Virus record (IMG/VR): IMGVR_UViG_3300014205_000187
Span: 42,381 to 106,380 of that record
Length of the DNA: 64,000 nucleotides
Direction: 5' to 3' (one strand)
From: a virus
Lineage: Duplodnaviria > Caudoviricetes
In this document: piece after piece, positions 1 through 64,000 of the stretch
How the letters are laid out: every line of letters starts with the position of its first letter
Position numbering within the stretch: position 1 is the stretch's first letter
The notes under the pieces: model-generated
What the model saw: the letters and a program-made list of their open reading frames with translations, nothing else
What the model was told of the DNA's origin: nothing
Database searches by the model: none
Program-made: the position numbers and the translations under genes

Positions 1-1
1 T

Positions 2-109
2 AGAGCCATTGAATCAATAGAACCGGCAGGCAAAGGTCTTTGTCAGTGTATTAAAGTTTCTGCTCCTGATGGATTGTTTGTGATAAATGACTGTATAGTA
101 ACCCATAAT
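2..109 (+). mobile_element. C-terminal end of an intein (blocks F/G) in helicase Walker A
   Basis: RAIESIEPAGKGLCQCIKVSAPDGLFVINDCIVTHN followed by +1 Thr (110-112), the expected Thr of the GKT motif. Confidence 0.9.
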
Positions 110-1561
110 ACCAGGGTAGCGATTCACTGGCTAGAATACCTCATAAAACGTAAACGCGCTCGTTTGGTTTATGTAGCAGCTCCTCTGACCGTTCTTCACG
201 TATGGGTTGAAAACTGGCATAAATGGGCTAAAAATCCTGTTGTATTTCTCGATCTGCATGAAACAGGTTCCGCAGGTCTCAAGATGGCGCAGAAATTAGC
301 TGACGAAGGCAATGTAGTTATTTGTCTAGTCAACTACGAAGCCTCCTGGCAGATAGGGTATAAATGGATTAAACACACCAGGGGAGATGAGACAGTCCGT
401 ATTCTCGAAAAAGTAGAAACCTCAATGTCTGATCTTCGCTGGGATGTTGGTATTCTTGATGAGTCTACAGCTATCAAAACACCAGGCTCCAAGGTCTCCA
501 AGTTTTTCAGACGCAAGATGGCTAAAAAGACTCGTTATAAGATGGTGATGACAGGCACAGCTTATACAAAACGGCCTTTAGATGTGTGGGCGCAAGTTAC
601 CTTTGCAACTGGAGATGAAGTTTTTCCTTCAGCATTTTTACCGTTCAAACTGGATTATTCTATCCCTCATCCTACTATTCGAGGAGCCACTATAGGTTAT
701 CGAAACCTAAAAGACATGGTAAAGAAACTGGCTCAGGTAGCTGTTTTATTGAAGAAAAAAGATGTCCTTGATCTGCCTCCTTTTGTCCATGAAACCAGAG
801 AAATTGAACTCTCTGCCCGATCTCGAAAGATATACGATGACTTAAAGGAAGACCAGGTGGCCGAGATCGAAGCTCTTATCGAAGAGTGGGACGCTTATAA
901 AGAAGGCCAGAAATTACTCGATTCTCTTGATGAAGATGCTTTAGCTGATGTTGTTATACCTGAGAAACCCAAAATAGTGACAGCGATGCACATTTTCACT
1001 TCGATACGAAAGCTCATACAGATAACCTCTGGTTTTGTGTACCCCGATGTCGATGATGATGAGCCAGAAGTAACTCCGGCTCCCGTGGTGCTCGGTAAAG
1101 AAAAACTGGATATAGTCCTGGACATTTTGGACAATAGAGATAGTCCAACAGTCATAGTTACACAGCTTGACCAGGAAGAAGTAATGCTGGCAGCAGCTAT
1201 AAAAAAGAAGTTTGGATACACTCCAAAAATCTTAAACGGTTCAGTGAAAAAAGCTGAAGCTCGATATAAAATGATTGCGTCTGCGGCTGAAGATCGTGCA
1301 TTTATCGTTAAAGAATCGGTAGGTGCAAAGGGTGTTGACATGTGTTTTGCGGACATGATAGTATTCTTCAGCCACACTTACGATACTGAAGATTATGAGC
1401 AAATGATGTCTCGTAATCATAGGGGTGTTCAAACAAAAAATGTAACCTACATGCACATCCTCTGCAAGAATACCATTGACGTAAAAATCATGCGTTCCCT
1501 CGAAAGAGACTTGAATCTGGCGGCATCCATCGAACGTGATTGGAGGCAGTTATTTGAGTAA
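2..1561 (+). CDS. SNF2-family (SF2) helicase, 5'-truncated by the window edge, intein-containing
   Basis: Frame open from base 2. Walker B ILDEST, motif III MTGT, C-terminal helicase motifs (GAKGVD, QMMSRNHR). The N-terminal part is an intein C-terminus ending IVTHN/T. Confidence 0.9.
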   Translation, partial: RAIESIEPAGKGLCQCIKVSAPDGLFVINDCIVTHNTRVAIHWLEYLIKRKRARLVYVAAPLTVLHVWVENWHKWAKNPVVFLDLHETGSAGLKMAQKLADEGNVVICLVNYEASWQIGYKWIKHTRGDETVRILEKVETSMSDLRWDVGILDESTAIKTPGSKVSKFFRRKMAKKTRYKMVMTGTAYTKRPLDVWAQVTFATGDEVFPSAFLPFKLDYSIPHPTIRGATIGYRNLKDMVKKLAQVAVLLKKKDVLDLPPFVHETREIELSARSRKIYDDLKEDQVAEIEALIEEWDAYKEGQKLLDSLDEDALADVVIPEKPKIVTAMHIFTSIRKLIQITSGFVYPDVDDDEPEVTPAPVVLGKEKLDIVLDILDNRDSPTVIVTQLDQEEVMLAAAIKKKFGYTPKILNGSVKKAEARYKMIASAAEDRAFIVKESVGAKGVDMCFADMIVFFSHTYDTEDYEQMMSRNHRGVQTKNVTYMHILCKNTIDVKIMRSLERDLNLAASIERDWRQLFE

Positions 1562-1811
1562 TTGTCCTGCCAAAATCACTATCGTTGACAATGATGGCAA
1601 CGAGTTCGAGTGTCCAGGTAGAGTTTACTTTAACGGTAAGATTCTATGTGTGCATAATGAACAGAGATTGCTTGTTGACCCTGAGTGGTATTACAAAAAA
1701 GACCCTAAACGATTGATGGTCTATAAAGTGGGAAAGTGGAGTATGTTTAGGATAAAATCGGTTTTTCTGGATAGTAAAGCTGTCCGTAAAACAGGCATAA
1801 ATACCAGGTGA
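1554..1811 (+). CDS. hypothetical protein
   Basis: ORF overlapping the helicase stop; start uncertain (TTG 1554 or 1536). Confidence 0.6.
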   Translation: MSNCPAKITIVDNDGNEFECPGRVYFNGKILCVHNEQRLLVDPEWYYKKDPKRLMVYKVGKWSMFRIKSVFLDSKAVRKTGINTR

Positions 1812-1836
1812 CAAGCCTGATCTTATGGCCTATAAT
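1808..1836 (+). promoter_or_regulatory. sigma70-like promoter
   Basis: GTGACA-N17-TATAAT upstream of AAGGAGG RBS and the 1879 ORF. Confidence 0.7.
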
Positions 1837-1878
1837 TTGTAATGGTGGATAATCACCAATAAGGAGGACACGATTAAG

Positions 1879-2892
1879 ATGAGTGAGGACAAGGTGCTGT
1901 TGAAACTTCCGTCCGCTCAAAAGATGGAGCAAATACGCGAGATTCTGGAGGATGATGAAGACTGGCGTTTTGGCCGTCCCAAGATAGACGGAAAAAAACC
2001 CAGGTTCGAGCTTCCGGCTCCTACAAAACAAGACCCGGACGAAGTGGAAATCGCCAAGTCATTCTACGGCGTGGTTCTGCTTGCTCGTAAAAACTTCTAC
2101 CAGTCCGAAGAGGACAAGGAGAAGGGTAACGAGCCGAAGGAGAAACGGGCACTTTATATCCTTCGTGCCGGAAAGTATATGCCGGAACTGCTGTACGTCA
2201 GCCCGACTGCACTTCGCAATTGGAAGTTCTTCGCCAAAGAATGTCGTGATCGAGGCATCGATTACTTCAGCGTTATGTGCGAGTTCGCTGCCGAACAGGT
2301 CACAGGCAAAGCCAACGGTTATACCTGGTCGAAGCCTACGTTCAAAATCTCTCGAACTTTGACCGAAGATGAACTGGCTCACGTCATGGACATCAGAGAA
2401 TTGGTTCTCGGTAGAGTCAAGGAGTATGAGGACAACTCAGAACTCGACAAAGCCGAGGATGAGGCTCTCTCTGTGGACAGAGTTCGCAAGGATGATGAGG
2501 ACGATCAGGAAACGCATTCCAAGAAGTCTCGGGGCCACGTTGAGGATGATGACGATACCCCGCCTGCGCCGGTCAAAAAGAAGAAGAAACCGGCTGACGA
2601 CGAAGACGAGGAAGAAGAGAAGCCCAAGAAGAAGCGCAAGCCCGTCGAGGATGACGAGGACGAAGAGGAAGAAAAACCCAAAAAGAAGAAAAAGCCCGTA
2701 GAGGACGACGAGGACGAGGAAGAGGAAAAGCCCAAGAAAAAGAAAAAGCCTGTCGAGGATGACGAGGACGAAGAGGAAGAAAAACCCAAAAAGTCCAAAG
2801 GCAGGGCTGGCTATCCCGACCTCGATGACGACGAGGATGAAGAGCTGACAAAGCCCAAGAAAAAGAGTAAGTCTGTCGAAGACGACGACTGA
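1879..2892 (+). CDS. putative ssDNA-binding/annealing protein with long charge-segregated C-terminal tail
   Basis: Strong RBS and promoter; globular N-terminus, then Lys/Asp/Glu repeats and an acidic C-terminus; lies between helicase and polymerase. Function inferred from context. Confidence 0.45.
   Translation: MSEDKVLLKLPSAQKMEQIREILEDDEDWRFGRPKIDGKKPRFELPAPTKQDPDEVEIAKSFYGVVLLARKNFYQSEEDKEKGNEPKEKRALYILRAGKYMPELLYVSPTALRNWKFFAKECRDRGIDYFSVMCEFAAEQVTGKANGYTWSKPTFKISRTLTEDELAHVMDIRELVLGRVKEYEDNSELDKAEDEALSVDRVRKDDEDDQETHSKKSRGHVEDDDDTPPAPVKKKKKPADDEDEEEEKPKKKRKPVEDDEDEEEEKPKKKKKPVEDDEDEEEEKPKKKKKPVEDDEDEEEEKPKKSKGRAGYPDLDDDEDEELTKPKKKSKSVEDDD
2575..2795 (+). repeat. coding tandem repeat of KKKKKPVEDDEDEEEEKP-type units (about 4 copies)
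   Basis: Visible directly in protein and DNA. Confidence 0.9.
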
Positions 2893-2986
2893 TACCCTCG
2901 CTCGATTTGAGTTCCGATTGGCCTGGAGTGGTAGTAAAATTATGCTCCAGGCCGCTTTTCATTCTTATAGATAGGGTTGTTTATTT

Positions 2987-5596
2987 ATGCGTAATCCAGA
3001 ATGTGATCGATGTTCGTTCGGCTTAAATAGTCCCAAAGTTCCCAGGCATATATGTTTAATGCCTGCGGTCAAAGATATTCCTGAAGTAGAAGTAGTCCTT
3101 GTAGCCGAACAGCCTCCTATGCAGGATGACACGTATGGTCGCATATTCTCTGGAAAAGGTCTGACCGAAATACGCACTTTTTTCGATCAGAATAATATAC
3201 CTACTTATTGCACTTTCGCTTTGAAATGTGCCCGTCCCAATAAGGACACCAAACCTGAAGGAAAACATGTAAAGGTTTGCGCTCATGGCTACAATTCAGC
3301 AACCAAAAAAATCGACCAAGAAGGGTATTTATCTCAAGAACTCCAGCACGTCAAGCCCAAGCACATTATCACTTTCGGCAGTAACGCCCATTATGGAGCT
3401 ACAGGTAAAAAGTGCGCGGCTGAAAAGTTTGGTGGTCGTTACTTTGATGAGCGACTTAACGCATATATCTACCCTACTGTCCATTGGATTCAGACGCTTT
3501 ATAATCAGCAAGTCAAAGACCAGATGTGGGCGCATTTGCGTCAATTCGTGGATTGGATTAACGGAGAAACTGAAGATGTGGGCTTCAGTCCACGAGTCAT
3601 CGTGGCAGACTCACTCAAGTCGCTTCGTGCTGTACGAAAAAGAATTAGGGCCGCTGGAGGAGTGGTGGCCGTGGACACGGAAACTGACGGCCTTAATCCA
3701 TTCCTTGAAAACAAGCATGTCCGGTCTATTCAGTTTTGTTGGGACCCCGATTTTGGTGGTGTATTCGTTCCTCTTATGGTTGGGGAGAACTGCTATTACA
3801 CTGACCAGGATAACCCGGCTGAGTTCTGGACTGAAGAATCCCTCGAAGAAGCTGTAGACATCATCAGAGACATCTTAGCGGAGAGCCAGTGCATCTGGCA
3901 TAATGGAAAGTTTGATCGATTATGGCTGCATGAGTGGGGTAAACGAGAGTTTGATAAACCCATAGAAGCTCCCAACATATACATGGATACGATGCACGTT
4001 GCTCATCTTATCAACGAGAATCGTATCCTCAAACTCAAAGTGCTCATAACCTCGGAACTTGGTTATCCAACTTACGACATCGCAAACAAACTCACCAAAA
4101 ATATGGATGAGTTGATACCTTATGCTGCGCGTGATACCGTGGCAACTCTTTTACTGGCTCAAAAATATGTAGGTATCTTAAAAGATTCTGATAAAAAGAA
4201 ACTGAGACGACTCTATGCCAAGCTCATCCGAAAAATGGATGGGCTATTCACTAAGATGGAGCTTCGAGGCTGGCCGGTTCACAAAAAGACTGTAGTGAGA
4301 CTTCTGGAGGCCATAGACACTGAAGTAGAGCGTGTAGAGAAAGAACTCTATGATATTCTGGAAAAAGAGGGCATAGAAGTTCCTGACAAAGCATTCAGCA
4401 GTCCTCAAAAGATGGCTCGTATTCTCTTCGATGATTTGAAGTATCCGCTCAATCCCGATAAACGAATAGCCTACACTCCTACCAAAACTCGATCTACAAA
4501 AAGCGATGCTCTCATCCATCTCAAAGGAAGACCCTTCGTTGACAAGTTTTTAGAGTGGCGTGGTCTTATGAAAACACGGTCAACGTATGTTGAACCTATG
4601 CTGATGTTTGCTGAGAGTCGAGGTCGAATAAGCACCAGTTATAGACTTACTGGAGCTGTGACAGGTCGCACAGCGTCCGGCAAAGAGAGTCAGGAATCCT
4701 CCACCAGCAGCAAAAAAGATAAAAGTGGAATGAACCTACAAAATCTCAATTACTCAGTTTATGGGCCTGAAAAACTCTCTGTAAAGCACTGCATACGCGC
4801 ACGAAAAGGATGGTCAATAGTCGAGGTAGACCTGTCTCAAATAGAACTTCGTATTACGGGTGAAGTGTCGAAAGACCCTCTTTTCTTACGATCATATCAG
4901 GAAGGTAAAGACATTCATGCGATTCGTGCTATGAGGATTCTCCACTTAGATGAAGATGGTTGGGCTGCGCTTCCTAAAGCAGATCAGAAAAAAGCCAGAG
5001 GAAATGCCAAGCCGGTCAACTTTGGATTTATATATGGGATGCAGGCTGCCAAGTTCAAAGTATACGCTCTTACCGATTATGGCGTAGACTTTTCTATGGC
5101 TGAATGCAATCAAATTAGAAACAAGTTTTTTGCTGACCACACCGGCCTGGAGCCGTGGTATGGAAAACAAGAACGTGAAGCTATACGGTTGGGGTATGTG
5201 GAGAGTTTATCTGGTCGGCGGCGACATCTACCGAATATCAAGCTAGACCCTGATACCGGCAGAGAAGCACGAGCCAAATACAATGAAGCAATTCGTATGG
5301 CTGTCAATACACCTGTTCAAGGTTTTGCCAGCGATCTTAAACTAATGAGTCTTATTGAGGTGGACAGCTTTTTAGATGAGGAATGGGGGTATCTGTTTGG
5401 CGAGGTTCACGACTCTATTCTTCTTGAAGTTCGAGATGATAAGGTAGATGAGACAGTAAGAAAAACCCTCAAAGTGATGGAACATCCAAGAATACTGGAT
5501 GAACTGGGTATCACTCTTACCGTGCCGATATGCGCCGAGGCTAAAGTTGGTGTAAGTCTCGCTGAAGCCAAGGAGTATGTTCCCAATGGCTCTTGA
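2987..5596 (+). CDS. polA: family A DNA polymerase with N-terminal uracil-DNA-glycosylase-like domain and 3'-5' exonuclease
   Basis: Exo motifs VDTET, HNGKFD, YAARD; polymerase motifs DLSQIELR, KPVNFGFIYG, VHDSILLE; N-terminal CxxC, AEQP, LKCARP resembling family-4 UDG. Confidence 0.95.
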   Translation: MRNPECDRCSFGLNSPKVPRHICLMPAVKDIPEVEVVLVAEQPPMQDDTYGRIFSGKGLTEIRTFFDQNNIPTYCTFALKCARPNKDTKPEGKHVKVCAHGYNSATKKIDQEGYLSQELQHVKPKHIITFGSNAHYGATGKKCAAEKFGGRYFDERLNAYIYPTVHWIQTLYNQQVKDQMWAHLRQFVDWINGETEDVGFSPRVIVADSLKSLRAVRKRIRAAGGVVAVDTETDGLNPFLENKHVRSIQFCWDPDFGGVFVPLMVGENCYYTDQDNPAEFWTEESLEEAVDIIRDILAESQCIWHNGKFDRLWLHEWGKREFDKPIEAPNIYMDTMHVAHLINENRILKLKVLITSELGYPTYDIANKLTKNMDELIPYAARDTVATLLLAQKYVGILKDSDKKKLRRLYAKLIRKMDGLFTKMELRGWPVHKKTVVRLLEAIDTEVERVEKELYDILEKEGIEVPDKAFSSPQKMARILFDDLKYPLNPDKRIAYTPTKTRSTKSDALIHLKGRPFVDKFLEWRGLMKTRSTYVEPMLMFAESRGRISTSYRLTGAVTGRTASGKESQESSTSSKKDKSGMNLQNLNYSVYGPEKLSVKHCIRARKGWSIVEVDLSQIELRITGEVSKDPLFLRSYQEGKDIHAIRAMRILHLDEDGWAALPKADQKKARGNAKPVNFGFIYGMQAAKFKVYALTDYGVDFSMAECNQIRNKFFADHTGLEPWYGKQEREAIRLGYVESLSGRRRHLPNIKLDPDTGREARAKYNEAIRMAVNTPVQGFASDLKLMSLIEVDSFLDEEWGYLFGEVHDSILLEVRDDKVDETVRKTLKVMEHPRILDELGITLTVPICAEAKVGVSLAEAKEYVPNGS

Positions 5597-5897
5597 AAGC
5601 AGCGTTCGCGCCCTTATAATAGCCTATCTAAAGCATCTCAAGTATTGCACTTTTGATACTATCTGCGGAAACGAGTTTCAAAAAAGTGTTCCAGACATCC
5701 TGGTTTGTTACAAAGGAAGATACATAGGGCTGGAACTTAAAGCTCCTGATGGTAGTTTGAGGCCAGGACAAAGAATAAAACTTCGTAGAATACAAAAAGC
5801 ACAAGGAATAGGTGAAGGAGTAAGAACTCTTGCCAAAGTCAAAAAAATCATCGCCTGCATCGACGAAGGTAGACCGTGGGAAAACACCATCTACTAA
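5586..5897 (+). CDS. VRR-NUC domain nuclease
   Basis: VPDILVCYKGRYIGLELKAPDGSLRPGQ signature. Confidence 0.85.
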   Translation: MALESSVRALIIAYLKHLKYCTFDTICGNEFQKSVPDILVCYKGRYIGLELKAPDGSLRPGQRIKLRRIQKAQGIGEGVRTLAKVKKIIACIDEGRPWENTIY

Positions 5898-6711
5898 AAA
5901 AGTTGAGATATTCCATTTAGGGTATTCCAGAGTAGCTCAGTTTGAAGACTGTCCTAGAGCATTCAAGTATACCTATATAGACGGTCTACGTACTCCTGGA
6001 AGTATGGCTATGCGTCGAGGAAATGCTTACCACGCTGCTCTTGAGTTCCTACTTCAATGGAAGATTGACCATAAGGGTCAGTTATTTCCTCTCGAAAGAG
6101 CGGACAAACTAGCCATTCGTTGTGCCAAAAAAGAAAAGCTCACCGACGCCGAAATCTACCGTGTCATAGATGCTGTTCGTTTTTACCACTCTGAGATGTA
6201 TGCTCAACATAATCCGCTTTGTGTAGAAGAGTCTTTCAAGATTGTTCGGGGCGGCATCGAAATCACCGGCAGAATCGACCTTATTCAAGAGATGCATGGT
6301 AAACTGTGGGTTATTGACCACAAGTTCAGCTACGATAAATGGGCCGAACCCAGAGCCAAATACGGCTGTCAGCCTATCATATATCAGTGGGCTGCTCTCG
6401 ATTATTTGTGTGATCGATACGGTATGGAGTTTGGGGGTTTTGCTTACAACATTATTCGATTATTCCCTTCACCACTTATTCAGGTAATCGAGATCGAAAA
6501 AATACCTCAATGGGAATCTGATTGGTGGGAAGAACAAATCGAAGCAACAGCCAAAGTTATTCAGGCAGGCTATCTTCCAGCCAGACCAGGAGACAAACAA
6601 TGTTCCTGGTGCGGTCACAAAGAACTCTGCCAACCGGCTATATATAAAATAAAGCTCTCAGATCAGGGTGTAGTTGAGAGCACAGACATTATGGATTTTG
6701 AGGATTGCTAA
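5830..6711 (+). CDS. PD-(D/E)XK (RecB/Cas4-like) exonuclease
   Basis: YSR..FEDCPR, RGNAYH, GRIDL..IDHK, C-terminal CSWC..C; true start uncertain. Confidence 0.85.
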   Translation: MPKSKKSSPASTKVDRGKTPSTKKVEIFHLGYSRVAQFEDCPRAFKYTYIDGLRTPGSMAMRRGNAYHAALEFLLQWKIDHKGQLFPLERADKLAIRCAKKEKLTDAEIYRVIDAVRFYHSEMYAQHNPLCVEESFKIVRGGIEITGRIDLIQEMHGKLWVIDHKFSYDKWAEPRAKYGCQPIIYQWAALDYLCDRYGMEFGGFAYNIIRLFPSPLIQVIEIEKIPQWESDWWEEQIEATAKVIQAGYLPARPGDKQCSWCGHKELCQPAIYKIKLSDQGVVESTDIMDFEDC

Positions 6712-6712
6712 C

Positions 6713-9133
6713 ATGCCTTATACAAAACAAGAAGCATTAGAAGCCAGCTTGACTTACTTTGAGGGTGATGAGCTGGCAGCAAAAGCATTCGTGGACAAGT
6801 ATGCTCTGCATGAAAATGACATGTATTTTGAGCGTACACCAAACGAAATGCACTGGAGATTGGCTAATGAGTTCGCTCGAATTGAGCGCAACTACCCGAA
6901 TCCTTTAAGCGGTGTGGATATTTTCCAAGCTCTCAAAGGATTCAAAAAAATAGTACCGGGCGGTTCTCCGATGTCGGGCATAGGAAATCGTCACGCAGTT
7001 ATTAGTCTATCTAACTGTGTAGCTGTTGAAAGTCCTAATGACACTCTTTCCTCGATCTACGCTAAAGGTAGAGACCTGGCTAACCTGTTCAAACGACGCT
7101 GTGGAGCAGGCATAGACATCACCACACTGCGTCCAGACGGCTCTCCAGTATCCAACTCGGCTAAGACCTCGACGGGAGCCTGGTCATTTGCTGACCTGTA
7201 TTCATATATAGCAAAACACACGGCTCAACAAGGTCGTCGGGGTGCTTTGATGATAACCCTGGATGTCAGCCATCCTGACATATACAAGTTCGTTACCATG
7301 AAAGCTGATATGAAATGTGTTACCGGAGCCAACATATCGGTTATGATAACTGACGCATTTATGAAAGCGGTCAAGGCCGACGATTGGTGGTTCCTTCAGT
7401 TTAGACCCAGTGCAATAGAAGAAACGATGAGACCTGACGGCACGTTAAAGTTTCCTATCAGCAAGGTCAAAGCGCGAGAGCTGTGGAATCTGATCTGCAA
7501 AACAGCCACCGAAACAGCCGAACCAGGAATCATTTTCATCGATAATTACCGGCGTAATCTTCCTCTTGATTACTATCCAGAGTTCAAATCTGTCTGCGTC
7601 AATCCATGCTCCGAGATACTCTTATCAGCTTACGACTCCTGCCGTCTGCTTTCCCAGAACCTTAGAGGATTTGTCATCAATCCTTTCACTCCCGAAGCCA
7701 ACATAGATATAATAGACTTCAAAAAGCATGTCCATATAGCTATGAGGCTCCTGGATGATCTGGTTGATCTGGAGATAGAGTGTCTTCAAAACATAGTAAA
7801 AAGAGCAGACACCGAAGATGAGCGTATTTTATTCGGTAAAATGGAAAATGCTGCTCAAAGAGGTCGTAGAACTGGTCTTGGAACTCATGGTCTGGCTGAC
7901 ACTCTTGCTGCTTTGAATCTACGATACGATGATTCAGGCACAGCCAGAGATGTCATTCGAGAACTCTACGCTATGTCCAGAAACGAAGCATATAGAGCAA
8001 GTATTCAACTTGCTGTTGAACGTGGAGCTTTCCCTGCTTTTGATTGGGAAGTGGAAAAAGATTGTCCGTTCATCACGCAGTTACCCGAAGATATATACGA
8101 TATGATGAAGCATTGTGGCCGGAGAAATGGCGCACTTCTCACAAATGCTCCGACCGGCACAGTTTCGATAATGAGTCAAACATCATCAGGCATAGAGCCT
8201 GTATTCGATAACTATTATATGCGAAGACGCAAAGTAGCTGAGTCTGATGGCTACGATTTTAGAGGAGAAGATGGAGAATACTACCAGAACTATCAGGTAG
8301 CCAACCATAACCTCCAGCAATACTTCGATATTACGGGCAAGACCGAGATTCCTGATTTATTCGTAACAGCCAACGATATTGACTGGCATGAAAGAGTCAA
8401 GATTCAAGGTATAATACAGGAATACATCGACCACGGTATATCGTCCACTATCAATCTGCCCCGAGGTACGGAAGTAGGGATAGTCCAACAGCTTTATGAA
8501 GAGGCGCATGAGTGCGGTCTCAAAGGACTCACAGTTTACGTGGACGGCTCCAGAGATGGAATCCTGGTTCGTAATCCCGTTAAAGAAGAGGACTGGAGTA
8601 TCAGACCTGAAGTGCTTCCTTGTGAGATATTCCATGCCAATGTTCAACGTGGAGGAGAAACTGAACAGTTTATCATTCTGGTCACTACCAGAGATTCCCT
8701 GCCGTATGAGGTCTTCGGAGGCAAAGCTGAGTTCCTCGATCTGCCAAAATCTTATCAATATGGAAAGATGACTAAGATCGCAAGCAAACCAAAAAATCGA
8801 TATGAACTCGAAGCTATCAATGGCGGGGAACCTGTCATAGTTCGAGATATTGGAATAGCGTTCAGAAACAATGAATACTCAGTTGTAAGTCGTCTCGCTA
8901 CTATGGCTCTACGCAGTCGAACATCTGTGATAAAAGTTGTAGATCAGCTTCTCAAGGAGCCTGATTCCAACCTTTTCACGTATACGAAGGTCATAGCCAG
9001 GGTGCTGAAAAAATATATCACTGAGGGAGAGCGGTCTTCTTTACGCTGCCCTGAGTGTGACTCCAAAGATTCTCTCAGATTTCAGGAGGGTTGTTTCGTG
9101 TGTACAAATTGCGGGTTTACGGGGTGCTCATAA
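6713..9133 (+). CDS. nrdJ: class II (adenosylcobalamin-dependent) ribonucleotide reductase
   Basis: LSNC, RRGALM, GANISV, NPCSE, APTGTVS, ISSTINLP, KGLTVY, C-terminal CxxC..CxxC; no beta-subunit gene nearby. Confidence 0.92.
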   Translation: MPYTKQEALEASLTYFEGDELAAKAFVDKYALHENDMYFERTPNEMHWRLANEFARIERNYPNPLSGVDIFQALKGFKKIVPGGSPMSGIGNRHAVISLSNCVAVESPNDTLSSIYAKGRDLANLFKRRCGAGIDITTLRPDGSPVSNSAKTSTGAWSFADLYSYIAKHTAQQGRRGALMITLDVSHPDIYKFVTMKADMKCVTGANISVMITDAFMKAVKADDWWFLQFRPSAIEETMRPDGTLKFPISKVKARELWNLICKTATETAEPGIIFIDNYRRNLPLDYYPEFKSVCVNPCSEILLSAYDSCRLLSQNLRGFVINPFTPEANIDIIDFKKHVHIAMRLLDDLVDLEIECLQNIVKRADTEDERILFGKMENAAQRGRRTGLGTHGLADTLAALNLRYDDSGTARDVIRELYAMSRNEAYRASIQLAVERGAFPAFDWEVEKDCPFITQLPEDIYDMMKHCGRRNGALLTNAPTGTVSIMSQTSSGIEPVFDNYYMRRRKVAESDGYDFRGEDGEYYQNYQVANHNLQQYFDITGKTEIPDLFVTANDIDWHERVKIQGIIQEYIDHGISSTINLPRGTEVGIVQQLYEEAHECGLKGLTVYVDGSRDGILVRNPVKEEDWSIRPEVLPCEIFHANVQRGGETEQFIILVTTRDSLPYEVFGGKAEFLDLPKSYQYGKMTKIASKPKNRYELEAINGGEPVIVRDIGIAFRNNEYSVVSRLATMALRSRTSVIKVVDQLLKEPDSNLFTYTKVIARVLKKYITEGERSSLRCPECDSKDSLRFQEGCFVCTNCGFTGCS

Positions 9134-9134
9134 A

Positions 9135-9710
9135 ATGCCGTTAATTATTGGAATTGCAGGTAAAAAACGCTCAGGAAAAGACACTGTGGCGCAGATGATT
9201 ATCGACAACGCGCAAATGGTCGGAGTCAAAGCTGTGCGTCGTGCAATGGCTGATCTGCTCAAAGAAGAGTGTGCCTCGCTGGTGTCCTCTACAACTGGCA
9301 GAGATTATAAAACAGTTCTCGAAGAGATGTATCGAGACGAAACCAAAGAACGGTATCGCTTATTACTCCAATTTTGGGGGACCGAACTTCGCCGGGAAAT
9401 GTGCGACAAAGATTATTGGGTCAATGCCATGAACCTTTGGATAGCACGTAACTGTGGTCCTCAGCAGATTGTGGTCATTCCAGACATTCGATTCCCCAAT
9501 GAGATTGAACTCGTTAATCTGCTGAATGGCTATAACTTCCTGGTTTTTCGTCCGGGGCTTGAAAACTTCGATACGCACATCTCGGAAACAGCTTTGGACG
9601 ATTATACTGCGTGGGCGGGGACGTTCATGAATGACCAGGGACTTCCTGAGCTGGAGAAACTGGTCAGAGTTACTCTGGTTGATTTGATTGATCGTGTCTG
9701 GGGTCATTAA
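9135..9710 (+). CDS. deoxynucleoside monophosphate kinase
   Basis: GKKRSGKDT P-loop, RLLLQFWGTE, PDIRFPNE, HISE. Confidence 0.9.
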   Translation: MPLIIGIAGKKRSGKDTVAQMIIDNAQMVGVKAVRRAMADLLKEECASLVSSTTGRDYKTVLEEMYRDETKERYRLLLQFWGTELRREMCDKDYWVNAMNLWIARNCGPQQIVVIPDIRFPNEIELVNLLNGYNFLVFRPGLENFDTHISETALDDYTAWAGTFMNDQGLPELEKLVRVTLVDLIDRVWGH

Positions 9711-10133
9711 GTGCGAACAGCTATTCTGCCAGCAAAAGCTATGATACTGGCGCGTGGCAAGTTTCAGGCATTCGAGCTGGAGCCTGGAGACCTCATACAA
9801 GCGTATGACTATAATGCTCGGCGTCCAGTAATGGCAGCAATATCGACAAATACCCCAGTCGAACCCGTCAAAAAGATTCTGGCTCCGGTGCTTCAGTTCA
9901 AAATCATACCATTTTCGCTGGTAACAAAAGCTCTGACTCCACAAGGAGAAAAGAGTCTGGCTGACGGTGCTCGACAGTTCATCGGATACTGCAACAGTAA
10001 TCCTACCAAACTGCTTATACGCACGATAGACGCTCTTATAGAGTATGATGAAATGGTAGATGCTGTACAATTAATGTGGGAATGGCCGCAATATATCTGG
10101 GTCGAAGGAATCTTAGTTGGGATTGACGCATGA
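9711..10133 (+). CDS. stand-alone Hint (intein)-fold-like protein lacking splicing residues
   Basis: ILPAKAMILARGKFQAFELEPGDLIQAYD resembles block A; KALTPQGEKSLAD resembles block B; VDAVQL..YIWVEGILVG resembles blocks F/G. Confidence 0.55.
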   Translation: MRTAILPAKAMILARGKFQAFELEPGDLIQAYDYNARRPVMAAISTNTPVEPVKKILAPVLQFKIIPFSLVTKALTPQGEKSLADGARQFIGYCNSNPTKLLIRTIDALIEYDEMVDAVQLMWEWPQYIWVEGILVGIDA

Positions 10134-11728
10134 CGCACGACATAATAAATCAACTAACTGCCATATATATTCGTGACCCTGACGAAGGCGAAGCCATAGC
10201 CAGAGAGTTCGGACTCTGGGAATCTTTATACGAGAGTGTGTTTAAGCCTCTTCTACGGCAAGTATGTTACGAAGACGTAAATCGCTTCATCGAGTATATT
10301 TTCGTAGACCCTGAAACTCGTGGAGCTGTTGAACAGCAAGACTTTCACGAAGAGTGGCAGCAACTCATTACTGACCACGATAGAGTTTTAATCGCTGCTC
10401 CCAGAGGTCATGGAAAGTCCTATCAAAACATTGGTAGAGCTATATGGGAGCTTGGCCGCAATCATAACCTGAGAATTAAAATCCTTGGTTCAGGTGACGA
10501 TAAAGCCAAAGAAATCCTCGGTCTCATCCGAGAGAACATCGCAAAAAACCCCAAAGTTCAAGAGATATTTCCTACTTTACAAATTGATGTTGCCAGAGGA
10601 GATACTCAGACCAAGTTCTTCGTGGTGCGCGACATCATGCAAAGAGACGCCTCGGTCGAAGCCTCTGGTGTTCTATCGGCTGGTGCTGGTGGTCGTGCAG
10701 ACTTACTTATCTGCGACGACGTTGTAGACCTCAAAAACTCCGTTATCAATCCGGTTCTGCGCGAACAAGTCATCAACGCTGTCAAAGAGACCTGGTTCTC
10801 TCTGGTATCTGCTTCAGGTAAAATTGTCTGGATATGCACACCTTACCACGTTGCCGATGCCAGTCATAATCTCAGAGACACTGGAGTATTCAAAGTTTGG
10901 TGGACTCCAGCTATCACAATCACTCGACATTTTGATGATGACGGCAATGAGATCATCGATGAAGAGACTCAACAGCCAAAAGTCACAAAGACTATCCTGT
11001 GGCCGGACAAATGGAGTGAAGAAAAACTCAAAAAACGTGAACAGGAAGTCGGTTCGAGAGTTTTTGCCCGACAGTATCTTCTCAATGCAATGTCGGACGA
11101 TGAACGCACATTCCCTGAAGTCTCCCTGGAAAAGAGTTTTGATCGAACGAGACGTTACATTGGCGAAGATATTGACCCTGAATGGCCTACTTTTGGTGGC
11201 GTAGATTTGGCTTCAGCTCTGGGTAAAAAGAATGCCTGGACAGTTATCTGGACTCTGGCAAGAAGTCCTCATGACAATCGATTATATCTAAAAAATCTGT
11301 ATCGAAAACGAATGAAGTTCCCGGAAATAATGAGGACTTTGAAAGAACAATATCTGGAACAGCACTGGCAGCTTTGTCTTGTGGAAAACAATCAATTCCA
11401 GCAAGCTGTTATCGACGCCGCCGAAGAAGTCGATAAATCAATACCTATCGAATCGTTCACCACGGGCATCAATAAAGCTAACGAGTTAGTTGGATTACCA
11501 GGTATGGCAGTAGCTTTTGAGAAATCTCAGTTTGCGATACCTGCGGCTTTATTTCCATTGGACCCTGACGATACATCACCTCTTGCTATTTTGATGAATG
11601 AACTTCGGACACATCCAGGAGGAGAGTTCAGTGATACTGTTATGGCTCTTTGGTTTGCTTGGATAGCAGCCCAAAGAAGCAGTGGTGACTTTGAGGACGC
11701 CTATATGGAAGCTGTAAAGTCTATATAG
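10130..11728 (+). CDS. terL: terminase large subunit
   Basis: APRGHGKS Walker A, LLICDD Walker B, RNase H-like GVDLA..VENN..DTVMALW. Confidence 0.93.
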   Translation: MTHDIINQLTAIYIRDPDEGEAIAREFGLWESLYESVFKPLLRQVCYEDVNRFIEYIFVDPETRGAVEQQDFHEEWQQLITDHDRVLIAAPRGHGKSYQNIGRAIWELGRNHNLRIKILGSGDDKAKEILGLIRENIAKNPKVQEIFPTLQIDVARGDTQTKFFVVRDIMQRDASVEASGVLSAGAGGRADLLICDDVVDLKNSVINPVLREQVINAVKETWFSLVSASGKIVWICTPYHVADASHNLRDTGVFKVWWTPAITITRHFDDDGNEIIDEETQQPKVTKTILWPDKWSEEKLKKREQEVGSRVFARQYLLNAMSDDERTFPEVSLEKSFDRTRRYIGEDIDPEWPTFGGVDLASALGKKNAWTVIWTLARSPHDNRLYLKNLYRKRMKFPEIMRTLKEQYLEQHWQLCLVENNQFQQAVIDAAEEVDKSIPIESFTTGINKANELVGLPGMAVAFEKSQFAIPAALFPLDPDDTSPLAILMNELRTHPGGEFSDTVMALWFAWIAAQRSSGDFEDAYMEAVKSI

Positions 11729-11793
11729 TCACCCATTTTGACGTTGAATCTGGTATTATATACAAACATTGTGCTATACTGGGGGCAATAATT

Positions 11794-13563
11794 ATGGCTA
11801 CTCCAATTGGAACATACGCAAGTTCGACAGGCAAAGATGATCTCATAAGTGCGCCTTTCTGGGCTAAAAAGCTCGGTAGAACATTCAAGGCTCTCTTTAA
11901 CCCAGATTCCCCTACAGCTATGCACCCTGCCTCTGAACCTCGTGACTCTCTGGTCATGACAGGTTTGACCAATGCAGATTCTCTAGCTTCTATGGCTAAT
12001 GCCTGGAGAGTCCATCAAACTCGAAAATCTGTCTATCAGGACATCGAACGGATGGATTCTGAAGATGAGATGGTGGCAACAGCTCTCGATATTATAGCCG
12101 ACTGTTCTGTATCTTATACCGATACCAGCGGATTCCACTTCAAGATTCGATCTGATGATGCTGAAACTCAAAAAGTACTCCACGCTCTCGAAAAAAGACT
12201 CGATCTGCACAATGAGATTTGGCAAATATGCAGAGATATGGTGAAGAATGGTAACGATTTCCGAGAAGTGGTCATAGATAGACAGACAATGAAGATCGTT
12301 GCGTTCAAACAGACCATCTCTTATCAGATATACCCTAAAACCAACAAACGTGGAGATAAGCTGCCTGGCTGGGTAGTCAAAGAAGACGGCGACATCTACA
12401 TGTCCAACGGCAAAGAATTGGAGCTTGAGGAGTGGCAGATTTGTCCATTCATCTTCGGTTCCAAAAAAGGTTTCCTGGCATCCCCACCTCTTGCGGCTGC
12501 TCGTAGAAACTGGATTCGTCTGACAAAGATGGAAGATGGTATGGCTGTAGCTCGACTTATCAGAGCTTACGACAAAATGGTTCACAGGATTCCGGTCAAG
12601 CCCGAAATGCCTGTAACCGACATCATGAATCGAATCAGGATGTATAAAGACAGCATCAGCAAGAGGAGAATCCTCGACAGCGATGGTATGATGACGCAGG
12701 TTGACAATAACCTGGACGTTCAAACAGACTTTTATCTGCCGGATGACGGCTCCGGTCGAGGTGGAGTCGATCTACTCTCAGCAAATAACACTCAGCTTGG
12801 AAACTTGAATGACATTATTTATCATCGAGAAAAACTCCTCACCCGTCTTCAGGTTCCTATCGCATATTTGCAGATCACCACGGCTCAGAAAACTCACATA
12901 GCTTCTGGAGCATCGTCTCAGAAAGCCGATGTAGAGATTCAATTTGCTCGTATGCTTCGACGTGTACAGCGTCAACTTCTCAAAGGAATCCATCGACTTT
13001 GTGATCTGGAATTGATGCTCAATGGTATTACTCCTGAGCGTGGTAGCTACAAAATCGAAGTCACTGAGATCAATACTGTAGACCTCAAAAAAGATGCCGA
13101 CATTGAACTCACTTATGCTCAGGCAGCCGTGTTCTTCGTGGAAGCGTTCGGAGCACTACCTCCTGAACTCATCGCTGAAAAGTTCATGCATCTTGATAAC
13201 GATCAGCAAAAACTTCTGGATACATTCCTGAAAACCAGCGGTGCCAGACTCACAGAGGCCAAGATTAAAGGGGCTGAAGCTGCTGGACAGCCTAAACCTG
13301 CTCCTGGGTCTGATGCTCTACCGAAAAAAGGCACTGGAAACTCTACAAAAAATAGAGCAGCCAGGAGTGGAGAACAAAAAGGCACCAAACAAAGTATCCC
13401 TCTGGAAGCCTTTGTTGACGTTATGTATGATCTCGCTGAGGGCATAAATGAAGACTTCAGAAATCAAGGCATAGAAGTCCCTGAGTTGGACGAAAGCCAT
13501 AGGAATGTGATTCGAGCAAACCTGGCCTCCATAATTCAACGCGATAATTTGGTTCTTGAGTAA
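11794..13563 (+). CDS. portal protein, T4 gp20-like
   Basis: ALDIIAD, ARRNWIRLTKMEDGMAVARLIRA, DFYLP, LNDIIYHREKLLTRLQVP; follows terL. Confidence 0.88.
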   Translation: MATPIGTYASSTGKDDLISAPFWAKKLGRTFKALFNPDSPTAMHPASEPRDSLVMTGLTNADSLASMANAWRVHQTRKSVYQDIERMDSEDEMVATALDIIADCSVSYTDTSGFHFKIRSDDAETQKVLHALEKRLDLHNEIWQICRDMVKNGNDFREVVIDRQTMKIVAFKQTISYQIYPKTNKRGDKLPGWVVKEDGDIYMSNGKELELEEWQICPFIFGSKKGFLASPPLAAARRNWIRLTKMEDGMAVARLIRAYDKMVHRIPVKPEMPVTDIMNRIRMYKDSISKRRILDSDGMMTQVDNNLDVQTDFYLPDDGSGRGGVDLLSANNTQLGNLNDIIYHREKLLTRLQVPIAYLQITTAQKTHIASGASSQKADVEIQFARMLRRVQRQLLKGIHRLCDLELMLNGITPERGSYKIEVTEINTVDLKKDADIELTYAQAAVFFVEAFGALPPELIAEKFMHLDNDQQKLLDTFLKTSGARLTEAKIKGAEAAGQPKPAPGSDALPKKGTGNSTKNRAARSGEQKGTKQSIPLEAFVDVMYDLAEGINEDFRNQGIEVPELDESHRNVIRANLASIIQRDNLVLE

Positions 13564-14325
13564 ATGATTGAGATTATCAACGGTGACTGCGTGGCCGAGA
13601 TGGAAAAACTCGGCAAACAATCTGTCAATTGCATAGTCACATCTCCCCCTTACAACTTCGACATCAACTATAATGAATACGATGATGGCATGCCCCGAGA
13701 CAAATACTTAGACTGGCTCGTAGACGTGGCTCATTCGATGCACAAGGTCTTAACCAAGGATGGCAGCATCTTTCTAAACGTAGGATTCAAACCCACAGAC
13801 CCCTGGTTGCCTTATGATGTCTTAAATGTGTTTAGACGCACGTTCTACGCTCAGAACCAGTTCATCTGGGCCAAAAGTGCCTATGTTCCTCAAGCCAAGA
13901 AAACCTATGGACATTTTCGTCCACTCAACTCTCCACGATTCGTTAATCGATGCTGGGAGTTTGTTTTCCATCTCACCAGAACCTCTGATGTCGTTCTTGA
14001 TCGATTGGCTTTAGGAGTTCCTTACGAAGATAAAAGCAACAAGCGTCGTTGGAGTAATCCTGATGATCTTCGATGTCGAGGAGATGTATGGTTCATTCCT
14101 TATGAGACAAAACAGAAAAAGGGTAAACATCCGGCAACATTCCCGCCGAAGTTGGCGATGTATGCTTATGCTCTACATGGTCTTGACCGAATAGAGCTTG
14201 CGATGGACCCGTTTGTTGGAGAAGGAAATAGTGCTGTGGCCGCTAAAAAATTGGACTTGAACTTTGTTGGTATCGACATCGACTCTTTATACTGTGAAAT
14301 AGCGAGAAAAGCTGTAAAAGGCTGA
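13564..14325 (+). CDS. amino-DNA methyltransferase (N4-C/N6-A, beta class)
   Basis: TSPPY catalytic motif precedes HPATFP and DPFVGEG SAM-binding motif. Confidence 0.92.
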   Translation: MIEIINGDCVAEMEKLGKQSVNCIVTSPPYNFDINYNEYDDGMPRDKYLDWLVDVAHSMHKVLTKDGSIFLNVGFKPTDPWLPYDVLNVFRRTFYAQNQFIWAKSAYVPQAKKTYGHFRPLNSPRFVNRCWEFVFHLTRTSDVVLDRLALGVPYEDKSNKRRWSNPDDLRCRGDVWFIPYETKQKKGKHPATFPPKLAMYAYALHGLDRIELAMDPFVGEGNSAVAAKKLDLNFVGIDIDSLYCEIARKAVKG

Positions 14326-14374
14326 TAAAGAATACGCCCCTTCCTCATCAGCCTTTTACATCGTCACCAACCAA

Positions 14375-14464
14375 TTATGTTATTACGAGTTTGTACTTAC
14401 TGATAAAATAGGTGATTAGGACACCTACCACAAATCCTACTGCACCAGCTCCCAGATAATACAT
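14375..14464 (-). CDS. 29-aa single-TM peptide MYYLGAGAVGFVVGVLITYFISKYKLVIT
   Basis: Below the ORF-track cutoff; RBS GAGGTGA and extended -10 TGTGCTATAAT immediately upstream on the minus strand. Confidence 0.6.
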   Translation of the reverse strand: MYYLGAGAVGFVVGVLITYFISKYKLVIT

Positions 14465-14541
14465 GATGCTCACCTCAAGCACATTATAGCACATTCAATA
14501 AAAAACACATCAGTAGTAATACCTGTTTTGTCTGAAATGGG

Positions 14542-14570
14542 TTGACAGTTAATTATCTATCCATTATACT
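14542..14570 (+). promoter_or_regulatory. consensus sigma70 promoter
   Basis: TTGACA-N17-TATACT upstream of the 14610 ORF. Confidence 0.85.
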
Positions 14571-14609
14571 GAAAATGTAGAACAGACATCTAACTAGGAG
14601 GCAACAAAA

Positions 14610-15641
14610 ATGAAAAGCAGAGTCGAATCACAGTTCGTTCAGCACGGAGATATTGGAGCCGTTTATGGCGGCACCATCGTTGATAACTCTTTGAGCATCG
14701 ATGAAGCTCTCAAAGAATCTGGTCTCGACTGGGAAGTCGGTGTCGATAGAGTCAGAATGGCAAAGAAAACAGGTGGCAAGGTTATTCCTGGATTCTTCGC
14801 CACGTATCGAATGGACACCGGAGACCCGCTCGGAATTGTTAAGACACGATACAATCCGGTGCAGAATCGTGATGCCTTTGCATGGTTGAGATACATTATC
14901 GGTGTAGACGGAGCCTGCGTCACATCTGCCGGTGCGCTGCACAAAGGCCGATACACTTGGGTCTGTATAGACCTTGGTGGATTTGATGTCTTGCCTGAAG
15001 ACGCTGTTCGGAAACGCATGCTGATTCTCAACTCACATGATGGTTCCTCGAATATCCTGGTGCAGCTCCTTCCTCATAGGATAGCTTGCCAGAACATTTT
15101 GAACTTCTCGTATGGAGTCAAAAAAGGTGACGGAGACGAAAACTATGGAGGCGGCAGCGACCCATTCAAGATTCGTCACACTGGCACAGCGATGATTAAG
15201 CTGTCTGAAATCCAGCGAGTCATCGGGGTAGCCAATACAAACTTCGATAGAGTTCAGGCATCTTTCGAGGCATTCAAATCTACTACTGTCACTCCAGAAC
15301 AAAACGATGCTATCATCTATGCCGCTCTGGGAGTGACAGACGAAGATCGAAACCTGTACAATGCCGGGGAGTTTGAGAAGACTCCTCAGTGGGTCAATCA
15401 CTTCGGTCTTATCAACGATGTCATCGAAAAAGGCCCCGGCTCTGACATCAAAGGTGTCCGAGGAACGGTCTGGGGAGCATTCAACGGCATCAACAGCTAC
15501 TTCGATCATATCCGAACTGTCAGAGGTTCTGAGAAGAATCCTGACAACGCCATCGAAAGCAAGTTGATGGGTCACTCGGCGAAAATGAAGGTCAAAGCAT
15601 TCGATGCCTGTCTCAACGCCGTCGAGATTCTCAAAAATTAA
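14610..15641 (+). CDS. DUF932/DUF945-family phage/plasmid protein
   Basis: SGLDWEV, RYNPVQNRDAF, SAGALHKGR, NSHDGS, RIACQN, KIRHT, RGTVWGAFN; own promoter and terminator (moron-like). Confidence 0.85.
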   Translation: MKSRVESQFVQHGDIGAVYGGTIVDNSLSIDEALKESGLDWEVGVDRVRMAKKTGGKVIPGFFATYRMDTGDPLGIVKTRYNPVQNRDAFAWLRYIIGVDGACVTSAGALHKGRYTWVCIDLGGFDVLPEDAVRKRMLILNSHDGSSNILVQLLPHRIACQNILNFSYGVKKGDGDENYGGGSDPFKIRHTGTAMIKLSEIQRVIGVANTNFDRVQASFEAFKSTTVTPEQNDAIIYAALGVTDEDRNLYNAGEFEKTPQWVNHFGLINDVIEKGPGSDIKGVRGTVWGAFNGINSYFDHIRTVRGSEKNPDNAIESKLMGHSAKMKVKAFDACLNAVEILKN

Positions 15642-15659
15642 CCCCGCCGCATACGTGTA

Positions 15660-15696
15660 AAAAGGCCAGGTATTCAGTTGAATATCTGGCCTTTTC
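15660..15696 (+). terminator. intrinsic terminator
   Basis: AAAAGGCCAG(GTATTC)..(GAATAT)CTGGCCTTTT hairpin. Confidence 0.8.
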
Positions 15697-15796
15697 TGCG
15701 TACCCCTCAGAAAATTATTTCATGTGGACAGTCTAACAAGTTGACTATCTGTTAAAGTAGAACCAGCGACTTTACAGAAGCGAGGTCAGACACATC

Positions 15797-18700
15797 ATGG
15801 CGAGACTCCTTGCAAAACCGAAGTCCCGGCTTTTGGTCACTCAAGTGGCTAAGAGAAAGGATGTAAGTCCTGATACGGGAGAAAAGAAATACGGTGATGT
15901 CAAGTTCGCTGACCCGACGAACAGTAAGTATCCGATAGACACTAAAGAACATGCAAAAGCGGCCTGGAGTTACATCAACAAGTCTAAAAACGCTGCTAAA
16001 TACAGCGCGTCAGACTTGAAGGGAATCAAAAGTCGCATTAAGACCGCTTGCAAAAAGTTTGGTGTTGAAATCTCTGCGGACGAACAGGCAGTCTTCGAGC
16101 ATGACCCGATGATGGAAGTGACTCAGAGCCACTACTACATCGATGGAAGCTATGAAGACCACTGCTCCAAAATCTCGGCAGCTTTCAAGCAGTGGCGTAG
16201 GATGGAAGAGTATTGGGATTATAGGTGGGCCAATATCCTTGGTATTACCGATACCTCGATCTACTTCTACACTACCGACTGGGATTCCACAGAGCCGGAA
16301 TACTTCGAGATTGGCTACTCTGTTGAAGGTTCAAAAGTAGTCATAAACGGTGAAGTCCAACGGGTCGATGTAAAACTCATGGTTGACACTCTGGCTGTGC
16401 CTGATGACGATGATGAGTCGAGCATACAAGGGGACGACACACAAACCGGAGAGGAGCAGAAACCGATGGAAACAAAACAGGATACAGTGCCCGATGAGTC
16501 GGCCATCACTGATGCTGCGGTTGCGGCCCCTGCTCAAATTGGCAGTCCTGCGCCGAGTGGAACTGGCAAGAAAACCGATGCTGAGACCAAAGGTTCTTCC
16601 GTGGAAGACCCTGCCGCCGATGCTAACAGCAATAAACCGGCAGATCACAGTGACGGTGAGGGGGCCAGCGAAGAGGCTGCCGATGGCAGCAGCAAAACTG
16701 CCGTGAAAGAAGCACTCGATACAACGGCACCGGGTTACAAGGGTGAACCGGCTGGCACCGATGGAACTCCTGAACCTTACGCTGGTCAGTCTGACAAGCG
16801 AGAAGCTCAACAGGGTGTTCCTTACGATCAGGCCGGACAGTCGATGTGCTACATCCAGAAAGTCGAAAAGACTACTGGAGCTGATGGCAAAACCCTCATG
16901 AAAATGCAGGGTATCGCCACCAGAGGCGACATCGTAAACAAGGTAGGCCAGGTCTACCCGTTGAGCGTTTGGGAGAAGAATCTCCCTGAGATGAACAAGC
17001 AGGCTGCGAACGGCAAGTTCATCGGAAAGCTCGAACACCCAGAAATGGAACAAGGCTTGGTAGATACCGCTATCAAGTTTGACCGATTTTACCTCCAGGG
17101 AAGTGACGTGTGGTTCGAGGCTACCGTCGTTCCCACGGAACCTCACGGTAAAAACCTCCAAGCTCTGCTCGAAGCTGGAGTTCAGGTTGACATGTCCACT
17201 CGTGGATATGGCACGTTCGCAATGCAAGATTGGCGTGGCACCGAGCGGCCCGTCATGCAAGATGACTTCGTTTGCACAGCTATCGACGCTGTGTGGCACG
17301 GAGCATCTTCCGGCTCTGGCGTGAAGTCCACTTCTTACCAGAGCGACCCTAATCTCGAAAAAGGAGAGCAAAAACCAGTGGAAACCAAAGACACCACCAC
17401 TCAATCCGATGTTCAGGTAAAGGCTGCTGCAATCAGAGCCAGTGCCGAACTCAAACAGACTAGGGCCGCTCTTCTGGGCGATGCCGGTCTGAACGAACTG
17501 GGAATGAAGGCTTACCAGACTGCACTTGATAAGTGCGATAGTCTGGAAAACCTCATCGTTACCAGTGAGACGCTGCTTCCGCACCTTCAGGCTACATTCC
17601 CTGCGGCCACAGGTGACGCTCAGGAAGTGACCCAGAGCGCAACTTACAGTCCTACATTCTTCAAAAAGCAGAATCAGGAAGAGGCTGCTCCGCAGAACGT
17701 GGGCGAATTGCTTGACCGTATGGTAGCCGATCTGCCGGACCATTACGAAGGTCAAGCCGTCAATCCCAATTTGCCGAGCCACTTCAGCTCCCCTCGGGCA
17801 GCGTGTAAGAGGCTCATGGTCAATATCGCACGGGAACAGCAAGGTTCATTCTCCGGTCGCAACGCCGCTCTCGGCCTCTTGGCTCTTGAGCAGGGCAAGA
17901 TTGACCGGGCGCAGGATATTCTCTTGCAAAGCCTCGCAACCGGCGCAACCATCGCTGATGGAAACGCTGATGGTGGTGGTGCTCCTTTGAGCAACTACCT
18001 CATCTTCCCGTTGGTCAGACGTGTATTCCCCATGTATATCATGGGTATGATCGCTAGCATCCAGCCGCTCGACAGGCCGGAAGGTAAGATTTTCTTCCTC
18101 GATCAGTACCGTGTAGACGGTTCTGCTAACGAGACAAGAATCGACCTGAACACTTCGAGCAATCCGTTCAATTCTTCGTTTGCTGACAACGCCACTGAAG
18201 GTTCGGCGGCTATGCAGATGAGACTCCGCTTGACGAGTGCCCTGGTTCAGGCGCATACCAAGAAATTGGGCGCGTCCTGGTCACTCGAAGAAATGCAGGA
18301 TTTGAGAGCCTACCACGGTCTCGATGCTGCACAGGAGCTTCTCGGAGGCGTCGCTCGTGAGATGGCTTTGGAGTGGAACAAGGAAGTCCTGGACGACATG
18401 CTGGCTCAGGCTACAGCGTCCGCTTTGACCTTCGGAACTACCATTCCGGCTACTGGGTTTACTCAGCAGAAGGATTGGGACGAGTATCTGTGGGTCTACC
18501 TCAACAAGCTCGATTCGGCCATTTTCTCAAAGAGAAATGGGGCTATGACTCACATCATAGCTGGCGTCGATGCTGCTCTCGCAATGAGCAAGTCCATGCG
18601 CGGCGTCTTTACGTTCAACGCCAACGATGATGGCGTTGATGGAGAGATTTATCCGGGAACCACGTTCTACGGAACAGTCTCTATCCCTGGTGCTGGTAAG

Positions 18701-18961
18701 TATAAAGTTCTGAGAACGAACTTCTGGTCTACCGGCACGACAAACGGCTCGAAGATTCTTGGTCTCCGCAAGGGTGCCGAGTGGTCTGATACGCCGTACA
18801 TCTGGGCACCATACACCGACTATGTGACTCCGATGCTTACTGACCCGGCTGACTTCAGCCAGAAGCAGGGCATCATCAGCAGAGCCGCAAAGAAGGTCGT
18901 GGTCGCAGACGCGATGGGGACCATCACCGTCAACAGCGGCGTGGGCGAGCTTGTCAGCTAA
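15797..18961 (+). CDS. capsid polyprotein: DUF6582-like N-terminus + T4 gp21-like prohead protease + scaffold + T4 gp23-like major capsid protein
   Basis: KYPIDTKEHAKAAWSYI; protease NKVGQVYP/GKLEHP/MSTRGYG/IDAV; capsid PLVRRVFP, IQPLDRPEG, WSLEEMQDLRAYHGLDAAQEL, WAPY. Confidence 0.9.
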   Translation: MARLLAKPKSRLLVTQVAKRKDVSPDTGEKKYGDVKFADPTNSKYPIDTKEHAKAAWSYINKSKNAAKYSASDLKGIKSRIKTACKKFGVEISADEQAVFEHDPMMEVTQSHYYIDGSYEDHCSKISAAFKQWRRMEEYWDYRWANILGITDTSIYFYTTDWDSTEPEYFEIGYSVEGSKVVINGEVQRVDVKLMVDTLAVPDDDDESSIQGDDTQTGEEQKPMETKQDTVPDESAITDAAVAAPAQIGSPAPSGTGKKTDAETKGSSVEDPAADANSNKPADHSDGEGASEEAADGSSKTAVKEALDTTAPGYKGEPAGTDGTPEPYAGQSDKREAQQGVPYDQAGQSMCYIQKVEKTTGADGKTLMKMQGIATRGDIVNKVGQVYPLSVWEKNLPEMNKQAANGKFIGKLEHPEMEQGLVDTAIKFDRFYLQGSDVWFEATVVPTEPHGKNLQALLEAGVQVDMSTRGYGTFAMQDWRGTERPVMQDDFVCTAIDAVWHGASSGSGVKSTSYQSDPNLEKGEQKPVETKDTTTQSDVQVKAAAIRASAELKQTRAALLGDAGLNELGMKAYQTALDKCDSLENLIVTSETLLPHLQATFPAATGDAQEVTQSATYSPTFFKKQNQEEAAPQNVGELLDRMVADLPDHYEGQAVNPNLPSHFSSPRAACKRLMVNIAREQQGSFSGRNAALGLLALEQGKIDRAQDILLQSLATGATIADGNADGGGAPLSNYLIFPLVRRVFPMYIMGMIASIQPLDRPEGKIFFLDQYRVDGSANETRIDLNTSSNPFNSSFADNATEGSAAMQMRLRLTSALVQAHTKKLGASWSLEEMQDLRAYHGLDAAQELLGGVAREMALEWNKEVLDDMLAQATASALTFGTTIPATGFTQQKDWDEYLWVYLNKLDSAIFSKRNGAMTHIIAGVDAALAMSKSMRGVFTFNANDDGVDGEIYPGTTFYGTVSIPGAGKYKVLRTNFWSTGTTNGSKILGLRKGAEWSDTPYIWAPYTDYVTPMLTDPADFSQKQGIISRAAKKVVVADAMGTITVNSGVGELVS

Positions 18962-18981
18962 TCCTCGCGGGTCATATCGCT

Positions 18982-19022
18982 AAAGAAAAAGGCTCCCTGG
19001 AAACAGGGGGTCTTTTCTTTTT
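18982..19022 (+). terminator. intrinsic terminator after capsid gene
   Basis: GGCTCCCTG-GAAA-CAGGGGGTC followed by a T tract. Confidence 0.8.
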
Positions 19023-19044
19023 CATTTATGCTATAATGAGAGCT

Positions 19045-19248
19045 ATGAACAGGTATGTATTCAATTCGGGCAACGCTCCTATCCAGTTTGCTGGTCGCTC
19101 AATTCCTGCCAGAAATTATTCAACCTTAACTGCTGAAGAAGAGCAAAGATTTCGAGCAGGTTTAGTTGAAGTAGCCATCGAAGGTGACGAGCAATTCCCG
19201 GACCTGTGGGTACGGAATACCCCAGAAAGAATACCCAATCCATTATAA
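19045..19248 (+). CDS. hypothetical protein, probably leaderless
   Basis: TGCTATAAT ends 7 nt before ATG 19045. Confidence 0.6.
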   Translation: MNRYVFNSGNAPIQFAGRSIPARNYSTLTAEEEQRFRAGLVEVAIEGDEQFPDLWVRNTPERIPNPL

Positions 19249-19261
19249 GGAGTTTACGAAC

Positions 19262-19627
19262 ATGGCAACTGTAGGTACTAATTTCCAAGACGCAATTAGA
19301 GACATAACCAAGTGGATAGCTGCGGCTACTTCCAAGGTTATCGAACTCACAAAAGCGGGTTCAACAGATGAGGCAGCTTTGCTGTTGGCAGACATCAACG
19401 AAGTCGAAACGACTTACTTGAACGTCATCAACAGTTTCCTGCCTACCAAACCCATTGAGCCTGTGCCTTCCCTTTGGAACCTTGGGAAGTTTGTCACTTG
19501 GCTGGCAAGGAACATTTCCTGGCTGAATGTCCTGGTGGTGTTGACATCAGATGTCAATCCATTCGATGAAGCCAAGGCTCTGGCTCGGGCTGTTGCAACA
19601 AAATGGGGCTTTGCTGTCCCGAAATAA
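19262..19627 (+). CDS. hypothetical protein
   Basis: AAGGAG RBS before ATG 19262. Confidence 0.65.
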   Translation: MATVGTNFQDAIRDITKWIAAATSKVIELTKAGSTDEAALLLADINEVETTYLNVINSFLPTKPIEPVPSLWNLGKFVTWLARNISWLNVLVVLTSDVNPFDEAKALARAVATKWGFAVPK

Positions 19628-19670
19628 TCTTATCTGGGGTATTCCACTATCAAAATATAAGGAGGTCACT

Positions 19671-20579
19671 ATGCGTTATTGGATGCTCGTAATACTCTTG
19701 TGTTTTGCTATGCCTGCAATAGGAACACTTGATAAATTGCCTAAGTCGCATGATGCTCATGTAGCTGTAATCACCAAAGAAAAAAGTCGTGTGCCTGAAG
19801 AGCCTGATTGGTCTACCAGATCGGGCACAATCAAATACGCTCTTACTCAAAAAGACAATACCAGGCTGACCCTGGACGCTGTGACAGTTTCAAGTATCTA
19901 CAAAGAGCCTCAAAGCTATTTTGTGATTCGAGACTGGTATATAAATAGTCCTCCTATAATTGTTAATCTGACTGCGCCTGTCAAACTTTTACCTGGACAA
20001 ACCATCGACATTACAGGCACCCTTAAAACACTGTCTGATGGACGAAAGATACTTGAGTACCCAACTATCTTAGGTTATACAGATCGAAAAGGTGTTCTAT
20101 TAACTCATGGTGGGCCTTTAACAAAAGGCACATGGGCTATGACTCCTTGGCCGTATAAACAGCAATTAGCTTCTGTAAGCGTTCCAAAAATACCAGTAAG
20201 TAGTGGAGTGGCCGCTTACAGAGCCCCAGAAACCCTAAAAACAGCCACCATGCCTATCGAAGATATAAAAACGTATGATACTGTGGCAGAATTACTTAAA
20301 GCTGCACCACCTGAAGGTCAATGGATTCGATTAAGAAATAGAGGAGTATACACTTCAGCCTCCGATGATTTAGGTCATTATGTAGTCGCTACCGATGAAA
20401 AAGAAGATGACAAAATGATCTTGATCTACACCACTACAAAACCTAAATCCAAAATGTCAAAACTGGCCCGTGTCATAGGAAAGATTCATCTCATAAAGGA
20501 TATACGAGTAATCGTTACAGACACCGGACCGAGTTTTGATGCTCAATTAGGAACCGGCTCAGTATGGGTCATAGACTAA
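19671..20579 (+). CDS. secreted OB-fold-like protein
   Basis: AAGGAGG RBS; signal peptide MRYWMLVILLCFAMPA; OB-like PGQTIDITGTL. Confidence 0.6.
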   Translation: MRYWMLVILLCFAMPAIGTLDKLPKSHDAHVAVITKEKSRVPEEPDWSTRSGTIKYALTQKDNTRLTLDAVTVSSIYKEPQSYFVIRDWYINSPPIIVNLTAPVKLLPGQTIDITGTLKTLSDGRKILEYPTILGYTDRKGVLLTHGGPLTKGTWAMTPWPYKQQLASVSVPKIPVSSGVAAYRAPETLKTATMPIEDIKTYDTVAELLKAAPPEGQWIRLRNRGVYTSASDDLGHYVVATDEKEDDKMILIYTTTKPKSKMSKLARVIGKIHLIKDIRVIVTDTGPSFDAQLGTGSVWVID

Positions 20580-20589
20580 GGAGGCTTTC

Positions 20590-21711
20590 ATGCGAAGATT
20601 AACATATCTACTACTCCCTTTACTTATTCTGTGTAGTCTGGCTTCTTATGCACAGTTTGAGTCTCCTCCTGGTGGAGGTGGAGACCCGTTTCCAAATACT
20701 CCTCCTGAAACACATTCAATAAATTGGGCGAAGACAATAGCCGATGGCACAGCTTTACCCGATACTGTTTCAGATAAAGTTGTCACGCGCACATATCCAG
20801 GTTGGAGTTATTTTTATATATCTGAACCTGGCAGAAGTAGTGGTATTCGCGTTGAATCCCCCGCATGTCCTGACCCTGGAGACACGATAACTATTGTCTC
20901 GGGCACAATGGCTTCTGCTGGGGATGAACGCTATATTGCTTCAGCTTCTTATACCATCACTTCTCATAATACGTTTCTCAAACCTCTTGGGATGACCAAT
21001 AAAACATTCGGAGGGGGAGACTTTTTATACGACCCAGGCCCTCCTATAACTGGTCAAAAAGGTTTCTGGGATGGCTCTGGTCTAAATAACACAGGCAACC
21101 TTGTCAGAGTATACGGCAGAGTCACCGAGATAGATGCCCGTCCAATTCCTCTTTACTGCTTCATTGATGATGGCTCCGGCGTAGACATGGCTATAGACCT
21201 GGAAGTATCTCCAGGGCAAGCTATTCCTTTCACTTATCAAGTTGGAGATTATATCGCTGGAATAAATGGTATAAGCTCTATCATCACTGTAGATGATTGG
21301 ATGGTTAGAACCTTAAAACCTTCAGCTCCTACTGTGGTTTTAGCCAAAAATGTAGGACAAGCAGACCCCGCACATAAAAAACCAATTAAGTTTACAGCCA
21401 ATTTCAGTGAACCTGTTACAGGTTTCACTAATACCGATGTACATTTATCTGGAACAGCGCAACCAACATCATGCACTGTAACAGACAATGGAGATCACAA
21501 AACTTACATAATCGAAGTATCTATTGCCAAACAAAATGGCACAGTAGTTATTCAGGTTCTTTATGGAGCTGCCACAGGAGTAGACAATAATCTAAGTTTG
21601 GCTGCTCCAATGAACAGTTCGCTTACCTATCAGGGTTACATTCCTTTTCGTGTTATCAATAAAAGATTAGGCGTAGGGACAGGTAGATACCAACGAAAAC
21701 CGCTAAAATAG
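20590..21711 (+). CDS. secreted protein with Armatimonadota-type surface domain and Ig-like domain
   Basis: Signal peptide; KVVT..YFYISEPGRSSGIRV..PLGMTN..GGGD..GLNNTGNLVRVYGRVT..IDDGSG; Ig-like FSEPVTGF. Confidence 0.65.
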   Translation: MRRLTYLLLPLLILCSLASYAQFESPPGGGGDPFPNTPPETHSINWAKTIADGTALPDTVSDKVVTRTYPGWSYFYISEPGRSSGIRVESPACPDPGDTITIVSGTMASAGDERYIASASYTITSHNTFLKPLGMTNKTFGGGDFLYDPGPPITGQKGFWDGSGLNNTGNLVRVYGRVTEIDARPIPLYCFIDDGSGVDMAIDLEVSPGQAIPFTYQVGDYIAGINGISSIITVDDWMVRTLKPSAPTVVLAKNVGQADPAHKKPIKFTANFSEPVTGFTNTDVHLSGTAQPTSCTVTDNGDHKTYIIEVSIAKQNGTVVIQVLYGAATGVDNNLSLAAPMNSSLTYQGYIPFRVINKRLGVGTGRYQRKPLK

Positions 21712-21729
21712 ACTGAGAGGTAATAACTG

Positions 21730-22818
21730 ATGACTTCTATACAAGGTCAAATATCCTGGCTACCTGGTCTTCTACAAAGCAGTGAAGATGGTTCTGGACT
21801 AACAGGGGTGCTTTATAATGCGTCAGGTCTTGTAATTACATACCAAAAATTAGACGGCCCGGTAGTAACCAAAACTTTAACGGCTGAGGATTGGGTTGAA
21901 GGTATTGACGGTTCGTATAGTATTAAGTTTTCAGCAGCAGAACTTGATACTTTAGGGCTTTTTAGCTATTGGATGGAATATCCCACCTCAACTACATACC
22001 CAGGAGCCGTTACAGTTATCGTTCCTATCCCTACGGATGTGGCAACAGAAACCGCTCTTGATGCCGTAAAAACAGTCGTAGACGCTCTTCCGACTGATGT
22101 AGCCTCATCTGGGTCTGTAGCTGCTGTAAAAGCTGTTGTAGATGCACTCCCAACTGATGTAGCCACAGGAACCGCTTTATCTTCAGTAGGCAATACTGTA
22201 AACGATATAAAAACGGCTGTGGACGCTCTGCCAACAGAAGTAACCGTAAACCCAACACCTGTAAATGTGAATGCCGGAGCCGGTTTTTCCATGAACGCTA
22301 CTCAGCGACAAATCACATGGCTCCCTGTTCGATTGACAAAAAGCGCAGACAATACCGGATTAACAGGTATCACTTTCGATTCTATAACTGTGACCTATCA
22401 AAAATCTGGTGGGGCAATAACTACAAAAATCATCGCTGTTACAGACTGGTCAGAAGGCACCGATGGTTCTTATAGTATTCGGTTTACATCTGATGAACTT
22501 GACACCCGAGGACTTTTCCAATACTGGGTCGCTCAAGCAGCGGCTCCCACGTACGCGGGTGTGGCTCAAGTAACCGAAGCCAATTCTGGTCCAGGATTTA
22601 CAGAGCGCACAGCTCGAATACTCATCAACAATCAGCCTATCGAAGGTGCTGAAGTCTGGATTACCACAGATGCAGCCGGACTTGATATAATTGCTGGAGT
22701 CAAACGAACCAATGTCTTAGGCATCGTGGCATTCAATCTGGATGCCGGTACATACTGGATTTGGTGGCGCAAAGCTAGAGTCCTTCAAGACAACAAACAA
22801 GCATGGACGGTAGCATAA
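21730..22818 (+). CDS. putative virion/neck decoration protein with duplicated domain
   Basis: Two copies of GLTG..TYQK..DWxEGxDGSYSIxF..ELDTxGLFxYW separated by PTDVA..VDAL repeats. Confidence 0.55.
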   Translation: MTSIQGQISWLPGLLQSSEDGSGLTGVLYNASGLVITYQKLDGPVVTKTLTAEDWVEGIDGSYSIKFSAAELDTLGLFSYWMEYPTSTTYPGAVTVIVPIPTDVATETALDAVKTVVDALPTDVASSGSVAAVKAVVDALPTDVATGTALSSVGNTVNDIKTAVDALPTEVTVNPTPVNVNAGAGFSMNATQRQITWLPVRLTKSADNTGLTGITFDSITVTYQKSGGAITTKIIAVTDWSEGTDGSYSIRFTSDELDTRGLFQYWVAQAAAPTYAGVAQVTEANSGPGFTERTARILINNQPIEGAEVWITTDAAGLDIIAGVKRTNVLGIVAFNLDAGTYWIWWRKARVLQDNKQAWTVA

Positions 22819-22819
22819 A

Positions 22820-23599
22820 ATGACAGACTTAGATATTAACGGTCAATCAGTAGCAACGACCGGCGTAACAATCGCAGATGTAAAAGAAGAGTTGGAACGC
22901 CGTAAGTTTCCTTCTATTCTGACAACTGATGATTATGTCGGAATCCTTAATGCTGCCCTACGAGAATTGAATAGGTATTCACCTATGTCAAAGTTCGTAG
23001 GATTTACGACTGTAACGAACATTCAGGACTATTACATATTTGACCCCGCCAATGCAACTACTTTAGGAGTGGCTGCCGGAGCTTTAGACGTTGTTGATGT
23101 ATGGTGGTCTCCAGGAGGAGACTGGTCGAGTTTGAACATCTATTCTCCAGGCTGGATAATGTTGGCTCAAATGGTGGTATTCACAGGTTCATTCTTCCAT
23201 CAACCGAGTCAAATGATGACGTTGAGACAAAAACTCGACAGTTGGAAAACACAGTTTGGCTCTCAAGGTTTCGATGTCATTGGCCCTGTAGGAGCTGCCA
23301 CATCGATTCTTAGACTATACCCTGTGCCAAAATCTGAAGCCAATGTCATTGTAGAATGCAGAATGCCATATACCCTGGTCGATATAATAGACAGCGTAAA
23401 CGACATCTTTATGCAGTGGGTTGAGTACTACACGTCCGATGCTTTGGCTAATCTATACGCTACAACAGCAGGAGTAGACTTGCTCAACTTTGCTGACAGT
23501 AAAGAAGCCATGAAATACTGGGAAGGTAAAGCTCAACGATACTATACTCGTGCTTTGAACTCTCAAGCAGGTATGCAGGGTCAGGTAATGCGAGGATAA
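22820..23599 (+). CDS. putative head-tail adaptor/neck protein
   Basis: Position and LRLYPVP motif. Confidence 0.5.
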   Translation: MTDLDINGQSVATTGVTIADVKEELERRKFPSILTTDDYVGILNAALRELNRYSPMSKFVGFTTVTNIQDYYIFDPANATTLGVAAGALDVVDVWWSPGGDWSSLNIYSPGWIMLAQMVVFTGSFFHQPSQMMTLRQKLDSWKTQFGSQGFDVIGPVGAATSILRLYPVPKSEANVIVECRMPYTLVDIIDSVNDIFMQWVEYYTSDALANLYATTAGVDLLNFADSKEAMKYWEGKAQRYYTRALNSQAGMQGQVMRG

Positions 23600-23600
23600 T

Positions 23601-24059
23601 ATGCAGCCAGGCAGCAAAGAAGCCATATTTAGAGCCAGAGTGCTTGAAATACTTGGGGCACTTGCTTTACAGTGGCCGTCTCTTTCGGTCACTGTTGATT
23701 TGTGGCGTCCAATGGTAATAAGCCATACGGCTGACGAGTATTCTGATGCCACGGTTGAACGCTGGATTCGTCTCGGAGAGTCTGTTCCAGCGTTCTTTGT
23801 TGAAAGTCAAGAACGCTGGTTTGAAAAAGATGTCGGTATTATCCGAGAAAATCAAAATTGGGTTATTATACCTGGTGGTTATGAGTTAGAGCCGGACGAC
23901 CATATAATCTTAAAAGGACGCCCTTGGATGGTTATTAAAGCAGCCGAACAAGCAGGTATATCTAAAATACAGGTAGACTTGCAAAAAAGTAGATTTGTGG
24001 CTCCGGCCAGAACTGAAGCTGTAAATCGTTTACTCGGAATAAAGGTATTGATCGCATAA
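23601..24059 (+). CDS. putative head-closure protein
   Basis: Position and size; ELEPDDHIILKGRPWMV is stopper-like. Confidence 0.45.
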   Translation: MQPGSKEAIFRARVLEILGALALQWPSLSVTVDLWRPMVISHTADEYSDATVERWIRLGESVPAFFVESQERWFEKDVGIIRENQNWVIIPGGYELEPDDHIILKGRPWMVIKAAEQAGISKIQVDLQKSRFVAPARTEAVNRLLGIKVLIA

Positions 24060-24553
24060 TGCCCGGCGCACAAGTCCGAATCAATGTCAAATGGAATAAA
24101 CTTTCAATGGCTCATGTGCTTCAGCAAATCGAAGAAGGGGCTGTTGCTACTCTTGCTCAGGTTAGACCAGAAGTTGAAGAGATAATTAAAAAGTCATTTG
24201 GTACGGAGTATTATACGCTTAAACAATTGGCTCAAATGGGGTATCCTTATTCGGATAGACATGGAACTGGACGCCCTGGAGGTCTTCCTGCTGGCGTAGT
24301 TAATAGACACAAAGGCGAGTTTTATCAAGGATTCAAAATCAGATTAACCAAGACCGAAAAACGAGTAGGTCTTTATGTCACCTTGGAAGGTGGTAGAGCT
24401 GAAGAACTTGGAGAAAAGCTCTTACACGGAGACCCAGAGCATCACATGATGGGTAGACCGTGGGATACTCATTTACGAAAACAGCTTGGAACCTTGCGTC
24501 CTGTCATAGAACAACTGGCAGGAAAATATCTAAGAATACGAGTTAAAATCTGA
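24059..24553 (+). CDS. putative tail-completion (HK97 gp10-like) protein
   Basis: Position; basic protein with HGD..MMGRPW motif. Confidence 0.5.
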   Translation: MPGAQVRINVKWNKLSMAHVLQQIEEGAVATLAQVRPEVEEIIKKSFGTEYYTLKQLAQMGYPYSDRHGTGRPGGLPAGVVNRHKGEFYQGFKIRLTKTEKRVGLYVTLEGGRAEELGEKLLHGDPEHHMMGRPWDTHLRKQLGTLRPVIEQLAGKYLRIRVKI

Positions 24554-25731
24554 TGGCTAATATAGTTGCGGCTAAAACAGGAAATTGGTCAGACCCTACC
24601 GTGTGGGTAGGAGGCGTACTGCCTGGAGCCAATGATATTGCTATAACCGATAATTATACAATCACAATAGATCAAAATGTCACATGCACAAAGTTAAGCA
24701 ATGAGGCTGTTAGTGGTCATGGTTCTGGACATTATGAGCTTGTAGGCACTATGGATTGTGTAATAAACGCCATTATTGAAAGTTATCCTGCGGCTGGAGT
24801 ATGTTTACAGATTTACAGTGCCGGTCTTACGACTATCAATGGAAATTGTCTTAATCAAGCCGTTCGGGTAAATGCTGCTTTGGCTGTTGTAGTAGTTAAT
24901 GGTAATGTTATTGGTGGTATAAATCTCAGACATTATGGCATATCCGCTACACAAGGCCAACTTACTGTAAATGGGTATGCTAAAGGAGGTACAGGTCTTG
25001 AGGCTGTAGGAGTCTACAATTTAACAAGTAAAGTTTATGTAGAACGTGCTATAGGAAATGATTATGGGCCTGGAGGTATCAATTCTTCTGCTGTTGGAGT
25101 ATCTGGAAATGGAGGAATAACAGCCAGTATAGAAACATTCGTTAAGTATCTTCAATGGGGAACCTATGGGATGTGTCCTGTTTCTGGAACTATAAAAATG
25201 GTAAGAGATGATACCAACGAAGCTCTTTTAAGAGACAGCACTGATGGCAGTGAGATAGCTCTTACAGTGGCTTCAACTACACCTGAACCAGAGCCTACAC
25301 CAACTCCGACTCCTGATACATCTGGGTCTAATCTGATAAGCTCGTTCTTTAATTATATCAGAGGTAAAATAGCTCTGGCTTCATGGTTCACAGATCAAGG
25401 ATTCACGAACCAGACTGTTTATCGACAGTTTTTACCCCAAGTCAAAGACCCCAATTTTCCTTGTATCACTTTCGGTTTAGACCCTGAAAAACGAGAAGTT
25501 TTTGCTACTATCGATGATACTACCCTTTACATCGGAGTGCATACAAAAACATTCACTGCAACCGAGTTTGTGGCTAACAGTATTAAAGACCTGCTCCATA
25601 AACACCAGTACTCAGATGATAACCTAATTATCTATAAATGTCTGTTTACTGGGGGTTCCCCTATGCCTATGTTTGATAAGGCTCTCAACATCTGGGAAGT
25701 TGTCCTGGAGTTTGAGTGCTCTGTCGGGTGA
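24553..25731 (+). CDS. putative tail terminator fused to an N-terminal beta-rich domain through a Pro/Thr linker
   Basis: TGNWSDPTVW start, Gly/Asn beta repeats, PEPEPTPTPTP linker, about 130-aa C-terminal domain (FPCITF..IKDLLH) just before the tail tube gene. Confidence 0.55.
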   Translation: MANIVAAKTGNWSDPTVWVGGVLPGANDIAITDNYTITIDQNVTCTKLSNEAVSGHGSGHYELVGTMDCVINAIIESYPAAGVCLQIYSAGLTTINGNCLNQAVRVNAALAVVVVNGNVIGGINLRHYGISATQGQLTVNGYAKGGTGLEAVGVYNLTSKVYVERAIGNDYGPGGINSSAVGVSGNGGITASIETFVKYLQWGTYGMCPVSGTIKMVRDDTNEALLRDSTDGSEIALTVASTTPEPEPTPTPTPDTSGSNLISSFFNYIRGKIALASWFTDQGFTNQTVYRQFLPQVKDPNFPCITFGLDPEKREVFATIDDTTLYIGVHTKTFTATEFVANSIKDLLHKHQYSDDNLIIYKCLFTGGSPMPMFDKALNIWEVVLEFECSVG

Positions 25732-25900
25732 TTATTCTCCCGGATAAATCCGAGAGCTTCTAGGCTTTCACCAAAGACTGTAATCCCAGTCTTAGAATGT
25801 TAATTGCGGCGTTGGTGTCTCTGTCTAAAGACAACCCACAATTAGGACAAAAATGCCACCTCTCTTTAAGAGGTTTTTTAGCTCTAAAACCACAAGCTGA
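25708..25900 (-). ncRNA. predicted TnpB omega/reRNA (scaffold in tnpB 3' end and right end; guide CCGACAGAGCACTCAAACTC)
   Basis: Established TnpB reRNA architecture; 5' boundary is only approximate. Confidence 0.6.
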
Positions 25901-26857
25901 ACAATCTTGTGATGTGTAGGCTGGGTTCACACTTAGTAATATCCTACCGGCACTTTCAGCCTTGTTAGTTAATACTGAGCGGAATTGAGTCCAACTTGCA
26001 TCAGAAATCGATTTAGCTAAACAACGATTCAAAAGCATATTTTTAGTGTTGAGTTTTTCGACTATCAAAACATCATTTTCATTAACTAACTTTCGAGAAA
26101 GTTGATGAACAAAATTATGTCTACGATTTCTAATTCGTTCATGCACACGAGATATTACTTTTTTTGCTCTGCATCTCTCTTTAGAACCTTTAGGCTGCTT
26201 GAAAAGTTTTCTTTGACTTTTGGCGAGAGCCTTTTCTTCCTTGCGAAAAAATCTTGGATTATCAATAAACACGCCATCAGAGAGTGCAGCAAACTTTTCA
26301 AGTCCTACATCTATTCCAATAGATTTGCTTGTTAGTGGCAGAATCGCAGGTTCAACCTCACAAACAAAACAGACAAACCATTTGTTATTCTGTCTTCTGA
26401 TGGTGCAGGTCTTGACAATCCCGGTAATAGGTCGATGCAGTTTAATCTTAACACTACCAATCTTGGAGAGCTTGATCTTATTCTCAGAAACAGACCAACC
26501 AGATTGAGGATAAGTAAAAGAATCATACCAGTCTCGTCCTTTGAGTCTGGGATACCCAGGATTCTCTCCTGCTTTAACTCGGCGAAAAAATGCTTTGAAA
26601 GCAAGATCAACTCGCACGGCGACATTTTGAAGAACCTGAGAATGAACACTCTGAAGTTTTGTCCATGTTCCTCTAAATATCTGGAGCTTTCGTGCTTGAG
26701 CATAATAAGTAAGTCCTTTGCCCGAAAACTCATAAGTATCTTGTCTATCTGCAAGCATCCAGTTATACACATGACGGCATACATCCAGAGTTTGCTCGAA
26801 AGAACTAATCTGAGTCTTAGTCGGATATAGCCTATATTTTAAGCAAACTGTTTGCAT
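25760..26857 (-). CDS. tnpB: RNA-guided endonuclease TnpB (365 aa)
   Basis: KYRLYPT, GYPRLK, RuvC IGIDVG / IVEKL / DRDTNAAINI all intact, zinc ribbon CSAC..CPNC. Start at MQTV (26857). Confidence 0.95.
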   Translation of the reverse strand: MQTVCLKYRLYPTKTQISSFEQTLDVCRHVYNWMLADRQDTYEFSGKGLTYYAQARKLQIFRGTWTKLQSVHSQVLQNVAVRVDLAFKAFFRRVKAGENPGYPRLKGRDWYDSFTYPQSGWSVSENKIKLSKIGSVKIKLHRPITGIVKTCTIRRQNNKWFVCFVCEVEPAILPLTSKSIGIDVGLEKFAALSDGVFIDNPRFFRKEEKALAKSQRKLFKQPKGSKERCRAKKVISRVHERIRNRRHNFVHQLSRKLVNENDVLIVEKLNTKNMLLNRCLAKSISDASWTQFRSVLTNKAESAGRILLSVNPAYTSQDCSACGFRAKKPLKERWHFCPNCGLSLDRDTNAAINILRLGLQSLVKA

Positions 26858-26863
26858 ACAAAT

Positions 26864-26892
26864 AGTGTAACAAGTAATTGCTAAAAATGCAA
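26864..26892 (-). promoter_or_regulatory. tnpB promoter giving a leaderless mRNA
   Basis: TTGCAT-N17-TACACT, ending 6 nt before the ATG. Confidence 0.6.
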
Positions 26893-26995
26893 GAAAAGAA
26901 TAAATCTTTCTAAGTGGACAGGTATTCAGGTCTCCAATAATGTAAGCTAGTATCAGGCATACATTCGAGACTTTAACGAAAGGGGACACACGACG

Positions 26996-27595
26996 ATGCC
27001 GATTCAAAATAAAAACAACATCCACTTGGGTCTCGGCAATCTTGAGTTGGGAGTATACACGAACGATGTATTCTCCACTTATGAAGATGTCGGTGCTATC
27101 AAATCCGAACTCAATATCACTCACACCAGAGAGGTATTGGACTTCGAGAGTGGTCGTCCTCTGGTAACTATCCTCCAGGAAGTCATTCGAGAAAGAGTCG
27201 TCGTCACCGGCACTCTTGCAGAACTGACAGTGGCATCGCTGAAGATGGCTCTAGGCCAGGGTAACATCACAAGCGGCACCATTCCAACATTCCTTGATGG
27301 TTCCAGCACGGCCCTGAGTGGCACTCTGGCGGCAGGATTGACCGCCGTGGTGAGTGGCAACCTGCTCAAGTTTGGTGGAACTCCCACACACGCTTACGTG
27401 GGTCTGCGATTTACTCACGTCAAAGCAAACGGCAAGAGACACATCTTTGAAGGCTACAAAGCCAGTCCCAACGGAGACCTGGCTCTGCCGTTTAGAGAAG
27501 CTGACTGGAACCTATATCAGGTCAGTTTCCGCTTGCTGGCTGACACAACCAAAGCGGCTGGAGAACAGTATTACCAGTTCCTCATCGAACAGTAA
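26996..27595 (+). CDS. major tail tube protein
   Basis: IHLGLGNL..DVGAI, TGTLAELT..LKMALG, FRLLAD; precedes chaperone and tape measure genes. Confidence 0.8.
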   Translation: MPIQNKNNIHLGLGNLELGVYTNDVFSTYEDVGAIKSELNITHTREVLDFESGRPLVTILQEVIRERVVVTGTLAELTVASLKMALGQGNITSGTIPTFLDGSSTALSGTLAAGLTAVVSGNLLKFGGTPTHAYVGLRFTHVKANGKRHIFEGYKASPNGDLALPFREADWNLYQVSFRLLADTTKAAGEQYYQFLIEQ

Positions 27596-27625
27596 AGTTG
27601 CAGCACAGCAAATCTTCATGGTAGT

Positions 27626-27661
27626 ATGTAGCTGGTAGACAGGTAATTCTACCAGCTACAT
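27626..27661 (+). terminator. 14-bp hairpin after tail tube gene, containing the 16-bp operator motif
   Basis: ATGTAGCTGGTAGA-N8-TCTACCAGCTACAT; includes CAGGTAATTCTACCAG. Confidence 0.65.
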
Positions 27662-27688
27662 CTATTTTAAGGAGGCAACAAAAACATT

Positions 27689-28195
27689 ATGGGAGCTAGT
27701 GAGTTTAAGTGGGATGATAATGCTTTAATCCCGGACAGTGTGGAAGTGACTTTCCAAAGCAAGGATGATGACAAGTTCAAGAAAGAGAAAGTCACATTTT
27801 ACGAGTTCCCCCGGCTGACTCTCGTTGAGTTTGTCACAGAGTCGATGGATAAGAAGTTCATCGAGATCGATGCAGAAACAGGTCAGCCCAAAAGAGATGA
27901 AAATGACATCATCATTCGGCGTCCATTCGGAGACGTAGCTGACGAACAAGCCGAGCTGCTTTTCAAGTATCTCGCAAAAGCCAGTAGAGATGTCAAAGAC
28001 ATCGGGTTCTTTAGAGACCTGGACCTCACATCGAAAGGCATGTATGCTCTCGTAGACATGCTTTTGTCGATAAACCATCTCAATGAAATCCTGGCAACAG
28101 GGGGAAACTGGTTGATGCTTCCGACTGTGAGAGAGATGTTGTCGGGAGCGGAAAAAGTCGTATCAGAATCCCAAAAACCGACTTTGCAAGCATAG
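27689..28195 (+). CDS. tail assembly chaperone (gpG-like)
   Basis: Between tail tube and tape measure; contains an in-frame slippery site. Confidence 0.8.
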   Translation: MGASEFKWDDNALIPDSVEVTFQSKDDDKFKKEKVTFYEFPRLTLVEFVTESMDKKFIEIDAETGQPKRDENDIIIRRPFGDVADEQAELLFKYLAKASRDVKDIGFFRDLDLTSKGMYALVDMLLSINHLNEILATGGNWLMLPTVREMLSGAEKVVSESQKPTLQA

Positions 28196-28434
28196 TTGAA
28201 ACCCTTACAGATCGAGGTTGGAGTGTTGAATATACTCTTACCTTAACGTGGAGACAGACATCTCTCCTTTGGGAGCGTTATTGGGAACGCAAGGTCTGGG
28301 ACATCGAAGTTGCTATAATAACCAATCCTCTGGCTGGTGGAGGAAGTGAAGAAAACGAACCAGCAATAGATGCAACGACAGATGATGGATTAGCGATGAT
28401 GGAAAGCTCAGGGCTGCCCGTCAAGAGGATATAA
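28102..28434 (+). other. -1 programmed frameshift (G GGA AAC) and gpGT-like extension
   Basis: Heptamer at 28102-28108; the -1 frame is open to TAA 28432-28434, 3 nt before the tape measure start. Confidence 0.8.
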
Positions 28435-28437
28435 ACT

Positions 28438-31400
28438 GTGTCAATCGCTATAGGAACCTCCATAGACCTTACTGGAGCTGCTACAGGACTGGGGCAGCTT
28501 ACCTCAATGGTCGATACTGCGGTTGCTAACATGAACCGCAAAATGATGTCGGCTTCTGCTGGTATAGCTGCCCCTCTTGGTATTGGTGGTCCCAAAGTTG
28601 GACAAATAGCTAACGAGATGGAGAAGATGGTCGGTCTAACCGGGCGTCTAAACCAGGGTCTCGACCGAATGACCACTCTCTTCGCAGGAGGGCTTGGATT
28701 TGGTATAGCTCTTGGAGGTATAGGTCTATTTACGGCTGCTCTCACCAGGTCTATCGAAAAAGCCAGAGAGTTCCAAACCGCTCAGATTGCTATCGCTGCT
28801 ACCATTCAGTCAGCTTATAAAATAGGCCCACCTGGGGGCAAAGTAGACTGGACTACAAGCACCAATCCTGTTGATCGTGCTAGAGCATTTCAGGTAGCTC
28901 AGTTAGAAGCCTCTAAACTCAACTCAGAGATCATTCGACGCCAAGCTAAAAACATCCTCACATACGAGGAAGAACTTCAGGCTTTCCAATCGTCTCTCGC
29001 TCCTGGTGCTCGTAAAGGTCTCAGCACAAAACAAGTCTTAAACATATCCGAACAAGCTGCTATCGTTGCTAAATCCATCGGTCTACGAGGTGAAGAAATT
29101 GCCAACGCCTCCAGACTACTCATGGGAGGTGGCGTTAATGTAGCCAGGTCTACGATTGGTCGTGTTCTCGGTGTATCTAACGCCGATATTACAGGTAAAA
29201 CCGGGCCTGAGTTCGAGAAGTTTATCAACGAACGCCTCAAAGGTTTCAAAGCCGCTCAACAGCCATTTGCCGTGTCCATCGAAGGTATCATGTCCACTCT
29301 ACAAGCTCAATTGGACGTATTCCTGGCATCTGTCGGCGACAAACTGATGAAACGAATCTCCGGTTCTATCCAGAGCTTAGGTAAAACTTTAGAAGGTCCT
29401 GGAGCTGAAAAGTTTGGAGATATGCTTGCTGATCTATTCGAGTCCGTGGCAAAAGGTATCGAATCCATAGCAAAATCTCCAGCTATTCCGATGATAATGA
29501 AGTTCATCAGTTTCTTGGCTTCTAACGGAGACAAGATTGTTATAGGGATAGCTCTCATGGCTCTCATGGGCGTTATCACAAAAGTTGGTGGGACCCTAAA
29601 AACTCTTGTAGGATGGTTCGGTGAGGTTGCTGTTGCGGCTTCTTCTGCTGCCGGAGCCGTTGATGGTCTTGCTATGGCTACGAACTCCATAGGGGGCACT
29701 GGAGTGGCAATGGCTGGACGAGGTGGTAGAGGTGCTGCTGGACGTATGACGACAGCCAGTGAAATAGCCACAGCAGCCGAAGCCGAAGTTATAGCCGCCA
29801 ACAGAGCTGCTGAATCCGCTTTTGTGAGTGGCAAATGGGGCGGTGGCAAAGGTAATGTGGCAGCCGGAGCCAGAGGCGCATTCCGTGACCCTACAACAGG
29901 CAAGTTTATCAGTAAGAGCGAAGCTGCTTTAAGAACCAGTAGAGGTAGAGCTTTGGCTGGTGAAGTTCAGATGGACGCATTCTCCAATGTTCTTGGAGCT
30001 GACTATCTTACTGGAAAGATTCCCGGTGTCATGGGGCCTATGCAACAGGCCACACTAAGAGAAAGAATTGTAAAAACATTCGGCACCGAAGGAGCTATGG
30101 CTAAGAAAATGCTGGGTCTTGCCGAAACGAACCCAGCAATGGCTACAAAAATAATGGGGGCCATGTCTGTCGGCGGCAAGATGGGTCAATCTGCTCTAAA
30201 GGCTTTCATTGGCACTCAAATTGCTGGTATGGTTCTGCCCGAAAAAATAACGGGTAGTGCTGCCTGGGACATCGGAACAAACGCCTTTATTGGCGGTTCA
30301 GCGATTAAACAGCTTCTCCCTTCTATAGGCATGGGAACTCTAACAGGTGCCGGTGCGACACTGGGAACAGGGGCCGGTGCTCTTCTTGCTGGGGGAGGTG
30401 CTGGAGCTGCCGCCGCTATCAGTTTACCTTTAATTGCTGCAATCGGAGGAGGTCTTATCGGCACCAAGATTCGTCAAAGTGTGTGGAGTGGTATCGATGA
30501 GCCAGGTACAGCAGCTAAGATAGCAGCCGGACGAAAATGGCAAGAAAAACAGATTCCTTTAGCGGTCAAGCATGAAGACCTTCTGACCCGTAAAAGAGAA
30601 ATTGAAAAAGCAATTAAGTCTGGAGGTGGGTTTGAACGCGAAACACCAAACGAAATGCGGGCTTATAACCCACAACATTGGCTTGGTGACACCACTTTCG
30701 GTTACATGGAAGAAGGCTTCGGCACTACAAAAGAAAAAGGCACTGGATTTTCTCCTACACAACTAAAAAAATCCCTTGCCTATATAAACGCCCAACTCAA
30801 AGACACCGAAGAAGTTCAGAGAGCTGTTATCACATCTAATGCTAGAGGCGATATTGTTAAGGGTATTATAGCAAAATCGCAAACACTCCAAACCTCTGCT
30901 TCTCTTGGTTGGGGTGTTCTTCGACAAAAACAAGATATTGAATCCAGGCGTATGGCCGAACAGGCCAAACTTCTTGAACTATACAATGCGCCTGATACAG
31001 GGATACCTCTCGATAAAGACCTGAAAACCAAATTAACTTTAGACTACTTCACTAAAGGAACCGCACTTAACAAACAGTATGGCGGTAAAAAATTATCTGC
31101 GGCTGATATGGACAAAGCTCTTACTGGAGCCGGTCAAGACCTCATGTATCAGCGTAAAACCAGAGAAATAAACGAAAAGTTTGCAAGTGAATCCCTTATC
31201 GCTGATATGCAGCGTAAACAGCTTATAGGTGGAGCTGGTCTAAAAACAATCGGACAAGAATATACATTAGGTAGACAAGCCATTGAGATTCAAATGGCTC
31301 AGTCTAAAGGCACTCTTGGAGCCGACTATAAAGCTACTCTGAATAAAGCTCTACATGCATTTGATGTCCAGTTCAATAAACCTCTAAAAGAGATTGAACA

Positions 31401-32460
31401 ACAAATGGGTAATCTTCAGCTTGGAGTATCGAGTCAGCACGTTGTTGAAGCAGCTCAACTCGCTTTTAAGGCTGTCAGAGCCAAAATTAAACAGGCTGTC
31501 CAGTTATTCAAAGAAACTGGAGAAGGTATGACTCCAGAACAAGGACAGCAGGCTCTCAGAGAGCAGGAAGCTCAAATGAAGGCCGATGTCTACAAAGCTA
31601 TGGCATCAAAACAGTTTGCTCTTGGAACCACTCCAGAAGCACGTATAATGAATGCTGCCATCTCTGAAGTAGCTCAACAGGGTTTCGCTAACAAAGGTGA
31701 AATGTTCAAAGCCAAAGGTTTCGATATGTCATCCGGCATGACCAGCAGCTTTGCTCAAATAGAAGCGTTCCGAAGAAGTCCTGGAGTCACGGCTCCGATG
31801 GTCAATCAGTTCGCTCAAGACAGTATCAACAACAATATGATACAAATGCAGCGAAGAATAGAAGATGCTCGGGCACAGCAGGAACAGAACGCTCTTCAAC
31901 AGAAATATGCCCCACTTCAAACAGCTCAAGCAGAAATGGGTGTAAAACAGGCTCAATTCGGAAAAGATCAGCGAATGATGACCTTGACCGATTATGACCA
32001 GGCTCGTTGGGCTACCGCTGAAAGAGAAGTTCGTTATGAAGAGGCTCAAAAACGAGGTCCGCAAACCTACGAAGATATAAAGAAAAAAGTTCAAGAAGGC
32101 TTCGATATACAAAAACAGCAAGATGACATGGCTATCCAGGGTGCTCAGGCAAACAAGGAAGGTGTGGCACTTCAGCAGAAGATAAATGAACGTCTAACTA
32201 AACGGCTTGATTATGACCTGGGAAAACTGGAAAAAGACTATGCCAGAGCTGTTGAAATGGCTACCGCCTATCTCAGTAGCATGGGTAAAAAAGGTGGTGG
32301 AAACCCCACTAAATCCGGCAAATCTGAAGAAAGCGAAGGTCCGGCATTCGACATCACTATCAATGGTGGTGGTTTCACCGAAGCCGATGTAGATAAATGG
32401 ATACCTCGTATCAGAGAGAAATTATGCCAAGAAGCAACTCGGAGCGGGAGTAGGAAATAA
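28438..32460 (+). CDS. tape measure protein
   Basis: 1340 aa, Ala/Gly-rich helical, hydrophobic segments, canonical position. Confidence 0.9.
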   Translation: MSIAIGTSIDLTGAATGLGQLTSMVDTAVANMNRKMMSASAGIAAPLGIGGPKVGQIANEMEKMVGLTGRLNQGLDRMTTLFAGGLGFGIALGGIGLFTAALTRSIEKAREFQTAQIAIAATIQSAYKIGPPGGKVDWTTSTNPVDRARAFQVAQLEASKLNSEIIRRQAKNILTYEEELQAFQSSLAPGARKGLSTKQVLNISEQAAIVAKSIGLRGEEIANASRLLMGGGVNVARSTIGRVLGVSNADITGKTGPEFEKFINERLKGFKAAQQPFAVSIEGIMSTLQAQLDVFLASVGDKLMKRISGSIQSLGKTLEGPGAEKFGDMLADLFESVAKGIESIAKSPAIPMIMKFISFLASNGDKIVIGIALMALMGVITKVGGTLKTLVGWFGEVAVAASSAAGAVDGLAMATNSIGGTGVAMAGRGGRGAAGRMTTASEIATAAEAEVIAANRAAESAFVSGKWGGGKGNVAAGARGAFRDPTTGKFISKSEAALRTSRGRALAGEVQMDAFSNVLGADYLTGKIPGVMGPMQQATLRERIVKTFGTEGAMAKKMLGLAETNPAMATKIMGAMSVGGKMGQSALKAFIGTQIAGMVLPEKITGSAAWDIGTNAFIGGSAIKQLLPSIGMGTLTGAGATLGTGAGALLAGGGAGAAAAISLPLIAAIGGGLIGTKIRQSVWSGIDEPGTAAKIAAGRKWQEKQIPLAVKHEDLLTRKREIEKAIKSGGGFERETPNEMRAYNPQHWLGDTTFGYMEEGFGTTKEKGTGFSPTQLKKSLAYINAQLKDTEEVQRAVITSNARGDIVKGIIAKSQTLQTSASLGWGVLRQKQDIESRRMAEQAKLLELYNAPDTGIPLDKDLKTKLTLDYFTKGTALNKQYGGKKLSAADMDKALTGAGQDLMYQRKTREINEKFASESLIADMQRKQLIGGAGLKTIGQEYTLGRQAIEIQMAQSKGTLGADYKATLNKALHAFDVQFNKPLKEIEQQMGNLQLGVSSQHVVEAAQLAFKAVRAKIKQAVQLFKETGEGMTPEQGQQALREQEAQMKADVYKAMASKQFALGTTPEARIMNAAISEVAQQGFANKGEMFKAKGFDMSSGMTSSFAQIEAFRRSPGVTAPMVNQFAQDSINNNMIQMQRRIEDARAQQEQNALQQKYAPLQTAQAEMGVKQAQFGKDQRMMTLTDYDQARWATAEREVRYEEAQKRGPQTYEDIKKKVQEGFDIQKQQDDMAIQGAQANKEGVALQQKINERLTKRLDYDLGKLEKDYARAVEMATAYLSSMGKKGGGNPTKSGKSEESEGPAFDITINGGGFTEADVDKWIPRIREKLCQEATRSGSRK

Positions 32461-32462
32461 CA

Positions 32463-32876
32463 ATGGCTGTCTCAACCGTATACCTGGACAATATACAGCT
32501 CGATATAGACCCAGAGCAATACATACCTCTCGGCGGTCGGCGTCGTGGTTCGATTCATCGACTCATCGACGGCGGCACAGTTTATCAAGATCGAGGCATA
32601 AACGAAACAGATTTGAGTATTATGCTGAGTGGTAAGTTCACAGACCTTACAACCCTTAAAGCCATTTATGCCATCTACCGTAAAAAAGGGTATGAGTTCG
32701 TGCTCAAAGACTTCAAAGACTGTGAGTTTCTGGTAGTCTTCACTCCTGGAGTAGAATCGTTCAGAGCTGCGCCTTTATACGGTTCAAACAGAGGATGGTC
32801 TTATCAGATCATGTTATCCGTCGTATCCGTACAAAAGTGGTTTTCTACATCTAGTGGATTTCCCTCTGACACATAA
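32463..32876 (+). CDS. putative distal tail protein
   Basis: Directly after tape measure; RLIDGGTVYQ hairpin-type motif. Confidence 0.55.
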   Translation: MAVSTVYLDNIQLDIDPEQYIPLGGRRRGSIHRLIDGGTVYQDRGINETDLSIMLSGKFTDLTTLKAIYAIYRKKGYEFVLKDFKDCEFLVVFTPGVESFRAAPLYGSNRGWSYQIMLSVVSVQKWFSTSSGFPSDT

Positions 32877-32893
32877 TATGCTATAATGCGTCC

Positions 32894-33044
32894 GAGGCAA
32901 GTAGTATGGTGGACACTCAATCGAGACTTTTCATCTGTGAAAAGATACGCAACACGCTTTCGATAGCGTATAATACAATCAAGCCGTTCAATAGAGTCTC
33001 AATATGTGCCTGACGCCGGATTAAAACCCCGGCGTCTTCGTCTA
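32894..33044 (+). ncRNA. candidate tmRNA/tRNA-like structured RNA (alternative: 35-aa ORF plus terminator)
   Basis: TGCTATAAT promoter at 32879-32887; nested helices and a T-arm-like 3' hairpin. Confidence 0.35.
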
Positions 33045-33055
33045 CTTGAGAGAAG

Positions 33056-33787
33056 ATGCCTAATAGACCTACAGCCATTTTAACCGAAGCACAGGTTGTT
33101 GAGATTCTGGATTTACTGAAAGTCAAAGTATCTCACCAAAATATAGCTGATCGATATGGCGTCTCAAAAAAGTCTATCTCTCGCATAGCCACTGGAGAAA
33201 CATGGAGAGATATATCTCTCCGATATGGTCTACAAACACCTCCATCTCAAACCATAATTCCAGTCATTAACCTTGTTCCCATCCCTACCGAGTTTTGTGA
33301 TCTCCTGGATGAAATAACTGCTGTTAAAAATCACTTTGCCTTATCTTTCACTCATCCTCTTTATTGGGGTCAATTTTCCAGTTGGGATGGAGTCCATTCA
33401 ATTGTAAGCGATGGTTACATCATCTGGGAATCTCTTGATCTCTACAACTATGCCAAGCGTTTATCTGATACCAAGATAATTGGGTATCCAGTATGGTCCG
33501 AAAAAACTGAAGAATTACCCACTTTTGAACTGGAAGATTTTATGACTCAACCCGTTGGTGATAAGTTTACAGTCAACAGTGGGGGAGGCGATATAGTAAA
33601 ACTCGTATCCTCTAACAAAGAGTTGTTCATCAGAGCAAAGTATGTTACAATGGCTATACGAATGAAGCTCGATATTAGAGAAGCGCAAACTAATGATAGT
33701 TTTGTTTATCTAACTAAAAACAAACCCAAAGCCACAAGTGACCCAATGCCTATTGTAATCGCTTGTGCAACGGTATTGAATGATTAG
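33056..33787 (+). CDS. HTH-containing protein
   Basis: LTEAQVVEI..IADRYGVSKKSISRIATGETW. Confidence 0.7.
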   Translation: MPNRPTAILTEAQVVEILDLLKVKVSHQNIADRYGVSKKSISRIATGETWRDISLRYGLQTPPSQTIIPVINLVPIPTEFCDLLDEITAVKNHFALSFTHPLYWGQFSSWDGVHSIVSDGYIIWESLDLYNYAKRLSDTKIIGYPVWSEKTEELPTFELEDFMTQPVGDKFTVNSGGGDIVKLVSSNKELFIRAKYVTMAIRMKLDIREAQTNDSFVYLTKNKPKATSDPMPIVIACATVLND

Positions 33788-33799
33788 GAGGCAACAATC

Positions 33800-34018
33800 A
33801 TGGATAACATTACCGTAACTAAAGAAGAGGAAGTAATTTCCACACGAAAACGCTCAGAGGCGAATGAAAAGAAAATAGTCGTTCTCAAGGCGTTCTTAGA
33901 CATCATCGGTGAAGAGGATGTCGATACGTTCTTTCTTTCCACTCTTCAGACCGCAAAAGAACGTGGTTATAATCTCCAAGAAGAGCCTGAAGCTCTACTT
34001 CAACGGTTCCAGGTTTAA
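33800..34018 (+). CDS. hypothetical protein
   Basis: GGAGGCAAC RBS. Confidence 0.65.
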   Translation: MDNITVTKEEEVISTRKRSEANEKKIVVLKAFLDIIGEEDVDTFFLSTLQTAKERGYNLQEEPEALLQRFQV

Positions 34019-34024
34019 CGCCTC

Positions 34025-34642
34025 ATGGGTAGTAATTATAAAATTATTCTTACCCCAAGCCAATTAGCTCATATCAAAAATCGATACGAACATGACAGAG
34101 CTACGGCGGCTGTAATATCCCGAGAGTTGGAAAACATATCTCCTCAAATAGTTTTACGTGCCCTCAAAGACTTAGGCATTAAACGCTATAAAGGAGGTCG
34201 AAGGCGCGGACAATACCCTGTAAACGCTAAAGGTTATAAGAAATGTGTTGATTGCGGTGAGACTAATCTAGCTGAAACACATTTCTTTCCTGCAAAAGTC
34301 AGCTCTGATGGTTATACTGTACGGTGCAAATCATGTCATCAAAAGATGAATAGGCACTTAAAACTAAAACGTGAGTTTGGCCTTACTTTGGCAGAATACG
34401 ATATTTTACTTGAAAATCAAAAAGGAGTCTGTGCTATCTGTGGCATGGCAGAAACTAGACAAGTTAGACACCAAAAAATCTATCATTTAGCGGTTGACCA
34501 CGACCACGCCACAGGAAAACTCAGAGGACTACTATGTTCTCGGTGTAATAAATTACTTGGAGCACTCAATGACGATATAGGTATTTGTAAAGCTATCATA
34601 GCTTATCTAACTCATTGGAGAAAACAACATAATGCTCCATAA
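34025..34642 (+). CDS. endonuclease VII-type HNH homing endonuclease
   Basis: QKGVCAICG..LAVDHDHATGKLRGLLCSRCN. Confidence 0.9.
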   Translation: MGSNYKIILTPSQLAHIKNRYEHDRATAAVISRELENISPQIVLRALKDLGIKRYKGGRRRGQYPVNAKGYKKCVDCGETNLAETHFFPAKVSSDGYTVRCKSCHQKMNRHLKLKREFGLTLAEYDILLENQKGVCAICGMAETRQVRHQKIYHLAVDHDHATGKLRGLLCSRCNKLLGALNDDIGICKAIIAYLTHWRKQHNAP

Positions 34643-35615
34643 ACCCTATATACTTGTTGTTCGTCAACTTGGAGGCATCGGCGACGTGCTCATGATGTCA
34701 TGTTTGTATCGGGGACTCCGAGAAACTTACCCAAAACATACAATCAAACTCGTAGCTCCTAGTATATACCTGGGAGGCGCACTCATCGATGTCGCCGAAC
34801 ATAATCCATTTATAGATGAGATTCACATTATAGAGCCTTACGATTGCACTACTCAACACACAAAAGAAGTATGGGCCAAATACTTTGAAAATGCACCCAA
34901 TATCGAAAATGAACTTATATGGAAAATGGCTGATAAAGCCTTTGATATGAATACTCCCTGTGTAGATTTCGAGTGGAACACTAATAGTATAGATAAACCT
35001 CGATACCAGGTATGGTGTGACGCCGCTAATATAGTGCCCTCGTCTTATGCGCCTGTATATAAAATACGCCCTGATGAACTGGCTGAGGCTAAAGGATATG
35101 CTGCCGAACACTGGGAAGGAAAAAAAGTTGTTGGAGTTGGACTGGCAGCCGCCGACAAGAAAAGAGCACTCGGATTAGGAAAACTTGAAGATATTTGCCA
35201 CATGCTTCAACAAGCTGGAGTGCATCCAGTTACCATAGACCCCACTTGTAAAATAGATGGAGTTGACTACCTAATTAACAAAAGAATCCGTGAACTGATG
35301 CCTCTAATGCACTGCATGGATACCGTAATCTCTGTAGATTCAGGACTCCTACACATGGCAGGCACAGTCGGCACCCCTGTTATAGGCGTTTTCGGACCCA
35401 CAGATTATCGAATGCGAATGGGTAATTATTTGGGAAGTGCCATAGATAGCCGACAATTGATGCCCTGTACTCCATGCTGGTATGGTTATCCCTGCACCAA
35501 AGATGATGGTCGGCACGGTATTAAACCTTACGAATGCCTAAATAAGATACAGCCTGAAGTCGTCGTAGAAGAGACGCTTAGATGGGTTTTAGACAGTAGA
35601 AAAGTTGACCATTAA
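34632..35615 (+). CDS. glycosyltransferase family 9 (heptosyltransferase-like)
   Basis: GGIGDVLM, NPFIDE, SVDSGLLHMA, GVFGPT, CTPCW..CL..I.PE.V. Confidence 0.9.
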   Translation: MLHKPYILVVRQLGGIGDVLMMSCLYRGLRETYPKHTIKLVAPSIYLGGALIDVAEHNPFIDEIHIIEPYDCTTQHTKEVWAKYFENAPNIENELIWKMADKAFDMNTPCVDFEWNTNSIDKPRYQVWCDAANIVPSSYAPVYKIRPDELAEAKGYAAEHWEGKKVVGVGLAAADKKRALGLGKLEDICHMLQQAGVHPVTIDPTCKIDGVDYLINKRIRELMPLMHCMDTVISVDSGLLHMAGTVGTPVIGVFGPTDYRMRMGNYLGSAIDSRQLMPCTPCWYGYPCTKDDGRHGIKPYECLNKIQPEVVVEETLRWVLDSRKVDH

Positions 35616-35645
35616 CATACTAGACTGTGCTATAATGGAGACACT

Positions 35646-36011
35646 ATGGCTGCAAACCTCGAAATACAAAATGATGTAGGGGATGCTATTACCTCTTATA
35701 ACTTCGGAGCCGTAAATGGTGGAAGCTATGAGGAAGTTCGACTATCAATCGAAAATATAGGTGACACTTCTGCTTCTTCAGTTCAAGTAGCTGTTCAACG
35801 CCTCGCTCAAAACGATGGCATAGATTTTGCCTCTCTTGCTTTAGATGTCGCAGGTAATCCAGGAGTTTATAGCGCAAGTGCTCTGAATCTTGGGACCATT
35901 GCGGCTAATATAACGACATATTTTTGGGCCAAAGTAACTGTCCCTACCGGCACAACCCCGGCAGGGAACCCAAGACAATTCGACATTATCGCAACGTACA
36001 CAGGAACATAG
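35646..36011 (+). CDS. putative virion structural protein (Ig-like)
   Basis: Beta-rich; own promoter TTGACC..TGTGCTATAAT. Confidence 0.55.
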   Translation: MAANLEIQNDVGDAITSYNFGAVNGGSYEEVRLSIENIGDTSASSVQVAVQRLAQNDGIDFASLALDVAGNPGVYSASALNLGTIAANITTYFWAKVTVPTGTTPAGNPRQFDIIATYTGT

Positions 36012-36611
36012 ATGCCTAATCAACATTGTTTAACGGAAATATCAGAAGAAGATCGTGAATCAATACTTGAATACTATAAAACAGGTATTGGTGTAGATAC
36101 TCTAGTTAAACGGGGTCTTAGTCCTTACGGGCATGTGGTCACACAACGAGTAATACGTGAATCCAAAATACCAAAAATGCCTCGCGGCAATCAGGTTCAT
36201 TACAAACCTAAGTGTCCTGATAATAAGGTATGCCCTCGTTGTAAACTTGAAAAACCAAAGGAGGCGTTTGGAACACACTGCACCAATAAAGATGGGTTAA
36301 GATCGCATTGTAGAAAATGCCGTACTGAGATGGAAAGACCTGGAGGTATACGCCGACATCATGGAATTAGCCTTGAAGATTATGATATGATGTTTGCTAA
36401 ACAAAAAGGTCTCTGTGCTTGTTGTGGAAAACCAGAAACTTCAAAGAAACGAAAAGATAGGTGCAGTTTATCTATAGATCATGACCATAAAACAGGCAAA
36501 GTAAGACAACTTCTTTGCCATCGTTGTAATGTTGTCCTTGGGTTGGTCTATGAAAATCCGACCCTGTGTGAACTGTTGAGAAGCTATATTCTCAAACATA
36601 AAGAAAGGTAG
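36012..36611 (+). CDS. endonuclease VII-type HNH homing endonuclease
   Basis: QKGLCACCG..LSIDHDHKTGKVRQLLCHRCN. Confidence 0.9.
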   Translation: MPNQHCLTEISEEDRESILEYYKTGIGVDTLVKRGLSPYGHVVTQRVIRESKIPKMPRGNQVHYKPKCPDNKVCPRCKLEKPKEAFGTHCTNKDGLRSHCRKCRTEMERPGGIRRHHGISLEDYDMMFAKQKGLCACCGKPETSKKRKDRCSLSIDHDHKTGKVRQLLCHRCNVVLGLVYENPTLCELLRSYILKHKER

Positions 36612-36620
36612 GGTAAAGCC

Positions 36621-37124
36621 ATCCCAGCTAGTTTTTCGTGGTCCCAAACAATAGGTGCCCCTGCTGGAACACGTCAAGATTTAGGTTCGTCCGGGAATCT
36701 CATGAATTTCAAAAACGTCGATTCAATAGGCACCAGTGACTATTCTCAGTACCCAGTGCCAGCAGGTAGTAACTCTTACGAGGTTTGGCTACAAGCTCAT
36801 TTTACGGGAACTTTCAACTCGATCTATGATTTGAGGTTCTGGATGAGCACAGACTTCAGCCCCAACACAGGGCTGACCGTCAAAGTGAAGGCCAATCAGC
36901 AGTCCTACAATCAGCCCTCCAACGCAACGTCCTCGATTGCAACATCTACCATTAGCACGAGTGACCCTGGAACAGCAAACGTGAGTGTGGCTGGAAATCT
37001 TACCAGCTCTATCACTACGTCCGGCTATACAGACTATATCGTGCTTCAGTTGCAAACAACGACAGCGGCTCCGGCTGGTGATACGAGTTTGGCTACATTC
37101 AGTCTCTCATATATCGAGACCTGA
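36621..37124 (+). CDS. putative virion structural protein; start probably upstream of ATG 36702 (ATC 36621?)
   Basis: Frame open from 36612; Ser/Thr-rich; YTDYIVLQLQ..PAGD motif. Confidence 0.55.
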   Translation: MPASFSWSQTIGAPAGTRQDLGSSGNLMNFKNVDSIGTSDYSQYPVPAGSNSYEVWLQAHFTGTFNSIYDLRFWMSTDFSPNTGLTVKVKANQQSYNQPSNATSSIATSTISTSDPGTANVSVAGNLTSSITTSGYTDYIVLQLQTTTAAPAGDTSLATFSLSYIET

Positions 37125-37155
37125 TACCGTTTTATTCTAATTATTAGAGGCAACA

Positions 37156-37947
37156 ATGATTCAAAACGCAACACAAGTAGTAGACAGTGCCGACAAACTT
37201 GTGGAGTTCAGAGACGACCTGCGACAACCAAAAATTGTTTTTGGTCGTTGTGCTTTAACAGGTGAATGGGGCAAGTGCGTGGCTCTCGATCTTGGAGACA
37301 TCTGTATTCAGGCTCCAGATACAGAGAACGGTGTCACAAAAGATGAAGAAACTGGAGAGTTTACTTTTGAATACTGGAAGCCAGTTACATTTGAGAATCA
37401 AATAACCCTCAGTGAATCTGGTTTGAAAATGATCTTGGCGTATGCGGAATCCCAAGATAATCCCATCCCATCTATATCTCCAGAATTGCTGTATAAATGG
37501 CAGGTGAGTTACGATGACGGCTCTGCTCTTACTCAATATAGATTCAACCCAGAAACAAGCCAAGAAGAAGAGGTCAACTCTAAAGAAATCGATTTTGCGA
37601 GAATTGCTCAACTTACGGTACTTCCTCGGTACCCTGGGGACACTACCCTGCCAACTTTTACACTCGTAAAAGAGACAGGTAAGTTTTTCAAAGACGGCTC
37701 TGAAATCGATCTCATGTATGATGGAGCTTATTTACCCGAGGCAGATATTGTCTATGCACGAAAAATGACACATACCTGGGGGTCTCAGATTAACGGGCTT
37801 GACCGAGGAATTACGACTACGCATACAACAGTTTTGCAACTATTAGGTTGGAAAGTAGGAGGTCTTAAAGGTCCCGGACCCGGCTGTATCATTGCAATAG
37901 ACGATAGAGGGAATTGGAGACCTTGGGAATACGAGTATGGCGACTGA
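37156..37947 (+). CDS. hypothetical protein (tail region)
   Basis: GAGGCAAC RBS; WQVSYDDGSALTQY. Confidence 0.6.
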   Translation: MIQNATQVVDSADKLVEFRDDLRQPKIVFGRCALTGEWGKCVALDLGDICIQAPDTENGVTKDEETGEFTFEYWKPVTFENQITLSESGLKMILAYAESQDNPIPSISPELLYKWQVSYDDGSALTQYRFNPETSQEEEVNSKEIDFARIAQLTVLPRYPGDTTLPTFTLVKETGKFFKDGSEIDLMYDGAYLPEADIVYARKMTHTWGSQINGLDRGITTTHTTVLQLLGWKVGGLKGPGPGCIIAIDDRGNWRPWEYEYGD

Positions 37948-38521
37948 TTTTCCAACCAGTTTAGATACCTTATTAAATCCAACAGCATCAGACCCGTTGG
38001 ACAACGATACTCCAGGGTTAAAACACGCCACACAACATGACAACGCTAACGATGCTATTGAAGCTATTGAAGCTAAAGTAGGTATCGATGGTTCTGCTGT
38101 AGCAACCAGTCTCGACTACAAAAGTCGCAATGGCAGCTTTATACGAAAAACAGAGAATGTGGCAACTGATAGTCTGGCATCTGCGGCCACAGATAATACT
38201 AAAGTATTATCAATAGGTAAAGGTTGTCTTTTAGTCAAACTGGAGACCGATTATCCTGCCTGGGTTCGTATATATTCATCTCAAGCTGCTCAGACAGCCG
38301 ATGCCAGCAGAGCCAGGACAACTGACCCTACAGCAGGGGCAGGAGTGCTGCTAGAGGTCATCACAGTGGCCGGAGCGTTGGCTGTAGGATTGTCTCCAGC
38401 GATAGCCGCTTACAGTCTTGAAGCGTCTCCAGGAACCACTTTATACATTACAGTGACAAACGATGATACCGTCAGCCGAGTAATTACAGTCACCGTGACT
38501 GTGATTCCTATTGAGGGATAA
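37937..38521 (+). CDS. putative tail fibre-associated protein
   Basis: FPTSLD..HATQH.NANDAIEAIEAKVG N-terminus typical of phage fibre proteins. Confidence 0.6.
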   Translation: MATDFPTSLDTLLNPTASDPLDNDTPGLKHATQHDNANDAIEAIEAKVGIDGSAVATSLDYKSRNGSFIRKTENVATDSLASAATDNTKVLSIGKGCLLVKLETDYPAWVRIYSSQAAQTADASRARTTDPTAGAGVLLEVITVAGALAVGLSPAIAAYSLEASPGTTLYITVTNDDTVSRVITVTVTVIPIEG

Positions 38522-38523
38522 AT

Positions 38524-39390
38524 ATGGCTAACACTAATACTTTTCAACAGGCTCCTACCAATACTACAGACGCCACTTTTAGACTCTGGGGAAAGGCTCT
38601 CTCTGACGCTTTTGCAGCTGTAGGCTTGGTTAAAGATACCGATGCTTCTCAAATCGATTGGGCTACCGTACTAAAACCTGGAGCCGGTGCTACTTTTATG
38701 GGTTATGAAATATGGAGGTTCGATGATGCTCTTCAAGCAACATGTCCTGTGTATTTCAAAATCCAATACGGTAGTGGTGGGGTTGCTACTTACCCAGCTA
38801 TTATTCTTCAAGTAGGTCAGGGGTCAGATAATGCCGGTAATCTTTTAGGAACCAAATCTACTGCAAATACTGTAGCTTCAGGAGCCGCAAACGCTACTTC
38901 TTATAGTTGTTTTATAAGTAGTGATAAAAGCCGTGTAAGTATAGCCATGTTTACAGGGTCAGCAGGTAATATACCCTGGGGATTTTATATTGAACGCCTT
39001 AAAAATGACAGTGGAATCAACATAGCCACAGGAGTAAATATAGTCACATGCAGCACTGTAAGCACAGCACAATATCTTCCGTTGTCTGGTGCTGCCTATC
39101 CTGCTACTCCTATGGCGACCCCGCAAAGTGCTTTACCTTCTACAGGTCAAGCCAGTTATGGAAATAATATAGGTGTGTTTCCTATCTATCCTAATATCGG
39201 GTATGCTGGAAATCCCGATCTAGGCGCAATGATCTATTTCACAGGAGACATATCTGCACCAGGGTCTATGCTTACTGTAAATATCTATGGAGCAGATCAT
39301 ATTTATGTGACGTTAGGAGCCAACACCGGCTCAACATCTTCTTATAATGGCAATTCAACATCTCATAGTTTAGCTTTCAGGTATGAATAA
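38524..39390 (+). CDS. putative virion structural protein
   Basis: GYEIWRFDDALQATCPVYFKIQYG; tail module context. Confidence 0.55.
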   Translation: MANTNTFQQAPTNTTDATFRLWGKALSDAFAAVGLVKDTDASQIDWATVLKPGAGATFMGYEIWRFDDALQATCPVYFKIQYGSGGVATYPAIILQVGQGSDNAGNLLGTKSTANTVASGAANATSYSCFISSDKSRVSIAMFTGSAGNIPWGFYIERLKNDSGINIATGVNIVTCSTVSTAQYLPLSGAAYPATPMATPQSALPSTGQASYGNNIGVFPIYPNIGYAGNPDLGAMIYFTGDISAPGSMLTVNIYGADHIYVTLGANTGSTSSYNGNSTSHSLAFRYE

Positions 39391-39566
39391 TGGCAACTCA
39401 AACCACCACAGGAAAATCTAAAATAGCCGGACGATATATAGGCGGTCTAAGCAACGTCAGTAAAATGGCACGAGTAACTCGAATCATAAATGTAGGTATT
39501 CGAGTATCTGGTGGAGGCAGCGCACGTCCTACTTCTGGACAAGTATGGCCTAGAGGAGTGAGTTAG
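39390..39566 (+). CDS. 58-aa basic protein ending RPTSGQVWPRG
   Basis: TAATG coupling with the upstream stop; fills the gap exactly. Confidence 0.6.
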   Translation: MATQTTTGKSKIAGRYIGGLSNVSKMARVTRIINVGIRVSGGGSARPTSGQVWPRGVS

Positions 39567-39570
39567 TAAG

Positions 39571-40443
39571 GTGATCTACAATGAAGCTGATCTACTTTAC
39601 AACGCCAATATAAGCTATAACGGTAATCTTAATGTAACCGTTCAATCTTTCGGTGCCAAAGTCAGAATCATAGCCCAACAAACCAAGACCCTTTCTGCTC
39701 AATCCAACATTCAGTATAATAGAACTACTCCGATTTTCACTGCTCAAAGTAGAATCTTAGCTCAACAAACCAGAACTCTTTCAACACGATCACGCCTTAA
39801 AAAAACCATAAACCAGTCAATCGGTGCTCACAGCTTTATACGAGGCTATCAACTCAAAACCTTAGTTGCAAAAGCAAATATCCAAGTAACTTACCACTTC
39901 ACCGCCAAAGGACGAGTCAATCCCACTATTTCTGGTCGAGTCCGTATTCTGCGATACCAGGGCTGGCCTATAGTGGAAACCGAAGACCCTGGATATTTCT
40001 TATTCACAGACACCAGACTTTATAGTAGAGCCAACATATACCGATATTTAGCTCAACCCACATATCTTCTTCGAGCACTTGGAAGAGTGACATACGCAAA
40101 GACCTTGGAAATGACGGCTAAAGCACGAATTAACACCGGACAGAAACTCTCTATTCGTGCCAATATCCTACCGAGATTCTTTTCAACCCATGTTACTGCT
40201 CAATTTAGCATTCAACGAGTGGTAAGTAGCTCCGTTCGTATGGTATTCTATATGCAGGGACTCTACACCGGGCAAACTCTTACAGCAAAAGCTCGAATAG
40301 TGAAAACCAGCCAAACCAGAGTAACTGGACATTTCATGGTCCCGACACAGCCTGTTTTGATAAACAACATTTTAAGTATAGATGACCCTGTAACAATGGC
40401 TCGGTCGAAACAAACACTTTCGCTTCGAGCAAGGATAGTCTAA
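39571..40443 (+). CDS. Arg-rich repeat protein (TLxAKARI-type repeats)
   Basis: About 14-aa periodic repeats visible in the protein. Confidence 0.6.
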   Translation: MIYNEADLLYNANISYNGNLNVTVQSFGAKVRIIAQQTKTLSAQSNIQYNRTTPIFTAQSRILAQQTRTLSTRSRLKKTINQSIGAHSFIRGYQLKTLVAKANIQVTYHFTAKGRVNPTISGRVRILRYQGWPIVETEDPGYFLFTDTRLYSRANIYRYLAQPTYLLRALGRVTYAKTLEMTAKARINTGQKLSIRANILPRFFSTHVTAQFSIQRVVSSSVRMVFYMQGLYTGQTLTAKARIVKTSQTRVTGHFMVPTQPVLINNILSIDDPVTMARSKQTLSLRARIV

Positions 40444-43076
40444 TGGCAGTTATCGATCTTCAACGAAATCATGTAGGTATACAAACTTTTGAAACCAAGT
40501 TCGGTGAAAATCTTATGGCCGGGCGTGGTAGTTTTTTACAACACACAGACGGATATATGTACTGTGTTTTTGCGCGTAATATAACTGACTATCCTTTTGA
40601 AAGATTACTTTTTTATACTCGATCAAATGATGATGGAGTTACATGGTCTGATGCTGTCCAACTTACACTTTCAGGAGTTGGAAATTGGGATGACGAACCT
40701 TCTATAGCTCAACTTGACCCTACAGATATAGACTCCGAAATAGCAGTAGTCTATCGAAACGGGTATTATGATGATGGGCCTCAAAATACTTATGACTACA
40801 TACGACGATTTACATTTAATAAAGAAACTGGAGAAGCTACATCTCCGTTTGACGCTATATCAACAGGAAGTGGCGCAGACGGCTTATTTTTAAGTTTAGT
40901 AAAGTTTTACTGGGGTTGGAAAGTTTTTGCTTTGAATGCCACTTTCAACAATGCTAGGTCTATCATAGTCTATACTACTACTCAATTTTTTACAGATAAT
41001 GCATGGACACAAAGCTCGTTAAGTAATGAGTTTCCTATAAGCAGTGAAGCTCTAGGAATGAGTATTAAAACTCTTTCAAATGGGCACTTAATGATGGTTA
41101 TTACTTATAGAACAGCTTTGAACGGTCTAGCCGCTATAGGGGGTATATCAAATCTTCCAAGTGGTATACTTCGTTGTGATGTGGGTGTTAAGTTTTCTGA
41201 CGATGAAGGTGAGACTTGGACAGCTATTCAAAAACTTACTAATTATACAGGAACAACTAATTTAGATTTAGTAGGAACCGACAGTGTAGCTTCTGCTGAT
41301 TTTACTCAATTATCTGACGATAAAATAGCTGTCGGATACCAAGAACACACTGCACCTCAAGTTATAAATGTAAATACTGCTCTTGCAATGACTGCATCTG
41401 GATATTCTAAAGTAGCTTATTACCACACTGCAAAAAACGCTTTATTTTTAGCCGGGGGGGGAGCCTTAGACGGCAATGAAACTAATGCCGGTGTATTTTA
41501 TGTAGATTTAACTAACCAAACAGTTCTTAGATTATGTACAACCAGCAGTCCTGCTTTATGGAAAAATGGTGTAAACTTTCTGGATGTAAGTCCTGACGGT
41601 AATTATTTAGCTATAGGACTTAGAACAGGAGGTATACACATTATAGACATCAGTGCCTCTGACCCAGATGACTGGGTTAGTGTTAAAGAATTGAGAACTA
41701 CATCGTCTCCTGCTGTTTTGTCAGACAGCATACACATGATTCGTTGGGTCAACAACGATCAGGTAGCTTTTACCTACGTTACCCAACAAACATACTGTGG
41801 TGGTATTTATAAAATCAGTACAGATACTATTACAGCTATAAATATATCGGGGGGTAATACTAATCAATCGTTTGTTACTCAAAATAATCATATAATAATA
41901 ATAACTAACTCTTATATTAGAAAAATAGACCCCGATACAGGTAGTATACTTTATTATCTAAACACTACTTTTATACAACTAACAGATATTTACTACGATT
42001 CAATCCTAAATTATTATATAGTAAGTAGGTATGACACTACTATTTGGATTGAAGATACTGGCAGCGCATTCAATCAACTTCTATACTATGATTCTACTAC
42101 AACTCCTAAAATTATAAGAAACTATGGTATAGGTTACATAAATGGCCGTGGTATTGTTTTTGCAGCCGGAATGACTGCACTACACGCAGGGTATCGTTTA
42201 GCATGGTTAAGTAACTTTAATTCTTCTTTCCAAGGATGTAGAACATGGGTCAATGACCTTCATTTAGGAGAAAACTTCGATACTGGAATGAATCTTCAAT
42301 TCGCCAGAGACATCAAACCGGGTTGGCTATGTTTAGGGTCTTCTTCTCAGTACATTTTCTTAAACCTATACAAAACAGGTAGACTTAGATATGGGGTATT
42401 TACCTATGACGCAGTGAACAAAACCCTTATTACTAGCGGTGTAGATTTCTATGATGTATGTAATGAAATCAAATTAAGCACCGATGTGATTAACCGGCTT
42501 CAATTTCCTGCAATGGGGCGAGATGCTGATGATCGCATATATTTTTATATATCTAAGTTTAACGTATACAGCGATGGTAACGAGTTTGCTGCTCTTATAG
42601 GAACTGTAGACCCTGATGTAAAAAAAACTACCATGATGGCTCGTATTTTAAGTAATTACACGGCTCCTATGCAAAGTAGGACTCGAGTACGCAATACTTA
42701 CACCGTCAACTTAGACGCTCGAATGCGAATAGTTTTCGCTCAGTGCATCAAAGCCAAAGCTCGAATAGTTCCAGTAAACGTGGTAACAATGACAAGCAAA
42801 GCAGCCATTCAAAACTGGAAATCGAACATAGTTGTAGGCAGTTTTAATGTCCAGCAAACAGGCAGAACAGCTACTATAAGATTGCAATTCTGGTCAAACA
42901 CTGGCTATAATAGTTTTCAGAGTCTCCAGGCCAAAGCTCGTATTGTGAAAACTTCTACATGTCGAGTCACCGGCCATTTCATCATTCCGGCTGTAGGACT
43001 TGGTAATCTAATCAACTTCTCCGGGGTATCTAAGTCTAAACAGATACTATCACTGAGAGCATGTATAAGTAAATGA
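40443..43076 (+). CDS. putative receptor-binding protein: Asp-box beta-propeller plus C-terminal AKARI repeats
   Basis: Asp-boxes SNDDGVTW and SDDEGETW; VSPDGNYLA; C-terminus paralogous to the 39571 ORF. Confidence 0.6.
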   Translation: MAVIDLQRNHVGIQTFETKFGENLMAGRGSFLQHTDGYMYCVFARNITDYPFERLLFYTRSNDDGVTWSDAVQLTLSGVGNWDDEPSIAQLDPTDIDSEIAVVYRNGYYDDGPQNTYDYIRRFTFNKETGEATSPFDAISTGSGADGLFLSLVKFYWGWKVFALNATFNNARSIIVYTTTQFFTDNAWTQSSLSNEFPISSEALGMSIKTLSNGHLMMVITYRTALNGLAAIGGISNLPSGILRCDVGVKFSDDEGETWTAIQKLTNYTGTTNLDLVGTDSVASADFTQLSDDKIAVGYQEHTAPQVINVNTALAMTASGYSKVAYYHTAKNALFLAGGGALDGNETNAGVFYVDLTNQTVLRLCTTSSPALWKNGVNFLDVSPDGNYLAIGLRTGGIHIIDISASDPDDWVSVKELRTTSSPAVLSDSIHMIRWVNNDQVAFTYVTQQTYCGGIYKISTDTITAINISGGNTNQSFVTQNNHIIIITNSYIRKIDPDTGSILYYLNTTFIQLTDIYYDSILNYYIVSRYDTTIWIEDTGSAFNQLLYYDSTTTPKIIRNYGIGYINGRGIVFAAGMTALHAGYRLAWLSNFNSSFQGCRTWVNDLHLGENFDTGMNLQFARDIKPGWLCLGSSSQYIFLNLYKTGRLRYGVFTYDAVNKTLITSGVDFYDVCNEIKLSTDVINRLQFPAMGRDADDRIYFYISKFNVYSDGNEFAALIGTVDPDVKKTTMMARILSNYTAPMQSRTRVRNTYTVNLDARMRIVFAQCIKAKARIVPVNVVTMTSKAAIQNWKSNIVVGSFNVQQTGRTATIRLQFWSNTGYNSFQSLQAKARIVKTSTCRVTGHFIIPAVGLGNLINFSGVSKSKQILSLRACISK

Positions 43077-45172
43077 GCACTCTGAATATAGAGCAGGTTA
43101 AAATCACTGACAATATCTCCGAAAGAGCCAAAACATGCACAGTACTTCTGGCTCCTGAAGAACGAGTACCTGCTCCCACGGCTGAGTTTTCATACCCTGG
43201 TGATGTTCTACAACTCACCGGGACATCCATTCGACCCACAGGAACAGTTATCAATATCGATACCAGTTTCGGCTCTGTGCCCTCTCACACTATTTTTAGC
43301 GGAGCCATTGAAACGATGGATGATTTGACAGACCCAGACAAGTATAACTACACCATCGTATTATCGAACACACCGGCCAACCAAAAACATCGAAACAAAA
43401 TAACGAAGATATACAACCAACAAAGCTATCCAAACTGTCCTGCTGACATGACCACAGTTCATGCCATCATAAAAGACTGCTGCCGGATAGCCGGTATACC
43501 CTTCGGTCGATGTGATCTGCCTAATTTGAATGTCTGGGGCACGTTCGAGGTCATCCGAAAAAACCCCGCAGAGGTCGCCGAAGAACTTTGTCAACCGTTC
43601 AATCTATTCGAGTATCGGCATTACTTCGTTCGTATAGACGAGACCAACGGGCTTTCCGTCATCGGTATAGACTACACCGAAGGTGGCAAAGTTACAAACA
43701 CGTATGCTCTCCAAAATATCGAAAACTGCAATAGAAGTTATGAACGCTATATGCCTGAAAACAGACTCGGAGATGGAAATATAATCTTAACCGGCTGCGA
43801 TGTTTATGGTGAAGACCCTTACATTACAACAGTCATAAATAATGATACTCTCGGAGACGAAAATACTAGACCTGCGGACAAAATTGGTATTTCAGTCTGC
43901 ACCAAAGAATATACCCAAGATTCCAGAAATGTGGGAAATCCTGAAAATGGTGGCTCTGGATTAGACCAGTATAGCATCACCACAACTATTATAGAGTTCG
44001 TTATCCAAGTAACTGTAGAAGCTACCTGGGATGCCATAATGGGTTGGTGGACATACCCCAGTATCCCTCCAGACGGCACTATCGATAGTTTGATCGTGGC
44101 TCTTTCAACAGGTGAGGTGAAGTCTGTCAGTATCATGGAATCCAATGTAATCTCTTCTCATGAAGAACAGTGGTCATCAGCCGGAGCCGCAGACCCCAGC
44201 AGTGGTGGGGGATTACTTCAAACCGTAGATACTTCTATTTTTTATGAACAAAAACGCTTTCCTCGGCATATTTATAAAGCCACGGACTACATCGCTCATG
44301 TGCCTATAAGAGAGGAAGTTTTAACCTGCGTCTATCCGAAAAATGAGGCTTACACAAGAAACCTGTCAAAAAGGTATTACAACTATTCTGATACCGGAGT
44401 CCATATCGGGACCACAACTCAGTTGTATAACAATCTCAAAGGTAGTTGGATACTGGTTTCTACGCAAACAAATACAGAAAACTCACCTTCTTTGACCAGT
44501 GCAGCTCTCCAATACGCAGCAGATCAACAAGCACAAATCGCAGAAGAATTAGACGCTGCTCAAGCTGCGACTGCCAACAATAAAAAAACATTCACTATTC
44601 TGCCTACAAGTGTGGGAGATAATAACGCATTCAATGGTCAGCGTAGAGCAACATTCTCTGTTATCGGCAAACACAAGCTCATTAACGGCATTCCTCAGCC
44701 CATCACAAACATACCAGCGCGTGTAGGGCAGACCAATCTTACCGGAAAATATGGTGCGCCGCTTTCATCTTATCCAATGAAAGCCAGTAGTTTACCTACA
44801 TGGGTAACAAGTCTCGGTCTTACTTGGTTATCCAATCAGTATAGACAACTTCCAGGAAACACGATTATAGACCCTACATCAGCTCAATTTGAACAAGAAC
44901 AAGCTGAACGAAACGCTTTTCATATCAGTGTGCCTTGGATGGATTTGGCCGGACTCCAATATCTTTGGGGAATGTGTCTGCGTCAACGCGCTCTCGAACA
45001 TCTAAGCCCATATTGGGATAAAGTCAAAGCCACATGCTCTATCGATACCAGCCCAACTGCCGGAGAATCTCTAGTGGTTCAAGGTAGTGGAGGCATCTGC
45101 GAAATCGCAGAACATATCTTAACCGAAAATGACGCTATAACGACTGTGGCTGTAAAAAGACTCATCGTTTAG
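43073..45172 (+). CDS. putative tail-tip hub protein
   Basis: IFSGAIE, AIIKDCC.., hub-like organisation; position. Confidence 0.45.
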   Translation: MSTLNIEQVKITDNISERAKTCTVLLAPEERVPAPTAEFSYPGDVLQLTGTSIRPTGTVINIDTSFGSVPSHTIFSGAIETMDDLTDPDKYNYTIVLSNTPANQKHRNKITKIYNQQSYPNCPADMTTVHAIIKDCCRIAGIPFGRCDLPNLNVWGTFEVIRKNPAEVAEELCQPFNLFEYRHYFVRIDETNGLSVIGIDYTEGGKVTNTYALQNIENCNRSYERYMPENRLGDGNIILTGCDVYGEDPYITTVINNDTLGDENTRPADKIGISVCTKEYTQDSRNVGNPENGGSGLDQYSITTTIIEFVIQVTVEATWDAIMGWWTYPSIPPDGTIDSLIVALSTGEVKSVSIMESNVISSHEEQWSSAGAADPSSGGGLLQTVDTSIFYEQKRFPRHIYKATDYIAHVPIREEVLTCVYPKNEAYTRNLSKRYYNYSDTGVHIGTTTQLYNNLKGSWILVSTQTNTENSPSLTSAALQYAADQQAQIAEELDAAQAATANNKKTFTILPTSVGDNNAFNGQRRATFSVIGKHKLINGIPQPITNIPARVGQTNLTGKYGAPLSSYPMKASSLPTWVTSLGLTWLSNQYRQLPGNTIIDPTSAQFEQEQAERNAFHISVPWMDLAGLQYLWGMCLRQRALEHLSPYWDKVKATCSIDTSPTAGESLVVQGSGGICEIAEHILTENDAITTVAVKRLIV

Positions 45173-45181
45173 GAGATACCG

Positions 45182-45382
45182 ATGGCACAAGAAAATCAGT
45201 TAATAGACTATGGAACTGTTATCGGATTCGATGAGCACAATCCGAACTTTGCCATCATAAGTGACGGCTTTTTTCAGGTTAAAGCATTCGTGCCAAATCA
45301 ACATGATGTACAGGCATTCAAAAGCTACCTGGTATACAAAAGAGGTAATACTTATTATCTAGGAGCCGAGGTTTCAACATAA
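45182..45382 (+). CDS. small tail-tip protein
   Basis: AGGAG RBS; coupled to the next gene. Confidence 0.55.
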   Translation: MAQENQLIDYGTVIGFDEHNPNFAIISDGFFQVKAFVPNQHDVQAFKSYLVYKRGNTYYLGAEVST

Positions 45383-48300
45383 TGTCTGCCTGCGCTGAGT
45401 TTGAGTGCTTTATCTGTAATATCTGCAAAGAAGGTCGTCCCACTCCTGCGCCTGACTCCGACCATAAACTTCAAAAAACCGGCAAAAATGAAAATGAAAG
45501 TGTCCCGTGGCAGTGGGCCGATGCTCTTCTGGTGTATGTCCTCGGTAAAATTGCCGATGTCCAAGATAAACAACTCGACATCTACAGCGGGGTCAACGGG
45601 TATCATATACGCACAATTCCTGGAAAACGATGGCGTCAGCCTATTATGGTGGGAGCCGGAGCCAGTCTTGTGGTCGTCGTAGATCGTTTTGAAGACTATG
45701 ACCAACTTCGTTTCACTGATGAGTATGGAGGAGCCACAACAATCGGGTTTGATTCAGACGGGTATCCTTTGGACTCTGTGCAGTGGGATACCTTAACAGA
45801 TTTGTACACCTATAACATCCCTATCGGTTATCGAGTCTCAGGCATCTCTATCACGTCCTGGGGTATGTGCATCGCCAATATACAAGGTGTTGACGGCAAA
45901 GCCACGTTCATAATGATCGATGCCACGGGACATTGTGGATTAGAGTCTGTTTTCAAAACGCACGATCAAGGTCTTATAAACTTCAAAGACCCTTATTGCA
46001 ACCTGGGACAAATACTTGGTCCTAGCTGCCAACTAAGCCATAACCCCTCTGAAGATATGTTCTGGAACCTCTGGTTGGTCTCAGGTGTCGAAGATAACGC
46101 TGTGATGGCCGTAGACAGCATCACAGGCGAGGTTAAGGGGCTTCAGGGACTTCCCACGTCTCCAACACCGATGAGTGCCGTCTTCAGTAACAACATTATC
46201 AGCGTCTTATGCGGAGAAAACGGCGTAGGAAGCGTTTTGTACAGATTTAACGTAGACCCTAAGCACGGAGCCAATCAGTTCATCTTACGTGGCGCAGAGA
46301 GCACTCCAGGCCCCACAAACCAAACAATAACTTATGCCCCGTCCTTTCGAGACGACCCTAAACAAGAGAGTCTGCCCGAAAGCAAGCTACCTAAGTACTT
46401 AGAAAAAGCTGCTAAAATAAATGAATCCAGCAAAGTTGAGGCTGTTCCCTCTACATTCGAGGATATTCCTCGTTATCCTGACGGTAAATCGTCTCAAACA
46501 CTCAACGAAGATCGGGTATCTGCGACCACTACTATCGCTGCACCCATGTATGACAATCACAGCGTAGATGCCACCAAGATCGATCTTCCCGCAGACCTGG
46601 GAGTTCTTCAAATCGTAGGAGCTTATGGCACCATTGCAGAACTTTTTGATCGTGGTGGCGACCCCACAAAACCCATTTTTCGTCTTGTTCATGGCACAAG
46701 TTATGATTTTATCGTTGATGGTGGGTTTTCTTATGGCTGTTCGACCTCCAGTGGAGAGTTTCAAGGTGTCACAAATGGTCTTATAGGAGAATCGATAGCT
46801 GTAGACAAAAAATACACTTTAGGCACTCTAAGAGGTCTCGATGTTAAAGCTGCGCTCATCGACAGTAACACTGGAAATATCATATTCAGAGAGCCAAAAC
46901 CTCAATCAACATATCGAGTTTATGGAGGAGATTATCCTGCTCTCGACCCTTATATCAGCACCATACAACCTGAGATAGATGCTATTCAAGACGACATCAA
47001 CAGACTCACCGGCGAAATGCTGGAAGCTGAATATGATGGCATGGTCACGTATGCTGCCGATTTACAGTCTGAAATAATAATCAATCAGGCGTGGAAATCC
47101 AAACTACAGGCTCGATTAACAGGTACCAGCGATGTGCTGCGCTCTGGATGTACAAACGACACAGAGGCCATCCTGGAAGTCGTAGACGGCATAGAACGTC
47201 TGGAGACGAGTCCCTGGCTCTCTCCGTGGCTGGACCCTAAACGCAGCACCCCTGGAGGCTCTCCAATAGCAGCTTTCGGAGCCACACCAACAACTTTAGA
47301 TGATTTCTGGACTTGTTTCGTCAGAAAACCCAGTAGTCCAAAACAAGTCACCTTGGCTCTTATGCGTAGAAACTGGAGTAGAGTATATACTGAACCTGGA
47401 GATATTACAGACACTTTACTTCCTGAATGGGTATCTAACAACGTAGACCCTATCCAAGAAATAGGCAATTATCAAATGTTTGTCTCTCCAAGAACACCTA
47501 CAATGTTGACAGAGTATCCAATTCAATTTAATTATACATCTCAAGGAGGCTTTTATCCTCTCGGATTTCCCACAAGTAAATACTCTAATTTTGATCGATA
47601 TAGAGAAGAGATTTCCAGTCTGAATACCTTTGACGAGGAGTATCAACGACTCATAACAGCAGAACAAGCCAAACCTGAAGCTGAACAAGATACAGCTTTA
47701 ATAACTCGATACACCGCTTATATAGCTGAAAATGCCACACGCAGAGCACAATTAAATATCTGGTTAAGTGGAACCAAAGTAGAAAAGGATTTCTATCATA
47801 TTTCACGAAGAACTCTAACTGCCACTTTTCCAAAAATAGATATATCTACAGGGCAAACTCCTGATACAGAAACAGGAATATGGAGTATCACAGACCCTAT
47901 AACACCTGTTTCTGCATCTGAAGCAGCCGCAAATAAATGGAAAACTATAGCTGTCGGCACTGATCTCACAAAAAAACGAGGCTGTGTTATTGAACCGGGT
48001 CCGTATGCCTGGATTGCCGTGGCTATCAATCTCAGAGCTGACAGTATGCTTGGACAAGAATTATGGTTATACCCAGAGGCTCGAAGAAACGGTCTGGGTA
48101 TTAAAGTTGGCGCACTAGATTATGAAAGTATGCACCCTGGGTATGTCAGTGCTTTTGGCATTAAAGGAGGCGGTATATATTGTGCTGGATGGCGAGCATC
48201 ACAGTATGGAGAAGGTGCATGGGCATTCTGGGAGTGGGGTGTCGATTTTGGAGGAGCTGCTGTTGACGAAACCTCCCCGGCACATATTCAATTGGCGGCT

Positions 48301-48828
48301 CCTTCAGATGCAAAAGAAACTCTTCTAGCTGACATTGCATCAAACACAGGCACAATGTACGATGAATACTTTGCAGCCCGACGCTATTACATAGCCAGAG
48401 CACCTTTAAGCTCTGTTCGTGTATGGTTTAGAATGACTCATCTCGCCAAAGACGTTTTTCGTGTAGGCTATAGAACTATTTTCTTTGATAGAATCTCATC
48501 TAACGAACTCTTATGCCCCGCAATGGACCCTGGATACTATGCAGGGCATAATTGTGTAGAAGCTCTTTGTGGTAATGTAACTTGTCCAAGTCAAATGTTT
48601 GGTTTGTCTGGACACCTTTATAGAACAGACCCCACATACTCTGAGGTTTATACGCCTATCATGGAAGGTCAAGCTATCTTTACTTTACCTGAAAATCCTT
48701 ATGCAGATTTGGGTTTAGCTTATGGCGCAGTGTGGAAACTTAATGTTACATTCAACCTGAACAACAATGTCAGAGGTTTTGATATTCCACTGCTTCCAAA
48801 CTCTTCTCGAATAGCAGGTCAACGCTAA
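45382..48828 (+). CDS. large tail-tip/central fibre candidate
   Basis: 1148 aa; Cys-rich N-terminus and coiled-coil inserts; position. Confidence 0.45.
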   Translation: MSACAEFECFICNICKEGRPTPAPDSDHKLQKTGKNENESVPWQWADALLVYVLGKIADVQDKQLDIYSGVNGYHIRTIPGKRWRQPIMVGAGASLVVVVDRFEDYDQLRFTDEYGGATTIGFDSDGYPLDSVQWDTLTDLYTYNIPIGYRVSGISITSWGMCIANIQGVDGKATFIMIDATGHCGLESVFKTHDQGLINFKDPYCNLGQILGPSCQLSHNPSEDMFWNLWLVSGVEDNAVMAVDSITGEVKGLQGLPTSPTPMSAVFSNNIISVLCGENGVGSVLYRFNVDPKHGANQFILRGAESTPGPTNQTITYAPSFRDDPKQESLPESKLPKYLEKAAKINESSKVEAVPSTFEDIPRYPDGKSSQTLNEDRVSATTTIAAPMYDNHSVDATKIDLPADLGVLQIVGAYGTIAELFDRGGDPTKPIFRLVHGTSYDFIVDGGFSYGCSTSSGEFQGVTNGLIGESIAVDKKYTLGTLRGLDVKAALIDSNTGNIIFREPKPQSTYRVYGGDYPALDPYISTIQPEIDAIQDDINRLTGEMLEAEYDGMVTYAADLQSEIIINQAWKSKLQARLTGTSDVLRSGCTNDTEAILEVVDGIERLETSPWLSPWLDPKRSTPGGSPIAAFGATPTTLDDFWTCFVRKPSSPKQVTLALMRRNWSRVYTEPGDITDTLLPEWVSNNVDPIQEIGNYQMFVSPRTPTMLTEYPIQFNYTSQGGFYPLGFPTSKYSNFDRYREEISSLNTFDEEYQRLITAEQAKPEAEQDTALITRYTAYIAENATRRAQLNIWLSGTKVEKDFYHISRRTLTATFPKIDISTGQTPDTETGIWSITDPITPVSASEAAANKWKTIAVGTDLTKKRGCVIEPGPYAWIAVAINLRADSMLGQELWLYPEARRNGLGIKVGALDYESMHPGYVSAFGIKGGGIYCAGWRASQYGEGAWAFWEWGVDFGGAAVDETSPAHIQLAAPSDAKETLLADIASNTGTMYDEYFAARRYYIARAPLSSVRVWFRMTHLAKDVFRVGYRTIFFDRISSNELLCPAMDPGYYAGHNCVEALCGNVTCPSQMFGLSGHLYRTDPTYSEVYTPIMEGQAIFTLPENPYADLGLAYGAVWKLNVTFNLNNNVRGFDIPLLPNSSRIAGQR

Positions 48829-50111
48829 TGATAACCATAACGTATAATCAACTTGGAGAAAATGTTGATACTGAACACGTCGGCCTGGTATCTCGACTTG
48901 AAGGTCTTACAGGGCCTAGAGAACTTTATGGACTTGACCAGCCTATTAACATATTAGATATAATCGATCATGTAAGTCTTGATGATGGTCTTATATGCTT
49001 TGAGTATCTGTCTAACTCTTTCTCCACAAAAGTGTCTATAGCTATAAATTGCTTAAAAGCTCATACTTTACCGTGGTCTAAAGTTTTTCCCGGTGATACA
49101 CGTATGTTAGACCTTATCAACAGTATTGACTTATACTACCAGTCAAAAGATATTGTTCCTGTGCCTAAAACAGATTATTGTGGGGATGCAATACCTGGTT
49201 TTTATGGAGTCATACCTATCAATCAAATAACAGATTCTTTAGCTTCTATAGTAGCCTCTGTAAATGCTCAAAATACTGTAGGTGTTGTATACTGGCACTA
49301 TTTTTATGCTTTGAAAACTTCTCCTTGGACTCAAGAAGAAATTGATGCTGCCAACGCTCCAGCTTTAGTAAGTGGAGAATACGAGTATATGACCACAGGC
49401 GGTCTTAATGTTACAGACCCTACTATACTGACAGCCACAAACCTTCACAGTTATACACCGCAACAGATTGATGAAGCTCTTTTAAGAGACCCAGATTTTT
49501 ATCTAAAAGATTCCTATCTATGGGATAGTCAAATCGACCCCGGTTATGCTTATCCTTGTCTTGTGCGACGCCGTATTTTAATGGGTATAGACGACCAAAA
49601 CGATCTTATAAACTACTTCACTCTAGCTGTACAGGACATAGCAAACATACTTCAAATAGTCATTGACATGGTTTTATACGATGCAGGAGACCTTACTCCT
49701 ATAATTATTGGAATACGAAAATATATGTGGGAGTATGAGACAGGTAGACGCCTTGAAATGGCATCTCTTTTAGCACGAATGAATGACATAAAACGAGGGT
49801 TTTTGTGCGGTCCAACCGGAGACCCTATATCTGCAACTTACGAACAGCAGCTAATAGATGCCGGTCTTAATGCCAGAGCAGGTTTTATGCGAAACTCTGT
49901 TATCATAAACTCTTACGATACAAACATGGATGGAATACTAAGTGACGCAGAACGCACAGCTTTAGAGAATGGTGCTCGGGCACTTATGGTAGCTACTCGG
50001 GCAGCTCTTGGAACACAAATATACAATCAACTTTACGCTGAAATGGTGGCCTTACCAACATTAAGTAGTGGACAATCTCTTGTGGACGTGCTAACACCCT
50101 ATCTTTTGTGA
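48828..50111 (+). CDS. hypothetical protein with EF-hand-like loop
   Basis: DTNMDGILSDAE. Confidence 0.5.
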   Translation: MITITYNQLGENVDTEHVGLVSRLEGLTGPRELYGLDQPINILDIIDHVSLDDGLICFEYLSNSFSTKVSIAINCLKAHTLPWSKVFPGDTRMLDLINSIDLYYQSKDIVPVPKTDYCGDAIPGFYGVIPINQITDSLASIVASVNAQNTVGVVYWHYFYALKTSPWTQEEIDAANAPALVSGEYEYMTTGGLNVTDPTILTATNLHSYTPQQIDEALLRDPDFYLKDSYLWDSQIDPGYAYPCLVRRRILMGIDDQNDLINYFTLAVQDIANILQIVIDMVLYDAGDLTPIIIGIRKYMWEYETGRRLEMASLLARMNDIKRGFLCGPTGDPISATYEQQLIDAGLNARAGFMRNSVIINSYDTNMDGILSDAERTALENGARALMVATRAALGTQIYNQLYAEMVALPTLSSGQSLVDVLTPYLL

Positions 50112-50138
50112 TAGAATACAAATCTGAGGTTTCTTGTA

Positions 50139-50546
50139 ATGAAATTGGTTAAACACATAGGCAACATAATCTTTCGTACAGACACCGAATACACTGAGTT
50201 TCTTCTTGGAATGGTATCCATCATTACAGGGATTTGGCTGTTCATACCTTTTGCTGAAACCTATTTCCAAAGAGGTCTCGGTTCAGCCGCCAAACCTGAG
50301 TTGTGGGGCACTCTTCTGTTATTCTCAGGACTTACCAAGTTTATAGGAGTTCTACGAGGTAGACTCAGTTTCAGACAAACCTCATGCCTTATTGCTACTT
50401 TTGTCTGGGTATTTATTTCTGTGGTTTTTTTAACTGAAGACCCTTCCGTATGTACCGTGGGCCAACCGTTAGCTCCGATAATGATAGTGCTAGGCTTTTT
50501 TAATGCTCTAATCTATATCAAACTACGGTTGGTGCCACGCCCATGA
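50139..50546 (+). CDS. 4-TM membrane protein, holin candidate
   Basis: Four hydrophobic segments at the end of the tail module. Confidence 0.5.
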   Translation: MKLVKHIGNIIFRTDTEYTEFLLGMVSIITGIWLFIPFAETYFQRGLGSAAKPELWGTLLLFSGLTKFIGVLRGRLSFRQTSCLIATFVWVFISVVFLTEDPSVCTVGQPLAPIMIVLGFFNALIYIKLRLVPRP

Positions 50547-50863
50547 ATCAATGGCTTACTCCAATTGCAATTGCCGGTATTACGACGATTCTGGTTAATC
50601 TCGTCTCTACTATACTCTCGGCAAAACTCCAAAATAAACAGATAACTGTCTCTGATTCAGCTTCCTTTAGACAAAGCCTTGTTGATCGAGAAACCACGCT
50701 GGTGGGAGAGATTCAATGTCTGTCTGATAAGTGCAGAGAGCTTGAAAAAGACCTCCACGATGCCAACTGTAAAATCGTAATGCTGGAAAAGGCTAAAAGT
50801 GAGCTTGAAATTGATCTGCTACATCTAAAGGCAACAATAAATGAGAAAACCGATATTCAATGA
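50543..50863 (+). CDS. N-terminal TM plus coiled-coil protein (lysis-associated candidate)
   Basis: Hydrophobic N-terminus and heptad C-terminus. Confidence 0.45.
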   Translation: MNQWLTPIAIAGITTILVNLVSTILSAKLQNKQITVSDSASFRQSLVDRETTLVGEIQCLSDKCRELEKDLHDANCKIVMLEKAKSELEIDLLHLKATINEKTDIQ

Positions 50864-51071
50864 ACAAGGCAACGAAGTTGAAGACTTCTCTAAATACTGC
50901 CCCGTGTGTGGAACCACTGACATCGAAAAAGGTGAAATGACCGGACCCGATTTCGATGAAAAAGGCTGGTTCTACGCTCACCACTTCACATGCAAAAACA
51001 AAAAGTGTAAGCATACCTGGATAAACAAAGTAATCGTAGCTGGCGGCGGCATGGTCGCCAAGTATCGATAA
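50841..51071 (+). CDS. zinc-ribbon protein
   Basis: CPVCG..CKNKKC. Confidence 0.6.
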   Translation: MRKPIFNEQGNEVEDFSKYCPVCGTTDIEKGEMTGPDFDEKGWFYAHHFTCKNKKCKHTWINKVIVAGGGMVAKYR

Positions 51072-51125
51072 TCCAGTATTTGTACTAGGCTGACAAGCCT
51101 TTAAGGATTATGCTATACTACCCGT

Positions 51126-51509
51126 ATGAATGCTCTCCTACTTGTTTGGACATTCATGTTCTCTGGACAGCCTACTGTGGTTGTGTCGAAGAACGATGTC
51201 TGGCACACAGGACAAGTCACGACGTATGCCGCAAAGTTTGAAGGACGACGCTGCGCTGATGGTAGTCGTTTCAGTCATAAACGTCTGATTGTAGCCTGTA
51301 GAGGTGGCTCGTTCGGTCGCCGGATTGAACTCAGATACGGTAAAAACGGACGTGCCATCGTCAAAATCGCTGATCGTGGAAGACTGCCTATGCACAGATC
51401 GAACAAATGGCAGTTCGACACGACCAAAGCCGTTGCCAAAAAACTTGGTTTATACAGAATACACAGAGGAAAGACCGACCGCACAGTAAAATGGAGATAC
51501 ATCGAATGA
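51126..51509 (+). CDS. RlpA-like (DPBB) lytic transglycosylase, endolysin candidate
   Basis: TTYAAKFEGRRCADG, VKIADRG, FDTTKAVAKKLG; hydrophobic N-terminus; leaderless after TGCTATACT. Confidence 0.75.
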   Translation: MNALLLVWTFMFSGQPTVVVSKNDVWHTGQVTTYAAKFEGRRCADGSRFSHKRLIVACRGGSFGRRIELRYGKNGRAIVKIADRGRLPMHRSNKWQFDTTKAVAKKLGLYRIHRGKTDRTVKWRYIE

Positions 51510-51802
51510 TTTATACGTGGCATTTCTGGCTGAACGCTATTATTTTGGGGCCTCTTTTCTGGCTCATACTCTTATGTATCGGCGGTTTTGGCCTCAGACA
51601 ACTCAAAGCTATCTCGACCTGGTATTTTGGCCTGCCGATAAATCAGTGGCCTGCTATGTGTCTTCTGGTCATAGCTTGCAAGGTATTGAAAAGCAAACGC
51701 TATTGTCATTTCATGACGTATGACGGACGATTCTGGCTCTCCCCCAATGTTGATGGGTTCAAGACCCCAGATTTGTCTCCTGTAGAAATCACACCGAAGT
51801 AG
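51506..51802 (+). CDS. membrane protein
   Basis: ATGA coupling; hydrophobic segments. Confidence 0.5.
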   Translation: MIYTWHFWLNAIILGPLFWLILLCIGGFGLRQLKAISTWYFGLPINQWPAMCLLVIACKVLKSKRYCHFMTYDGRFWLSPNVDGFKTPDLSPVEITPK

Positions 51803-51821
51803 ACGAAAGGAACAATATCCA

Positions 51822-52085
51822 ATGGAACCAAAAACTTTTGCTGAAGTATTGAAAGGTGCCACACCCTCGGACGCCAAGATCGAGACATTCAAGAATCGTA
51901 TTCTCGCTCACGGTGAAGTCCAGGTCAGAATGACCTCCGGCCAAACGCACAGCATTCACATGGGCGATCACGGTGATGTGGCTCCCGGTCTCATCACCTA
52001 CAAAGACAACACGGGCACGATTCACAACCTGTTCGTGGACCAGATCGAGTCTATGTGGACACACAAAGGCTATCCAGAAGGATAA
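51822..52085 (+). CDS. hypothetical protein
   Basis: AAGGA RBS; phage-like codon use. Confidence 0.65.
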   Translation: MEPKTFAEVLKGATPSDAKIETFKNRILAHGEVQVRMTSGQTHSIHMGDHGDVAPGLITYKDNTGTIHNLFVDQIESMWTHKGYPEG

Positions 52086-52087
52086 GC

Positions 52088-52279
52088 ATGGCCGTCAGCA
52101 AAGAACTTCTCTATGACCTGATTAAGACGTGCTTTATGGTGCAAAAAGGCTCCTGTCCGGGCTGTATGCACTATGTCGAGTGCATCAAACTGGCAAAACG
52201 TATGGGGCTTCCTTACGATGATCGATGGGAGCCGGATGAGAGGCAACATGTTACCGGAAATCATCATCGAAACTCCTGA
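52088..52279 (+). CDS. small Cys-rich hypothetical protein
   Basis: CPGC..C; AAGGA RBS. Confidence 0.45.
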   Translation: MAVSKELLYDLIKTCFMVQKGSCPGCMHYVECIKLAKRMGLPYDDRWEPDERQHVTGNHHRNS

Positions 52280-53435
52280 ACTTCAGTCCAAGAATGTTCG
52301 GGGGCAGATCAAATACTGGCAGGCTTATGGCATCAAAAAAGACGACGGTAAGTGCTATTATTACACACTCTGCTGGCATCAGCTTGAGAACAGCGAGACC
52401 AGTGCCAGAACCACCAGTGAACTCAATCAGGTCGTAGGCAAGAACAGAGGCCGGTCTAACGAGACCTCAGACGAAGAGCAGCTCATCTTTGAAGTGGGCG
52501 TCCTCGAACGTAAGAAACGTGAAGAGGGCTACCACGTCGAAGGTGAAGAACCTACCCTGGTGCTGTCTCTGCCCATGTTGGCGTACAAATACCCCAAAGA
52601 AGGTTCAAAACTCAGATTTCCATGTTATGCACAGCCAAAACTCGATGGTTTTAGATGTGTAACTAACTCTGAACTGTTCTGGACTCGAAAAGGTAAACTC
52701 TATCCCTCTGACGTGGTTTCACAATTCAGCTTCGACACCAACGGCTTGATACCTGATGGTGAATTGATGCTGCCCCCCGATTATCCCTTCGAGCAGGTCA
52801 AATCAGCCACGGCCAAGTTCAACAAAGAACTGACCCCACTGCTCCAATATCACATCTTCGATTGTGTGCCTGATGGTGAGCAAATGTCTTTTGATATGAC
52901 CTTCGAGCATCGTTACAAATACTACATGGAGATGCTCAAACAGGCCAAAAACACCGGGATTTTGCCGGATAACGTATTCCCGGTAAAATGCACTATCGTC
53001 AACAATGTCGAAGAGGCCGAAACTTTGCTCATGAAGTCCCTCAGACTCGGTTATGAGGGCATTATGCTCCGCAACATCGACGGCATATATTCGATCAATC
53101 ATCGGAGCCGAGATTTGTTGAAGTTCAAGTTCTTGGACACCGTGGGAGGCATGATCGGCTTCGAGGACGCTGAGTTCGAGGTTGTAGGCTGCAAAGACGG
53201 TCGTGGCCGAGAATCTGGAGCCATAATCTACACCTGCGTGACCTCCGATGGCACAAAGTTCGATGTCAGACCCGAAGGCACCATAGAAGAACGTCGAATG
53301 CTGTACACGGGTTTTATACACGAAAGGTTGTTTCCTGTCGGTCATAAACTCACAGTGAGGTATCAAAATCTCTCAAAATACGGGGTACCGAGGTTCCCTG
53401 TCGGCATTGCTTTCAGGAGTGAAGATCATACATGA
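52248..53435 (+). CDS. ATP-dependent DNA ligase
   Basis: QPKLDGFRC, DGEL, IFDC, EGIMLR, LLKFK, VPRFP; N-terminal WGR-like region. Confidence 0.93.
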   Translation: MLPEIIIETPELQSKNVRGQIKYWQAYGIKKDDGKCYYYTLCWHQLENSETSARTTSELNQVVGKNRGRSNETSDEEQLIFEVGVLERKKREEGYHVEGEEPTLVLSLPMLAYKYPKEGSKLRFPCYAQPKLDGFRCVTNSELFWTRKGKLYPSDVVSQFSFDTNGLIPDGELMLPPDYPFEQVKSATAKFNKELTPLLQYHIFDCVPDGEQMSFDMTFEHRYKYYMEMLKQAKNTGILPDNVFPVKCTIVNNVEEAETLLMKSLRLGYEGIMLRNIDGIYSINHRSRDLLKFKFLDTVGGMIGFEDAEFEVVGCKDGRGRESGAIIYTCVTSDGTKFDVRPEGTIEERRMLYTGFIHERLFPVGHKLTVRYQNLSKYGVPRFPVGIAFRSEDHT

Positions 53436-53875
53436 AAACACGCTATGTAGTTGGTTATTTGTTTAATAATGACGGCACCGCCGTCATTCTTCTTCGTAAA
53501 ACTCACCCTGAGTGGCAGGCTGGAAAGTTGAACGGCGTCGGCGGCAGAGTCGAGGAAAATGAGACTCCGGCTGCCTGCATAGAAAGAGAGTTCCTGGAAG
53601 AGACCGGAGTTCCATGTAACCAGTGGCAGTTCACCATACACCTCGAAGGTCCCGATTTCATAGTTTTCTACTATCGAGCTTACTCATCGGCTCTGATACA
53701 AGCGGTAATGGGGCAAAAATCATATCCGACCGATGAAAAACCGGAACTTTGGCCCATATCTCTGCCAACAGGCGATCTTGTCCGCAATGTTCCCTGGACG
53801 ATGAACCTGTCCAACGATAAAGACGGCGTATATTTTCCTGTAGAAGTGAAAAATCGTGGCACACAAAGCATGTGA
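53432..53875 (+). CDS. Nudix hydrolase
   Basis: GGRVEENETPAACIEREFLEETG. Confidence 0.92.
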   Translation: MKTRYVVGYLFNNDGTAVILLRKTHPEWQAGKLNGVGGRVEENETPAACIEREFLEETGVPCNQWQFTIHLEGPDFIVFYYRAYSSALIQAVMGQKSYPTDEKPELWPISLPTGDLVRNVPWTMNLSNDKDGVYFPVEVKNRGTQSM

Positions 53876-54041
53876 CGGCGCGAAAATAAATGGCAGTGTG
53901 CTGGAAAATCTGAGAATAGCTAAAGGTGTCTCCACGCACATACGACGCATAGAAAAAGACGAAATAAACAGCGTGAACGATACGCTGATCGACTCCTTGG
54001 CAGCGTATCTTGGAGTAAATAGGATGGTTTTGACGTGTTAA
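53856..54041 (+). CDS. small Xre-like HTH protein (possibly degenerate)
   Basis: LENLRIAKG..IRRIEK..LAAYLGV. Confidence 0.45.
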   Translation: MAHKACDGAKINGSVLENLRIAKGVSTHIRRIEKDEINSVNDTLIDSLAAYLGVNRMVLTC

Positions 54042-54229
54042 ATGTAAAAATAGGCACCTCGGCCAATGGTCAATCAGTTTTCAAACATCACAAAATCTTT
54101 CTCGACGGAGCCACAGGGATAGCCTTGAAGTCTATCGATCAGGATTTCCTGCTTGTAGGTATCCTGGACGCAAAAGGAAGACCTTCTTTTACACAAAAGT
54201 GGCCGTGGGATAAGGTATTTTCTATATAA
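54035..54229 (+). CDS. hypothetical protein
   Basis: ORF in a packed operon. Confidence 0.45.
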   Translation: MLNVKIGTSANGQSVFKHHKIFLDGATGIALKSIDQDFLLVGILDAKGRPSFTQKWPWDKVFSI

Positions 54230-54247
54230 AAGAATAAGGAGAAGTAG

Positions 54248-54472
54248 ATGTCAGTTAAACAAGTAACTATCATAGAGTGCGACGGAGTTCTCTGTAACAT
54301 CGACGGTATTCTTCCTAAAAGAATAATGGTGCCCGAGGGCGGTCAGGTACAGATGGCTATAGACATCGCACGGGATAAAGATGGCTGGAGATTCACACCG
54401 ATCTGTGAAGACCCCGACGATGACGGCATAGTCACCGATATTCATTGTCTTTGTGGAGGCTGCAAAGAATGA
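54248..54472 (+). CDS. small Cys-containing hypothetical protein
   Basis: AAGGAG RBS; IECDG..C..CGGC. Confidence 0.65.
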   Translation: MSVKQVTIIECDGVLCNIDGILPKRIMVPEGGQVQMAIDIARDKDGWRFTPICEDPDDDGIVTDIHCLCGGCKE

Positions 54473-54669
54473 ATCTACTCAAAAAACTTTTTGGTGGTAA
54501 AGATAAAAGTCTATTTAACTTCACTCTCGGCAGCTTTGAATGTCATGTCACGATCTACGGCCAACCGACAAGTTTGAACTCGATTCAAAAAGATCAAATG
54601 ACCACGGCTATCAAGACCGCTTTCTCCCACGCCCTCGAAGCTCATATCAAAGAGGGTAGTGGTTTATGA
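54469..54669 (+). CDS. hypothetical protein
   Basis: GGAGG RBS; ATGA coupling. Confidence 0.55.
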   Translation: MNLLKKLFGGKDKSLFNFTLGSFECHVTIYGQPTSLNSIQKDQMTTAIKTAFSHALEAHIKEGSGL

Positions 54670-55076
54670 AAATTGTCGCCAGTTCTGGTTGTTTTGACGT
54701 AATTCACCCTGGTCATGTTCGATTGTTTGCTCGAATGAAAGAGCTGGCCGGAGATGACGGCATAGTGTTACTGTTCGTCAATGTCGATGCCTACATTGTT
54801 CGAGTTAAGACGCGAAAGCCCTTAATATCCTTAGAAGATCGCCTAGAGGTCTTGACCTCTAGGCGCGATGTTGACGTGGTTATCTCTTTTAGAGCTAATA
54901 GCCCGTGTCACATGATCGACGTGGTGAGACCGGATATTTGGGTCAAAGGAATCGAATACCGGGGGGTTAAAATCCCCGAGGCAGCGGTAATCGAAGCATA
55001 CGGCGGCGAATTGGTCTTTGTTGACGTGGGGTATGCTGGTCACTCGTCCGATATTCTGAGAGGAGTTGGTGGATGA
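54666..55076 (+). CDS. HldE/RfaE domain II-like nucleotidyltransferase (ADP-heptose synthase type)
   Basis: GCFDVIHPGH, RPDIWVKGIEY, IPEAAVIEAYGG, HSSDIL. Confidence 0.8.
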   Translation: MKIVASSGCFDVIHPGHVRLFARMKELAGDDGIVLLFVNVDAYIVRVKTRKPLISLEDRLEVLTSRRDVDVVISFRANSPCHMIDVVRPDIWVKGIEYRGVKIPEAAVIEAYGGELVFVDVGYAGHSSDILRGVGG

Positions 55077-55369
55077 GTGATTGCTCTGCGTCTAGCAAGG
55101 ACCAGGGGGAAGAGCTGCTGTGCATCTTTTTTCCCGATAGAAGCACCTACCAGGCTGGCAGAAACAGGGGTAGAGAGTGTCTTGGCTGCCTGGTAGTCTT
55201 TGAGACTTACACCCAGGCCAAACTTTTTATATCAGCTCTTGAGAAACCGGGTGCGACCATTAAACCCATGCTTCGTGGTGAACTGGTTTCTTTGTGCAAG
55301 AAACGTGGTGTCGAAGCTCTCATGGTGATCGAGGACCCGAGACACACCAGGTACGAGTTCATTCTTTGA
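55073..55369 (+). CDS. hypothetical protein
   Basis: ATGA coupling. Confidence 0.55.
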   Translation: MSDCSASSKDQGEELLCIFFPDRSTYQAGRNRGRECLGCLVVFETYTQAKLFISALEKPGATIKPMLRGELVSLCKKRGVEALMVIEDPRHTRYEFIL

Positions 55370-55557
55370 AAGAGAAAACTCGTATCTGGTCTATACTTCG
55401 CCCCCATTTCTCCGTCAACTTAACCACATTCTATGTGTTCATACTATGTACTTTATGTTTCCTGCTTAACAACGCCCCAGAGCAGCTTATTTTCATTGTT
55501 AATTGGGTTTTCAACTTCTATATATGGTGGTGGGGGTTTTAGAACCTGAGTTATATT

Positions 55558-55696
55558 GTTAAATAGGTTTCTAGGTATACGTGATCTCCATGATCTCATG
55601 GTTTCAGAGTTACCAAGAATTATTATTCATAATAAGAGTTGAATAGGTTTATATGTAGACGTTGTTTCCATGACCTCGTGCTTTTGGGTTTACCAC
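55558..55696. repeat. two degenerate direct repeats with about 80-bp period
   Basis: AATAGGTTT..ACGT..TCCATGA.CTC.TG.TTT..TTACCA at 55558 and 55638. Confidence 0.6.
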
Positions 55697-55764
55697 AGCG
55701 TACAGGGTGCAAGGGTAGCACCCGCCCCTCGTACAATTACCGGGGTGTGGGGGTTTGCACGACC

Positions 55765-55812
55765 CTGGTAGAAATACCAGCAGGTAATTGTACCAGCTAG
55801 TAAAATTACCTG
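55765..55812. promoter_or_regulatory. three abutting copies of the 16-bp C(T/A)(G/A)GTA-N4-TACC(A/T)G motif
   Basis: CTGGTAGAAATACCAG CAGGTAATTGTACCAG CTAGTAAAATTACCTG. Confidence 0.7.
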
Positions 55813-55843
55813 CTTATCTATAGGTCACAAATTAGACCATAAA

Positions 55844-56296
55844 TCACTCCTTTACTTCATACATGTCAACACTCAACAATATACGTCTATACTCTGAAAC
55901 TATGTCCGATAATATGTTGATTATGACTTTATCTTTAAGTTTCTTGCCTGATGCCAATTCCCTGAGCAATTGCCTTGAGAGTTGTTTAGATGTCTGGAAG
56001 TGATGAGCGGCCATGAACACCTTAGCATCATAAGCAGGTAACACACGGGGCAATTCGTCAATAGCCAATAGGTACTTTGCAAAGTACAACCTGTTAGCTT
56101 CGGTCTCATTCTGCCATGCCTTGTAGTTGCTATAATACGGCTTGCCTGTAAGCTCGCATATAAACCGCTTAGGCGTCGATTCCTGAGCGTTTAAGAACTC
56201 AATGGACTCTAACGCTATGCCGTTCATTCGTACGACCTTGTTGAGAGCGTTTACAATACTTATCTGTTTACGTGCTAACCTAGTTGCCATGACCAT
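55844..56296 (-). CDS. hypothetical protein (cassette array)
   Basis: ORF downstream of a repeated promoter. Confidence 0.65.
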   Translation of the reverse strand: MVMATRLARKQISIVNALNKVVRMNGIALESIEFLNAQESTPKRFICELTGKPYYSNYKAWQNETEANRLYFAKYLLAIDELPRVLPAYDAKVFMAAHHFQTSKQLSRQLLRELASGKKLKDKVIINILSDIVSEYRRILLSVDMYEVKE

Positions 56297-56320
56297 ATAC
56301 CCCACTTGATTATATATCTA

Positions 56321-56366
56321 ATTATACAAGCACATATCGTGCCTTGTCACCTGTCAAAAGTACTAG
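56321..56366 (-). promoter_or_regulatory. cassette promoter 1 (16-bp motif + GG-N10-GC + TATAAT)
   Basis: GGCACGATATGTGC at 56343-56330. Confidence 0.7.
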
Positions 56367-56370
56367 GATT

Positions 56371-56556
56371 TCAACATTCACGCTCAAGCCCATAATGCGG
56401 CGTGAATCTATAGCGTATACCCTTAGATGATACAAGATGATATACATCAGGCTTATAATCCCCTGGTGTAAGCTCTATAGAGCTAACTGTGAGTGTCATA
56501 AACCCCACTCTGACTGTCTTACCCACTTCCCATGCCTGTTTGCTATGCTGTATCAT
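56371..56556 (-). CDS. hypothetical protein
   Basis: GAGGG RBS; SKQAWEVGKTVRVGF. Confidence 0.65.
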   Translation of the reverse strand: MIQHSKQAWEVGKTVRVGFMTLTVSSIELTPGDYKPDVYHLVSSKGIRYRFTPHYGLEREC

Positions 56557-56569
56557 TGTATTCCCTCTC

Positions 56570-56683
56570 TTACTTATTAAATAAGTGCTGTATGCTTGAG
56601 ATTGTTCCCCATGCGCCATAGATCAATGGCGATATGAGAATTATTAAACCGAACAATTTGACTTTCCAATTCATGTTAGACAT
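56570..56683 (-). CDS. 37-aa membrane peptide
   Basis: GGAGG RBS; MSNMNWKVKLFGLIILISPLIYGAW.. Confidence 0.55.
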   Translation of the reverse strand: MSNMNWKVKLFGLIILISPLIYGAWGTISSIQHLFNK

Positions 56684-56747
56684 TGTATGTATCCTCCGTT
56701 TTTGCTTATAATAGATTATTCCATACCCTACATGCGCCCATCCTGTA

Positions 56748-56942
56748 TTAAATACCTGTTTTGCGTAGTTCTTCGATAGGCATGTATTTTACAGTCCGAT
56801 TCTTCGACTTTTGCAGCATGGTCACTTTTCTAAGCAAGTCTTGAGCTGAAATAGTATCCAAGTATTCCCCTTTAGAGTTTGAAATACTAGCCCAATGCCT
56901 GTTATCAGCACTATGGTAAAGCTCATAATAGTATGTTTCCAT
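56748..56942 (-). CDS. hypothetical protein
   Basis: AATTGGGGGAT leader. Confidence 0.6.
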   Translation of the reverse strand: METYYYELYHSADNRHWASISNSKGEYLDTISAQDLLRKVTMLQKSKNRTVKYMPIEELRKTGI

Positions 56943-56972
56943 GTGATTATCCCCCAATTGAATACCTATATA

Positions 56973-57018
56973 ATTATACTTGCAAAAATCGTACCCTGTC
57001 ACCTGTTAAAAGTACTAG
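56973..57018 (-). promoter_or_regulatory. cassette promoter 2
   Basis: GGTACGATTTTTGC at 56995-56982, then TATAAT. Confidence 0.7.
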
Positions 57019-57067
57019 GATTTCCATATTCGAGTCGTTATCCATATAAGCACTTTCAAAACTGTAT

Positions 57068-57241
57068 TCATGATAATCCCCCTTTATGCTTGATAGGGAC
57101 ATTGAGAAGTAAAACATCGTACCCGAATAAGCATGGCGATATGAACGCATAACGATCATACATGCTCATGGCACGTTTAGCGATTCTCATGGCCGTTATG
57201 CCGTCTATGTTCGACTTTGTAGCTTGAATCGTGAAAAACAT
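57068..57241 (-). CDS. 57-aa hypothetical protein
   Basis: AAAGGAG RBS; below the ORF-track cutoff. Confidence 0.5.
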   Translation of the reverse strand: MFFTIQATKSNIDGITAMRIAKRAMSMYDRYAFISPCLFGYDVLLLNVPIKHKGGLS

Positions 57242-57465
57242 CGGCTTTACTCCTTTGCTCTTATAATAGGTTGTTCCATGTATGCAGAGGATTTCACCAA
57301 GTAAAAATACCAGGTTTTTGAGGACACAAAGTACTAGCTAGTACTTCAACTAGGATTGTTGGAGACCTAGTAATTGTACTAGGTATGTTCACATGTAGTG
57401 AACTAAGTGGCGAGTCAAGCGGCGTACATAGTGTTTGTTACTGCTACTGCCAAGCCGCAGCTATA

Positions 57466-57765
57466 TTATGCTACTGCTGCTGTTTTGACGGCCTTTATTT
57501 GATGATACCACGGTCTTACACGGAATCTGCAACCTGTTTCAGGGTCTATGAAGTCAACGCATACAAAACTTGTAGGATTGCCAGGAGTATGATGTACCAC
57601 AGGAACATTGACACTGGCAACAATCCCAACCATGCCAGGTTGAACCAGGAACGAATGAGCTTTAATCCAGCATCTTTCCTTTGGGTATGGCCTTCCGAAG
57701 TGTTCCCCATAAATAGCTTCGGTCAAAGTAACTTGCATACCGATTGCCACATTCTTCTTCTGCAT
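57466..57765 (-). CDS. hypothetical protein
   Basis: GAGGAGG RBS. Confidence 0.6.
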   Translation of the reverse strand: MQKKNVAIGMQVTLTEAIYGEHFGRPYPKERCWIKAHSFLVQPGMVGIVASVNVPVVHHTPGNPTSFVCVDFIDPETGCRFRVRPWYHQIKAVKTAAVA

Positions 57766-57863
57766 GGTTAAAGTTCCTCCTCACAATCGCATTCATACCA
57801 GAACTCTCCACAACCAGCACATATTCCGGCTTGTATAGACCTGCCACATGTGCGTGTCGTTTC

Positions 57864-58046
57864 CTAATTCCGATAATCAAACTCGACTTTTCCCACCATG
57901 TTTCCGTTGATGTCACGAACACCATGATGATAAGAACTTGGTAAACTTTCCTCAAGATCGTCGGCAATTTGTCTGAGCTGCCGAATACACTCAGCATGAT
58001 CGCTTGCGCTGTTTTGATTACCCAGTTTCATTGTGAGTTTATACAT
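57864..58046 (-). CDS. hypothetical protein
   Basis: AATTGGAGGGTATC leader; RDINGNMVG motif. Confidence 0.7.
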   Translation of the reverse strand: MYKLTMKLGNQNSASDHAECIRQLRQIADDLEESLPSSYHHGVRDINGNMVGKVEFDYRN

Positions 58047-58087
58047 ACTGATACCCTCCAATTAAGTATACAACTAACTGTATACTT

Positions 58088-58132
58088 AGTATAAGGCACA
58101 ATACGTGCCACGTCCATAGGTATAAATACCAG
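58088..58132 (-). promoter_or_regulatory. cassette promoter 3
   Basis: TGGCACGTATTGTGC then TATACT. Confidence 0.75.
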
Positions 58133-58181
58133 GATTTTTCTGGGAAAAAGTACTAGCTAGTACTTTAGAGGGGTGTGGGTA

Positions 58182-58231
58182 AAAGACCCACTCTGCGAGT
58201 GAGGCAACATCAACTCGCAGAGTGGGTCTTT
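58182..58231 (-). terminator. 19-bp perfect hairpin terminator
   Basis: AAAGACCCACTCTGCGAGT-N12-ACTCGCAGAGTGGGTCTTT. Confidence 0.8.
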
Positions 58232-58257
58232 GCTATTTTACAATACTCAGCTCTGTT

Positions 58258-58524
58258 TTACCTGTCCTTTGGAACAAAACGAGCTTTGAACTCAGCTAAC
58301 TCCACGACATACAGCCGGTAACTTTCCTCGATCATGGCGGCATCGGCATCAGGAAGCATGGAGCTTATCAAACCAAACCCGCCGACTTCGTATATTCGCA
58401 GTAGGTCTTTTTTGCCGTCTACATCGCTAATAAGCGGATGAGTTTGATATACCCGATGCACAATATCCCATTCTTCATCGGTGATATAGTGCTTTATTGC
58501 GCGTTCCCACTCTGACTTCATCAT
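58258..58524 (-). CDS. hypothetical protein
   Basis: ATGA-coupled to the 58521 ORF. Confidence 0.65.
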   Translation of the reverse strand: MMKSEWERAIKHYITDEEWDIVHRVYQTHPLISDVDGKKDLLRIYEVGGFGLISSMLPDADAAMIEESYRLYVVELAEFKARFVPKDR

Positions 58525-59285
58525 GACTGCACCACCAAACTGACATAGCCGCCTTCACCCTCGGCCATGTATGCTTTTACCAAGTTCAATTTACGCTTGG
58601 CGAAGAACTTACGAAGAACGCTTCGCACGTTGTACGGCTCTTCTCCTTGCGCTATTTGACGTTCCATCATTCCCCACACTAAACGAGGATTGCCAAACGG
58701 AACTTCGGCGAATGCTTGATGAAACAGAGTAGGTACGAAACTGTTTTCCCGAAAGTGCATCAGGTAGTGATCGAACATAAGCTCTTTATGCCCTTGAGCT
58801 TCAAAACGGCATCCCCAACAATCGGCATCGGACACTTCGGGAAGTCCATTCCGCATGATATGCGCGGTATAAGCGGTTATGTACCGACTTACCATGCGGT
58901 CAATTCTCTTTTTAGCCTTTTCAACTTCCTCTGCATCGTACTTGCTCTTGGAGACAATCTCAACATCGGTTTCAGTAACTCGTACCTGTATACCGTCTTC
59001 AAACATTCCCAGGTTATCCCCTGCATGGTAGATGTACCACAAACCGTTATCCTGCCAGATATTGAAAACAGGTAACAACGTGTTAAATCTATCCTTTGTG
59101 GTAGCAGTTCTAAAACCGCCGGAATTGAGGGTATACGTGCCATCAGACTCTATGCGGATAATATCAGTATCCCAGAACCGTACAATGAGCGTTTCCCCCT
59201 CTAAACGTAAAACTGTGTTCCTTGCTAACTTCTTACTCGCACCACGCGCTTTGTCGAGTAGCATACGCCCTTCTTGATAGTTCAT
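58521..59285 (-). CDS. hypothetical protein
   Basis: KLARNT..LNSGGFRTATTKDRFN; GGAGG RBS. Confidence 0.75.
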   Translation of the reverse strand: MNYQEGRMLLDKARGASKKLARNTVLRLEGETLIVRFWDTDIIRIESDGTYTLNSGGFRTATTKDRFNTLLPVFNIWQDNGLWYIYHAGDNLGMFEDGIQVRVTETDVEIVSKSKYDAEEVEKAKKRIDRMVSRYITAYTAHIMRNGLPEVSDADCWGCRFEAQGHKELMFDHYLMHFRENSFVPTLFHQAFAEVPFGNPRLVWGMMERQIAQGEEPYNVRSVLRKFFAKRKLNLVKAYMAEGEGGYVSLVVQS

Positions 59286-59324
59286 GACTTCCTCCGTTAA
59301 TTGAATATATGCTTAACTACATTA

Positions 59325-59370
59325 AGTATACTTGCAAGAATCGTACCTTGTCACCTGTTAAAAATACTAG
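59325..59370 (-). promoter_or_regulatory. cassette promoter 4
   Basis: GGTACGATTCTTGC then TATACT. Confidence 0.75.
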
Positions 59371-59435
59371 GATTTGAAACGAGGTCTATTTTACAATACC
59401 ACACGAAAGTACTAGCTAGTACTTTCTTTTTATAA

Positions 59436-59477
59436 AGAAAACCTGGTAAAATTACCAGCAGGTAAGATTACCAGGCC
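59436..59477 (-). terminator. terminator built from two tandem 16-bp motifs
   Basis: Minus strand CCTGGTAA..TTACCAGG followed by TTTTCTTT. Confidence 0.7.
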
Positions 59478-59481
59478 ACTA

Positions 59482-59691
59482 TTACTGCTGTATCTCGAAC
59501 AACTCCAACTTACGGATAGCGGCGACCTTGTTCTTTACCCCAAGTTTGCCATACACATGGGCGATATGAAAGTCAACTGTTCGCTTTGACAAATAGAGCT
59601 TTTCGGCGATGTCCTTAGACTTCAAACCGTCTGCTACCAACTCCATGACTTCTCGCTCTCTTTTCGTCAATTGTACCGTATCTGTTGCCAT
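59482..59691 (-). CDS. stand-alone LuxR/GerE-type HTH protein
   Basis: LTKREREVMELVADGLKSKDIAEKLYLSKRTVDFHIAHVYGKLGV. Confidence 0.92.
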   Translation of the reverse strand: MATDTVQLTKREREVMELVADGLKSKDIAEKLYLSKRTVDFHIAHVYGKLGVKNKVAAIRKLELFEIQQ

Positions 59692-59773
59692 GATAAGCTC
59701 CTTTTAGTGTGATGTTGCTTCAACTACGTTCGATTTAATCAGATTTCAATGCACTTCTGCTAAAACTACGTTT

Positions 59774-60310
59774 TTACACGATGTCCCACACAATAGACGT
59801 TTTCCACGTAAAACCGTATGAGAAGTCATCTTCCGTGAACTTCGCTTCGATGTCGCATAGAGTCTGGTTTCCATGATCGTTGGTGACAATGACACTTTTA
59901 GGCAGTTTGCCATCTTCAACAAGCATGGTATCCAGCTCTGACAAGTCGGATACTTCGTGAAGTGTTCCCTCTCGAATGTCTTCACGTATAGAGTCATCGT
60001 CAACCCACACCCCATAATCAGCAGCGTCGCCAGGATGGGTACCAAAGTAGGTGTACGACGGGCAATAATCGTAAAGCATATTCATGAGTTCGTCAACTAT
60101 CTCAGACAGACAATTAACAATATCATCTAACTCCAGAGTCGAATGGTTTGTTCGTTTGCCGTCTAAGTAGTTGAAGTACTTCCGATTAGCCCAATGGTAC
60201 GACTTTGCCCGTTTAGGGTCTACACCCCCCAAAATCGCCATAAAGCTGGGTATCAAGTCTTCTTCAAGCATAGTGCCCGATGATACAGAACCTAATTCTA
60301 AAGTTTCCAT
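59774..60310 (-). CDS. hypothetical protein
   Basis: Cassette leader; YFGTHPGDAADYGVW. Confidence 0.75.
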   Translation of the reverse strand: METLELGSVSSGTMLEEDLIPSFMAILGGVDPKRAKSYHWANRKYFNYLDGKRTNHSTLELDDIVNCLSEIVDELMNMLYDYCPSYTYFGTHPGDAADYGVWVDDDSIREDIREGTLHEVSDLSELDTMLVEDGKLPKSVIVTNDHGNQTLCDIEAKFTEDDFSYGFTWKTSIVWDIV

Positions 60311-60340
60311 GCAGATACCCTCCAATTGAGTATATACCTA

Positions 60341-60385
60341 AGTATAAAGCATAAAACGTGCCGTGTCACCTGTAAAATATACCAG
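60341..60385 (-). promoter_or_regulatory. cassette promoter 5
   Basis: GGCACGTTTTATGC then TATACT. Confidence 0.75.
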
Positions 60386-60440
60386 GATTTAAGTATTTAT
60401 ACTTCCTGCCACAAGTACTAGCTAGTACTTTCTTTTTATA

Positions 60441-60485
60441 AAGAAAAGCCTGGTAATTCTACCTGCATAGTAAAATTACCAGGCC
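60441..60485 (-). terminator. terminator built from two tandem 16-bp motifs
   Basis: GCCTGGTAATT..AATTACCAGGC followed by TTTTCTTT. Confidence 0.75.
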
Positions 60486-60492
60486 GCTGCTG

Positions 60493-60909
60493 TTACACCC
60501 ATTTATGCCGCAGTGCGTACCCGCCATCCGAATGCTGATGTGGGGTATAATCACGGTCGCCGTTGCTGTGATCGTTTGACGGGCAGCTCTTACCTATACA
60601 CTCGAAGTTATCTTTGAAAAGTGTTCGGCTGAGAGAATAAACCACATGAAAGCCCATGTCCATTCCACAGCCTGAAACGCTCAAACATTCACGCTTATCA
60701 TTGAACCGTTCGCCGATTGCTTTACCCACCAAACGACTAATCCACTGAGGTACATTGTCACTCATATAGTAAACATCTATACCCCTACTCATACCACTCT
60801 GAGACCTATACCGAAGAACCGTATACACAGTGTCACCAGGCTTTAAGACCTGCCGTAAATGCTGTATAGCTTCTTGTCTCTCAGCTTCTTTATCGCTCTT
60901 TATCGACAT
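60493..60909 (-). CDS. hypothetical protein
   Basis: SQSGMSR..VSGCGMDMGFHVVY motif seen in small phage proteins. Confidence 0.75.
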   Translation of the reverse strand: MSIKSDKEAERQEAIQHLRQVLKPGDTVYTVLRYRSQSGMSRGIDVYYMSDNVPQWISRLVGKAIGERFNDKRECLSVSGCGMDMGFHVVYSLSRTLFKDNFECIGKSCPSNDHSNGDRDYTPHQHSDGGYALRHKWV

Positions 60910-60951
60910 GCAGATACCCTCCAATTAGTTGTATAACTAAGTCTATACCTA

Positions 60952-60996
60952 ATTATAAGCAATAAACGTGCCAAAGTCTATTGGTAAAAATGCTGG
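60952..60996 (-). promoter_or_regulatory. cassette promoter 6 (perfect sigma54 consensus)
   Basis: TTGGCACGTTTATTGC then TATAAT. Confidence 0.8.
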
Positions 60997-61101
60997 GTTT
61001 TCAGGGATTTTACTGAAGTATAAAGTACTAGCTAGTACTTCACACAGGCACAAAACAACCTGGTAAAATTACTGGGTAGTAGTTTTACCAGGCCGCTGCT
61101 G

Positions 61102-61749
61102 TTACTGCTGCAATGGCAATGATATTGTTAATACATCGGGTTCGACATCGGAGAATGTCTCTTTAAGAAGTTCGACAAGATACTCATCTTTATAACTTCC
61201 TTCAAAAGAGTCATATTCCATAATCGCTTCAGCGACAAGAGCCTTGACCATTTCCTCATCTTCGGGTTCCGGTCTATAGAATCCATTGTCGTCAAGCAGT
61301 CGCAGTATATGCGCCGCTTCAGCCATCTTACTGACATCCCACTTCGCCCAATTATCATAAGCGTTGTTTGCCTGCTCCAGTTCACGAGCCATCATGTCCT
61401 CTTCATCTATCACCAGATGCCCATGCCATCGGGTATACATGAACAGCTCATGCAGGCATTCCATAGCTTTGCGGGATGTAGTCTTGACCATGATATGGTC
61501 ATACCAACCTACAGCCCAATGACTTGTATGCATGGTCTCAACGTACTTCGGAGCTGCTTTCTTGAGTGCCCGTAAAACTGCATAATAGTTCGACTGCTCT
61601 AATATGTCCGAATCACGATGCAGTCCGAACGGCGCGAATCCCCAGACTTTCAGGTCAAGCTCACCGGAATACATAAAGTTCCTCGGCTTGGTAAGCATAG
61701 CCTCTTTGAAACCTTCGATAGTCTCATACTTCTTGGTGTCCTCTATCAT
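61102..61749 (-). CDS. hypothetical protein
   Basis: HRDSDILEQSNY, SHWAVGW. Confidence 0.75.
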   Translation of the reverse strand: MIEDTKKYETIEGFKEAMLTKPRNFMYSGELDLKVWGFAPFGLHRDSDILEQSNYYAVLRALKKAAPKYVETMHTSHWAVGWYDHIMVKTTSRKAMECLHELFMYTRWHGHLVIDEEDMMARELEQANNAYDNWAKWDVSKMAEAAHILRLLDDNGFYRPEPEDEEMVKALVAEAIMEYDSFEGSYKDEYLVELLKETFSDVEPDVLTISLPLQQ

Positions 61750-61753
61750 GCTG

Positions 61754-62164
61754 CTACTCCTCTAAGGCATTCGGATAAGGTGGGAGAGTAAAAGGTGGTT
61801 CATTGCATCGGTAGTATTCCATGATACCTTCCCATGCTTCATCATACTCATCAGCTTTACAGCGTTGAGTGGGTAGGTTCGTAACATTCTTAACATCCTG
61901 AACATGCATATAGTCTACAGGGTTTGTAGACACTGCCCATGCCTGCTGAACTTCCTGCTCTACTTCGTCATTGTTTTCGTCATATACCCGAATCACTGCC
62001 TGTAAAGCATGAAGTTCATAAGACGGCGTGAACTCGCAAAGATGCCAATGGATATTCTCATTATAGAGGTATATACCATATATAGCACCTCCGGCCTTCT
62101 CTACAAGTTCAGCATCCCAATACTCGGTCTCATCTATAACTAATACTCTCGGCTTGATATACAT
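61754..62164 (-). CDS. hypothetical acidic protein
   Basis: AATTGGAGAGTATC leader. Confidence 0.7.
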   Translation of the reverse strand: MYIKPRVLVIDETEYWDAELVEKAGGAIYGIYLYNENIHWHLCEFTPSYELHALQAVIRVYDENNDEVEQEVQQAWAVSTNPVDYMHVQDVKNVTNLPTQRCKADEYDEAWEGIMEYYRCNEPPFTLPPYPNALEE

Positions 62165-62205
62165 GATGATACTCTCCAATTGGTAAGACAACTAAGTCTA
62201 TACTT

Positions 62206-62251
62206 AGTATATCGCACATTCCGTGCCAATGGGAATTGGTAAATATACCTG
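62206..62251 (-). promoter_or_regulatory. cassette promoter 7
   Basis: TTGGCACGGAATGTGC then TATACT. Confidence 0.75.
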
Positions 62252-62469
62252 ATTTCAAAAACGAGGTCTATCTTACGCTACCTACATGAATTACTAGCCA
62301 GTACTTTCTTCCCGCAAAACCATCCCCGTATTTCTACGGGGGTGATTTATTAACGATCAAGACAATCCCCACTGCTGCTGCTACTGCTGTCCAGAATGTA
62401 ACGTCCATACCGAATGCAGGATATATCCAAACAGCGCATACAGCCGCTAGAATAACGACCAGAGCCGCC

Positions 62470-62853
62470 TTAGTCAATGCAATGCTCTGGCAGCTCGGCG
62501 TCAAACTCGCTTGCACAGTGAGAGCAGGTCAACTTCTGAGTAGCCGGATAATCGCACATCGTATTGAGCGTTTCACATATCGGACATTCCCATTCATAGC
62601 CCGATGCTACCACGTCTACGCAGCCACTCCATTCAACCGTGTCGGACACTTCGTTAGCTTCAAAAGTGCCATCTTCGTACTCATACTCATCCATGTTCCA
62701 TACTATACGAGCATCCGTGGTCGTAAGTGTTCCATCGGCTATCATTTCCTCGACAAGAGCTTGAGCCGCTTCCTCATTCTCAGCTTCTATAAGCACCTTG
62801 CCGGTCATATAGCCATGCTTCTCGACATCTACAACATACCGAATTGTCTCCAT
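62470..62853 (-). CDS. acidic zinc-ribbon protein
   Basis: AAGGAGG RBS; WECPIC..CSHC. Confidence 0.7.
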   Translation of the reverse strand: METIRYVVDVEKHGYMTGKVLIEAENEEAAQALVEEMIADGTLTTTDARIVWNMDEYEYEDGTFEANEVSDTVEWSGCVDVVASGYEWECPICETLNTMCDYPATQKLTCSHCASEFDAELPEHCID

Positions 62854-62863
62854 GTATTCCTCC

Positions 62864-63055
62864 TTAACCTATATCGAAAACATCAGTAGCGTCAAAGTAT
62901 CCCTGAAACTTGTGACCACACTTCTGGCATATCAAATGCTTTCGTGCAGTCTCATTGTCGAAGTTGCACATGGTATGATACTCACCACAATCAGGACATT
63001 CCCATTCAAACCTCGCTATGATGACATTCACCCTTTCGAGTCGTTTTTTACTCAT
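62864..63055 (-). CDS. zinc-ribbon protein
   Basis: WECPDC..CQKC. Confidence 0.65.
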   Translation of the reverse strand: MSKKRLERVNVIIARFEWECPDCGEYHTMCNFDNETARKHLICQKCGHKFQGYFDATDVFDIG

Positions 63056-63297
63056 CGTGCATCCGTCCAGACTGTACCATCGTCATGCAGGTCAAGAACC
63101 TGCCCGTCCAGTTCTCCGGTAAGACCCGCTTCAAGCATACCTGTAGCGATATTCTCAATACAGCCATGCTCAACTGCGATAGCTTCGCCAAGTGTTTGAC
63201 GATCTTCGGGTAAATGTTCCTCAACCCATTCCTGAGCTTCAGGGGTATTCAGGAACAAAAGATAAATGGTACCGTGATTATTGATTCTAAAGTCCAT
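63052..63297 (-). CDS. hypothetical protein
   Basis: NHGTIYLL..AQEWVEEHL..IAVEH. Confidence 0.7.
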   Translation of the reverse strand: MDFRINNHGTIYLLFLNTPEAQEWVEEHLPEDRQTLGEAIAVEHGCIENIATGMLEAGLTGELDGQVLDLHDDGTVWTDAR

Positions 63298-63298
63298 T

Positions 63299-63697
63299 TT
63301 ACACCCCTAACTTTCGATAAGCACACAGCTCACCACTCGGATGGTAGCGAACCGTGATACCTTTTGTGAATGCGGTCTCAGTGTCGGGTACGATTCCCTC
63401 ATGATCAGCACATTCCGCTAAAGCATCAGCAATGGCGTTCCCGATTTTAGCCTGCACTCCACGATAAGTACTCACAGGTTCAGAGTATTCCAATTCCACA
63501 CTGAACTTACTCGACTGTGAACCTTCCTCAACACGCTCTACGGTGAAGTCTTCCAAACCATCAGGCATGACTTCTACCTCGTTGGCAAAGCTGTCAAAGA
63601 GGTCACAAACGCCATCTACGGCCTTCTGACGTTCCTCCTCCGTCAAGTCACGTTGAAAGTTCAATTCGACTGTGACATTGACAACATTTCTTTCCAT
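63299..63697 (-). CDS. hypothetical acidic protein
   Basis: AATTAGGAGGTATC leader. Confidence 0.7.
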   Translation of the reverse strand: MERNVVNVTVELNFQRDLTEEERQKAVDGVCDLFDSFANEVEVMPDGLEDFTVERVEEGSQSSKFSVELEYSEPVSTYRGVQAKIGNAIADALAECADHEGIVPDTETAFTKGITVRYHPSGELCAYRKLGV

Positions 63698-63728
63698 GTT
63701 GATACCTCCTAATTAGTTATCCTACTAA

Positions 63729-63773
63729 AGTATAACGCATAAAGTGTGCCCTGTCTGCTGGTATATTTACCAG
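63729..63773 (-). promoter_or_regulatory. cassette promoter 8
   Basis: GGCACACTTTATGC then TATACT; CTGGTATATTTACCAG upstream. Confidence 0.75.
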
Positions 63774-63831
63774 ATTTCAAAAACGAGGTCTATCTTACGA
63801 TACCACACGAAAGTACTAGCTAGTACTTCTA

Positions 63832-63999
63832 TCAGGTAAGGGCAGGACTTGATACATCCTCCAAGACAAACTCCAATGCCTTCTCAGCCGTCTTCTCATC
63901 GGTTCCAGGCCATTCTTCCTGAACCATAGATACAGTAGGAAAACGGCGTACTTTTACGTTGACCGCCGGATGAGAATGTCTAGCAGGATTATCCCTATG
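63832..63999 (-). CDS. 3' end of a hypothetical gene running off the window
   Basis: Open frame ..PAVNVKVRRFP..ALT* ending next to the palindrome. Confidence 0.5.
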   Translation of the reverse strand, partial: HRDNPARHSHPAVNVKVRRFPTVSMVQEEWPGTDEKTAEKALEFVLEDVSSPALT

Positions 64000-64000
64000 A

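Follow-up and report, generated by a model that had tools for sequence, protein, structure and literature searches.

Anatomy of the head gene

The window, a stretch of 64,000 nucleotides, comes from the complete genome (106,380 bp, with direct terminal repeats) of an uncultured phage whose sequence is found in DNA datasets from landfill and groundwater metagenomes; no RNA runs containing it are listed. ORF and domain searches delimit a single 1054-codon head gene (15797..18961, on the plus strand, as are all features given below unless stated), with a full-length product of 114.5 kDa, in which an N-terminal module, a protease, a scaffold-like region and a capsid protein follow one another in that order. 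The earlier note had placed DUF6582, a gp21-like protease and a gp23-like capsid protein in one 1054-aa frame, and both the ORF and its Pfam domains agree with that description, as do the PHROGs labels of head maturation protease and major head protein. The gene is the sole Gp23 and the sole Peptidase_S77 match in the complete genome, a search of which found no other capsid or protease gene and likewise no second gp23-like gene. Since it contains the only Gp23 match and lies downstream of the terminase and portal, its Gp23-type domain identifies it as the capsid gene of the phage. Directly 3' of the head gene there is a hairpin with a T tract that resembles an intrinsic terminator (18987..19016). 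An antisense ORF of 503 codons (16331-17842, minus strand) has no Pfam match and was taken as a shadow frame.

The N-terminal module, present in the full-length product only, comprises a DUF6582 domain (aa 16-94, 15842..16078; Pfam, 113.5 bits) and an alpha/beta domain (aa 112-190, 16130..16366) that is recognizable by its conserved residues and by an AlphaFold2 pLDDT of about 82-92, and for which no family was found by Pfam or in a Protein Atlas search with aa 100-200 (best scores of at most 0.88). DUF6582 is missing in many homologues, has been relocated to just upstream of the first internal start in some others, and is also N-terminal in unrelated protease-capsid polyproteins of the HK97 type. 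A disordered acidic linker (aa 195-326, 16379..16774; pLDDT below 50) separates this module from the protease.

The protease belongs to the prohead type of T4 gp21, with a Pfam match to Peptidase_S77 at aa 355-505 (16859..17311; 47 bits against a cut-off of 27) and a folded core at aa 335-500. A profile of 63 homologues matches PDB 5JBL with an E-value of 1.3e-12, and the modelled domain (pLDDT 84-95) superimposes on the same structure in Foldseek with a target-normalised TM of 0.75-0.76 and an rmsd of 3.6-3.8 Å over 175 columns. Among the 63 homologues S467 is invariant and H414 is kept in at least 90%, and these two are candidates for the catalytic Ser and His.

A second disordered linker (aa 502-540, 17300..17416; pLDDT below 50) leads into a helical, scaffold-like or propeptide region (aa 538-711, 17408..17929), predicted to form long helices at 538-562, 567-578, 583-600 and elsewhere in the AlphaFold2 model. 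This region is fused to the capsid domain and, in the alignment with T4 gp23, precedes the position of the maturation site. The T4 gp23-type major capsid protein domain extends from about aa 712 to 1054 (17930..18958), its mature N-terminus being approximate, and is supported by Pfam (106 bits, aa 796-1036) and by matches to T4 gp23 chains in profile (E about 1e-17) and Foldseek (E about 1e-11) searches. The T4 protease cuts after Glu, at a Leu/Ile-x-Glu motif. In the phage protein, candidate cleavage sites are the invariant Glu698-Gln699, the invariant Gln515-Ser516 and the invariant Gln711. An invariant Tyr-Gln-Ser at aa 514-516, 12 residues upstream of the second internal start, and a conserved Gln-Asp 4 residues downstream of the first suggest that both linkers are probably cleaved.

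The internal start cassettes and their conservation

The first start of the gene, ATG 15797, is preceded at a distance of 10 nt by the SD GAGGT (15782..15786). Two further cassettes lie inside the frame. Cassette 1 (16448..16468) reads GGAGAGGAG, followed by a 9-nt spacer and ATG 16466 (M224), its SD being AGGAG at 16452-16456. Cassette 2 (17361..17380) consists of AAGGAG (17361-17366), an 11-nt A-rich spacer and GTG 17378 (V528). As start codons go, GTG is weaker than ATG, and its use is unexpected at the site whose product should be made in the largest amounts. The earlier note had pointed to both starts, and each does follow an SD and sits inside a predicted disordered linker. Initiation at the three sites predicts products of 1054 aa (114.5 kDa), 831 aa (89.1 kDa) and 527 aa (56.9 kDa). 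Cassette 2 is an in-frame internal SD and start located downstream of the protease domain, and its product would be 3'-coterminal with the long one; no stop codon precedes the capsid domain in this frame, so that the short product would not be a free scaffold.

Calculated SD duplex energies are -9.1 kcal/mol for the first start, -9.2 for site 1 and -8.7 for site 2, values that depend on the anti-SD of the host. Both internal duplexes are on a par with that of the ORF's own start and stronger than the median value (-6.5) for 35 starts of phage genes. The first start is the more structured in local folding (-12.6, against -5.5 at site 1, in the 2nd percentile, and -7.6 at site 2), and the 60 nt around both internal sites are among the least structured of each gene, typically in the 1st to 7th percentile, as would be expected anyway of A/G-rich linker DNA.

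The two segments that carry the cassettes had been described as duplicated. Aligned without gaps, aa 208-248 and 512-552 score 68 (BLOSUM62), when 60 shuffles gave best off-diagonal scores of 38.4 +/- 4.1 on average and of 49 at most, so the likeness of the peptides goes beyond chance. At the DNA level 11 other pairs of chance repeats within the ORF match at least as well and a repeat search did not return this one, and in the closest homologue, with 80% identity, the peptide likeness is already weaker. The word duplicated therefore fits the two linker peptides of this phage but does not carry over to its relatives, in which the conserved elements are the SD, the spacing and the start codon.

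Conservation was examined in 15 non-redundant close homologues by scanning every alignment column for an SD followed by ATG, GTG or TTG in at least 40% of the sequences. Only three columns pass, the ORF start (8/15), site 1 (11/15) and site 2 (15/15), counts that are not fully independent because the homologues share ancestry. Conservation of the SD/start pairs, on which the earlier note had staked its proposal, is thereby borne out, and it extends to synonymous positions. At site 2, all 13 Val codons are GTG, as against 66 of 295 (22%) at the 21 other conserved Val columns. Saturation is nearly reached at synonymous sites (codon identity at conserved four-fold residues has a median of 0.36). 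The glycine within the SD is encoded by GGA in all 16 sequences of the close clade that are listed as starting with GTG, in whose genes GGA represents only 13-33% of Gly codons. When synonymous codons were resampled in 14 non-redundant close-clade sequences with a GTG start, the probability of the observed SD and start at site 2 was 0.02-0.17 per sequence. The same resampling at site 1 gave 0.09-0.55 per sequence and is a weak test, since the acidic, glycine-rich linker peptide partly forces the SD.

The residue at site 1 is M in 44 of 63 homologues and V in 11 at a position that is otherwise variable, the V forms use GTG although this is only 7-9% of Val codons there, and the residue that follows varies widely (A, E, K or D). 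At both sites the residue switches between M and V and is seldom anything else, and the linkers around the cassettes are otherwise highly variable. Fused proteins of 800-1225 aa form dozens of clusters at 50% identity. Relatives at 35-45% identity have, at the DNA level, GGAGG or AGGAGG with ATG or GTG where the protease adjoins the scaffold, as in the phage gene. Among more distant fused representatives, compared as proteins only, a Met following SD-codable residues lies at most 40 aa past the protease in 36 of 45, a pattern found in 14% of background windows. Within the clade of at least 50% identity site 1 can be recognized clearly, whereas in distant clades it becomes unclear or absent. 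Site 2 has by far the stronger support of the two and, judging from these comparisons, appears universal down to about 30% identity. Our analysis demonstrates the anatomy of the gene, its domain folds and the conservation of both SD/start cassettes, synonymous positions included.

Two stand-alone matches, of 499 aa and 519 aa (P0089 and P0092), were also present among the homologues. One further sequence (L057) has the look of a split form: where its fused relative (L056) has CAG, it has TAG, followed four codons later by a Met. This change is situated some 70 residues past site 2, in a contig with only 47 nt upstream.

Probable nested products and competing explanations

Since the SD/start pairs are conserved with synonymous constraint, three nested products are the best-supported reading of the head gene, and it is likely that chains of 114.5, 89.1 and 56.9 kDa are made from it. 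Initiation at ATG 15797 would give a chain with DUF6582, the family-less domain, the linker, the gp21-type protease, the helical scaffold-like region and the gp23-type capsid protein; ATG 16466, a chain that lacks the N-terminal module and keeps protease, scaffold and capsid; and GTG 17378, a scaffold-capsid chain built like HK97 gp5. As all three would end in the same capsid domain, all could join the shell lattice. The 56.9-kDa chain would be the main building block of the shell and the two long chains minority subunits, whose N-terminal extensions would bring the protease into the interior of the prohead, together with the DUF6582 module in the case of the longest chain. Cleavage of the linkers by the protease and removal of the scaffold region would follow, after which a capsid protein of about 37-39 kDa would remain. 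We infer from sequence the use of the internal sites by ribosomes, the relative amounts of the chains, their co-assembly and the positions of cleavage, and we regard this arrangement of three in-frame starts, with the short chain in bulk and the long chains as a minority of protease carriers, as a good deal more probable than its alternatives taken together.

The earlier note had the nested products set a protease:scaffold:capsid stoichiometry. The three products stand as the favoured interpretation, but the 831-aa and 527-aa products both keep the scaffold joined to the capsid protein, 1:1, so the gene cannot set a scaffold:capsid ratio. The doses that it can set are only those of the N-terminal module and of the protease relative to the scaffold-capsid chain. 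In a more speculative version, which we think improbable, the gene would be a three-tier dosing device in which the contents of the prohead ride as N-terminal extensions of capsid subunits and their copy numbers are set by start strengths alone; DUF6582 and the family-less domain would be portable cargo, freed by the protease and maybe ejected with the DNA. For such a device, the occurrence of DUF6582 in unrelated HK97-type polyproteins and its shifted position in some homologues would point to a portable, capsid-targeted cargo.

The conserved motifs could instead be features of the peptide, with the full-length polyprotein alone being translated, the cassettes encoding, for instance, flexible acidic linkers or sites that the protease recognizes, and each subunit of the capsid beginning with a protease of its own. 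The resemblance of the two linker peptides beyond chance would fit this explanation, as would the Tyr-Gln-Ser and Gln-Asp near the sites, which probably place cleavage sites in the same linkers, and the annotation of fusion genes in the literature as single proteins. It leaves unexplained, however, why Val is encoded by GTG only (13/13 against 22%) and the SD glycine by GGA only, why M and V and few other residues alternate at both sites, and why the residue after the start of site 1 varies so widely, and we consider it unlikely. About equally unlikely, in our opinion, is the production of the nested proteins from shorter mRNAs transcribed from internal promoters, as for HSV-1 UL26.5, with the cassettes serving those transcripts. 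There is a herpesvirus precedent for this, and the late promoters of the phage may differ from the scanned consensus. Yet the conserved elements that were found are translational, and the region has 5 sigma-70-like sites, with 4.2 expected, all of them upstream of 15800 or on the opposite strand; none lies on the plus strand inside the ORF, with the reservation that this consensus may not be that of the phage.

Two other explanations seem to us very improbable. The cassettes could be functionless relics of once-separate genes resembling 21, 22 and 23 that were fused by loss of stop codons, an origin suggested by the separate genes in the same order of T4-type relatives. Relics would decay, whereas the cassettes persist in lineages from 80% to about 30% identity, with saturated synonymous sites and within linkers that are otherwise highly variable. 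Alternatively, the SD-like sequences could be internal pause sites that help the stepwise folding of the domains, and both are in fact found at domain boundaries; pausing would not need a start codon at 5-12 nt, and yet ATG or GTG is conserved there.

Three nested products would also have practical consequences. Taken literally, a fused protease-capsid gene would supply one protease per capsid subunit, and conserved internal starts offer a simple and testable answer to this problem. The annotation of such phages gives one protein where three are probably made, and capsid predictions or expression constructs based on the full ORF would probably concern the wrong product.

Comparison with known systems

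Both nested protease/scaffold genes and protease-scaffold-capsid fusions are already known. The tripartite fusions of Gifsy-2 and of actinobacteriophages resemble the phage gene in having protease, scaffold-like middle and capsid protein in one ORF and in the same order. The actinobacteriophage fusions met in this analysis combine an S78 protease with an HK97-type capsid protein, whereas the phage gene combines S77 and gp23-type domains, in a 106-kb genome and with an extra N-terminal module. The protease of Gifsy-2, a Salmonella phage, is ClpP-like. No homology with these fusions (S78/ClpP-type, PF05065) was found, Pfam giving S77 and Gp23 for the phage gene; they occur mostly in small or lambdoid genomes and have no sequence similarity to it. 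The published accounts of tripartite fusions that were compared treat the product as one fusion protein and say nothing of internal starts, and an alignment of the separate capsid gene of Gordonia phage Eudoria with Rhodococcus phage fusions gave no clean correspondence of starts. In a tblastn search of a collection of GenBank phages, none of the 40 best records covered at least 80% of the protein, and T4-like phages with separate genes were among them.

The folds themselves are homologous to those of T4 genes 21 (protease) and 23 (capsid) (PDB 5JBL, 6UZC), with gene 22 (scaffold core) in between, and the genome order is the same. As the earlier note had stated for T4, these functions are separate there: T4 and T4-like cyanophages have three genes plus the vertex paralogue gp24, the cyanophages carrying g21, g22 and g23 apart at about 25% identity, where the phage has one ORF and no second gp23-like gene. 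In its build, the predicted 527-aa product resembles HK97 gp5 and T5 pb8, in which a scaffolding delta domain is fused 1:1 to the capsid protein (PMC10275583). In HK97, though, the protease is a separate gene, while in the phage gene the same frame extends upstream into the protease.

In lambda C/Nu3, HSV-1 UL26/UL26.5 and HFTV1 gp17/gp17.5, an in-frame start within the protease ORF yields an abundant, protease-free, 3'-coterminal assembly protein, and the C-terminus shared by each pair steers the rarer protease-bearing chain to the procapsid; for HFTV1, a Haloferax virus, the nested start has been demonstrated by mass spectrometry together with ribosome profiling (bioRxiv 10.64898/2026.09.13.751334). 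The phage gene is like these in having an internal start in a protease-bearing ORF, here predicted from sequence, and differs from them in having two such starts and a protease of the T4 gp21 (S77) type. Moreover, the shared part is a free scaffold in the three known pairs, with a separate capsid gene, whereas here it comprises both the scaffold and the capsid protein. The nested-gene logic of lambda, herpesviruses and an archaeal virus would thus extend to a T4-type head lineage, where it would reach the capsid protein itself.

The head gene and its proposed internal start sites

The head gene (15797-18961, + strand) is a single open frame of 1054 codons whose product matches the PHROGs head maturation protease and major head protein, and in which the Pfam families DUF6582 (residues 16-94), Peptidase_S77 (the T4 gp21 family; 355-505) and Gp23 (796-1036) were all found over their curated cut-offs. 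In an AlphaFold2 model with 63 homologues as input (mean pLDDT 69), DUF6582 (about residues 40-100) and an alpha/beta domain of unknown function (112-190) are both ordered; they are followed by the protease (335-500), long helices (538-600, with more up to 711) and the capsid fold (about 740-1054), with disordered stretches at 195-326 and 502-540. By Foldseek, the predicted protease fold resembles the T4 gp21 protease (5JBL, TM 0.75-0.76) and the predicted capsid fold matches T4 gp23. A 503-codon antisense frame (16331-17842, - strand) within the gene matches no Pfam family and is taken to be a probable shadow frame.

The parent virus record is complete (106,380 bp, with direct terminal repeats), and Gp23 and S77 are each matched once in the genome, both in the head gene. 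The genes for the large terminase (10130-11728) and the portal (11794-13563) precede the head gene; a DNA methyltransferase (13564-14325) and a DUF932 protein (14610-15641) interrupt the head module between portal and head gene, an unusual arrangement. The ribonucleotide reductase large subunit (6674-9133) lies 5' of the packaging genes, and an intrinsic-terminator-like hairpin (18987-19016) 3' of the head gene. The sequence is found in landfill and groundwater metagenomes.

The earlier note placed two internal translation starts in this frame, and its coordinates, motifs and product lengths all agree with our re-reading of the ORF. Residue 224 is encoded by ATG 16466 (site 1), with AGGAG 9 nt 5' of it, and residue 528 by GTG 17378 (site 2), with AAGGAG 11 nt 5' of it; the predicted products, from the ORF start and the two sites, are of 1054, 831 and 527 aa (114.5, 89.1 and 56.9 kDa). 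Both sites fall within disordered linkers of the model. The proposed similarity of the two segments holds for the peptides, where residues 208-248 and 512-552 score 68 (best off-diagonal score in 60 shuffles, mean 38.4 +/- 4.1, maximum 49), but is not significant in the DNA, and is already weaker in the closest relative. Shine-Dalgarno (SD) duplex energies are -9.2 kcal/mol at site 1, -8.7 at site 2 and -9.1 at the ORF start, against a median of -6.5 over 35 gene starts of the phage. Local structure is stronger at the ORF start (-12.6) than at site 1 (-5.5) or site 2 (-7.6), and the 60 nt around each site are among the least structured of each gene (mostly 1st-7th percentile), which is partly expected because the linker DNA is A/G-rich.

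Conservation of the start cassettes

Fused homologues returned by a word-based search fall into about 67 clusters, many of them from contigs of 100-115 kb, and DNA was compared for 26 non-redundant fused ORFs. When every alignment column of 15 close-clade sequences was scanned for a start codon with an SD 5' of it, at least 40% of the sequences had one at three places only. These were site 2, in all 15 sequences, site 1, in 11, and the ORF start, in 8; many homologues have no DUF6582 and begin at another point. The internal SD/start pairs are thus kept among close homologues, the comparison that the earlier note had named as a check.

At site 2, valine is encoded by GTG in 13 of 13 sequences, and one further sequence has ATG; the GTG share at 21 other conserved valine columns is 22% (66/295). 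Synonymous positions are near saturation (median codon identity 0.36 at conserved four-fold residues). The 16 close-clade sequences listed as starting with GTG all have GGA for the SD glycine, in genes where GGA makes up only 13-33% of glycine codons. Synonymous resampling of 14 non-redundant sequences of this kind recovered SD and start with a probability of 0.02-0.17 per sequence. The corresponding values at site 1 are higher (0.09-0.55), since Glu-Glu codons largely fix the SD. Of 63 proteins, 44 have Met and 11 have Val at site 1, with freely varying residues on either side, and the Val forms are GTG, in genes that use GTG for only 7-9% of valines.

At the boundary between protease and scaffold, relatives of 35-45% identity have an ATG or GTG preceded by GGAGG or AGGAGG. 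When the 527-aa product served as query in an exhaustive search, the fused proteins recovered (800-1225 aa) formed several dozen clusters at 50% identity; among 45 representatives with a clear protease domain, 36 have a Met after SD-codable residues at most 40 residues past the protease, against 14% for the remaining windows of 40 residues.

Several observations concern related genes. In one relative (L057:45-59, 43% identity), TAG replaces the CAG of a near-identical fused relative (L056) four codons upstream of a Met that follows GGCGGAG; only 47 nt of contig lie 5' of this point, and the TAG could reflect either a genuine gene split or an error. In the protease-capsid fusion genes annotated in two cultured phages, Rhodococcus phage REQ1 and Madraxi, an in-frame ATG lies near the protease/capsid junction (aa 295 and 300), with AAGGAG and AAGGA, respectively, 7-8 nt before it; the situation in Shagrat is not clear-cut. 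DUF6582 also occurs on two polyproteins (P0078 and P0081) with Peptidase_S78 and an HK97-type capsid family, and the module is therefore common to non-homologous protease-capsid fusions. Its position shifts among homologues, always upstream of site 1: in P0031 and P0049-P0055 of our homologue alignment (A1), a DUF6582-like insert of about 60-70 residues directly upstream of site 1 replaces or adds to the N-terminal copy.

Alternative readings and proposed products

The linker motifs could instead be pure peptide features, such as cleavage sites. Cleavage probably does occur in the same linkers as the candidate starts, as suggested by the invariant Tyr-Gln-Ser that closes the protease domain (residues 514-516, 17336-17344; Gln invariant, Ser in 62/63 homologues) and the conserved Gln-Asp at 228-229, but a peptide motif leaves the exclusive use of GTG and GGA unexplained. 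Relics of gene fusion would not persist over a divergence from 80% to about 30% identity, and pause sites would not require a start codon. Internal promoters may exist but would alter only the route, with identical products; a scan of the ORF found no promoter-like site inside the gene. The comparative evidence supports nested initiation of three products; this support is strong at site 2 and moderate at site 1.

Three nested, C-coterminal chains would thus be made, with the 527-aa scaffold-capsid chain as the bulk subunit and the 831- and 1054-aa chains as minority subunits that would bring the protease to the inner side of the prohead lattice, the longest also bringing in the DUF6582 module. 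Of the protease:scaffold:capsid stoichiometry suggested earlier, the dosing of protease and N-terminal module would stand, but scaffold to capsid would stay 1:1. The protease would then clear the linkers and the scaffold region. T4 gp23 residues 80-138 align by profile with about residues 720-780 of the head protein, which would place the equivalent of the T4 maturation cut (after Glu65) at about residue 706. This position is flanked by the invariant candidate sites Glu698-Gln699, in Leu-Leu-Ala-Leu-Glu-Gln-Gly (Glu698 invariant; residues 698-700, 17888-17896), and Gln711-Ser712 (17927-17932; Gln711 invariant, Ser712 in 53/63). A protease specific for either Glu or Gln would fit these sites, and the predicted mature capsid protein would be of 38.6 or 37.1 kDa.

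Relation to known systems

In the GenBank phage collection, the head protein is nowhere covered to 80% or more by a single record; the best matches there, at ~25% identity, come from T4-like cyanophages, in which g21, g22 and g23 are separate. Protease-scaffold-capsid fusions are known, Gifsy-2 reportedly among them (Effantin et al.), and the head gene has no homology to those of HK97 type. The predicted 527-aa chain is comparable to HK97 gp5, in which a scaffolding domain is fused to the capsid protein (PMC10275583). Nested protease/scaffold genes are established for lambda C/Nu3 and HSV-1 UL26/UL26.5, and nesting of HFTV1 gp17/gp17.5 was recently shown by ribosome profiling and mass spectrometry (bioRxiv 10.64898/2026.09.13.751334); unlike theirs, the short product of the head gene would not be a free scaffold. 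The head gene would unite nested starts with a protease-scaffold-capsid fusion, and differs from both groups in its T4-type protease and capsid, its two proposed internal starts and its extra N-terminal module.

Follow-up and report, generated by a model that had tools for sequence, protein, structure and literature searches.

A TnpB-only insertion at the stop codon of a phage tail-terminator gene, with a proposed role in RNA-guided homing

We describe a TnpB-only element of the IS200/IS605 family that, in the reading we favour on balance, was inserted at the TAA stop codon of the tail-terminator gene of a phage and would act there as an RNA-guided nuclease that cuts element-free alleles and homes into them, the cutting and homing being the part of this reading that we infer.

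Results

The locus and its features

An IMG/VR virus record of 106,380 bp, bearing direct terminal repeats, contains the window, that is, the entire stretch of 64,000 nucleotides that was analysed, as its right-hand 64 kb. This 106-kb virus has a single copy of the element, the tnpB gene of which lies antisense to the phage late operon, between the tail-terminator and tail-tube genes; a protease-capsid fusion gene is located upstream. The anatomy of the element is real and well supported. The features of the locus, in window coordinates, are as follows (RE, right end; LE, left end).

24553-25731, plus strand: tail-terminator gene, 392 aa; the terminator fold comprises residues 262-392 and is preceded by a 260-aa N-terminal extension
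25708-25727, minus strand: RE flank, the predicted guide of the omega/reRNA; corresponds, on the tnpB strand, to the 3' end of the terminator gene
25728-26899, minus strand: element as re-delimited here, 1172 bp, made up of the RE, which is intact, tnpB and an LE remnant of 42 bp
25737-25756, minus strand: terminal RE hairpin with an 8-bp stem (in the fold of the window's own sequence) and a 4-nt loop, followed by the conserved tail ending in TCAC
25760-26857, minus strand: tnpB coding sequence, from ATG at 26857 to TAG at 25760, 365 aa
25763-25792, minus strand: two more helices of the predicted omega-RNA, at the 3' end of tnpB, with covariation
26858-26899, minus strand: LE remnant, 42 bp, essentially the promoter only; the subterminal hairpin of the family is absent
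26864-26869 and 26887-26892, minus strand: -10-like and -35-like hexamers, respectively; the -10 ends 6 nt before the ATG
26900-26904, minus strand: probable TAM, TTTAT on the tnpB strand; on the plus strand, A, the native TAA (26901-26903) and A
26905-26995, plus strand: native intergenic region 5' of the tube gene, with a conserved T-rich motif, GGACAGGT at 26916-26923 and TAAGCTAGTA at 26943-26952; kept in relatives
26996-27595, plus strand: tail-tube-like gene, 199 aa, with weak PHROG matches to major tail protein families and 76-87% identity in relatives

The G+C content of the element (0.37-0.39) is slightly lower than that of its surroundings (0.43-0.49), and no family was matched in an Rfam search of the window. 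The motifs GGACAGGT and TAAGCTAGTA are unique or rare within the window. The terminator assignment comes from structure: an AF2 model of residues 262-392 (pLDDT 93) matched the terminators of lambda (gpU), T5 (p142), GTA and T1 in a Foldseek search, and a word-based protein search with the same domain as the query returned no matches. In phage relatives, this domain is encoded alone, as a stand-alone protein of 134-140 aa.

A conserved nuclease in a virus without TnpA

The TnpB protein displays the domain order HTH - OrfB/RuvC - zinc ribbon (HTH_OrfB_IS605, OrfB_IS605 and Cas12f1-like TNB), with PF12323, PF01385 and PF07282 each scoring above the Pfam cut-off and phrog_506 matching with an E-value of 5.6e-120. 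Along its full length, it aligns with the TnpB of ISDra2 from Deinococcus radiodurans (8EXA, 8H1J; E 8.5e-66 for 8EXA), and the two proteins share the D-E-D triad, D183/E267/D347 of the window protein being aligned with D191/E278/D361 of ISDra2, as well as the zinc finger, represented in the window by a CxxC..CxxC motif with the ligands C319, C322, C337 and C340. A search for the Y1 transposase TnpA (PF01797) across the whole 106-kb virus found none, and the positive controls responded. An earlier note on this DNA had described a TnpB with an intact RuvC triad and without TnpA, and both parts of that description are borne out.

In a quick maximum-likelihood tree, the protein belongs to a clade of 12 rows (SH-aLRT 99), the sister group of which is P0008/P0009; this clade consists of viral and metagenomic sequences, without any assigned bacterial genome. 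The nearest genomic relatives of the TnpB come from Armatimonadota, which hints at a host in that group. Compared to the clade members, tnpB shows a dN/dS of 0.07-0.13, with dS near saturation; the gene appears to be subject to purifying selection, and the near-saturated dS leaves room for a recent relaxation of this selection.

The right end and the predicted guide RNA

The RE contains a block, AGAAGCCC-hairpin-GGGAGTA(G/A)TCAC, that viral contigs and bacterial genomes share at about 70 related loci. Among these loci, homology ends right after TCAC, and the same stop is also seen in multi-copy genomes with differing flanks. In the window, the terminal TCAC occupies 25728-25731, with 25728 as the outermost base of the RE. 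Because the RE homology stops at TCAC, the left junction is correctly placed at 25727|25728 and the guide is correctly read downwards from 25727. The hairpin ending in TCAC, the junction and the derivation of the guide from the RE flank had all been proposed from the window alone, and the family boundary agrees with each of them. With 0-2 mismatches allowed, a 16-mer of the guide occurs only once in the 106-kb genome.

The alignment of 46 right ends yielded three helices, with compensatory changes in 13 of the 15 predicted pairs. The two helices inside the 3' end of tnpB, one at 25775-25792 with a 5-6 bp stem and an 8-nt loop and the other at 25763-25772 with a 3-bp stem and a GAAA cap, have 98-99% of their pairs kept, double changes being numerous. 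Pairing in helices 2-5 amounts to 81-99%, values that were reached by none of 500 shuffles, and the minimum-free-energy fold of the window RNA itself contains the same three helices (z -3.4). These data point to a structured omega/reRNA scaffold that would span the 3' end of tnpB and the RE and end at the element boundary. A fourth hairpin inside tnpB (25858-25874), which carried a terminator-like flag, was dropped from the RNA model; family conservation is absent, with 52% of the cells paired.

A stop codon supplied by the element

The terminator open reading frame (24553-25731) ends in GTC GGG TGA, and G25728 and the TGA at 25729-25731 lie inside the RE; thus, the third base of the final glycine codon and the stop codon of the terminator gene come from the element, as the earlier note had stated. 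This arrangement follows from the ends of the family. The family TAM, TTAN, reads N-TAA on the opposite strand, and the RE end, GTCAC or ATCAC, reads G-TGA there, so that an element landing in antisense on a TAA stop turns XXN TAA into XXG TGA. In the window, GGN becomes GGG and the terminator protein is therefore unchanged. Hence the preservation of the C-terminus of the tail gene, claimed previously, is upheld, and the claim that the insertion has no coding cost holds for the protein sequence.

The same arrangement recurs in the family. An opposite-strand open reading frame of at least 80 codons ends on the RE-encoded TGA in 16 of 70 independent insertions, with the other two frames giving 12 and 3; the 16 include a phage amidase gene beside a 79% identical element and a convergent gene of 342 aa, the TGA of which is supplied by the RE of another relative, L133. 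The RE-supplied stop is a trait of the TnpB family and not a curiosity of the window element. The insertions at stop codons are probably explained by the survivorship of harmless insertions.

Placement of the right-hand junction and the TAM

For the opposite boundary, we examined element-free sites in 12 distinct phage relatives that were found via the tube protein (66-87% identical). In these relatives, the last residue of the terminator protein is usually glycine and the stop is TAA or TAG, with a T-rich spacer of 12-35 nt between the stop and GGACAGGT, the one exception being L016/L116 with 4 nt. The window from 26900 onwards (A TAA A, the T-rich motif and GGACAGGT) mirrors this layout: the native stop TAA of the phage survives at 26901-26903, now unused, and a junction at 26899|26900 keeps the conserved T-rich motif and a 12-nt spacer before GGACAGGT. 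The join of 25727 to 26900 aligns better than that of 25727 to 26910 in 11 of the 12 relatives (summed score of 178.5 vs 108.5), and 8 of the 11 disputed bases match in the closest relative, L115. The empty relatives thus favour a right junction at 26899|26900, which delimits the element as 25728-26899 and gives TTTAT as the TAM. This junction is the probable one, with an uncertainty of a few bases; the LE alignment to the 79% identical relative does not fix it to a single base. No flank duplication was seen around the element.

The earlier note had instead extended the element to 26909, joining 25727 to 26910, with TTAG as the TAM and the restored stop 2 nt before the GGACAGG motif. Several observations are compatible with this geometry: TTAG conforms to the general TTAN pattern and is found at the TAM position in two or three distant members of the family (L066, L067 and possibly L137), the join preserves the SVG* C-terminus, and the 4-nt spacer of L016/L116 likewise separates the stop from the motif by only a few bases. 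Nevertheless, we consider it improbable. Beyond the better alignment of 11 of the 12 relatives to the alternative, the 10 disputed bases reproduce the 'A TAA A' and T-rich motif of the relatives and lack a counterpart in the left ends of the family. Furthermore, TTAG is rare in the family and is established for no member of the 12-member clade, in which L137 shows TTAG only when its left end is unusually short, and L136, the sister copy of L137, is without it. TTTAT directly abuts the LE remnant and is favoured by the phage comparisons, whereas TTAG lies 10 nt further out.

The TAMs derived from multi-copy genomes of the family are TTAC, TTAT or TTAA, depending on the sub-lineage. The relatives with 79% and 75% identity have TTAC, and the sister TnpB lineage uses TTAT, with the boundary TTAT|CG common to two independent insertions. 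The reconstruction of the empty site of L133 is sensible, in that GGA TAA of one gene overlaps the ATG of the next, and it has the same GG|ATAA geometry as the window. The assignment of the window TAM rests on relatives that are 75-80% identical and use both TTAC and TTAT; it is probably TTTAT and not TTAG at 26909|26910. The ancestral site may also have been GGG TAA, as in L121, with the TAM TTAC, the C having subsequently been lost along with the outer LE. Under either ancestry, the comparisons indicate a TTAY motif, not TTAG.

Decay of the left end

Read on the tnpB strand, a typical left end of the family consists of the TAM, 12-14 nt, a hairpin (AAAGCCC...GGGGAT) and then the promoter. 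The LE upstream of the ATG amounts to 80-220 nt, including the hairpin, in relatives vs 42 nt in the window; the earlier figure of 52 nt is probably too long by the disputed bases. The subterminal hairpin, sought 12-14 nt from the TAM, is absent from the window element. A small hairpin that can be drawn from the disputed 10 bases and the T-rich run was rejected, being AT-rich, bulged and unconserved. In close relatives, the LE hairpin is internally deleted (L145, 81% identical) or degenerate in its 3' arm (L133, 77%). Because the hairpin needed by TnpA has been lost and the phage is without TnpA, the window element would no longer be able to transpose.

The remaining LE sequence reads TTGCAT, 17 nt, TACACT, 6 nt, ATG, a leaderless promoter layout. 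This architecture, with the promoter abutting the ATG, is found in at least 40 of 73 left ends of the family, the -10 box ending 4-8 nt before the start codon. A generic sigma-70 scan of the window left the tnpB promoter uncalled (score 7/12, weak hexamers), so that the basis for this promoter is positional conservation across the family. Of the previous proposal that tnpB has its own leaderless promoter, the layout is shared by the family left ends and the generic scan gives no call.

The decayed LE invites a different explanation, namely an IS remnant, stranded and without functional relevance, that came from the host (probably Armatimonadota) via TnpA acting in trans, lost its LE and has since been carried vertically at a low-cost stop codon, with TnpB irrelevant to its persistence. 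The missing LE hairpin, the absence of TnpA and the weakness of the tnpB promoter are all consistent with such a remnant, and survivorship alone can explain the insertions at stop codons. However, the decay of the transposition end has spared the open reading frame, the catalytic triad and every omega-RNA helix, the same decay pattern is seen in two close relatives, and the dN/dS is low across the clade, albeit at near-saturated dS.

Empty alleles and matches to the guide

The distribution of the element among sequenced phages bears on the same question. When either flank was searched for in IMG/VR by exact matching, no match was obtained outside the genome of the window itself, and none of the relatives has the empty allele with 25727 joined to 26910, so that the related phages for which the earlier note had suggested a search were not recovered. 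All six contigs with an identical tube protein share the occupied neighbourhood, no empty allele of the window phage was found, and the element is likewise in place in an almost identical copy of the phage that was obtained in another run and differs by 2 SNPs over 6.6 kb. As a test of homing, coexistence of occupied and empty alleles in closely related genomes was sought, and only occupied alleles were found (the six contigs). None of the phage relatives examined has the element at this locus: no tnpB lies upstream of the genes for the two tube proteins that come next in similarity (85-86% identical), and a metagenome scan with the tube protein yielded only diverged, empty relatives. For the two phage-borne elements most closely related to that of the window, scans with their reconstructed empty sites gave no match. 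All sequenced relatives carry 4-14 mismatches to the 20-nt guide, at least two of these within the first 12 positions; the guide consequently has no known target.

The fixation of the element in six contigs, with neither an empty allele nor a second locus found, and its occurrence at this site in none of the relatives are also compatible with a functionally irrelevant remnant. Taking into account the intact nuclease and RNA, we regard this remnant explanation as unlikely, albeit one to be taken seriously.

Discussion

The results suggest a simple model for the maintenance of this element, in which we infer RNA production, TAM specificity, cleavage and homing. Under this model, TnpB would associate with an omega-RNA, the 3' guide of which reads into the terminator gene. 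The complex would cut element-free alleles that carry TTTAT (or TTAC) followed by a match to the guide, approximately 15-21 bp into the terminator gene. Upon co-infection, repair from the occupied genome would copy the element into the cut allele, which amounts to homing, and failed repair would remove the competitor. Homing of the window element is plausible in the light of published work: it is established that TnpB cuts targets composed of a TAM and the RE flank at element-free or vacated sites and promotes re-copying of the element (PMC8612924; bioRxiv 10.1101/2023.03.14.532601), and TnpB is required for spread among plasmid copies, for which TnpA is dispensable (PMC11870625, as described in the review PMC13565253). 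This review presents co-infecting phages as a theoretical target of TnpB homing (PMC13565253). Carriage of tnpB by phages is not new, cyanophage A-1(L) being one example (10.64898/2026.02.14.705889), and the literature that we searched contained no phage-borne TnpB with demonstrated homing-type activity. That the nuclease and the guide RNA are selectively kept while the transposition end decays is the best argument for a TnpA-independent role of TnpB that serves the element or the phage.

Comparison with known systems delineates what is shared and what is peculiar to the window element. As in ISDra2, the guide RNA would derive from the 3' end of tnpB and the RE, with the guide taken from the RE flank and the TAM located 5' of the LE, although the TAM of ISDra2 is TTGAT and that of the window is predicted to be TTAY-like. 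Unlike ISDra2, the window element has no tnpA, is missing the LE hairpin and is phage-borne, lying antisense inside a late operon. The TnpB-only (IS1341-type) relatives, from viral and Armatimonadota/Chloroflexota contigs (L025, L133, L144, L145 and others), are closer: their TnpB proteins are 74-81% identical to that of the window, they share the RE ending in TCAC, the promoter abutting the ATG and a TTAC or TTAT TAM, and several of them, like the window element, lie antisense on the stop codon of a convergent gene. However, most of these relatives possess a complete LE, with the hairpin 12-14 nt from the TAM, compared to only 42 bp in the window copy, and their insertion sites differ from that in the window. 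Finally, the free-standing homing endonuclease genes of phages (T4 Seg/Mob type) resemble the window locus in that a nuclease gene is found between conserved genes. These genes and the plasmid drive of TnpB share with our proposal the cutting of an element-free, co-resident allele and the copying in of the element by recombination; unlike in the T4 Seg/Mob type, recognition by the window element would be RNA-guided and set by the presence or absence of the element.

A broader interpretation can be offered only tentatively, and we would rather doubt it than rely on it. It holds that the clade, so far made up of viral and metagenomic contigs only, has turned from transposons into free-standing RNA-guided nucleases for homing or competition, the TnpA-recognised LE hairpin being lost, the nuclease and omega-RNA being kept under purifying selection, and the ends being adapted for a cost-free place in operons, with a TGA from the RE replacing the TAA of the host gene and, in the sister lineage, a Shine-Dalgarno sequence at the LE end that faces outwards and serves the gene that follows.

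Homing by TnpB has been demonstrated in plasmids and in bacterial chromosomes; for co-infecting phages, the review cited above has it as a proposal only (PMC13565253). The present locus is a fully specified test case for such homing, with a nuclease, a scaffold, a guide (25708-25727) and two competing predictions of the TAM and the empty site. Together, the exchange of TAA for TGA and the repeated loss of the transposase-binding end, also in the relatives with 81% and 77% identity, suggest a route by which such elements may persist in compact phage operons.

Features of the window, within and outside the TnpB element

The element lies immediately 5' of a conserved intergenic block in front of the tube gene, and a hairpin lies within its own tnpB gene. 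These and the other features noted in the window are:

15797-18961, single 1054-aa ORF joining a head-maturation protease (phrog_207) to a major head protein (phrog_138)
24553-25335, N-terminal extension of the tail terminator, 260 aa
25858-25874, perfect 6-7 bp hairpin in the 3' coding region of tnpB
26905-26995, conserved intergenic block 5' of the tube gene, kept in element-free relatives of the phage (L016-L024, L115-L124)

The intergenic block begins with a T-rich motif, continues with GGACAGGT and, after a gap of some 20 nt, with TAAGCTAGTA. It has no second copy in the window, and it is a candidate for a promoter of late genes or for a regulatory site. The hairpin has a T-run after it on both strands and was flagged as terminator-like; the TnpB family does not conserve it. 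It might stop read-through of the late operon or be peculiar to the lineage of the window.

The tail terminator stands alone in the relatives (134-140 aa), whereas in this phage it carries the 260-aa extension, which is Gly/Val-rich, begins with a GNWSDPTVW-type motif and is connected to the terminator by a Pro/Thr/Glu linker. In other viral contigs (L002-L015), the same N-terminal motif opens proteins that are otherwise unlike one another. Besides the 1054-aa ORF, hardly any structural ORF between 19.5 and 33 kb of the window matched a PHROG, which sets this phage very far from those described so far.

Relatives of the element

In the sister TnpB lineage (L133, 586-600, and the start of the left end in L144), the outermost left-end bases read AAGGAG on the opposite strand, about 7 nt upstream of the ATG with which the following phage gene starts. 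Judging from this arrangement, the sister-lineage element appears to provide a Shine-Dalgarno sequence in addition to a stop codon.

Among copies of the 79% and 75% TnpB relatives (L128 versus L129/L130, around 3001-4140, and L134 versus L135), the left-end flank is common, but the right-end flanks and the downstream genes are wholly unlike, which places these elements precisely at a mosaic breakpoint separating phage modules. Such mosaicism could result from recombination triggered at the element.

Follow-up and report, generated by a model that had tools for sequence, protein, structure and literature searches.

A PeSL-like accessory-gene array with a helically phased palindrome in an uncultivated phage

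Introduction

The described systems closest to the locus analyzed here include the promoter-early stem-loop (PeSL) cassettes of T4-type phages (Arbiol et al. 2010, PMC2839356; Comeau et al. 2014, PMC4122927). A PeSL, repeated beside ORFans in a hyperplastic region, combines a sigma70-like promoter and SD sequence with an AT-rich upstream region and a stem-loop terminator; its function has been defined by crossover points within the motif and by mini-circles (PMC2839356, PMC4122927). The host-takeover module of the Bacillus phage SPO1 comprises about 24–26 small genes in short operons and lies in the terminal redundancy (PMC6873191, PMC10531801).

We analyzed a 64,000-nucleotide stretch of phage DNA (the window; positions 42,381–106,380 of IMG/VR record IMGVR_UViG_3300014205_000187). 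An earlier note had described at positions 55765–64000 a gene array built from a repeated expression cassette, and had inferred that these are host-takeover or anti-defence genes shuffled, in the manner of PeSLs, by recombination between the repeats.

Results

The phage is uncultivated, and its record is a complete genome of only 106 kb. A domain search found Portal_T4 and Gp23 domains, by which the phage carries predicted T4-type head genes; identity to any cultured phage is at most 26%, and the portal is ∼25% identical to those of cultured T4-like phages. The array lies on the minus strand, spans ∼9.3 kb and holds about 23 small genes, mostly of no assigned function, in 11 transcription units. 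It is real over 55765–64000 and continues past position 64000: its start lies near genome position 860, so that it crosses the record junction, where the circularised assembly has a 123-bp overlap. In the direction of transcription, the cassette reads: an optional CAGCAG(CGGC) tract, a terminator, an 18-bp palindrome, an optional 55-bp block, an upstream box, a promoter and a leader. This composite bounds most units, not all; in correction of the unit order given in the earlier note, two promoters farther downstream, near 56343 and 56995, have no palindrome.

From the window end, the array opens with unit 1, a 71-aa gene of which the window contains the 3′ part (63832–64000); its start and own cassette lie ∼50–300 nt past the window end, across the record junction. 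An exact palindrome (63811–63828) and the promoter CAGACA-17-TATACT, with GGGCACA-N4-ATGC in its spacer (63729–63757), precede unit 2 (62470–63697), which encodes proteins of 132, 81, 63 (a zinc ribbon) and 127 aa. A CAGCAG tract (about 62371–62395) and the terminator CCCCGTAGAAATACGGGG (62341–62324) are followed by a palindrome with 2 mismatches (62289–62306) and a promoter that combines a poor −35 with TATACT and carries TGGCACG-N4-GTGC in its spacer (62206–62235); unit 3 (61102–62164) holds a 136-aa gene and a 215-aa gene ending in QQ*. After it come CAGCAGCGGC and the terminator hairpin CCTGGTAAAAC...TTTTACCAGG (61058–61101), an exact palindrome (61023–61040) and the promoter TAGACT-17-TATAAT, whose spacer sequence TGGCACGTTTATTGCT matches the sigma54 consensus at 12/12 positions (60952–60980). 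Unit 4 is a single 138-aa gene (phrog_12365; 60493–60909), trailed by CAGCAGCGGC and a 17-bp-stem terminator with U run (60447–60492). Exact palindromes recur at 60413–60430 and 59407–59424, ahead of the promoters GTGACA-17-TATACT (60341–60369) and GTGACA-18-TATACT (59325–59354). The former serves unit 5 (59482–60310), a 178-aa gene and a 69-aa GerE/LuxR-type HTH gene ending in QQ*, closed by a terminator hairpin with two CCTGGTAA/TTACCAGG arms and a U run (59443–59475); the latter serves unit 6 (58258–59285), a 254-aa gene with a Kyano_Gp96-like N-terminus and an 88-aa gene, closed by a terminator with a perfect 19-bp stem (−35.7 kcal/mol; 58182–58231). The next exact palindrome (58148–58165) and promoter TGGACG-17-TATACT (58088–58116) precede unit 7 (60- and 99-aa genes, 57466–58046), and another exact copy (57329–57346) is followed by a degenerate promoter and a 57-aa gene (57241–57068). 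The two promoters without palindrome (57002–56973 and 56350–56321) flank unit 9 (64-, 37- and 61-aa genes), the whole spanning 56321–57002. The last array gene encodes 150 aa (55844–56296), and hairpins built on CTGGTA-N4-TACCAG close the array (55765–55830).

The predicted intrinsic terminators are strong, with folding energies of −17 to −36 kcal/mol (z −3 to −9) and U runs behind the hairpins; their stem is based on CCTGGTA...TACCAGG. The 3′ ends of unrelated genes are shared, in that the GerE gene (ending at 59482) and the 215-aa gene (ending at 61102) both end in CAGCAGTAA, and CAGCAGCGGCCTGGTAA directly follows both the 60493 and the 61102 ORFs. The ∼55-bp block occurs three times at 64–83% identity. 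The leader CATNNNGATACCCTCCAATT (plus strand) lies ahead of the ORFs starting at 58046, 60310 and 60909, with variants ahead of those at 62164, 63697, 59285, 56942 and 56290; it is ∼35 nt long and conserved, and carries a GGAGG ribosome site. All four of these elements, the terminators, common gene ends, block and leader, had been picked out in the earlier note, and each withstood closer analysis, occurring more frequently than expected by chance.

So did the 18-bp palindrome. Exact copies of the perfect palindrome AAGTACTAGCTAGTACTT start at 57329, 58148, 59407, 60413, 61023 and 63811, and the copy with 2 mismatches at 62289; two more lie just beyond the window end. All 9 copies in the 106-kb genome fall inside the array, against 0.03 expected by chance. 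The palindrome is composed of the 4-mers CTAG (O/E 0.40) and GTAC (O/E 0.45), which this genome avoids more than any others; 18 of the 94 genomic CTAG sites fall within the 9 palindrome copies. On the opposite strand, a T run comes after two of the copies. The 14-bp core GTACTAGCTAGTAC is present in two distant IMG/VR relatives, with 12 copies in G001 and 7–8 in G002, in each case confined to one block.

Could the palindrome act as an RNA or DNA structure, either a termination or processing hairpin or a cruciform? In most units it comes straight after the terminator, it could form a 7–9-bp AU-rich hairpin, and the T runs would fit termination. However, 28 copies in the three phages agree in sequence, not just in their capacity to pair, the hairpin is weak relative to the neighbouring terminators, and the phasing with the downstream promoter described below is a property of DNA. 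We consider a structural role highly unlikely.

The eight cassette promoters head a sigma70 scan of the region, where they are the eight best matches (9–11/12 positions), in agreement with their earlier assignment as promoters. Their form is xxGACA, a 17–18-nt spacer and TATAMT. The upstream box, AAAnCCTGGTATTTTTACC, is conserved and corresponds to the 16-bp motif of the earlier note; it is present in the cassettes as claimed and is not exclusive to them, being found also at five non-array promoters of the genome, where box and TATAMT stand at like spacing without a GG..TGC element. Matches to the composite promoter motif lie inside the arrays in 9/9, 7/7 and 7/8 cases in the three phages.

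The distance from palindrome centre to promoter falls into three classes, 47–52, 58–62 and 68–72 bp, about 10.5 bp apart. The periodicity peaks at 10.5 bp (R 0.69), with a nominal p of about 2×10−5, or 5×10−4 on unique distances; because the cassettes are paralogues, these values overstate independence. The helical phase, which the earlier note had not remarked on, points to a predicted protein site: the palindrome would serve a regulator in the first place and recombination only in the second, rather than being a dedicated recombination site. The palindrome is probably a common, putative regulator site for the array units; we know of no regulator whose site it matches.

The spacers also carry a sigma54-like element, TGGCACG-N4-TTGC, raising the question of whether the cassette promoters are read by sigma54 (RpoN) with this element as −24/−12. 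A host AAA+ enhancer-binding protein would then use the phased palindrome as its enhancer, the DNA would bend at the AT-rich box, and the TATAAT box would be either incidental or a second, overlapping promoter. None of the 23 cassette promoters in the three phages departs from GG-N10-GC, the −24/−12 spacing, and they match at 8–12 of 12 positions; one copy is perfect and most in this phage (G000) and G001 score 10–11. Cassettes account for 7 of the 13 window matches at ≤2 mismatches, with about 0.5 expected. The first G of the GG is invariant and its would-be palindromic partner after TGC is variable, and therefore a sigma54 element fits better than a symmetric operator. The palindrome centre lies 47–72 bp upstream of the GG in helical phase, and the −35 hexamers of G001 and G002 are poor. 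Yet every copy retains TATAMT at 43–45 nt from the upstream box, and so do the non-array promoters that have no GG..TGC, and xxGAC stands at 17–18 nt in 7 of the 8 window promoters. The −24 element is degraded in G002 (TGGAATG, TGGCGTG), and most cassettes have a single dimer site. No Sigma54_activat (PF00158) match above cut-off was found in the three genomes, the one weak match, in G002, being a RuvB-like ATPase, and a literature search gave no precedent for a lytic phage depending on sigma54. A class I activator of sigma70 would account for the phased upstream site just as well. Transcription from these promoters by sigma54 is therefore doubtful in our judgment, and we favor sigma70.

Searches of INPHARED, IMG/VR and metagenome contigs turned up no close relative. 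We compared the array with its counterparts in G001 and G002. Both relatives carry the 14-bp core and promoter module in the matching genomic slot, flanked by a conserved 412-aa gene on one side and a cytidylyltransferase gene on the other; their core genes are 65–70% identical in nucleotide sequence. The cargo is almost unshared, with 3, 1 and 3 array genes common to the three pairs of phages. The 81-aa gene of unit 2 is 51% identical to a G001 array gene, the 136-aa gene of unit 3 is 54% identical to G002 110299–110709, and the 150-aa last gene and its counterpart at the end of the G001 array are 32% identical. The order of genes X and Y in G001 is reversed in G002. For two shared genes, homology stops on one side at an ordinary gene junction within an operon. 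In one relative the CAGCAG tract has grown to (CAG)38. Fixed gene content and order in relatives had been named in the earlier note as evidence against shuffling; here the cargo differs and one gene pair is reversed, and the comparison therefore does not speak against it.

This turnover, together with an invariant palindrome at nearly all unit boundaries and a RuvB-like ATPase gene that opens the arrays of G001 and G002, would also suit a dedicated, integron-like site-specific recombination system, with the palindrome as the core site at which gene cassettes move in and out. But neither tyrosine nor serine recombinases (PF00589, PF00239) gave a match in any of the three genomes, and G000 has no RuvB-like gene. 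A perfect palindrome is non-directional, yet the units all share one orientation; each unit has its own promoter, unlike integron cassettes, and phasing with a promoter is not expected of a recombination site. Such a system is very improbable.

Cassettes cluster by genome: the nearest neighbour of a cassette comes from the same genome in 22 of 23 cases, equalled by none of 200 label shuffles. They are also mosaic, their segments differing in nearest neighbour. A PHI-type test gave p 0.001–0.008 for G000, 0.0005–0.06 for G001 and no significance for G002, values that again overstate independence because the cassettes are paralogues. Both patterns fit recombination between cassettes. Paralogues that group by genome would also be left by serial tandem duplication of a promoter–gene unit whose genes then diverged or were replaced, with no ongoing exchange and no role for the palindrome beyond that in the founder unit; and no close relative in the searched collections shows actual gain or loss. 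Against this, the cargo genes within one array are mutually unrelated except for one zinc-ribbon pair, the core palindrome is invariant in genomes whose core genes are 65–70% identical and despite CTAG/GTAC avoidance, spacing is constrained to ∼10.5-bp steps, and the cassette segments are mosaic. We regard a mere relic of duplication as unlikely.

The cargo consists of ORFans, one GerE-type regulator and zinc ribbons, and most of it had no match in Pfam, PHROG-function or PDB searches; this composition lends no support to the host-takeover or anti-defence role that had been proposed. The 138-aa gene of unit 4 has homologues at 38–46% identity in unrelated phages of Caulobacter, Gordonia, Microbacterium and Ralstonia. 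As for the putative regulator, the GerE gene was not found in G001 or G002, nor the HTH/zinc-ribbon first gene in G002, and of 20 shared small proteins, none was recognisable as a transcription factor.

Discussion

We think it probable that this locus is a hyperplastic accessory region, likely early, whose repeated cassettes are governed by one regulator and recombine as PeSLs do. The cassette is restricted to the array, and its anatomy is conserved in two distant phages with different cargo. Host RNA polymerase, presumably with sigma70, would transcribe each unit separately, and the terminator would insulate the unit. A putative dimeric DNA-binding regulator on the palindrome could control all units, acting on the promoter from one helix face. 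Because the 150–250-bp module exists in about ten copies, ordinary homologous recombination and gene conversion among them may homogenise the modules; recombination between them could also permit cargo gain, loss and re-ordering, as in PeSL elements. The shuffling array proposed in the earlier note is supported in part, by the fit to the PeSL definition, the common slot with differing cargo and the homogenised, mosaic cassettes; its host-takeover or anti-defence role is not supported.

Other known arrangements share parts of this design. The SPO1 module, too, is densely packed: its small genes are grouped in short operons, served by repeated strong host-type promoters, strong ribosome sites and terminators, and kept away from the replication and structural genes. 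However, we saw no sequence relation to SPO1 genes, and the present locus was read from a circularised assembly with a 123-bp overlap, which may hide a terminal redundancy; to our knowledge, no shared upstream palindrome occurs in the SPO1 module. Class I activator promoters (CRP-type sites at ∼10.5-bp steps) and sigma54 enhancers resemble the cassette in having a symmetric, phased dimer site and a weak −35, but here one site type is used across about ten unrelated phage units. In contrast to integron cassettes, which have one common promoter, each array unit has its own promoter and terminator, and integron-type recombinases were not found in the three genomes.

PeSLs are similar in more respects. 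Both are composite intergenic modules in which a sigma70-like promoter and an SD sequence with start codon are joined to an AT-rich region and a stem-loop terminator, and both are repeated many times in a hyperplastic region adjoining ORFans; in both, cargo varies between relatives without a dedicated recombinase, and this phage has predicted T4-type portal and gp23 genes. Unlike PeSLs, the present cassettes have an invariant 14–18-bp palindrome between terminator and promoter, in helical phase, a sigma54-like GG..TGC in the promoter spacer and a CAGCAG tract 5′ of the terminator. They form one contiguous block in a single slot, whereas PeSL phages have several hyperplastic regions, and they belong to a phage whose portal is distant from those of cultured T4-like phages. 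We regard the array as a variation on the PeSL design already described rather than as a system of a new kind.

The array and its genomic slot

The array is a real, well-organised combination of regulatory modules and cargo genes. The IMG/VR record of the phage that carries it (G000) is 106,380 bp long, of which the window covers positions 42381–106380. Its 123-bp terminal repeat is due to overlap in the assembly, which makes the genome a closed circle of ~106.26 kb. It encodes a family-A DNA polymerase, a ribonucleotide reductase, a T4-type portal and a fused protease/gp23-type capsid gene. Identity of the portal to those of cultured phages does not exceed 26%, and megablast and blastn searches of INPHARED returned no DNA match to the genome. 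A search for the host through the TnpB gene gave a best match of 54%, on a 4.6-kb MAG contig, and pointed to no particular host. Searches for RNA families and tRNAs found none. Between genome position 1756 and ~97,700 every gene lies on the plus strand, and the array is the sole minus-strand block; its start near genome position 860 lies past the window end, on the other side of the record junction, and its end is at window position 55,844. We counted 11 transcription units and ~23 genes. A non-coding gap of ~450 nt separates the array end from convergent plus-strand genes, and within it (window 55558-55695) is a 58-nt direct repeat in two copies, 76% identical, for which neither a significant RNA fold nor an Rfam match was obtained.

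We searched for relatives using the 18-bp palindrome of the cassettes, AAGTACTAGCTAGTACTT. The exact 18-mer was not found in IMG/VR, and its 13 single matches in metagenome contigs are at chance level. Its 14-bp core, GTACTAGCTAGTAC, occurs in 82 IMG/VR stretches, among which only two genomes are true relatives: G001 (92.6 kb, 12 core copies) and G002 (112 kb and circular, 7–8 core copies). Both come from one metagenome, and each holds its copies in a single block. A third multi-copy contig, G003, proved to be unrelated, with a tandem duplication. Searches with the portal and with a 412-aa gene found no closer relatives. Over 28 kb of core genes, G002 is collinear with G000 at 65–70% nucleotide identity; G001 is more distant, and 56 ORFs are common to all three phages. 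An MT-A70 adenine methyltransferase (G000 genome 11262-12017) is kept in all three. The array slot is identical in each, lying between a cytidylyltransferase gene and the 412-aa gene, which is conserved, divergently transcribed and of no recognised family.

Anatomy of the cassette

An earlier note had described a repeated expression cassette, and every element it listed, among them palindrome, leader, promoters, terminators and shared 3′ end, was found in the sequence. On the minus strand, the order is an optional CAGCAG(CGGC) tract, terminator, palindrome, optional 55-bp block, upstream box (AAAnCCTGGTATTTTTACC), promoter and leader. The terminator stem is built on CCTGGTA...TACCAGG, and hairpins 3′ of genes have folding energies of −17 to −36 kcal/mol (z −3 to −9), with U runs after them. 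Promoters consist of a −35-like xxGACA, 17–18 nt and TATAMT, and these cassette promoters are the top eight sigma70-type matches in the region. The leader of ~35 nt has the 3′ end AATTGGAGGGTATC-N3-ATG. A repeat finder recovered the promoter families, seven copies of the leader family, three copies of a 70-nt block and CAGCAGCGGCCTGGTAA, a 3′ end that array genes share. The palindrome is missing at two downstream promoters, near 56343 and 56995. Folding revealed a clear 5′ leader hairpin only for the 58046 leader (z −2.2), with the other leaders at shuffle level.

The three phages have kept terminators with a GGTA-N4-TACC core, palindrome, box, promoter, leader and CAGCAG tracts. The composite promoter motif GG-N9-TGC-N1-3-TATAMT is specific to the arrays, to which 9/9, 7/7 and 7/8 of its matches in the three genomes belong. 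Short CAGCAG tracts occupy the equivalent position in all three. In G001 a pure (CAG)38 microsatellite (minus strand, L100:1190-1306, corresponding to G001 41190-41306) stands there; it follows directly on the TAG stop codon of an array gene of 64 aa and stops 5 nt short of the cassette terminator. The tracts thus look like a real, expandable component of the cassette.

A phased palindrome beside the promoters

The window contains six exact copies of the palindrome and one with two mismatches, where 0.03 are expected; genome-wide there are nine copies, none of them outside the array. The 14-bp core is identical in 28 copies across three phages whose core genes have diverged to 65–70%, and the flanks vary symmetrically (AAG...CTT in G000, TGG...CCA in G001). 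The palindrome is composed of CTAG and GTAC, the tetranucleotides that the G000 genome avoids most (O/E 0.40 and 0.45), and 18 of the 94 CTAG sites in that genome fall within its nine copies.

Distances from palindrome centre to promoter fall into classes of 47–52, 58–62 and 68–72 bp across the three genomes, several classes being present within each. Their periodicity has its maximum at exactly 10.5 bp (R 0.69), with a nominal p of ~2e-5, or 5e-4 on unique distances, values that are optimistic because the copies are paralogues. Such face-of-helix spacing is a requirement of an activator or looping repressor, and is not expected for a recombination site or an RNA hairpin. Core invariance, the use of avoided tetranucleotides and helical phasing together point to a putative protein-binding site acting on the promoter. 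Since the module carries this invariant, phased site, a single putative regulator probably controls every unit.

Among phage candidates for the binder, the gene for a 69-aa GerE protein is found only in G000, and the first-gene product, with HTH_58 and a zinc ribbon, is shared with G001 only and was not found in G002. A DNA-binding family was sought in 20 further shared small proteins, and none was found. A host factor is therefore as likely as a phage factor. Neither a tyrosine nor a serine recombinase is encoded in the three genomes searched.

CGCG (O/E 0.50) and GATC (0.57) are also avoided across the G000 genome; strong avoidance of CTAG, GTAC, CGCG and GATC suggests restriction or repair pressure in the host. 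Two further sets of repeats lie near the array start on the minus strand of G000 (L131, in genome numbering). Four copies of GCTGCGGC, 15–24 nt apart (L131:380-440), lie between the first array gene and the first cassette promoter, and between the first two palindromes. G002 has such a cluster ahead of its first palindrome (L108:8508-8570), and in G001 the corresponding position contains two copies of GCAGCGGC. Where the array and the plus-strand block diverge (L131:870-1030), GTAGTCTTATAAGTAGGTACA is present in four to five copies, direct and inverted, around the promoter of the first gene, whose 116-aa product has HTH_58 and a zinc ribbon; these copies may serve as operators for autoregulation or as iterons of an origin.

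Promoter class

That the cassette promoters are sigma70-like is supported by their invariant TATAMT, by a −35-like xxGAC at 17–18 nt spacing in most G000 copies, and by an upstream box 43–45 nt 5′ of the −10, a geometry repeated at five non-array G000 promoters. The −10 box is kept, though sigma54 does not need one, which speaks against the alternative that these are sigma54 promoters. Poor −35 hexamers in G001 and G002 would fit that alternative, as would TGGCACG-N4-xTGC, a −24/−12 pattern in the spacer of every cassette promoter of all three phages that is matched at 12/12 positions in one copy; the −24 element is degraded in G002, however. We found no enhancer-binding protein in the three phages (a weak G002 match is the RuvB-like ATPase), and a literature search found no precedent for a lytic phage dependent on sigma54. 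Sigma54 promoters thus appear unlikely here, and the GG..TGC element may instead be an operator within the promoter spacer. The spacings of this element and of the −10 to the upstream box all vary by 1–2 bp and do not discriminate between the classes. A sigma70-family sigma factor (297-aa ORF) is encoded just past the distal array end of G002 (G002:C1:8888-9097, minus strand), and neither G000 nor G001 showed a counterpart.

A more speculative reading, which we consider a long shot, is that a host signalling protein governs the array as a phage regulon, with the phased palindrome serving as enhancer or activator site and the invariant site as exchange joint. If so, the host factor might be a sigma54 enhancer-binding protein acting on genuine −24/−12 promoters in overlap with sigma70 boxes, a set of about ten unrelated accessory units would be switched on jointly according to host physiology, and the invariant palindrome and CAG tracts would double as a joint for unit exchange.

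Probable exchange of cassettes and cargo

The cassettes were compared with one another. For 22/23 of them the nearest neighbour is in the same genome, which 0/200 label shuffles equalled. As cassettes cluster by genome while the genes they flank are unrelated, they appear to be homogenised or re-spread within lineages. Within a G000 cassette, segments differ in their nearest neighbour, and a PHI-type incompatibility test gave p 0.001–0.008 in G000 and 0.0005–0.06 in G001, and was not significant in G002. All of these tests are indirect and use short sequences. For at least two shared genes, homology stops on one side at an ordinary gene junction inside an operon, so some exchanges need not be cassette-mediated. 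Cassette-driven shuffling is a likely mechanism, with weaker support than the reading of the palindrome as a regulatory site.

G000 and G001 share three array genes in the same order (the first and the last, and an 81-aa gene) and G000 and G002 share one. Three are common to G001 and G002, and two of these are in reversed order, each in its own cassette-led unit. With one to three shared genes per pair and a reversed gene pair, content and order are not fixed, which is consistent with the proposed exchangeable array. A 138-aa cargo gene has 38–46% homologues in unrelated phages of Caulobacter, Gordonia, Microbacterium and Ralstonia, located in terminal repeats in the Caulobacter phages; such a spread is typical of promiscuous accessory genes. 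The remaining cargo comprises ORFans, the 69-aa GerE/LuxR-type HTH protein, zinc-ribbon proteins and a Kyano_Gp96-like protein, this viral family being all that a PDB sequence search and the ESM Atlas gave on cargo function. The annotations offer nothing for or against 'host takeover or anti-defence', the role first proposed. With ~23 mostly unknown genes and near-complete turnover between relatives, the cargo is a natural place to seek host-interaction functions.

A 136-aa gene common to G000 and G002 has ~55–60% nucleotide identity overall, with its first 50 nt conserved, and contains a 65-nt patch with three differences, synonymous sites included (window 61800-61865, minus strand, versus L108:10596-10664). 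It points to a recent transfer of this stretch, to a short ORF that overlaps the gene or to an embedded element. The first gene 3′ of the doubled palindrome in the G001 and G002 arrays encodes a RuvB-like AAA+ ATPase with RuvB_N and RuvB_C (L100:4203-5111 and L108:8933-9910); it is absent from G000.

Comparison with known systems

The promoter-early stem-loops (PeSLs) of T4-type phages are composite terminator/promoter motifs beside ORFans in hyperplastic regions, and they mediate modular shuffling through homologous recombination (PMC2839356, PMC4122927). They are the closest described system, and the array shares their anatomy and distribution; the SPO1 host-takeover module resembles it less closely. 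Unlike PeSLs, the array cassette has a phased, invariant palindrome, a GG..TGC element and a CAGCAG tract. With the array, the PeSL principle, by which repeats of a promoter-terminator module serve both to express accessory genes and to shuffle them, would extend to a deep lineage of uncultivated phages.

Follow-up and report, generated by a model that had tools for sequence, protein, structure and literature searches.

A sigma-54-like element of rigid spacing nested in the early promoters of a group of ~100-kb phages

The source phage, G000, is uncultured and occurs in landfill and groundwater samples, and the ends of its 106-kb record overlap by 123 bp, so that the record wraps; the window analysed here is a stretch of 64,000 nucleotides of that record. 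It contains an array of small early-type genes (Table 1), to almost none of which a Pfam family could be assigned and few of which are common to relatives of the phage. The promoter cassettes that serve the array run in the order terminator, palindrome, imperfect dyad, -35-like hexamer, GG-N9-TGC, 1-3 nt, TATAMT, Shine-Dalgarno and start codon, and one further cassette is degenerate. Copies of the palindrome lie at 57330 (the head of the degenerate unit), 58149, 59408, 60414, 61024, 62290 (two mismatches) and 63812. Its centre precedes the GG by 47-69 bp in the five units with an exact copy and by ~70 bp in the unit of the degenerate copy at 62290, the range over G000 being 47-71 bp. In the relatives the two are 38-168 bp apart and G001 is without the palindrome, which does not support its acting as an enhancer held in a constant helical phase. 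When viral contigs were scanned, the palindrome pattern gave isolated chance matches only, and the upstream-box pattern gave mostly chance ones among the matches listed. Hairpins in the 5' leaders were also dismissed as a conserved feature: a good fold was obtained only for the leader of that at 58109 (-9.1 kcal/mol, z -1.9), with one other marginal and the rest at shuffle level. An Rfam search of the region found nothing.

Table 1. Promoter cores and associated features of the early array, in positions of the window.
Feature	Position	Strand	Description
Promoter core 1	56321..56350	-	GTGACA, 18 bp, TATAAT; GG-N10-GC element 56330-56343
Promoter core 2	56973..57002	-	GTGACA, 18 bp, TATAAT; element 56982-56995, GGTAC form
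Promoter core 3	58088..58116	-	TGGACG, 17 bp, TATACT; element 58096-58109, palindromic GGCAC-N4-GTGCC
Promoter core 4	59325..59354	-	GTGACA, 18 bp, TATACT; element 59334-59347, GGTAC form
Promoter core 5	60341..60369	-	GTGACA, 17 bp, TATACT; element 60349-60362; unit includes the GerE-type gene
Promoter core 6	60952..60980	-	TAGACT, 17 bp, TATAAT; element 60959-60972; TGGCAC-N5-TTGCW 11/11 with flanks
Promoter core 7	62206..62235	-	TTCCCA (poor -35), 18 bp, TATACT; element 62214-62227
Promoter core 8	63729..63757	-	CAGACA, 17 bp, TATACT; element 63737-63750
Degenerate cassette	57250..57345	-	Palindrome and upstream box kept; GG-N11-GC; -10 TATTAT ~20 nt farther downstream
16-bp palindrome AGTACTAGCTAGTACT, seven copies	57330..63827	.	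Between upstream terminator and promoter
Small early-type gene array	55844..63697	-	~18 genes served by the cassettes
69-aa GerE/LuxR-type HTH protein	59482..59691	-	Candidate phage regulator

Ahead of the genes lie -35/-10 pairs with 16-18 bp between the hexamers, and the eight window sites were called as sigma-70-like, with 9-11 of 12 matches. The initial annotation of this DNA had listed eight minus-strand copies of a sigma-54-type -24/-12 motif here, and all eight strings were found where it had placed them, each followed, as it had reported, by TATAAT or TATACT at 1-3 nt (1 nt at one site, 2 nt at four and 3 nt at three). Its description of the motif as overlapping the -10 box has to be corrected: the -12 half adjoins the -10 hexamer, and the entire element is contained within the sigma-70-type spacer. 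A ninth copy, GGCAATTAAATTGC, with TATACT 3 nt downstream, lies past the window end, on the minus strand at genome position 226.

We compared G000 with three complete relatives, G001, G002 and G006 (terminase identity 63-71%), which show almost no overlap in early gene content with it or with one another. The composite GG-N9-TGC-N1-3-TATAMT occurs nine times in G000 and 5, 18 and 7 times in G001, G002 and G006 respectively, in all cases on the early strand; the single extra match, in G006, falls outside the array and on the other strand. With the pattern reversed as a control there were zero matches across the four phage genomes, and the composite itself was matched 2-4 times per 0.8-5.6 Mb in four unrelated bacterial genomes. 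Within the early regions the element is present at every intergenic candidate that combines a -10 with a Shine-Dalgarno sequence, and the AAAACAGGTA-box promoters elsewhere in the G000 genome are without it. The exact GG-N10-GC that had been noted in the eight copies extends to all four genomes: 39 of 39 sites keep GG, TGC and the interval of 10 bp. The GG/GC spacing is indeed the tighter constraint, for it is constant, and relative to the element the -35 moves by 0-2 nt and the -10 by 1-3 nt. Divergence from one genome to the next has affected the flanks, the central N5, the leaders and the upstream boxes but not GG, the spacing or TGC.

Two patterns were compared with shuffled controls. GGYAC-N6-TGC has 10 matches in the window against 2.39 expected, a count reached in 0 of 100 shuffles; the ten comprise the eight sites, the one at 58109 read a second time in reverse because it is palindromic, and an unrelated intragenic match at 30211, and in the genome outside the window there are two more matches only, scattered. 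A scan with the sigma-54 consensus at a score of at least 8/11, on the other hand, found 87 sites versus 65 in shuffles. That scan does not discriminate; support for the element comes from its invariance and context and not from the scores of single sites.

The logo pooled from the 39 sites (T, GG, C, A, C, R, a T-rich stretch, T, TGC, A) is that of sigma-54. Scored against TGGCAC-N5-TTGCW, the G002 sites reach 11/11 at 15 of 18 and 10/11 at the other three, with ~0.1 sites of 11/11 expected in a genome of that size, as estimated from base composition. The match in the window is weaker than in G002: among the nine G000 copies one scores 11, seven score 9 and one, the 63750 site, scores 8, and ~20 further sites with GG/GC doublets in the G000 genome also reach at least 9/11. 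Scores are 7-8 in G001 and 8-9 in G006. The -24 halves seen here include GGCGC, GGTAC, GGAAC, GGAAT and GGCTT, and all five variants are present among in vivo E. coli sigma-54 sites (PMC4591121, S2 table). Outside GG and TGC the base preferences differ from genome to genome (GGCGC/GGCTT in G001, GGAAT/GGCGT in G006), a pattern that would also fit a phage factor diverging together with its sites.

The promoters around the element vary in parallel. Those of G002 are of the form TTGACA-N16-18-TATAAT, with a perfect TTGACA in 12 of 18 and TATAAT in all except one, and the -35 of G006 is poor (3/6); across the four genomes the strength of the -35 and that of the sigma-54 match co-vary. Given that sigma-54 transcripts start 12 nt after the GC (PMC4591121), the predicted sigma-54 starts fall 3-5 nt past the -10 hexamer and the sigma-70 starts ~7 nt past it. 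The separation is 2-4 nt, and hence start-site mapping would separate the two polymerases poorly. The sigma-54-like and sigma-70-like elements thus occupy one stretch of DNA with about the same predicted start.

Could the element be simply part of the primary-sigma promoter, with no reader of its own? It would then be an extended form of that promoter, or a passenger of cassette copying or conversion within each genome. In some lytic phages, T4 for example, the conservation of early promoters extends outside the hexamers, a precedent for the former; many G002 cassettes are near-identical across more than 100 bp, which points to recent duplication and so favours the latter. We consider either version quite improbable, as GG, spacing and TGC have stayed invariant between genomes whose surrounding DNA has diverged, the AAAACAGGTA-box promoters of the same genome do without the element, and the TG is 2 nt too far upstream for an extended -10.

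A second alternative gives the element a reader other than sigma-54: GG-N8-TTGC would be a class-specific operator through which a phage regulator made first, for instance the HTH_58 or the GerE-type protein, or else some host protein activates or represses the early promoters; its resemblance to sigma-54 sites would then have arisen by convergence. Phages commonly control a class of promoters by shared operators, firing of these promoters needs nothing beyond their sigma-70 elements, the array is headed by an HTH_58 gene in G000 (511-888 of the genome, minus strand), G001 and G002, the genome-specific flavours of the -24 half suit a diverging specificity, and further sites of protein-binding type (a dyad near -43 and the palindrome) are present in the promoters. 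However, no candidate regulator is common to all four genomes: two were found, one in two of the four and the other in three of the four, and the GerE-type protein has a homologue among the relatives in G002 only. With early genes that differ from genome to genome, this favours a reader supplied by the host. The conserved bases are also unlike those of a dimeric HTH operator, since the invariant GG and TGC are asymmetric and the dyad GCAC...GTGC appears in 3 of 8 window sites and in zero G001 sites; on this ground the element does not fit an operator for a dimeric repressor, nor does it fit a MerR-type spacer operator, for which 19-20 bp are required, the spacer here being 16-18 bp. Moreover, agreement by chance at 11 positions with exact spacing, as in G002, is very improbable. 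On balance, we regard a non-sigma-54 operator as the less likely reading but a serious rival.

The absence of rpoN and enhancer-binding protein genes that had been noted for the window holds for the whole genome and for the relatives. A search for the Sigma54_activat domain in G000, G001, G002, G007 and G008 returned none, as did a six-frame search for the GAFTGA motif, and an AAA+ match in G006 was rejected as an activator, being RuvB-like. The lack of an encoded activator would suit a third explanation, in which the sites do not regulate phage genes and act by titration: replication would multiply the 9-18 sites of each genome so that they sequester host sigma-54 holoenzyme and dampen the sigma-54-dependent responses of the host. 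The number of sites, and in G002 their consensus strength, speak for this; nevertheless, all are oriented with the gene and locked 1-3 nt from the -10, which a pure decoy would not need, and the weak sites of G001 and G006 would make poor sponges. Titration appears very doubtful to us.

The proposal of the initial annotation, that host sigma-54 switches this early module, is partly supported, at sequence level, the element being specific to the early class, conserved, sigma-54-like and nested in the promoter; the role of sigma-54 itself we infer. As the form of such a switch we put forward, at about even confidence, a glmY-like dual promoter: the primary-sigma polymerase of the host would fire it, and the sigma-54 holoenzyme, docking over the same stretch, would compete or act as a gate. 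Since each cassette has a -35/-10 pair of sigma-70/sigmaA type, the host's primary holoenzyme should be able to fire the cassettes once the DNA enters. The rigid GG-N10-GC unit in the spacer, matching the -24/-12 consensus, suggests that the host's sigma-54 holoenzyme may dock on the same 30 bp. Sigma-54 alone is unable to open DNA and no phage enhancer-binding ATPase is encoded, so by default the docked holoenzyme would stay in a closed, silent complex and contend with the primary-sigma polymerase for the promoter, as happens at glmY of E. coli and Salmonella. The host-takeover genes would in this way be braked or gated according to the host's sigma-54 pool. A host activator may instead drive firing from an almost identical start site; if sigma-54 does bind, we somewhat favour occlusion over activation. 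Against the dual-promoter reading stand the lack of a phage activator, the variable distance of the palindrome (a candidate enhancer) and its absence from G001, the modest match of most window sites to the consensus, and the want of an evident selective advantage in a repressive host site at all early promoters.

The closest counterpart is glmY, where a -24/-12 element is likewise nested in a sigma-70 promoter with about the same start nucleotide (Göpel et al., 2011; PMC3045617), and at glmY/glmZ, which have overlapping promoters, the sigma-54 holoenzyme represses the sigma-70 promoter when no active activator is present (PMC3045617). Each of these sRNA genes is a single chromosomal locus, preceded by three GlrR sites and by IHF sites (PMC3045617), whereas the phages have 5-18 copies per genome ahead of protein-coding early genes, and neither a conserved activator site nor a known activator was found in them. 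With classical sigma-54 promoters such as glnAp2, pspA and nifH, and with the E. coli ChIP-seq sites (PMC4591121), the phage elements share GG and GC exactly 10 bp apart, TGGCAC/TTGCW flanks, sense orientation and a position upstream of genes. Classical sigma-54 promoters, however, are without -35/-10 hexamers and require an AAA+ activator 80-150 bp upstream, unlike the phage elements, which are flanked by consensus sigma-70 hexamers in genomes that encode no activator.

Host-takeover early modules are known from other large lytic phages, namely the terminal-redundancy module of SPO1 and the early promoters of T5 and T4. The array resembles these in that its genes are small, numerous and quick to evolve, that a strong primary-sigma promoter, a Shine-Dalgarno sequence and a terminator go with each, and that they cluster at one end of the genome, on the other strand from the late genes. 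We know of no sigma-54-type spacer element in the early modules of SPO1, T5 or T4. Phage early transcription is currently viewed as the work of the host primary sigma factor or of phage polymerases. Rather tentatively, and at somewhat less than even confidence, we suggest from the sequence comparison that the early promoters of this clade of ~100-kb phages embed a sigma-54 docking site in the spacer, where the enhancer-dependent polymerase, bound but not firing, would gate takeover according to host physiology or serve as a polymerase-parking device. Such a use of sigma-54 is undescribed for any phage in the literature searched. If true, the first minutes of infection would be coupled to a host factor through which nitrogen, envelope and stress conditions are signalled. 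The G002 promoter, with a perfect sigma-70 and a perfect sigma-54 consensus in 30 bp, offers a test object for competition between holoenzymes, and even with a reader other than sigma-54 it would remain the case that the element is a strictly conserved signal of the early class.

Several look-ups bear on the identity of the host. The early region had no blastn match among cultured phages, and a tblastn search of cultured phages with the terminase gave relatives that were all below 30% identity and of mixed hosts, from which no host could be inferred. Two genes were discarded as host pointers: TnpB, whose top relative, 54% identical, is from an Aerophobetes MAG and is uninformative, and a heptosyltransferase, for which the protein atlas returned viral clusters. 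A secreted protein of the head region has weak structural neighbours in the same atlas, mainly from Armatimonadota (TM ~0.5), which we note as a lead only.

All eight motif strings reported for the minus-strand early promoters by the initial annotation were recovered as described, and the motif exceeds chance: GGYAC-N6-TGC gave 10 matches in the window (the eight sites, the palindromic reverse reading of one of them and an intragenic match) against 2.39 expected, with ≥10 in 0/100 shuffles. Taken singly, the window sites are moderate consensus matches that a simple consensus scan fails to separate from background. A promoter scan gave sigma-70-like calls at 8/8 sites (9-11/12 hexamer matches, spacers of 17-18 bp). 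Since such hexamers flank every site, the element fills the spacer and adjoins the -10 hexamer; the proposed pairing of a sigma-54-type element with a sigma-70 -10 box thus stands, but not their overlap. The GG/GC spacing is indeed the tighter constraint, being fixed while the -35 moves 0-2 nt and the -10 moves 1-3 nt relative to the element. A ninth copy lies past the window end.

The cassette comprises a terminator belonging to the preceding unit; a 16-bp palindrome, AGTACTAGCTAGTACT (seven copies in the window and two past its end); an imperfect dyad, CCTrGTA-N4-6-TAmCAGG, with its centre ~43 bp before the predicted start site; a -35-like hexamer, most commonly GTGACA; the GG-N10-GC element, followed after 1-3 nt by TATAAT or TATACT; and a 30-45 nt leader ending in a strong Shine-Dalgarno sequence and start codon. 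Three terminator hairpins are made of a CTGGTAA...TTACCAG dyad; this dyad is found again, lacking the T-run, shortly before the promoter -35. The palindrome, with its two CTAGs, is kept in each early cassette despite CTAG being ~four-fold rarer than expected across the genome (94 observed versus ~403 expected).

Positions of the features described (genome, whole G000 virus record)
Feature	Position	Strand	Remark
Eight early promoters	window 56321-63773	-	
Ninth element copy	genome 226	-	at the head of a gene; the open frame at the right edge of the window is the 3' end of that gene
Terminator hairpins	window 59443-59458, 60447-60485, 61058-61077		
Perfect sigma-54 consensus sites	window 30210-30225, genome 39705-39720	+	intragenic, without -10 hexamer
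AAAACAGGTA(T/A)-box promoters	window 14529, window 56762	-	
AAAACAGGTA(T/A)-box promoter	genome 41288	+	
Region upstream of early array	genome 900-1750 (L233)		gene-free 800 bp, outside the window
Sugar/methyl-transfer gene cluster	genome 9-27 kb (L233, L234)		
Sigma-70-family sigma factor	G006:8888-9097 (L238)		regions 2, 3, 4; also in L236
Operon heads in L229 (G007:78001-92000)	3013, 5726, 9603	-	
Repeats in viral contig L059	1953, 6587, 9540, 10046		

The two ends of the record (106,380 bp, the window being its final 64 kb) share 123 bp, which means that the sequence wraps. The virus, a tailed phage, encodes a large terminase, portal, capsid-protease fusion, family A DNA polymerase, ribonucleotide reductase, ligase, ThyX and tmRNA. 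Nucleotide and terminase searches found no cultured relative; this DNA also turns up in metagenomes from landfill and groundwater, with no RNA data set among those listed. Three complete relatives were obtained, G001 and G002 by terminase search and G006 by pattern match. The composite GG-N9-TGC-N1-3-TATAMT occurs 9, 5, 18 and 7 times in G000, G001, G002 and G006, always on the early strand save one extra opposite-strand match in G006, and its reversed control pattern never in these four; it was not found in a less closely related phage (35% terminase identity), and four unrelated bacterial genomes held 2-4 matches per 0.8-5.6 Mb. When promoters were picked blind to the element (-10, Shine-Dalgarno and start codon), it was present in all intergenic candidates; those lacking it were intragenic.

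GG, spacing and TGC are invariant in 39/39 sites, whose pooled logo reads T, GG, C, A, C, R, a T-rich stretch, T, TGC, A. TGGCAC-N5-TTGCW is matched at 11/11 positions by 15 of the 18 G002 sites, where TTGACA is perfect in 12/18 and TATAAT nearly universal; scores out of 11 are 8-11 (mostly 9) in G000, 7-8 in G001 and 8-9 in G006, whose promoters have a poor -35. Even in a large scan, agreement at 11 specified positions plus exact spacing is very unlikely to arise by chance. Judged from sequence, the element behaves like a single rigid block that is read apart from the hexamers. Two further perfect (11/11) sites exist in G000, against an expected ~0.08 per genome.

The reported lack of an rpoN or enhancer-binding protein gene holds after widening the search from the window to all of G000 and its relatives: no Sigma54_activat or Sigma54_DBD domain was found in the phage genomes searched (one weak G006 match was rejected as RuvB-like), and no frame of G000 contained an RpoN box or a GAFTGA motif. 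No sigma-70-family protein is encoded by G000, G001 or G002; some clade members have one. Apart from GG and TGC, base preferences differ genome by genome; a co-diverging phage factor would also be consistent with this. However, the four phages have hardly any early genes in common, the GerE-type HTH protein of G000 is shared with G002 only, and the HTH_58 protein heading the array occurs in 3/4 genomes, so that a host protein is more simply the common reader. The asymmetry of the invariant bases speaks against a dimeric operator. These bases fall at the positions mattering most for sigma-54, and the variants GGCGC, GGTAC, GGAAC, GGAAT and GGCTT are all among E. coli sites bound in vivo (PMC4591121).

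The nearest precedent comes from glmY and glmZ, E. coli/Salmonella sRNA genes where sigma-54 holoenzyme represses an overlapping sigma-70 promoter. This precedent, and predicted starts only 2-4 nt apart (sigma-54, 12 nt after GC; sigma-70, ~7 nt after the hexamer), favour reading the cassette core as a dual promoter, which we hold to be about evenly probable. Host primary-sigma polymerase would fire the early promoter, with sigma-54 holoenzyme competing as a silent closed complex on it; activation through a host enhancer-binding protein would be a second possible route. The upstream palindrome could be an enhancer, but G001 lacks it, and the interval between it and GG varies (38-168 bp). A full-text literature search found no phage precedent for such sigma-54 use.

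Strong Shine-Dalgarno use argues against a Bacteroidota host, the presence of a heptosyltransferase-like gene is a hint of a diderm one, and structural comparison gives a weak lead to Armatimonadota. The large sugar/methyl-transfer cluster (GT2, GT4 and heptosyltransferase-like GT9 glycosyltransferases, PfkB kinase, cytidylyltransferase, GatZ-like protein, cupin, methyltransferases) may serve in modifying DNA or the surface of the cell, and is a hint of a host bearing lipopolysaccharide.

Other promoters, including those tabulated, share a AAAACAGGTA(T/A) box ~43-45 bp before the -10 and lack the element, which makes the element early-class specific. In L229, TTTTTGGCACG-N4-(T/A)TGC-AT-TATAAT (two TTGC, one ATGC) heads three operons, which have no -35-like hexamer and share a GCTTGATTTT box ~60-70 bp upstream; viral sequence G008 is a further instance. 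The L229 phage, absent from the terminase-relative search results, would by its sequence add an independent example in which a sigma-54 consensus is held 2 nt ahead of a -10 hexamer. L059 repeats GGGGCAYCNGATGC-CT-TATAAT (GG-N10-GC, 2 nt, -10), downstream of a conserved CTGGCACAG box. The region upstream of the early array carries ~20-bp repeats, three direct and one inverted (GTAGTCTTATAAGTAGGTAC and variants), and may be an origin, packaging site or master control region; the first gene past it codes for a protein that combines HTH_58 with a zinc ribbon.
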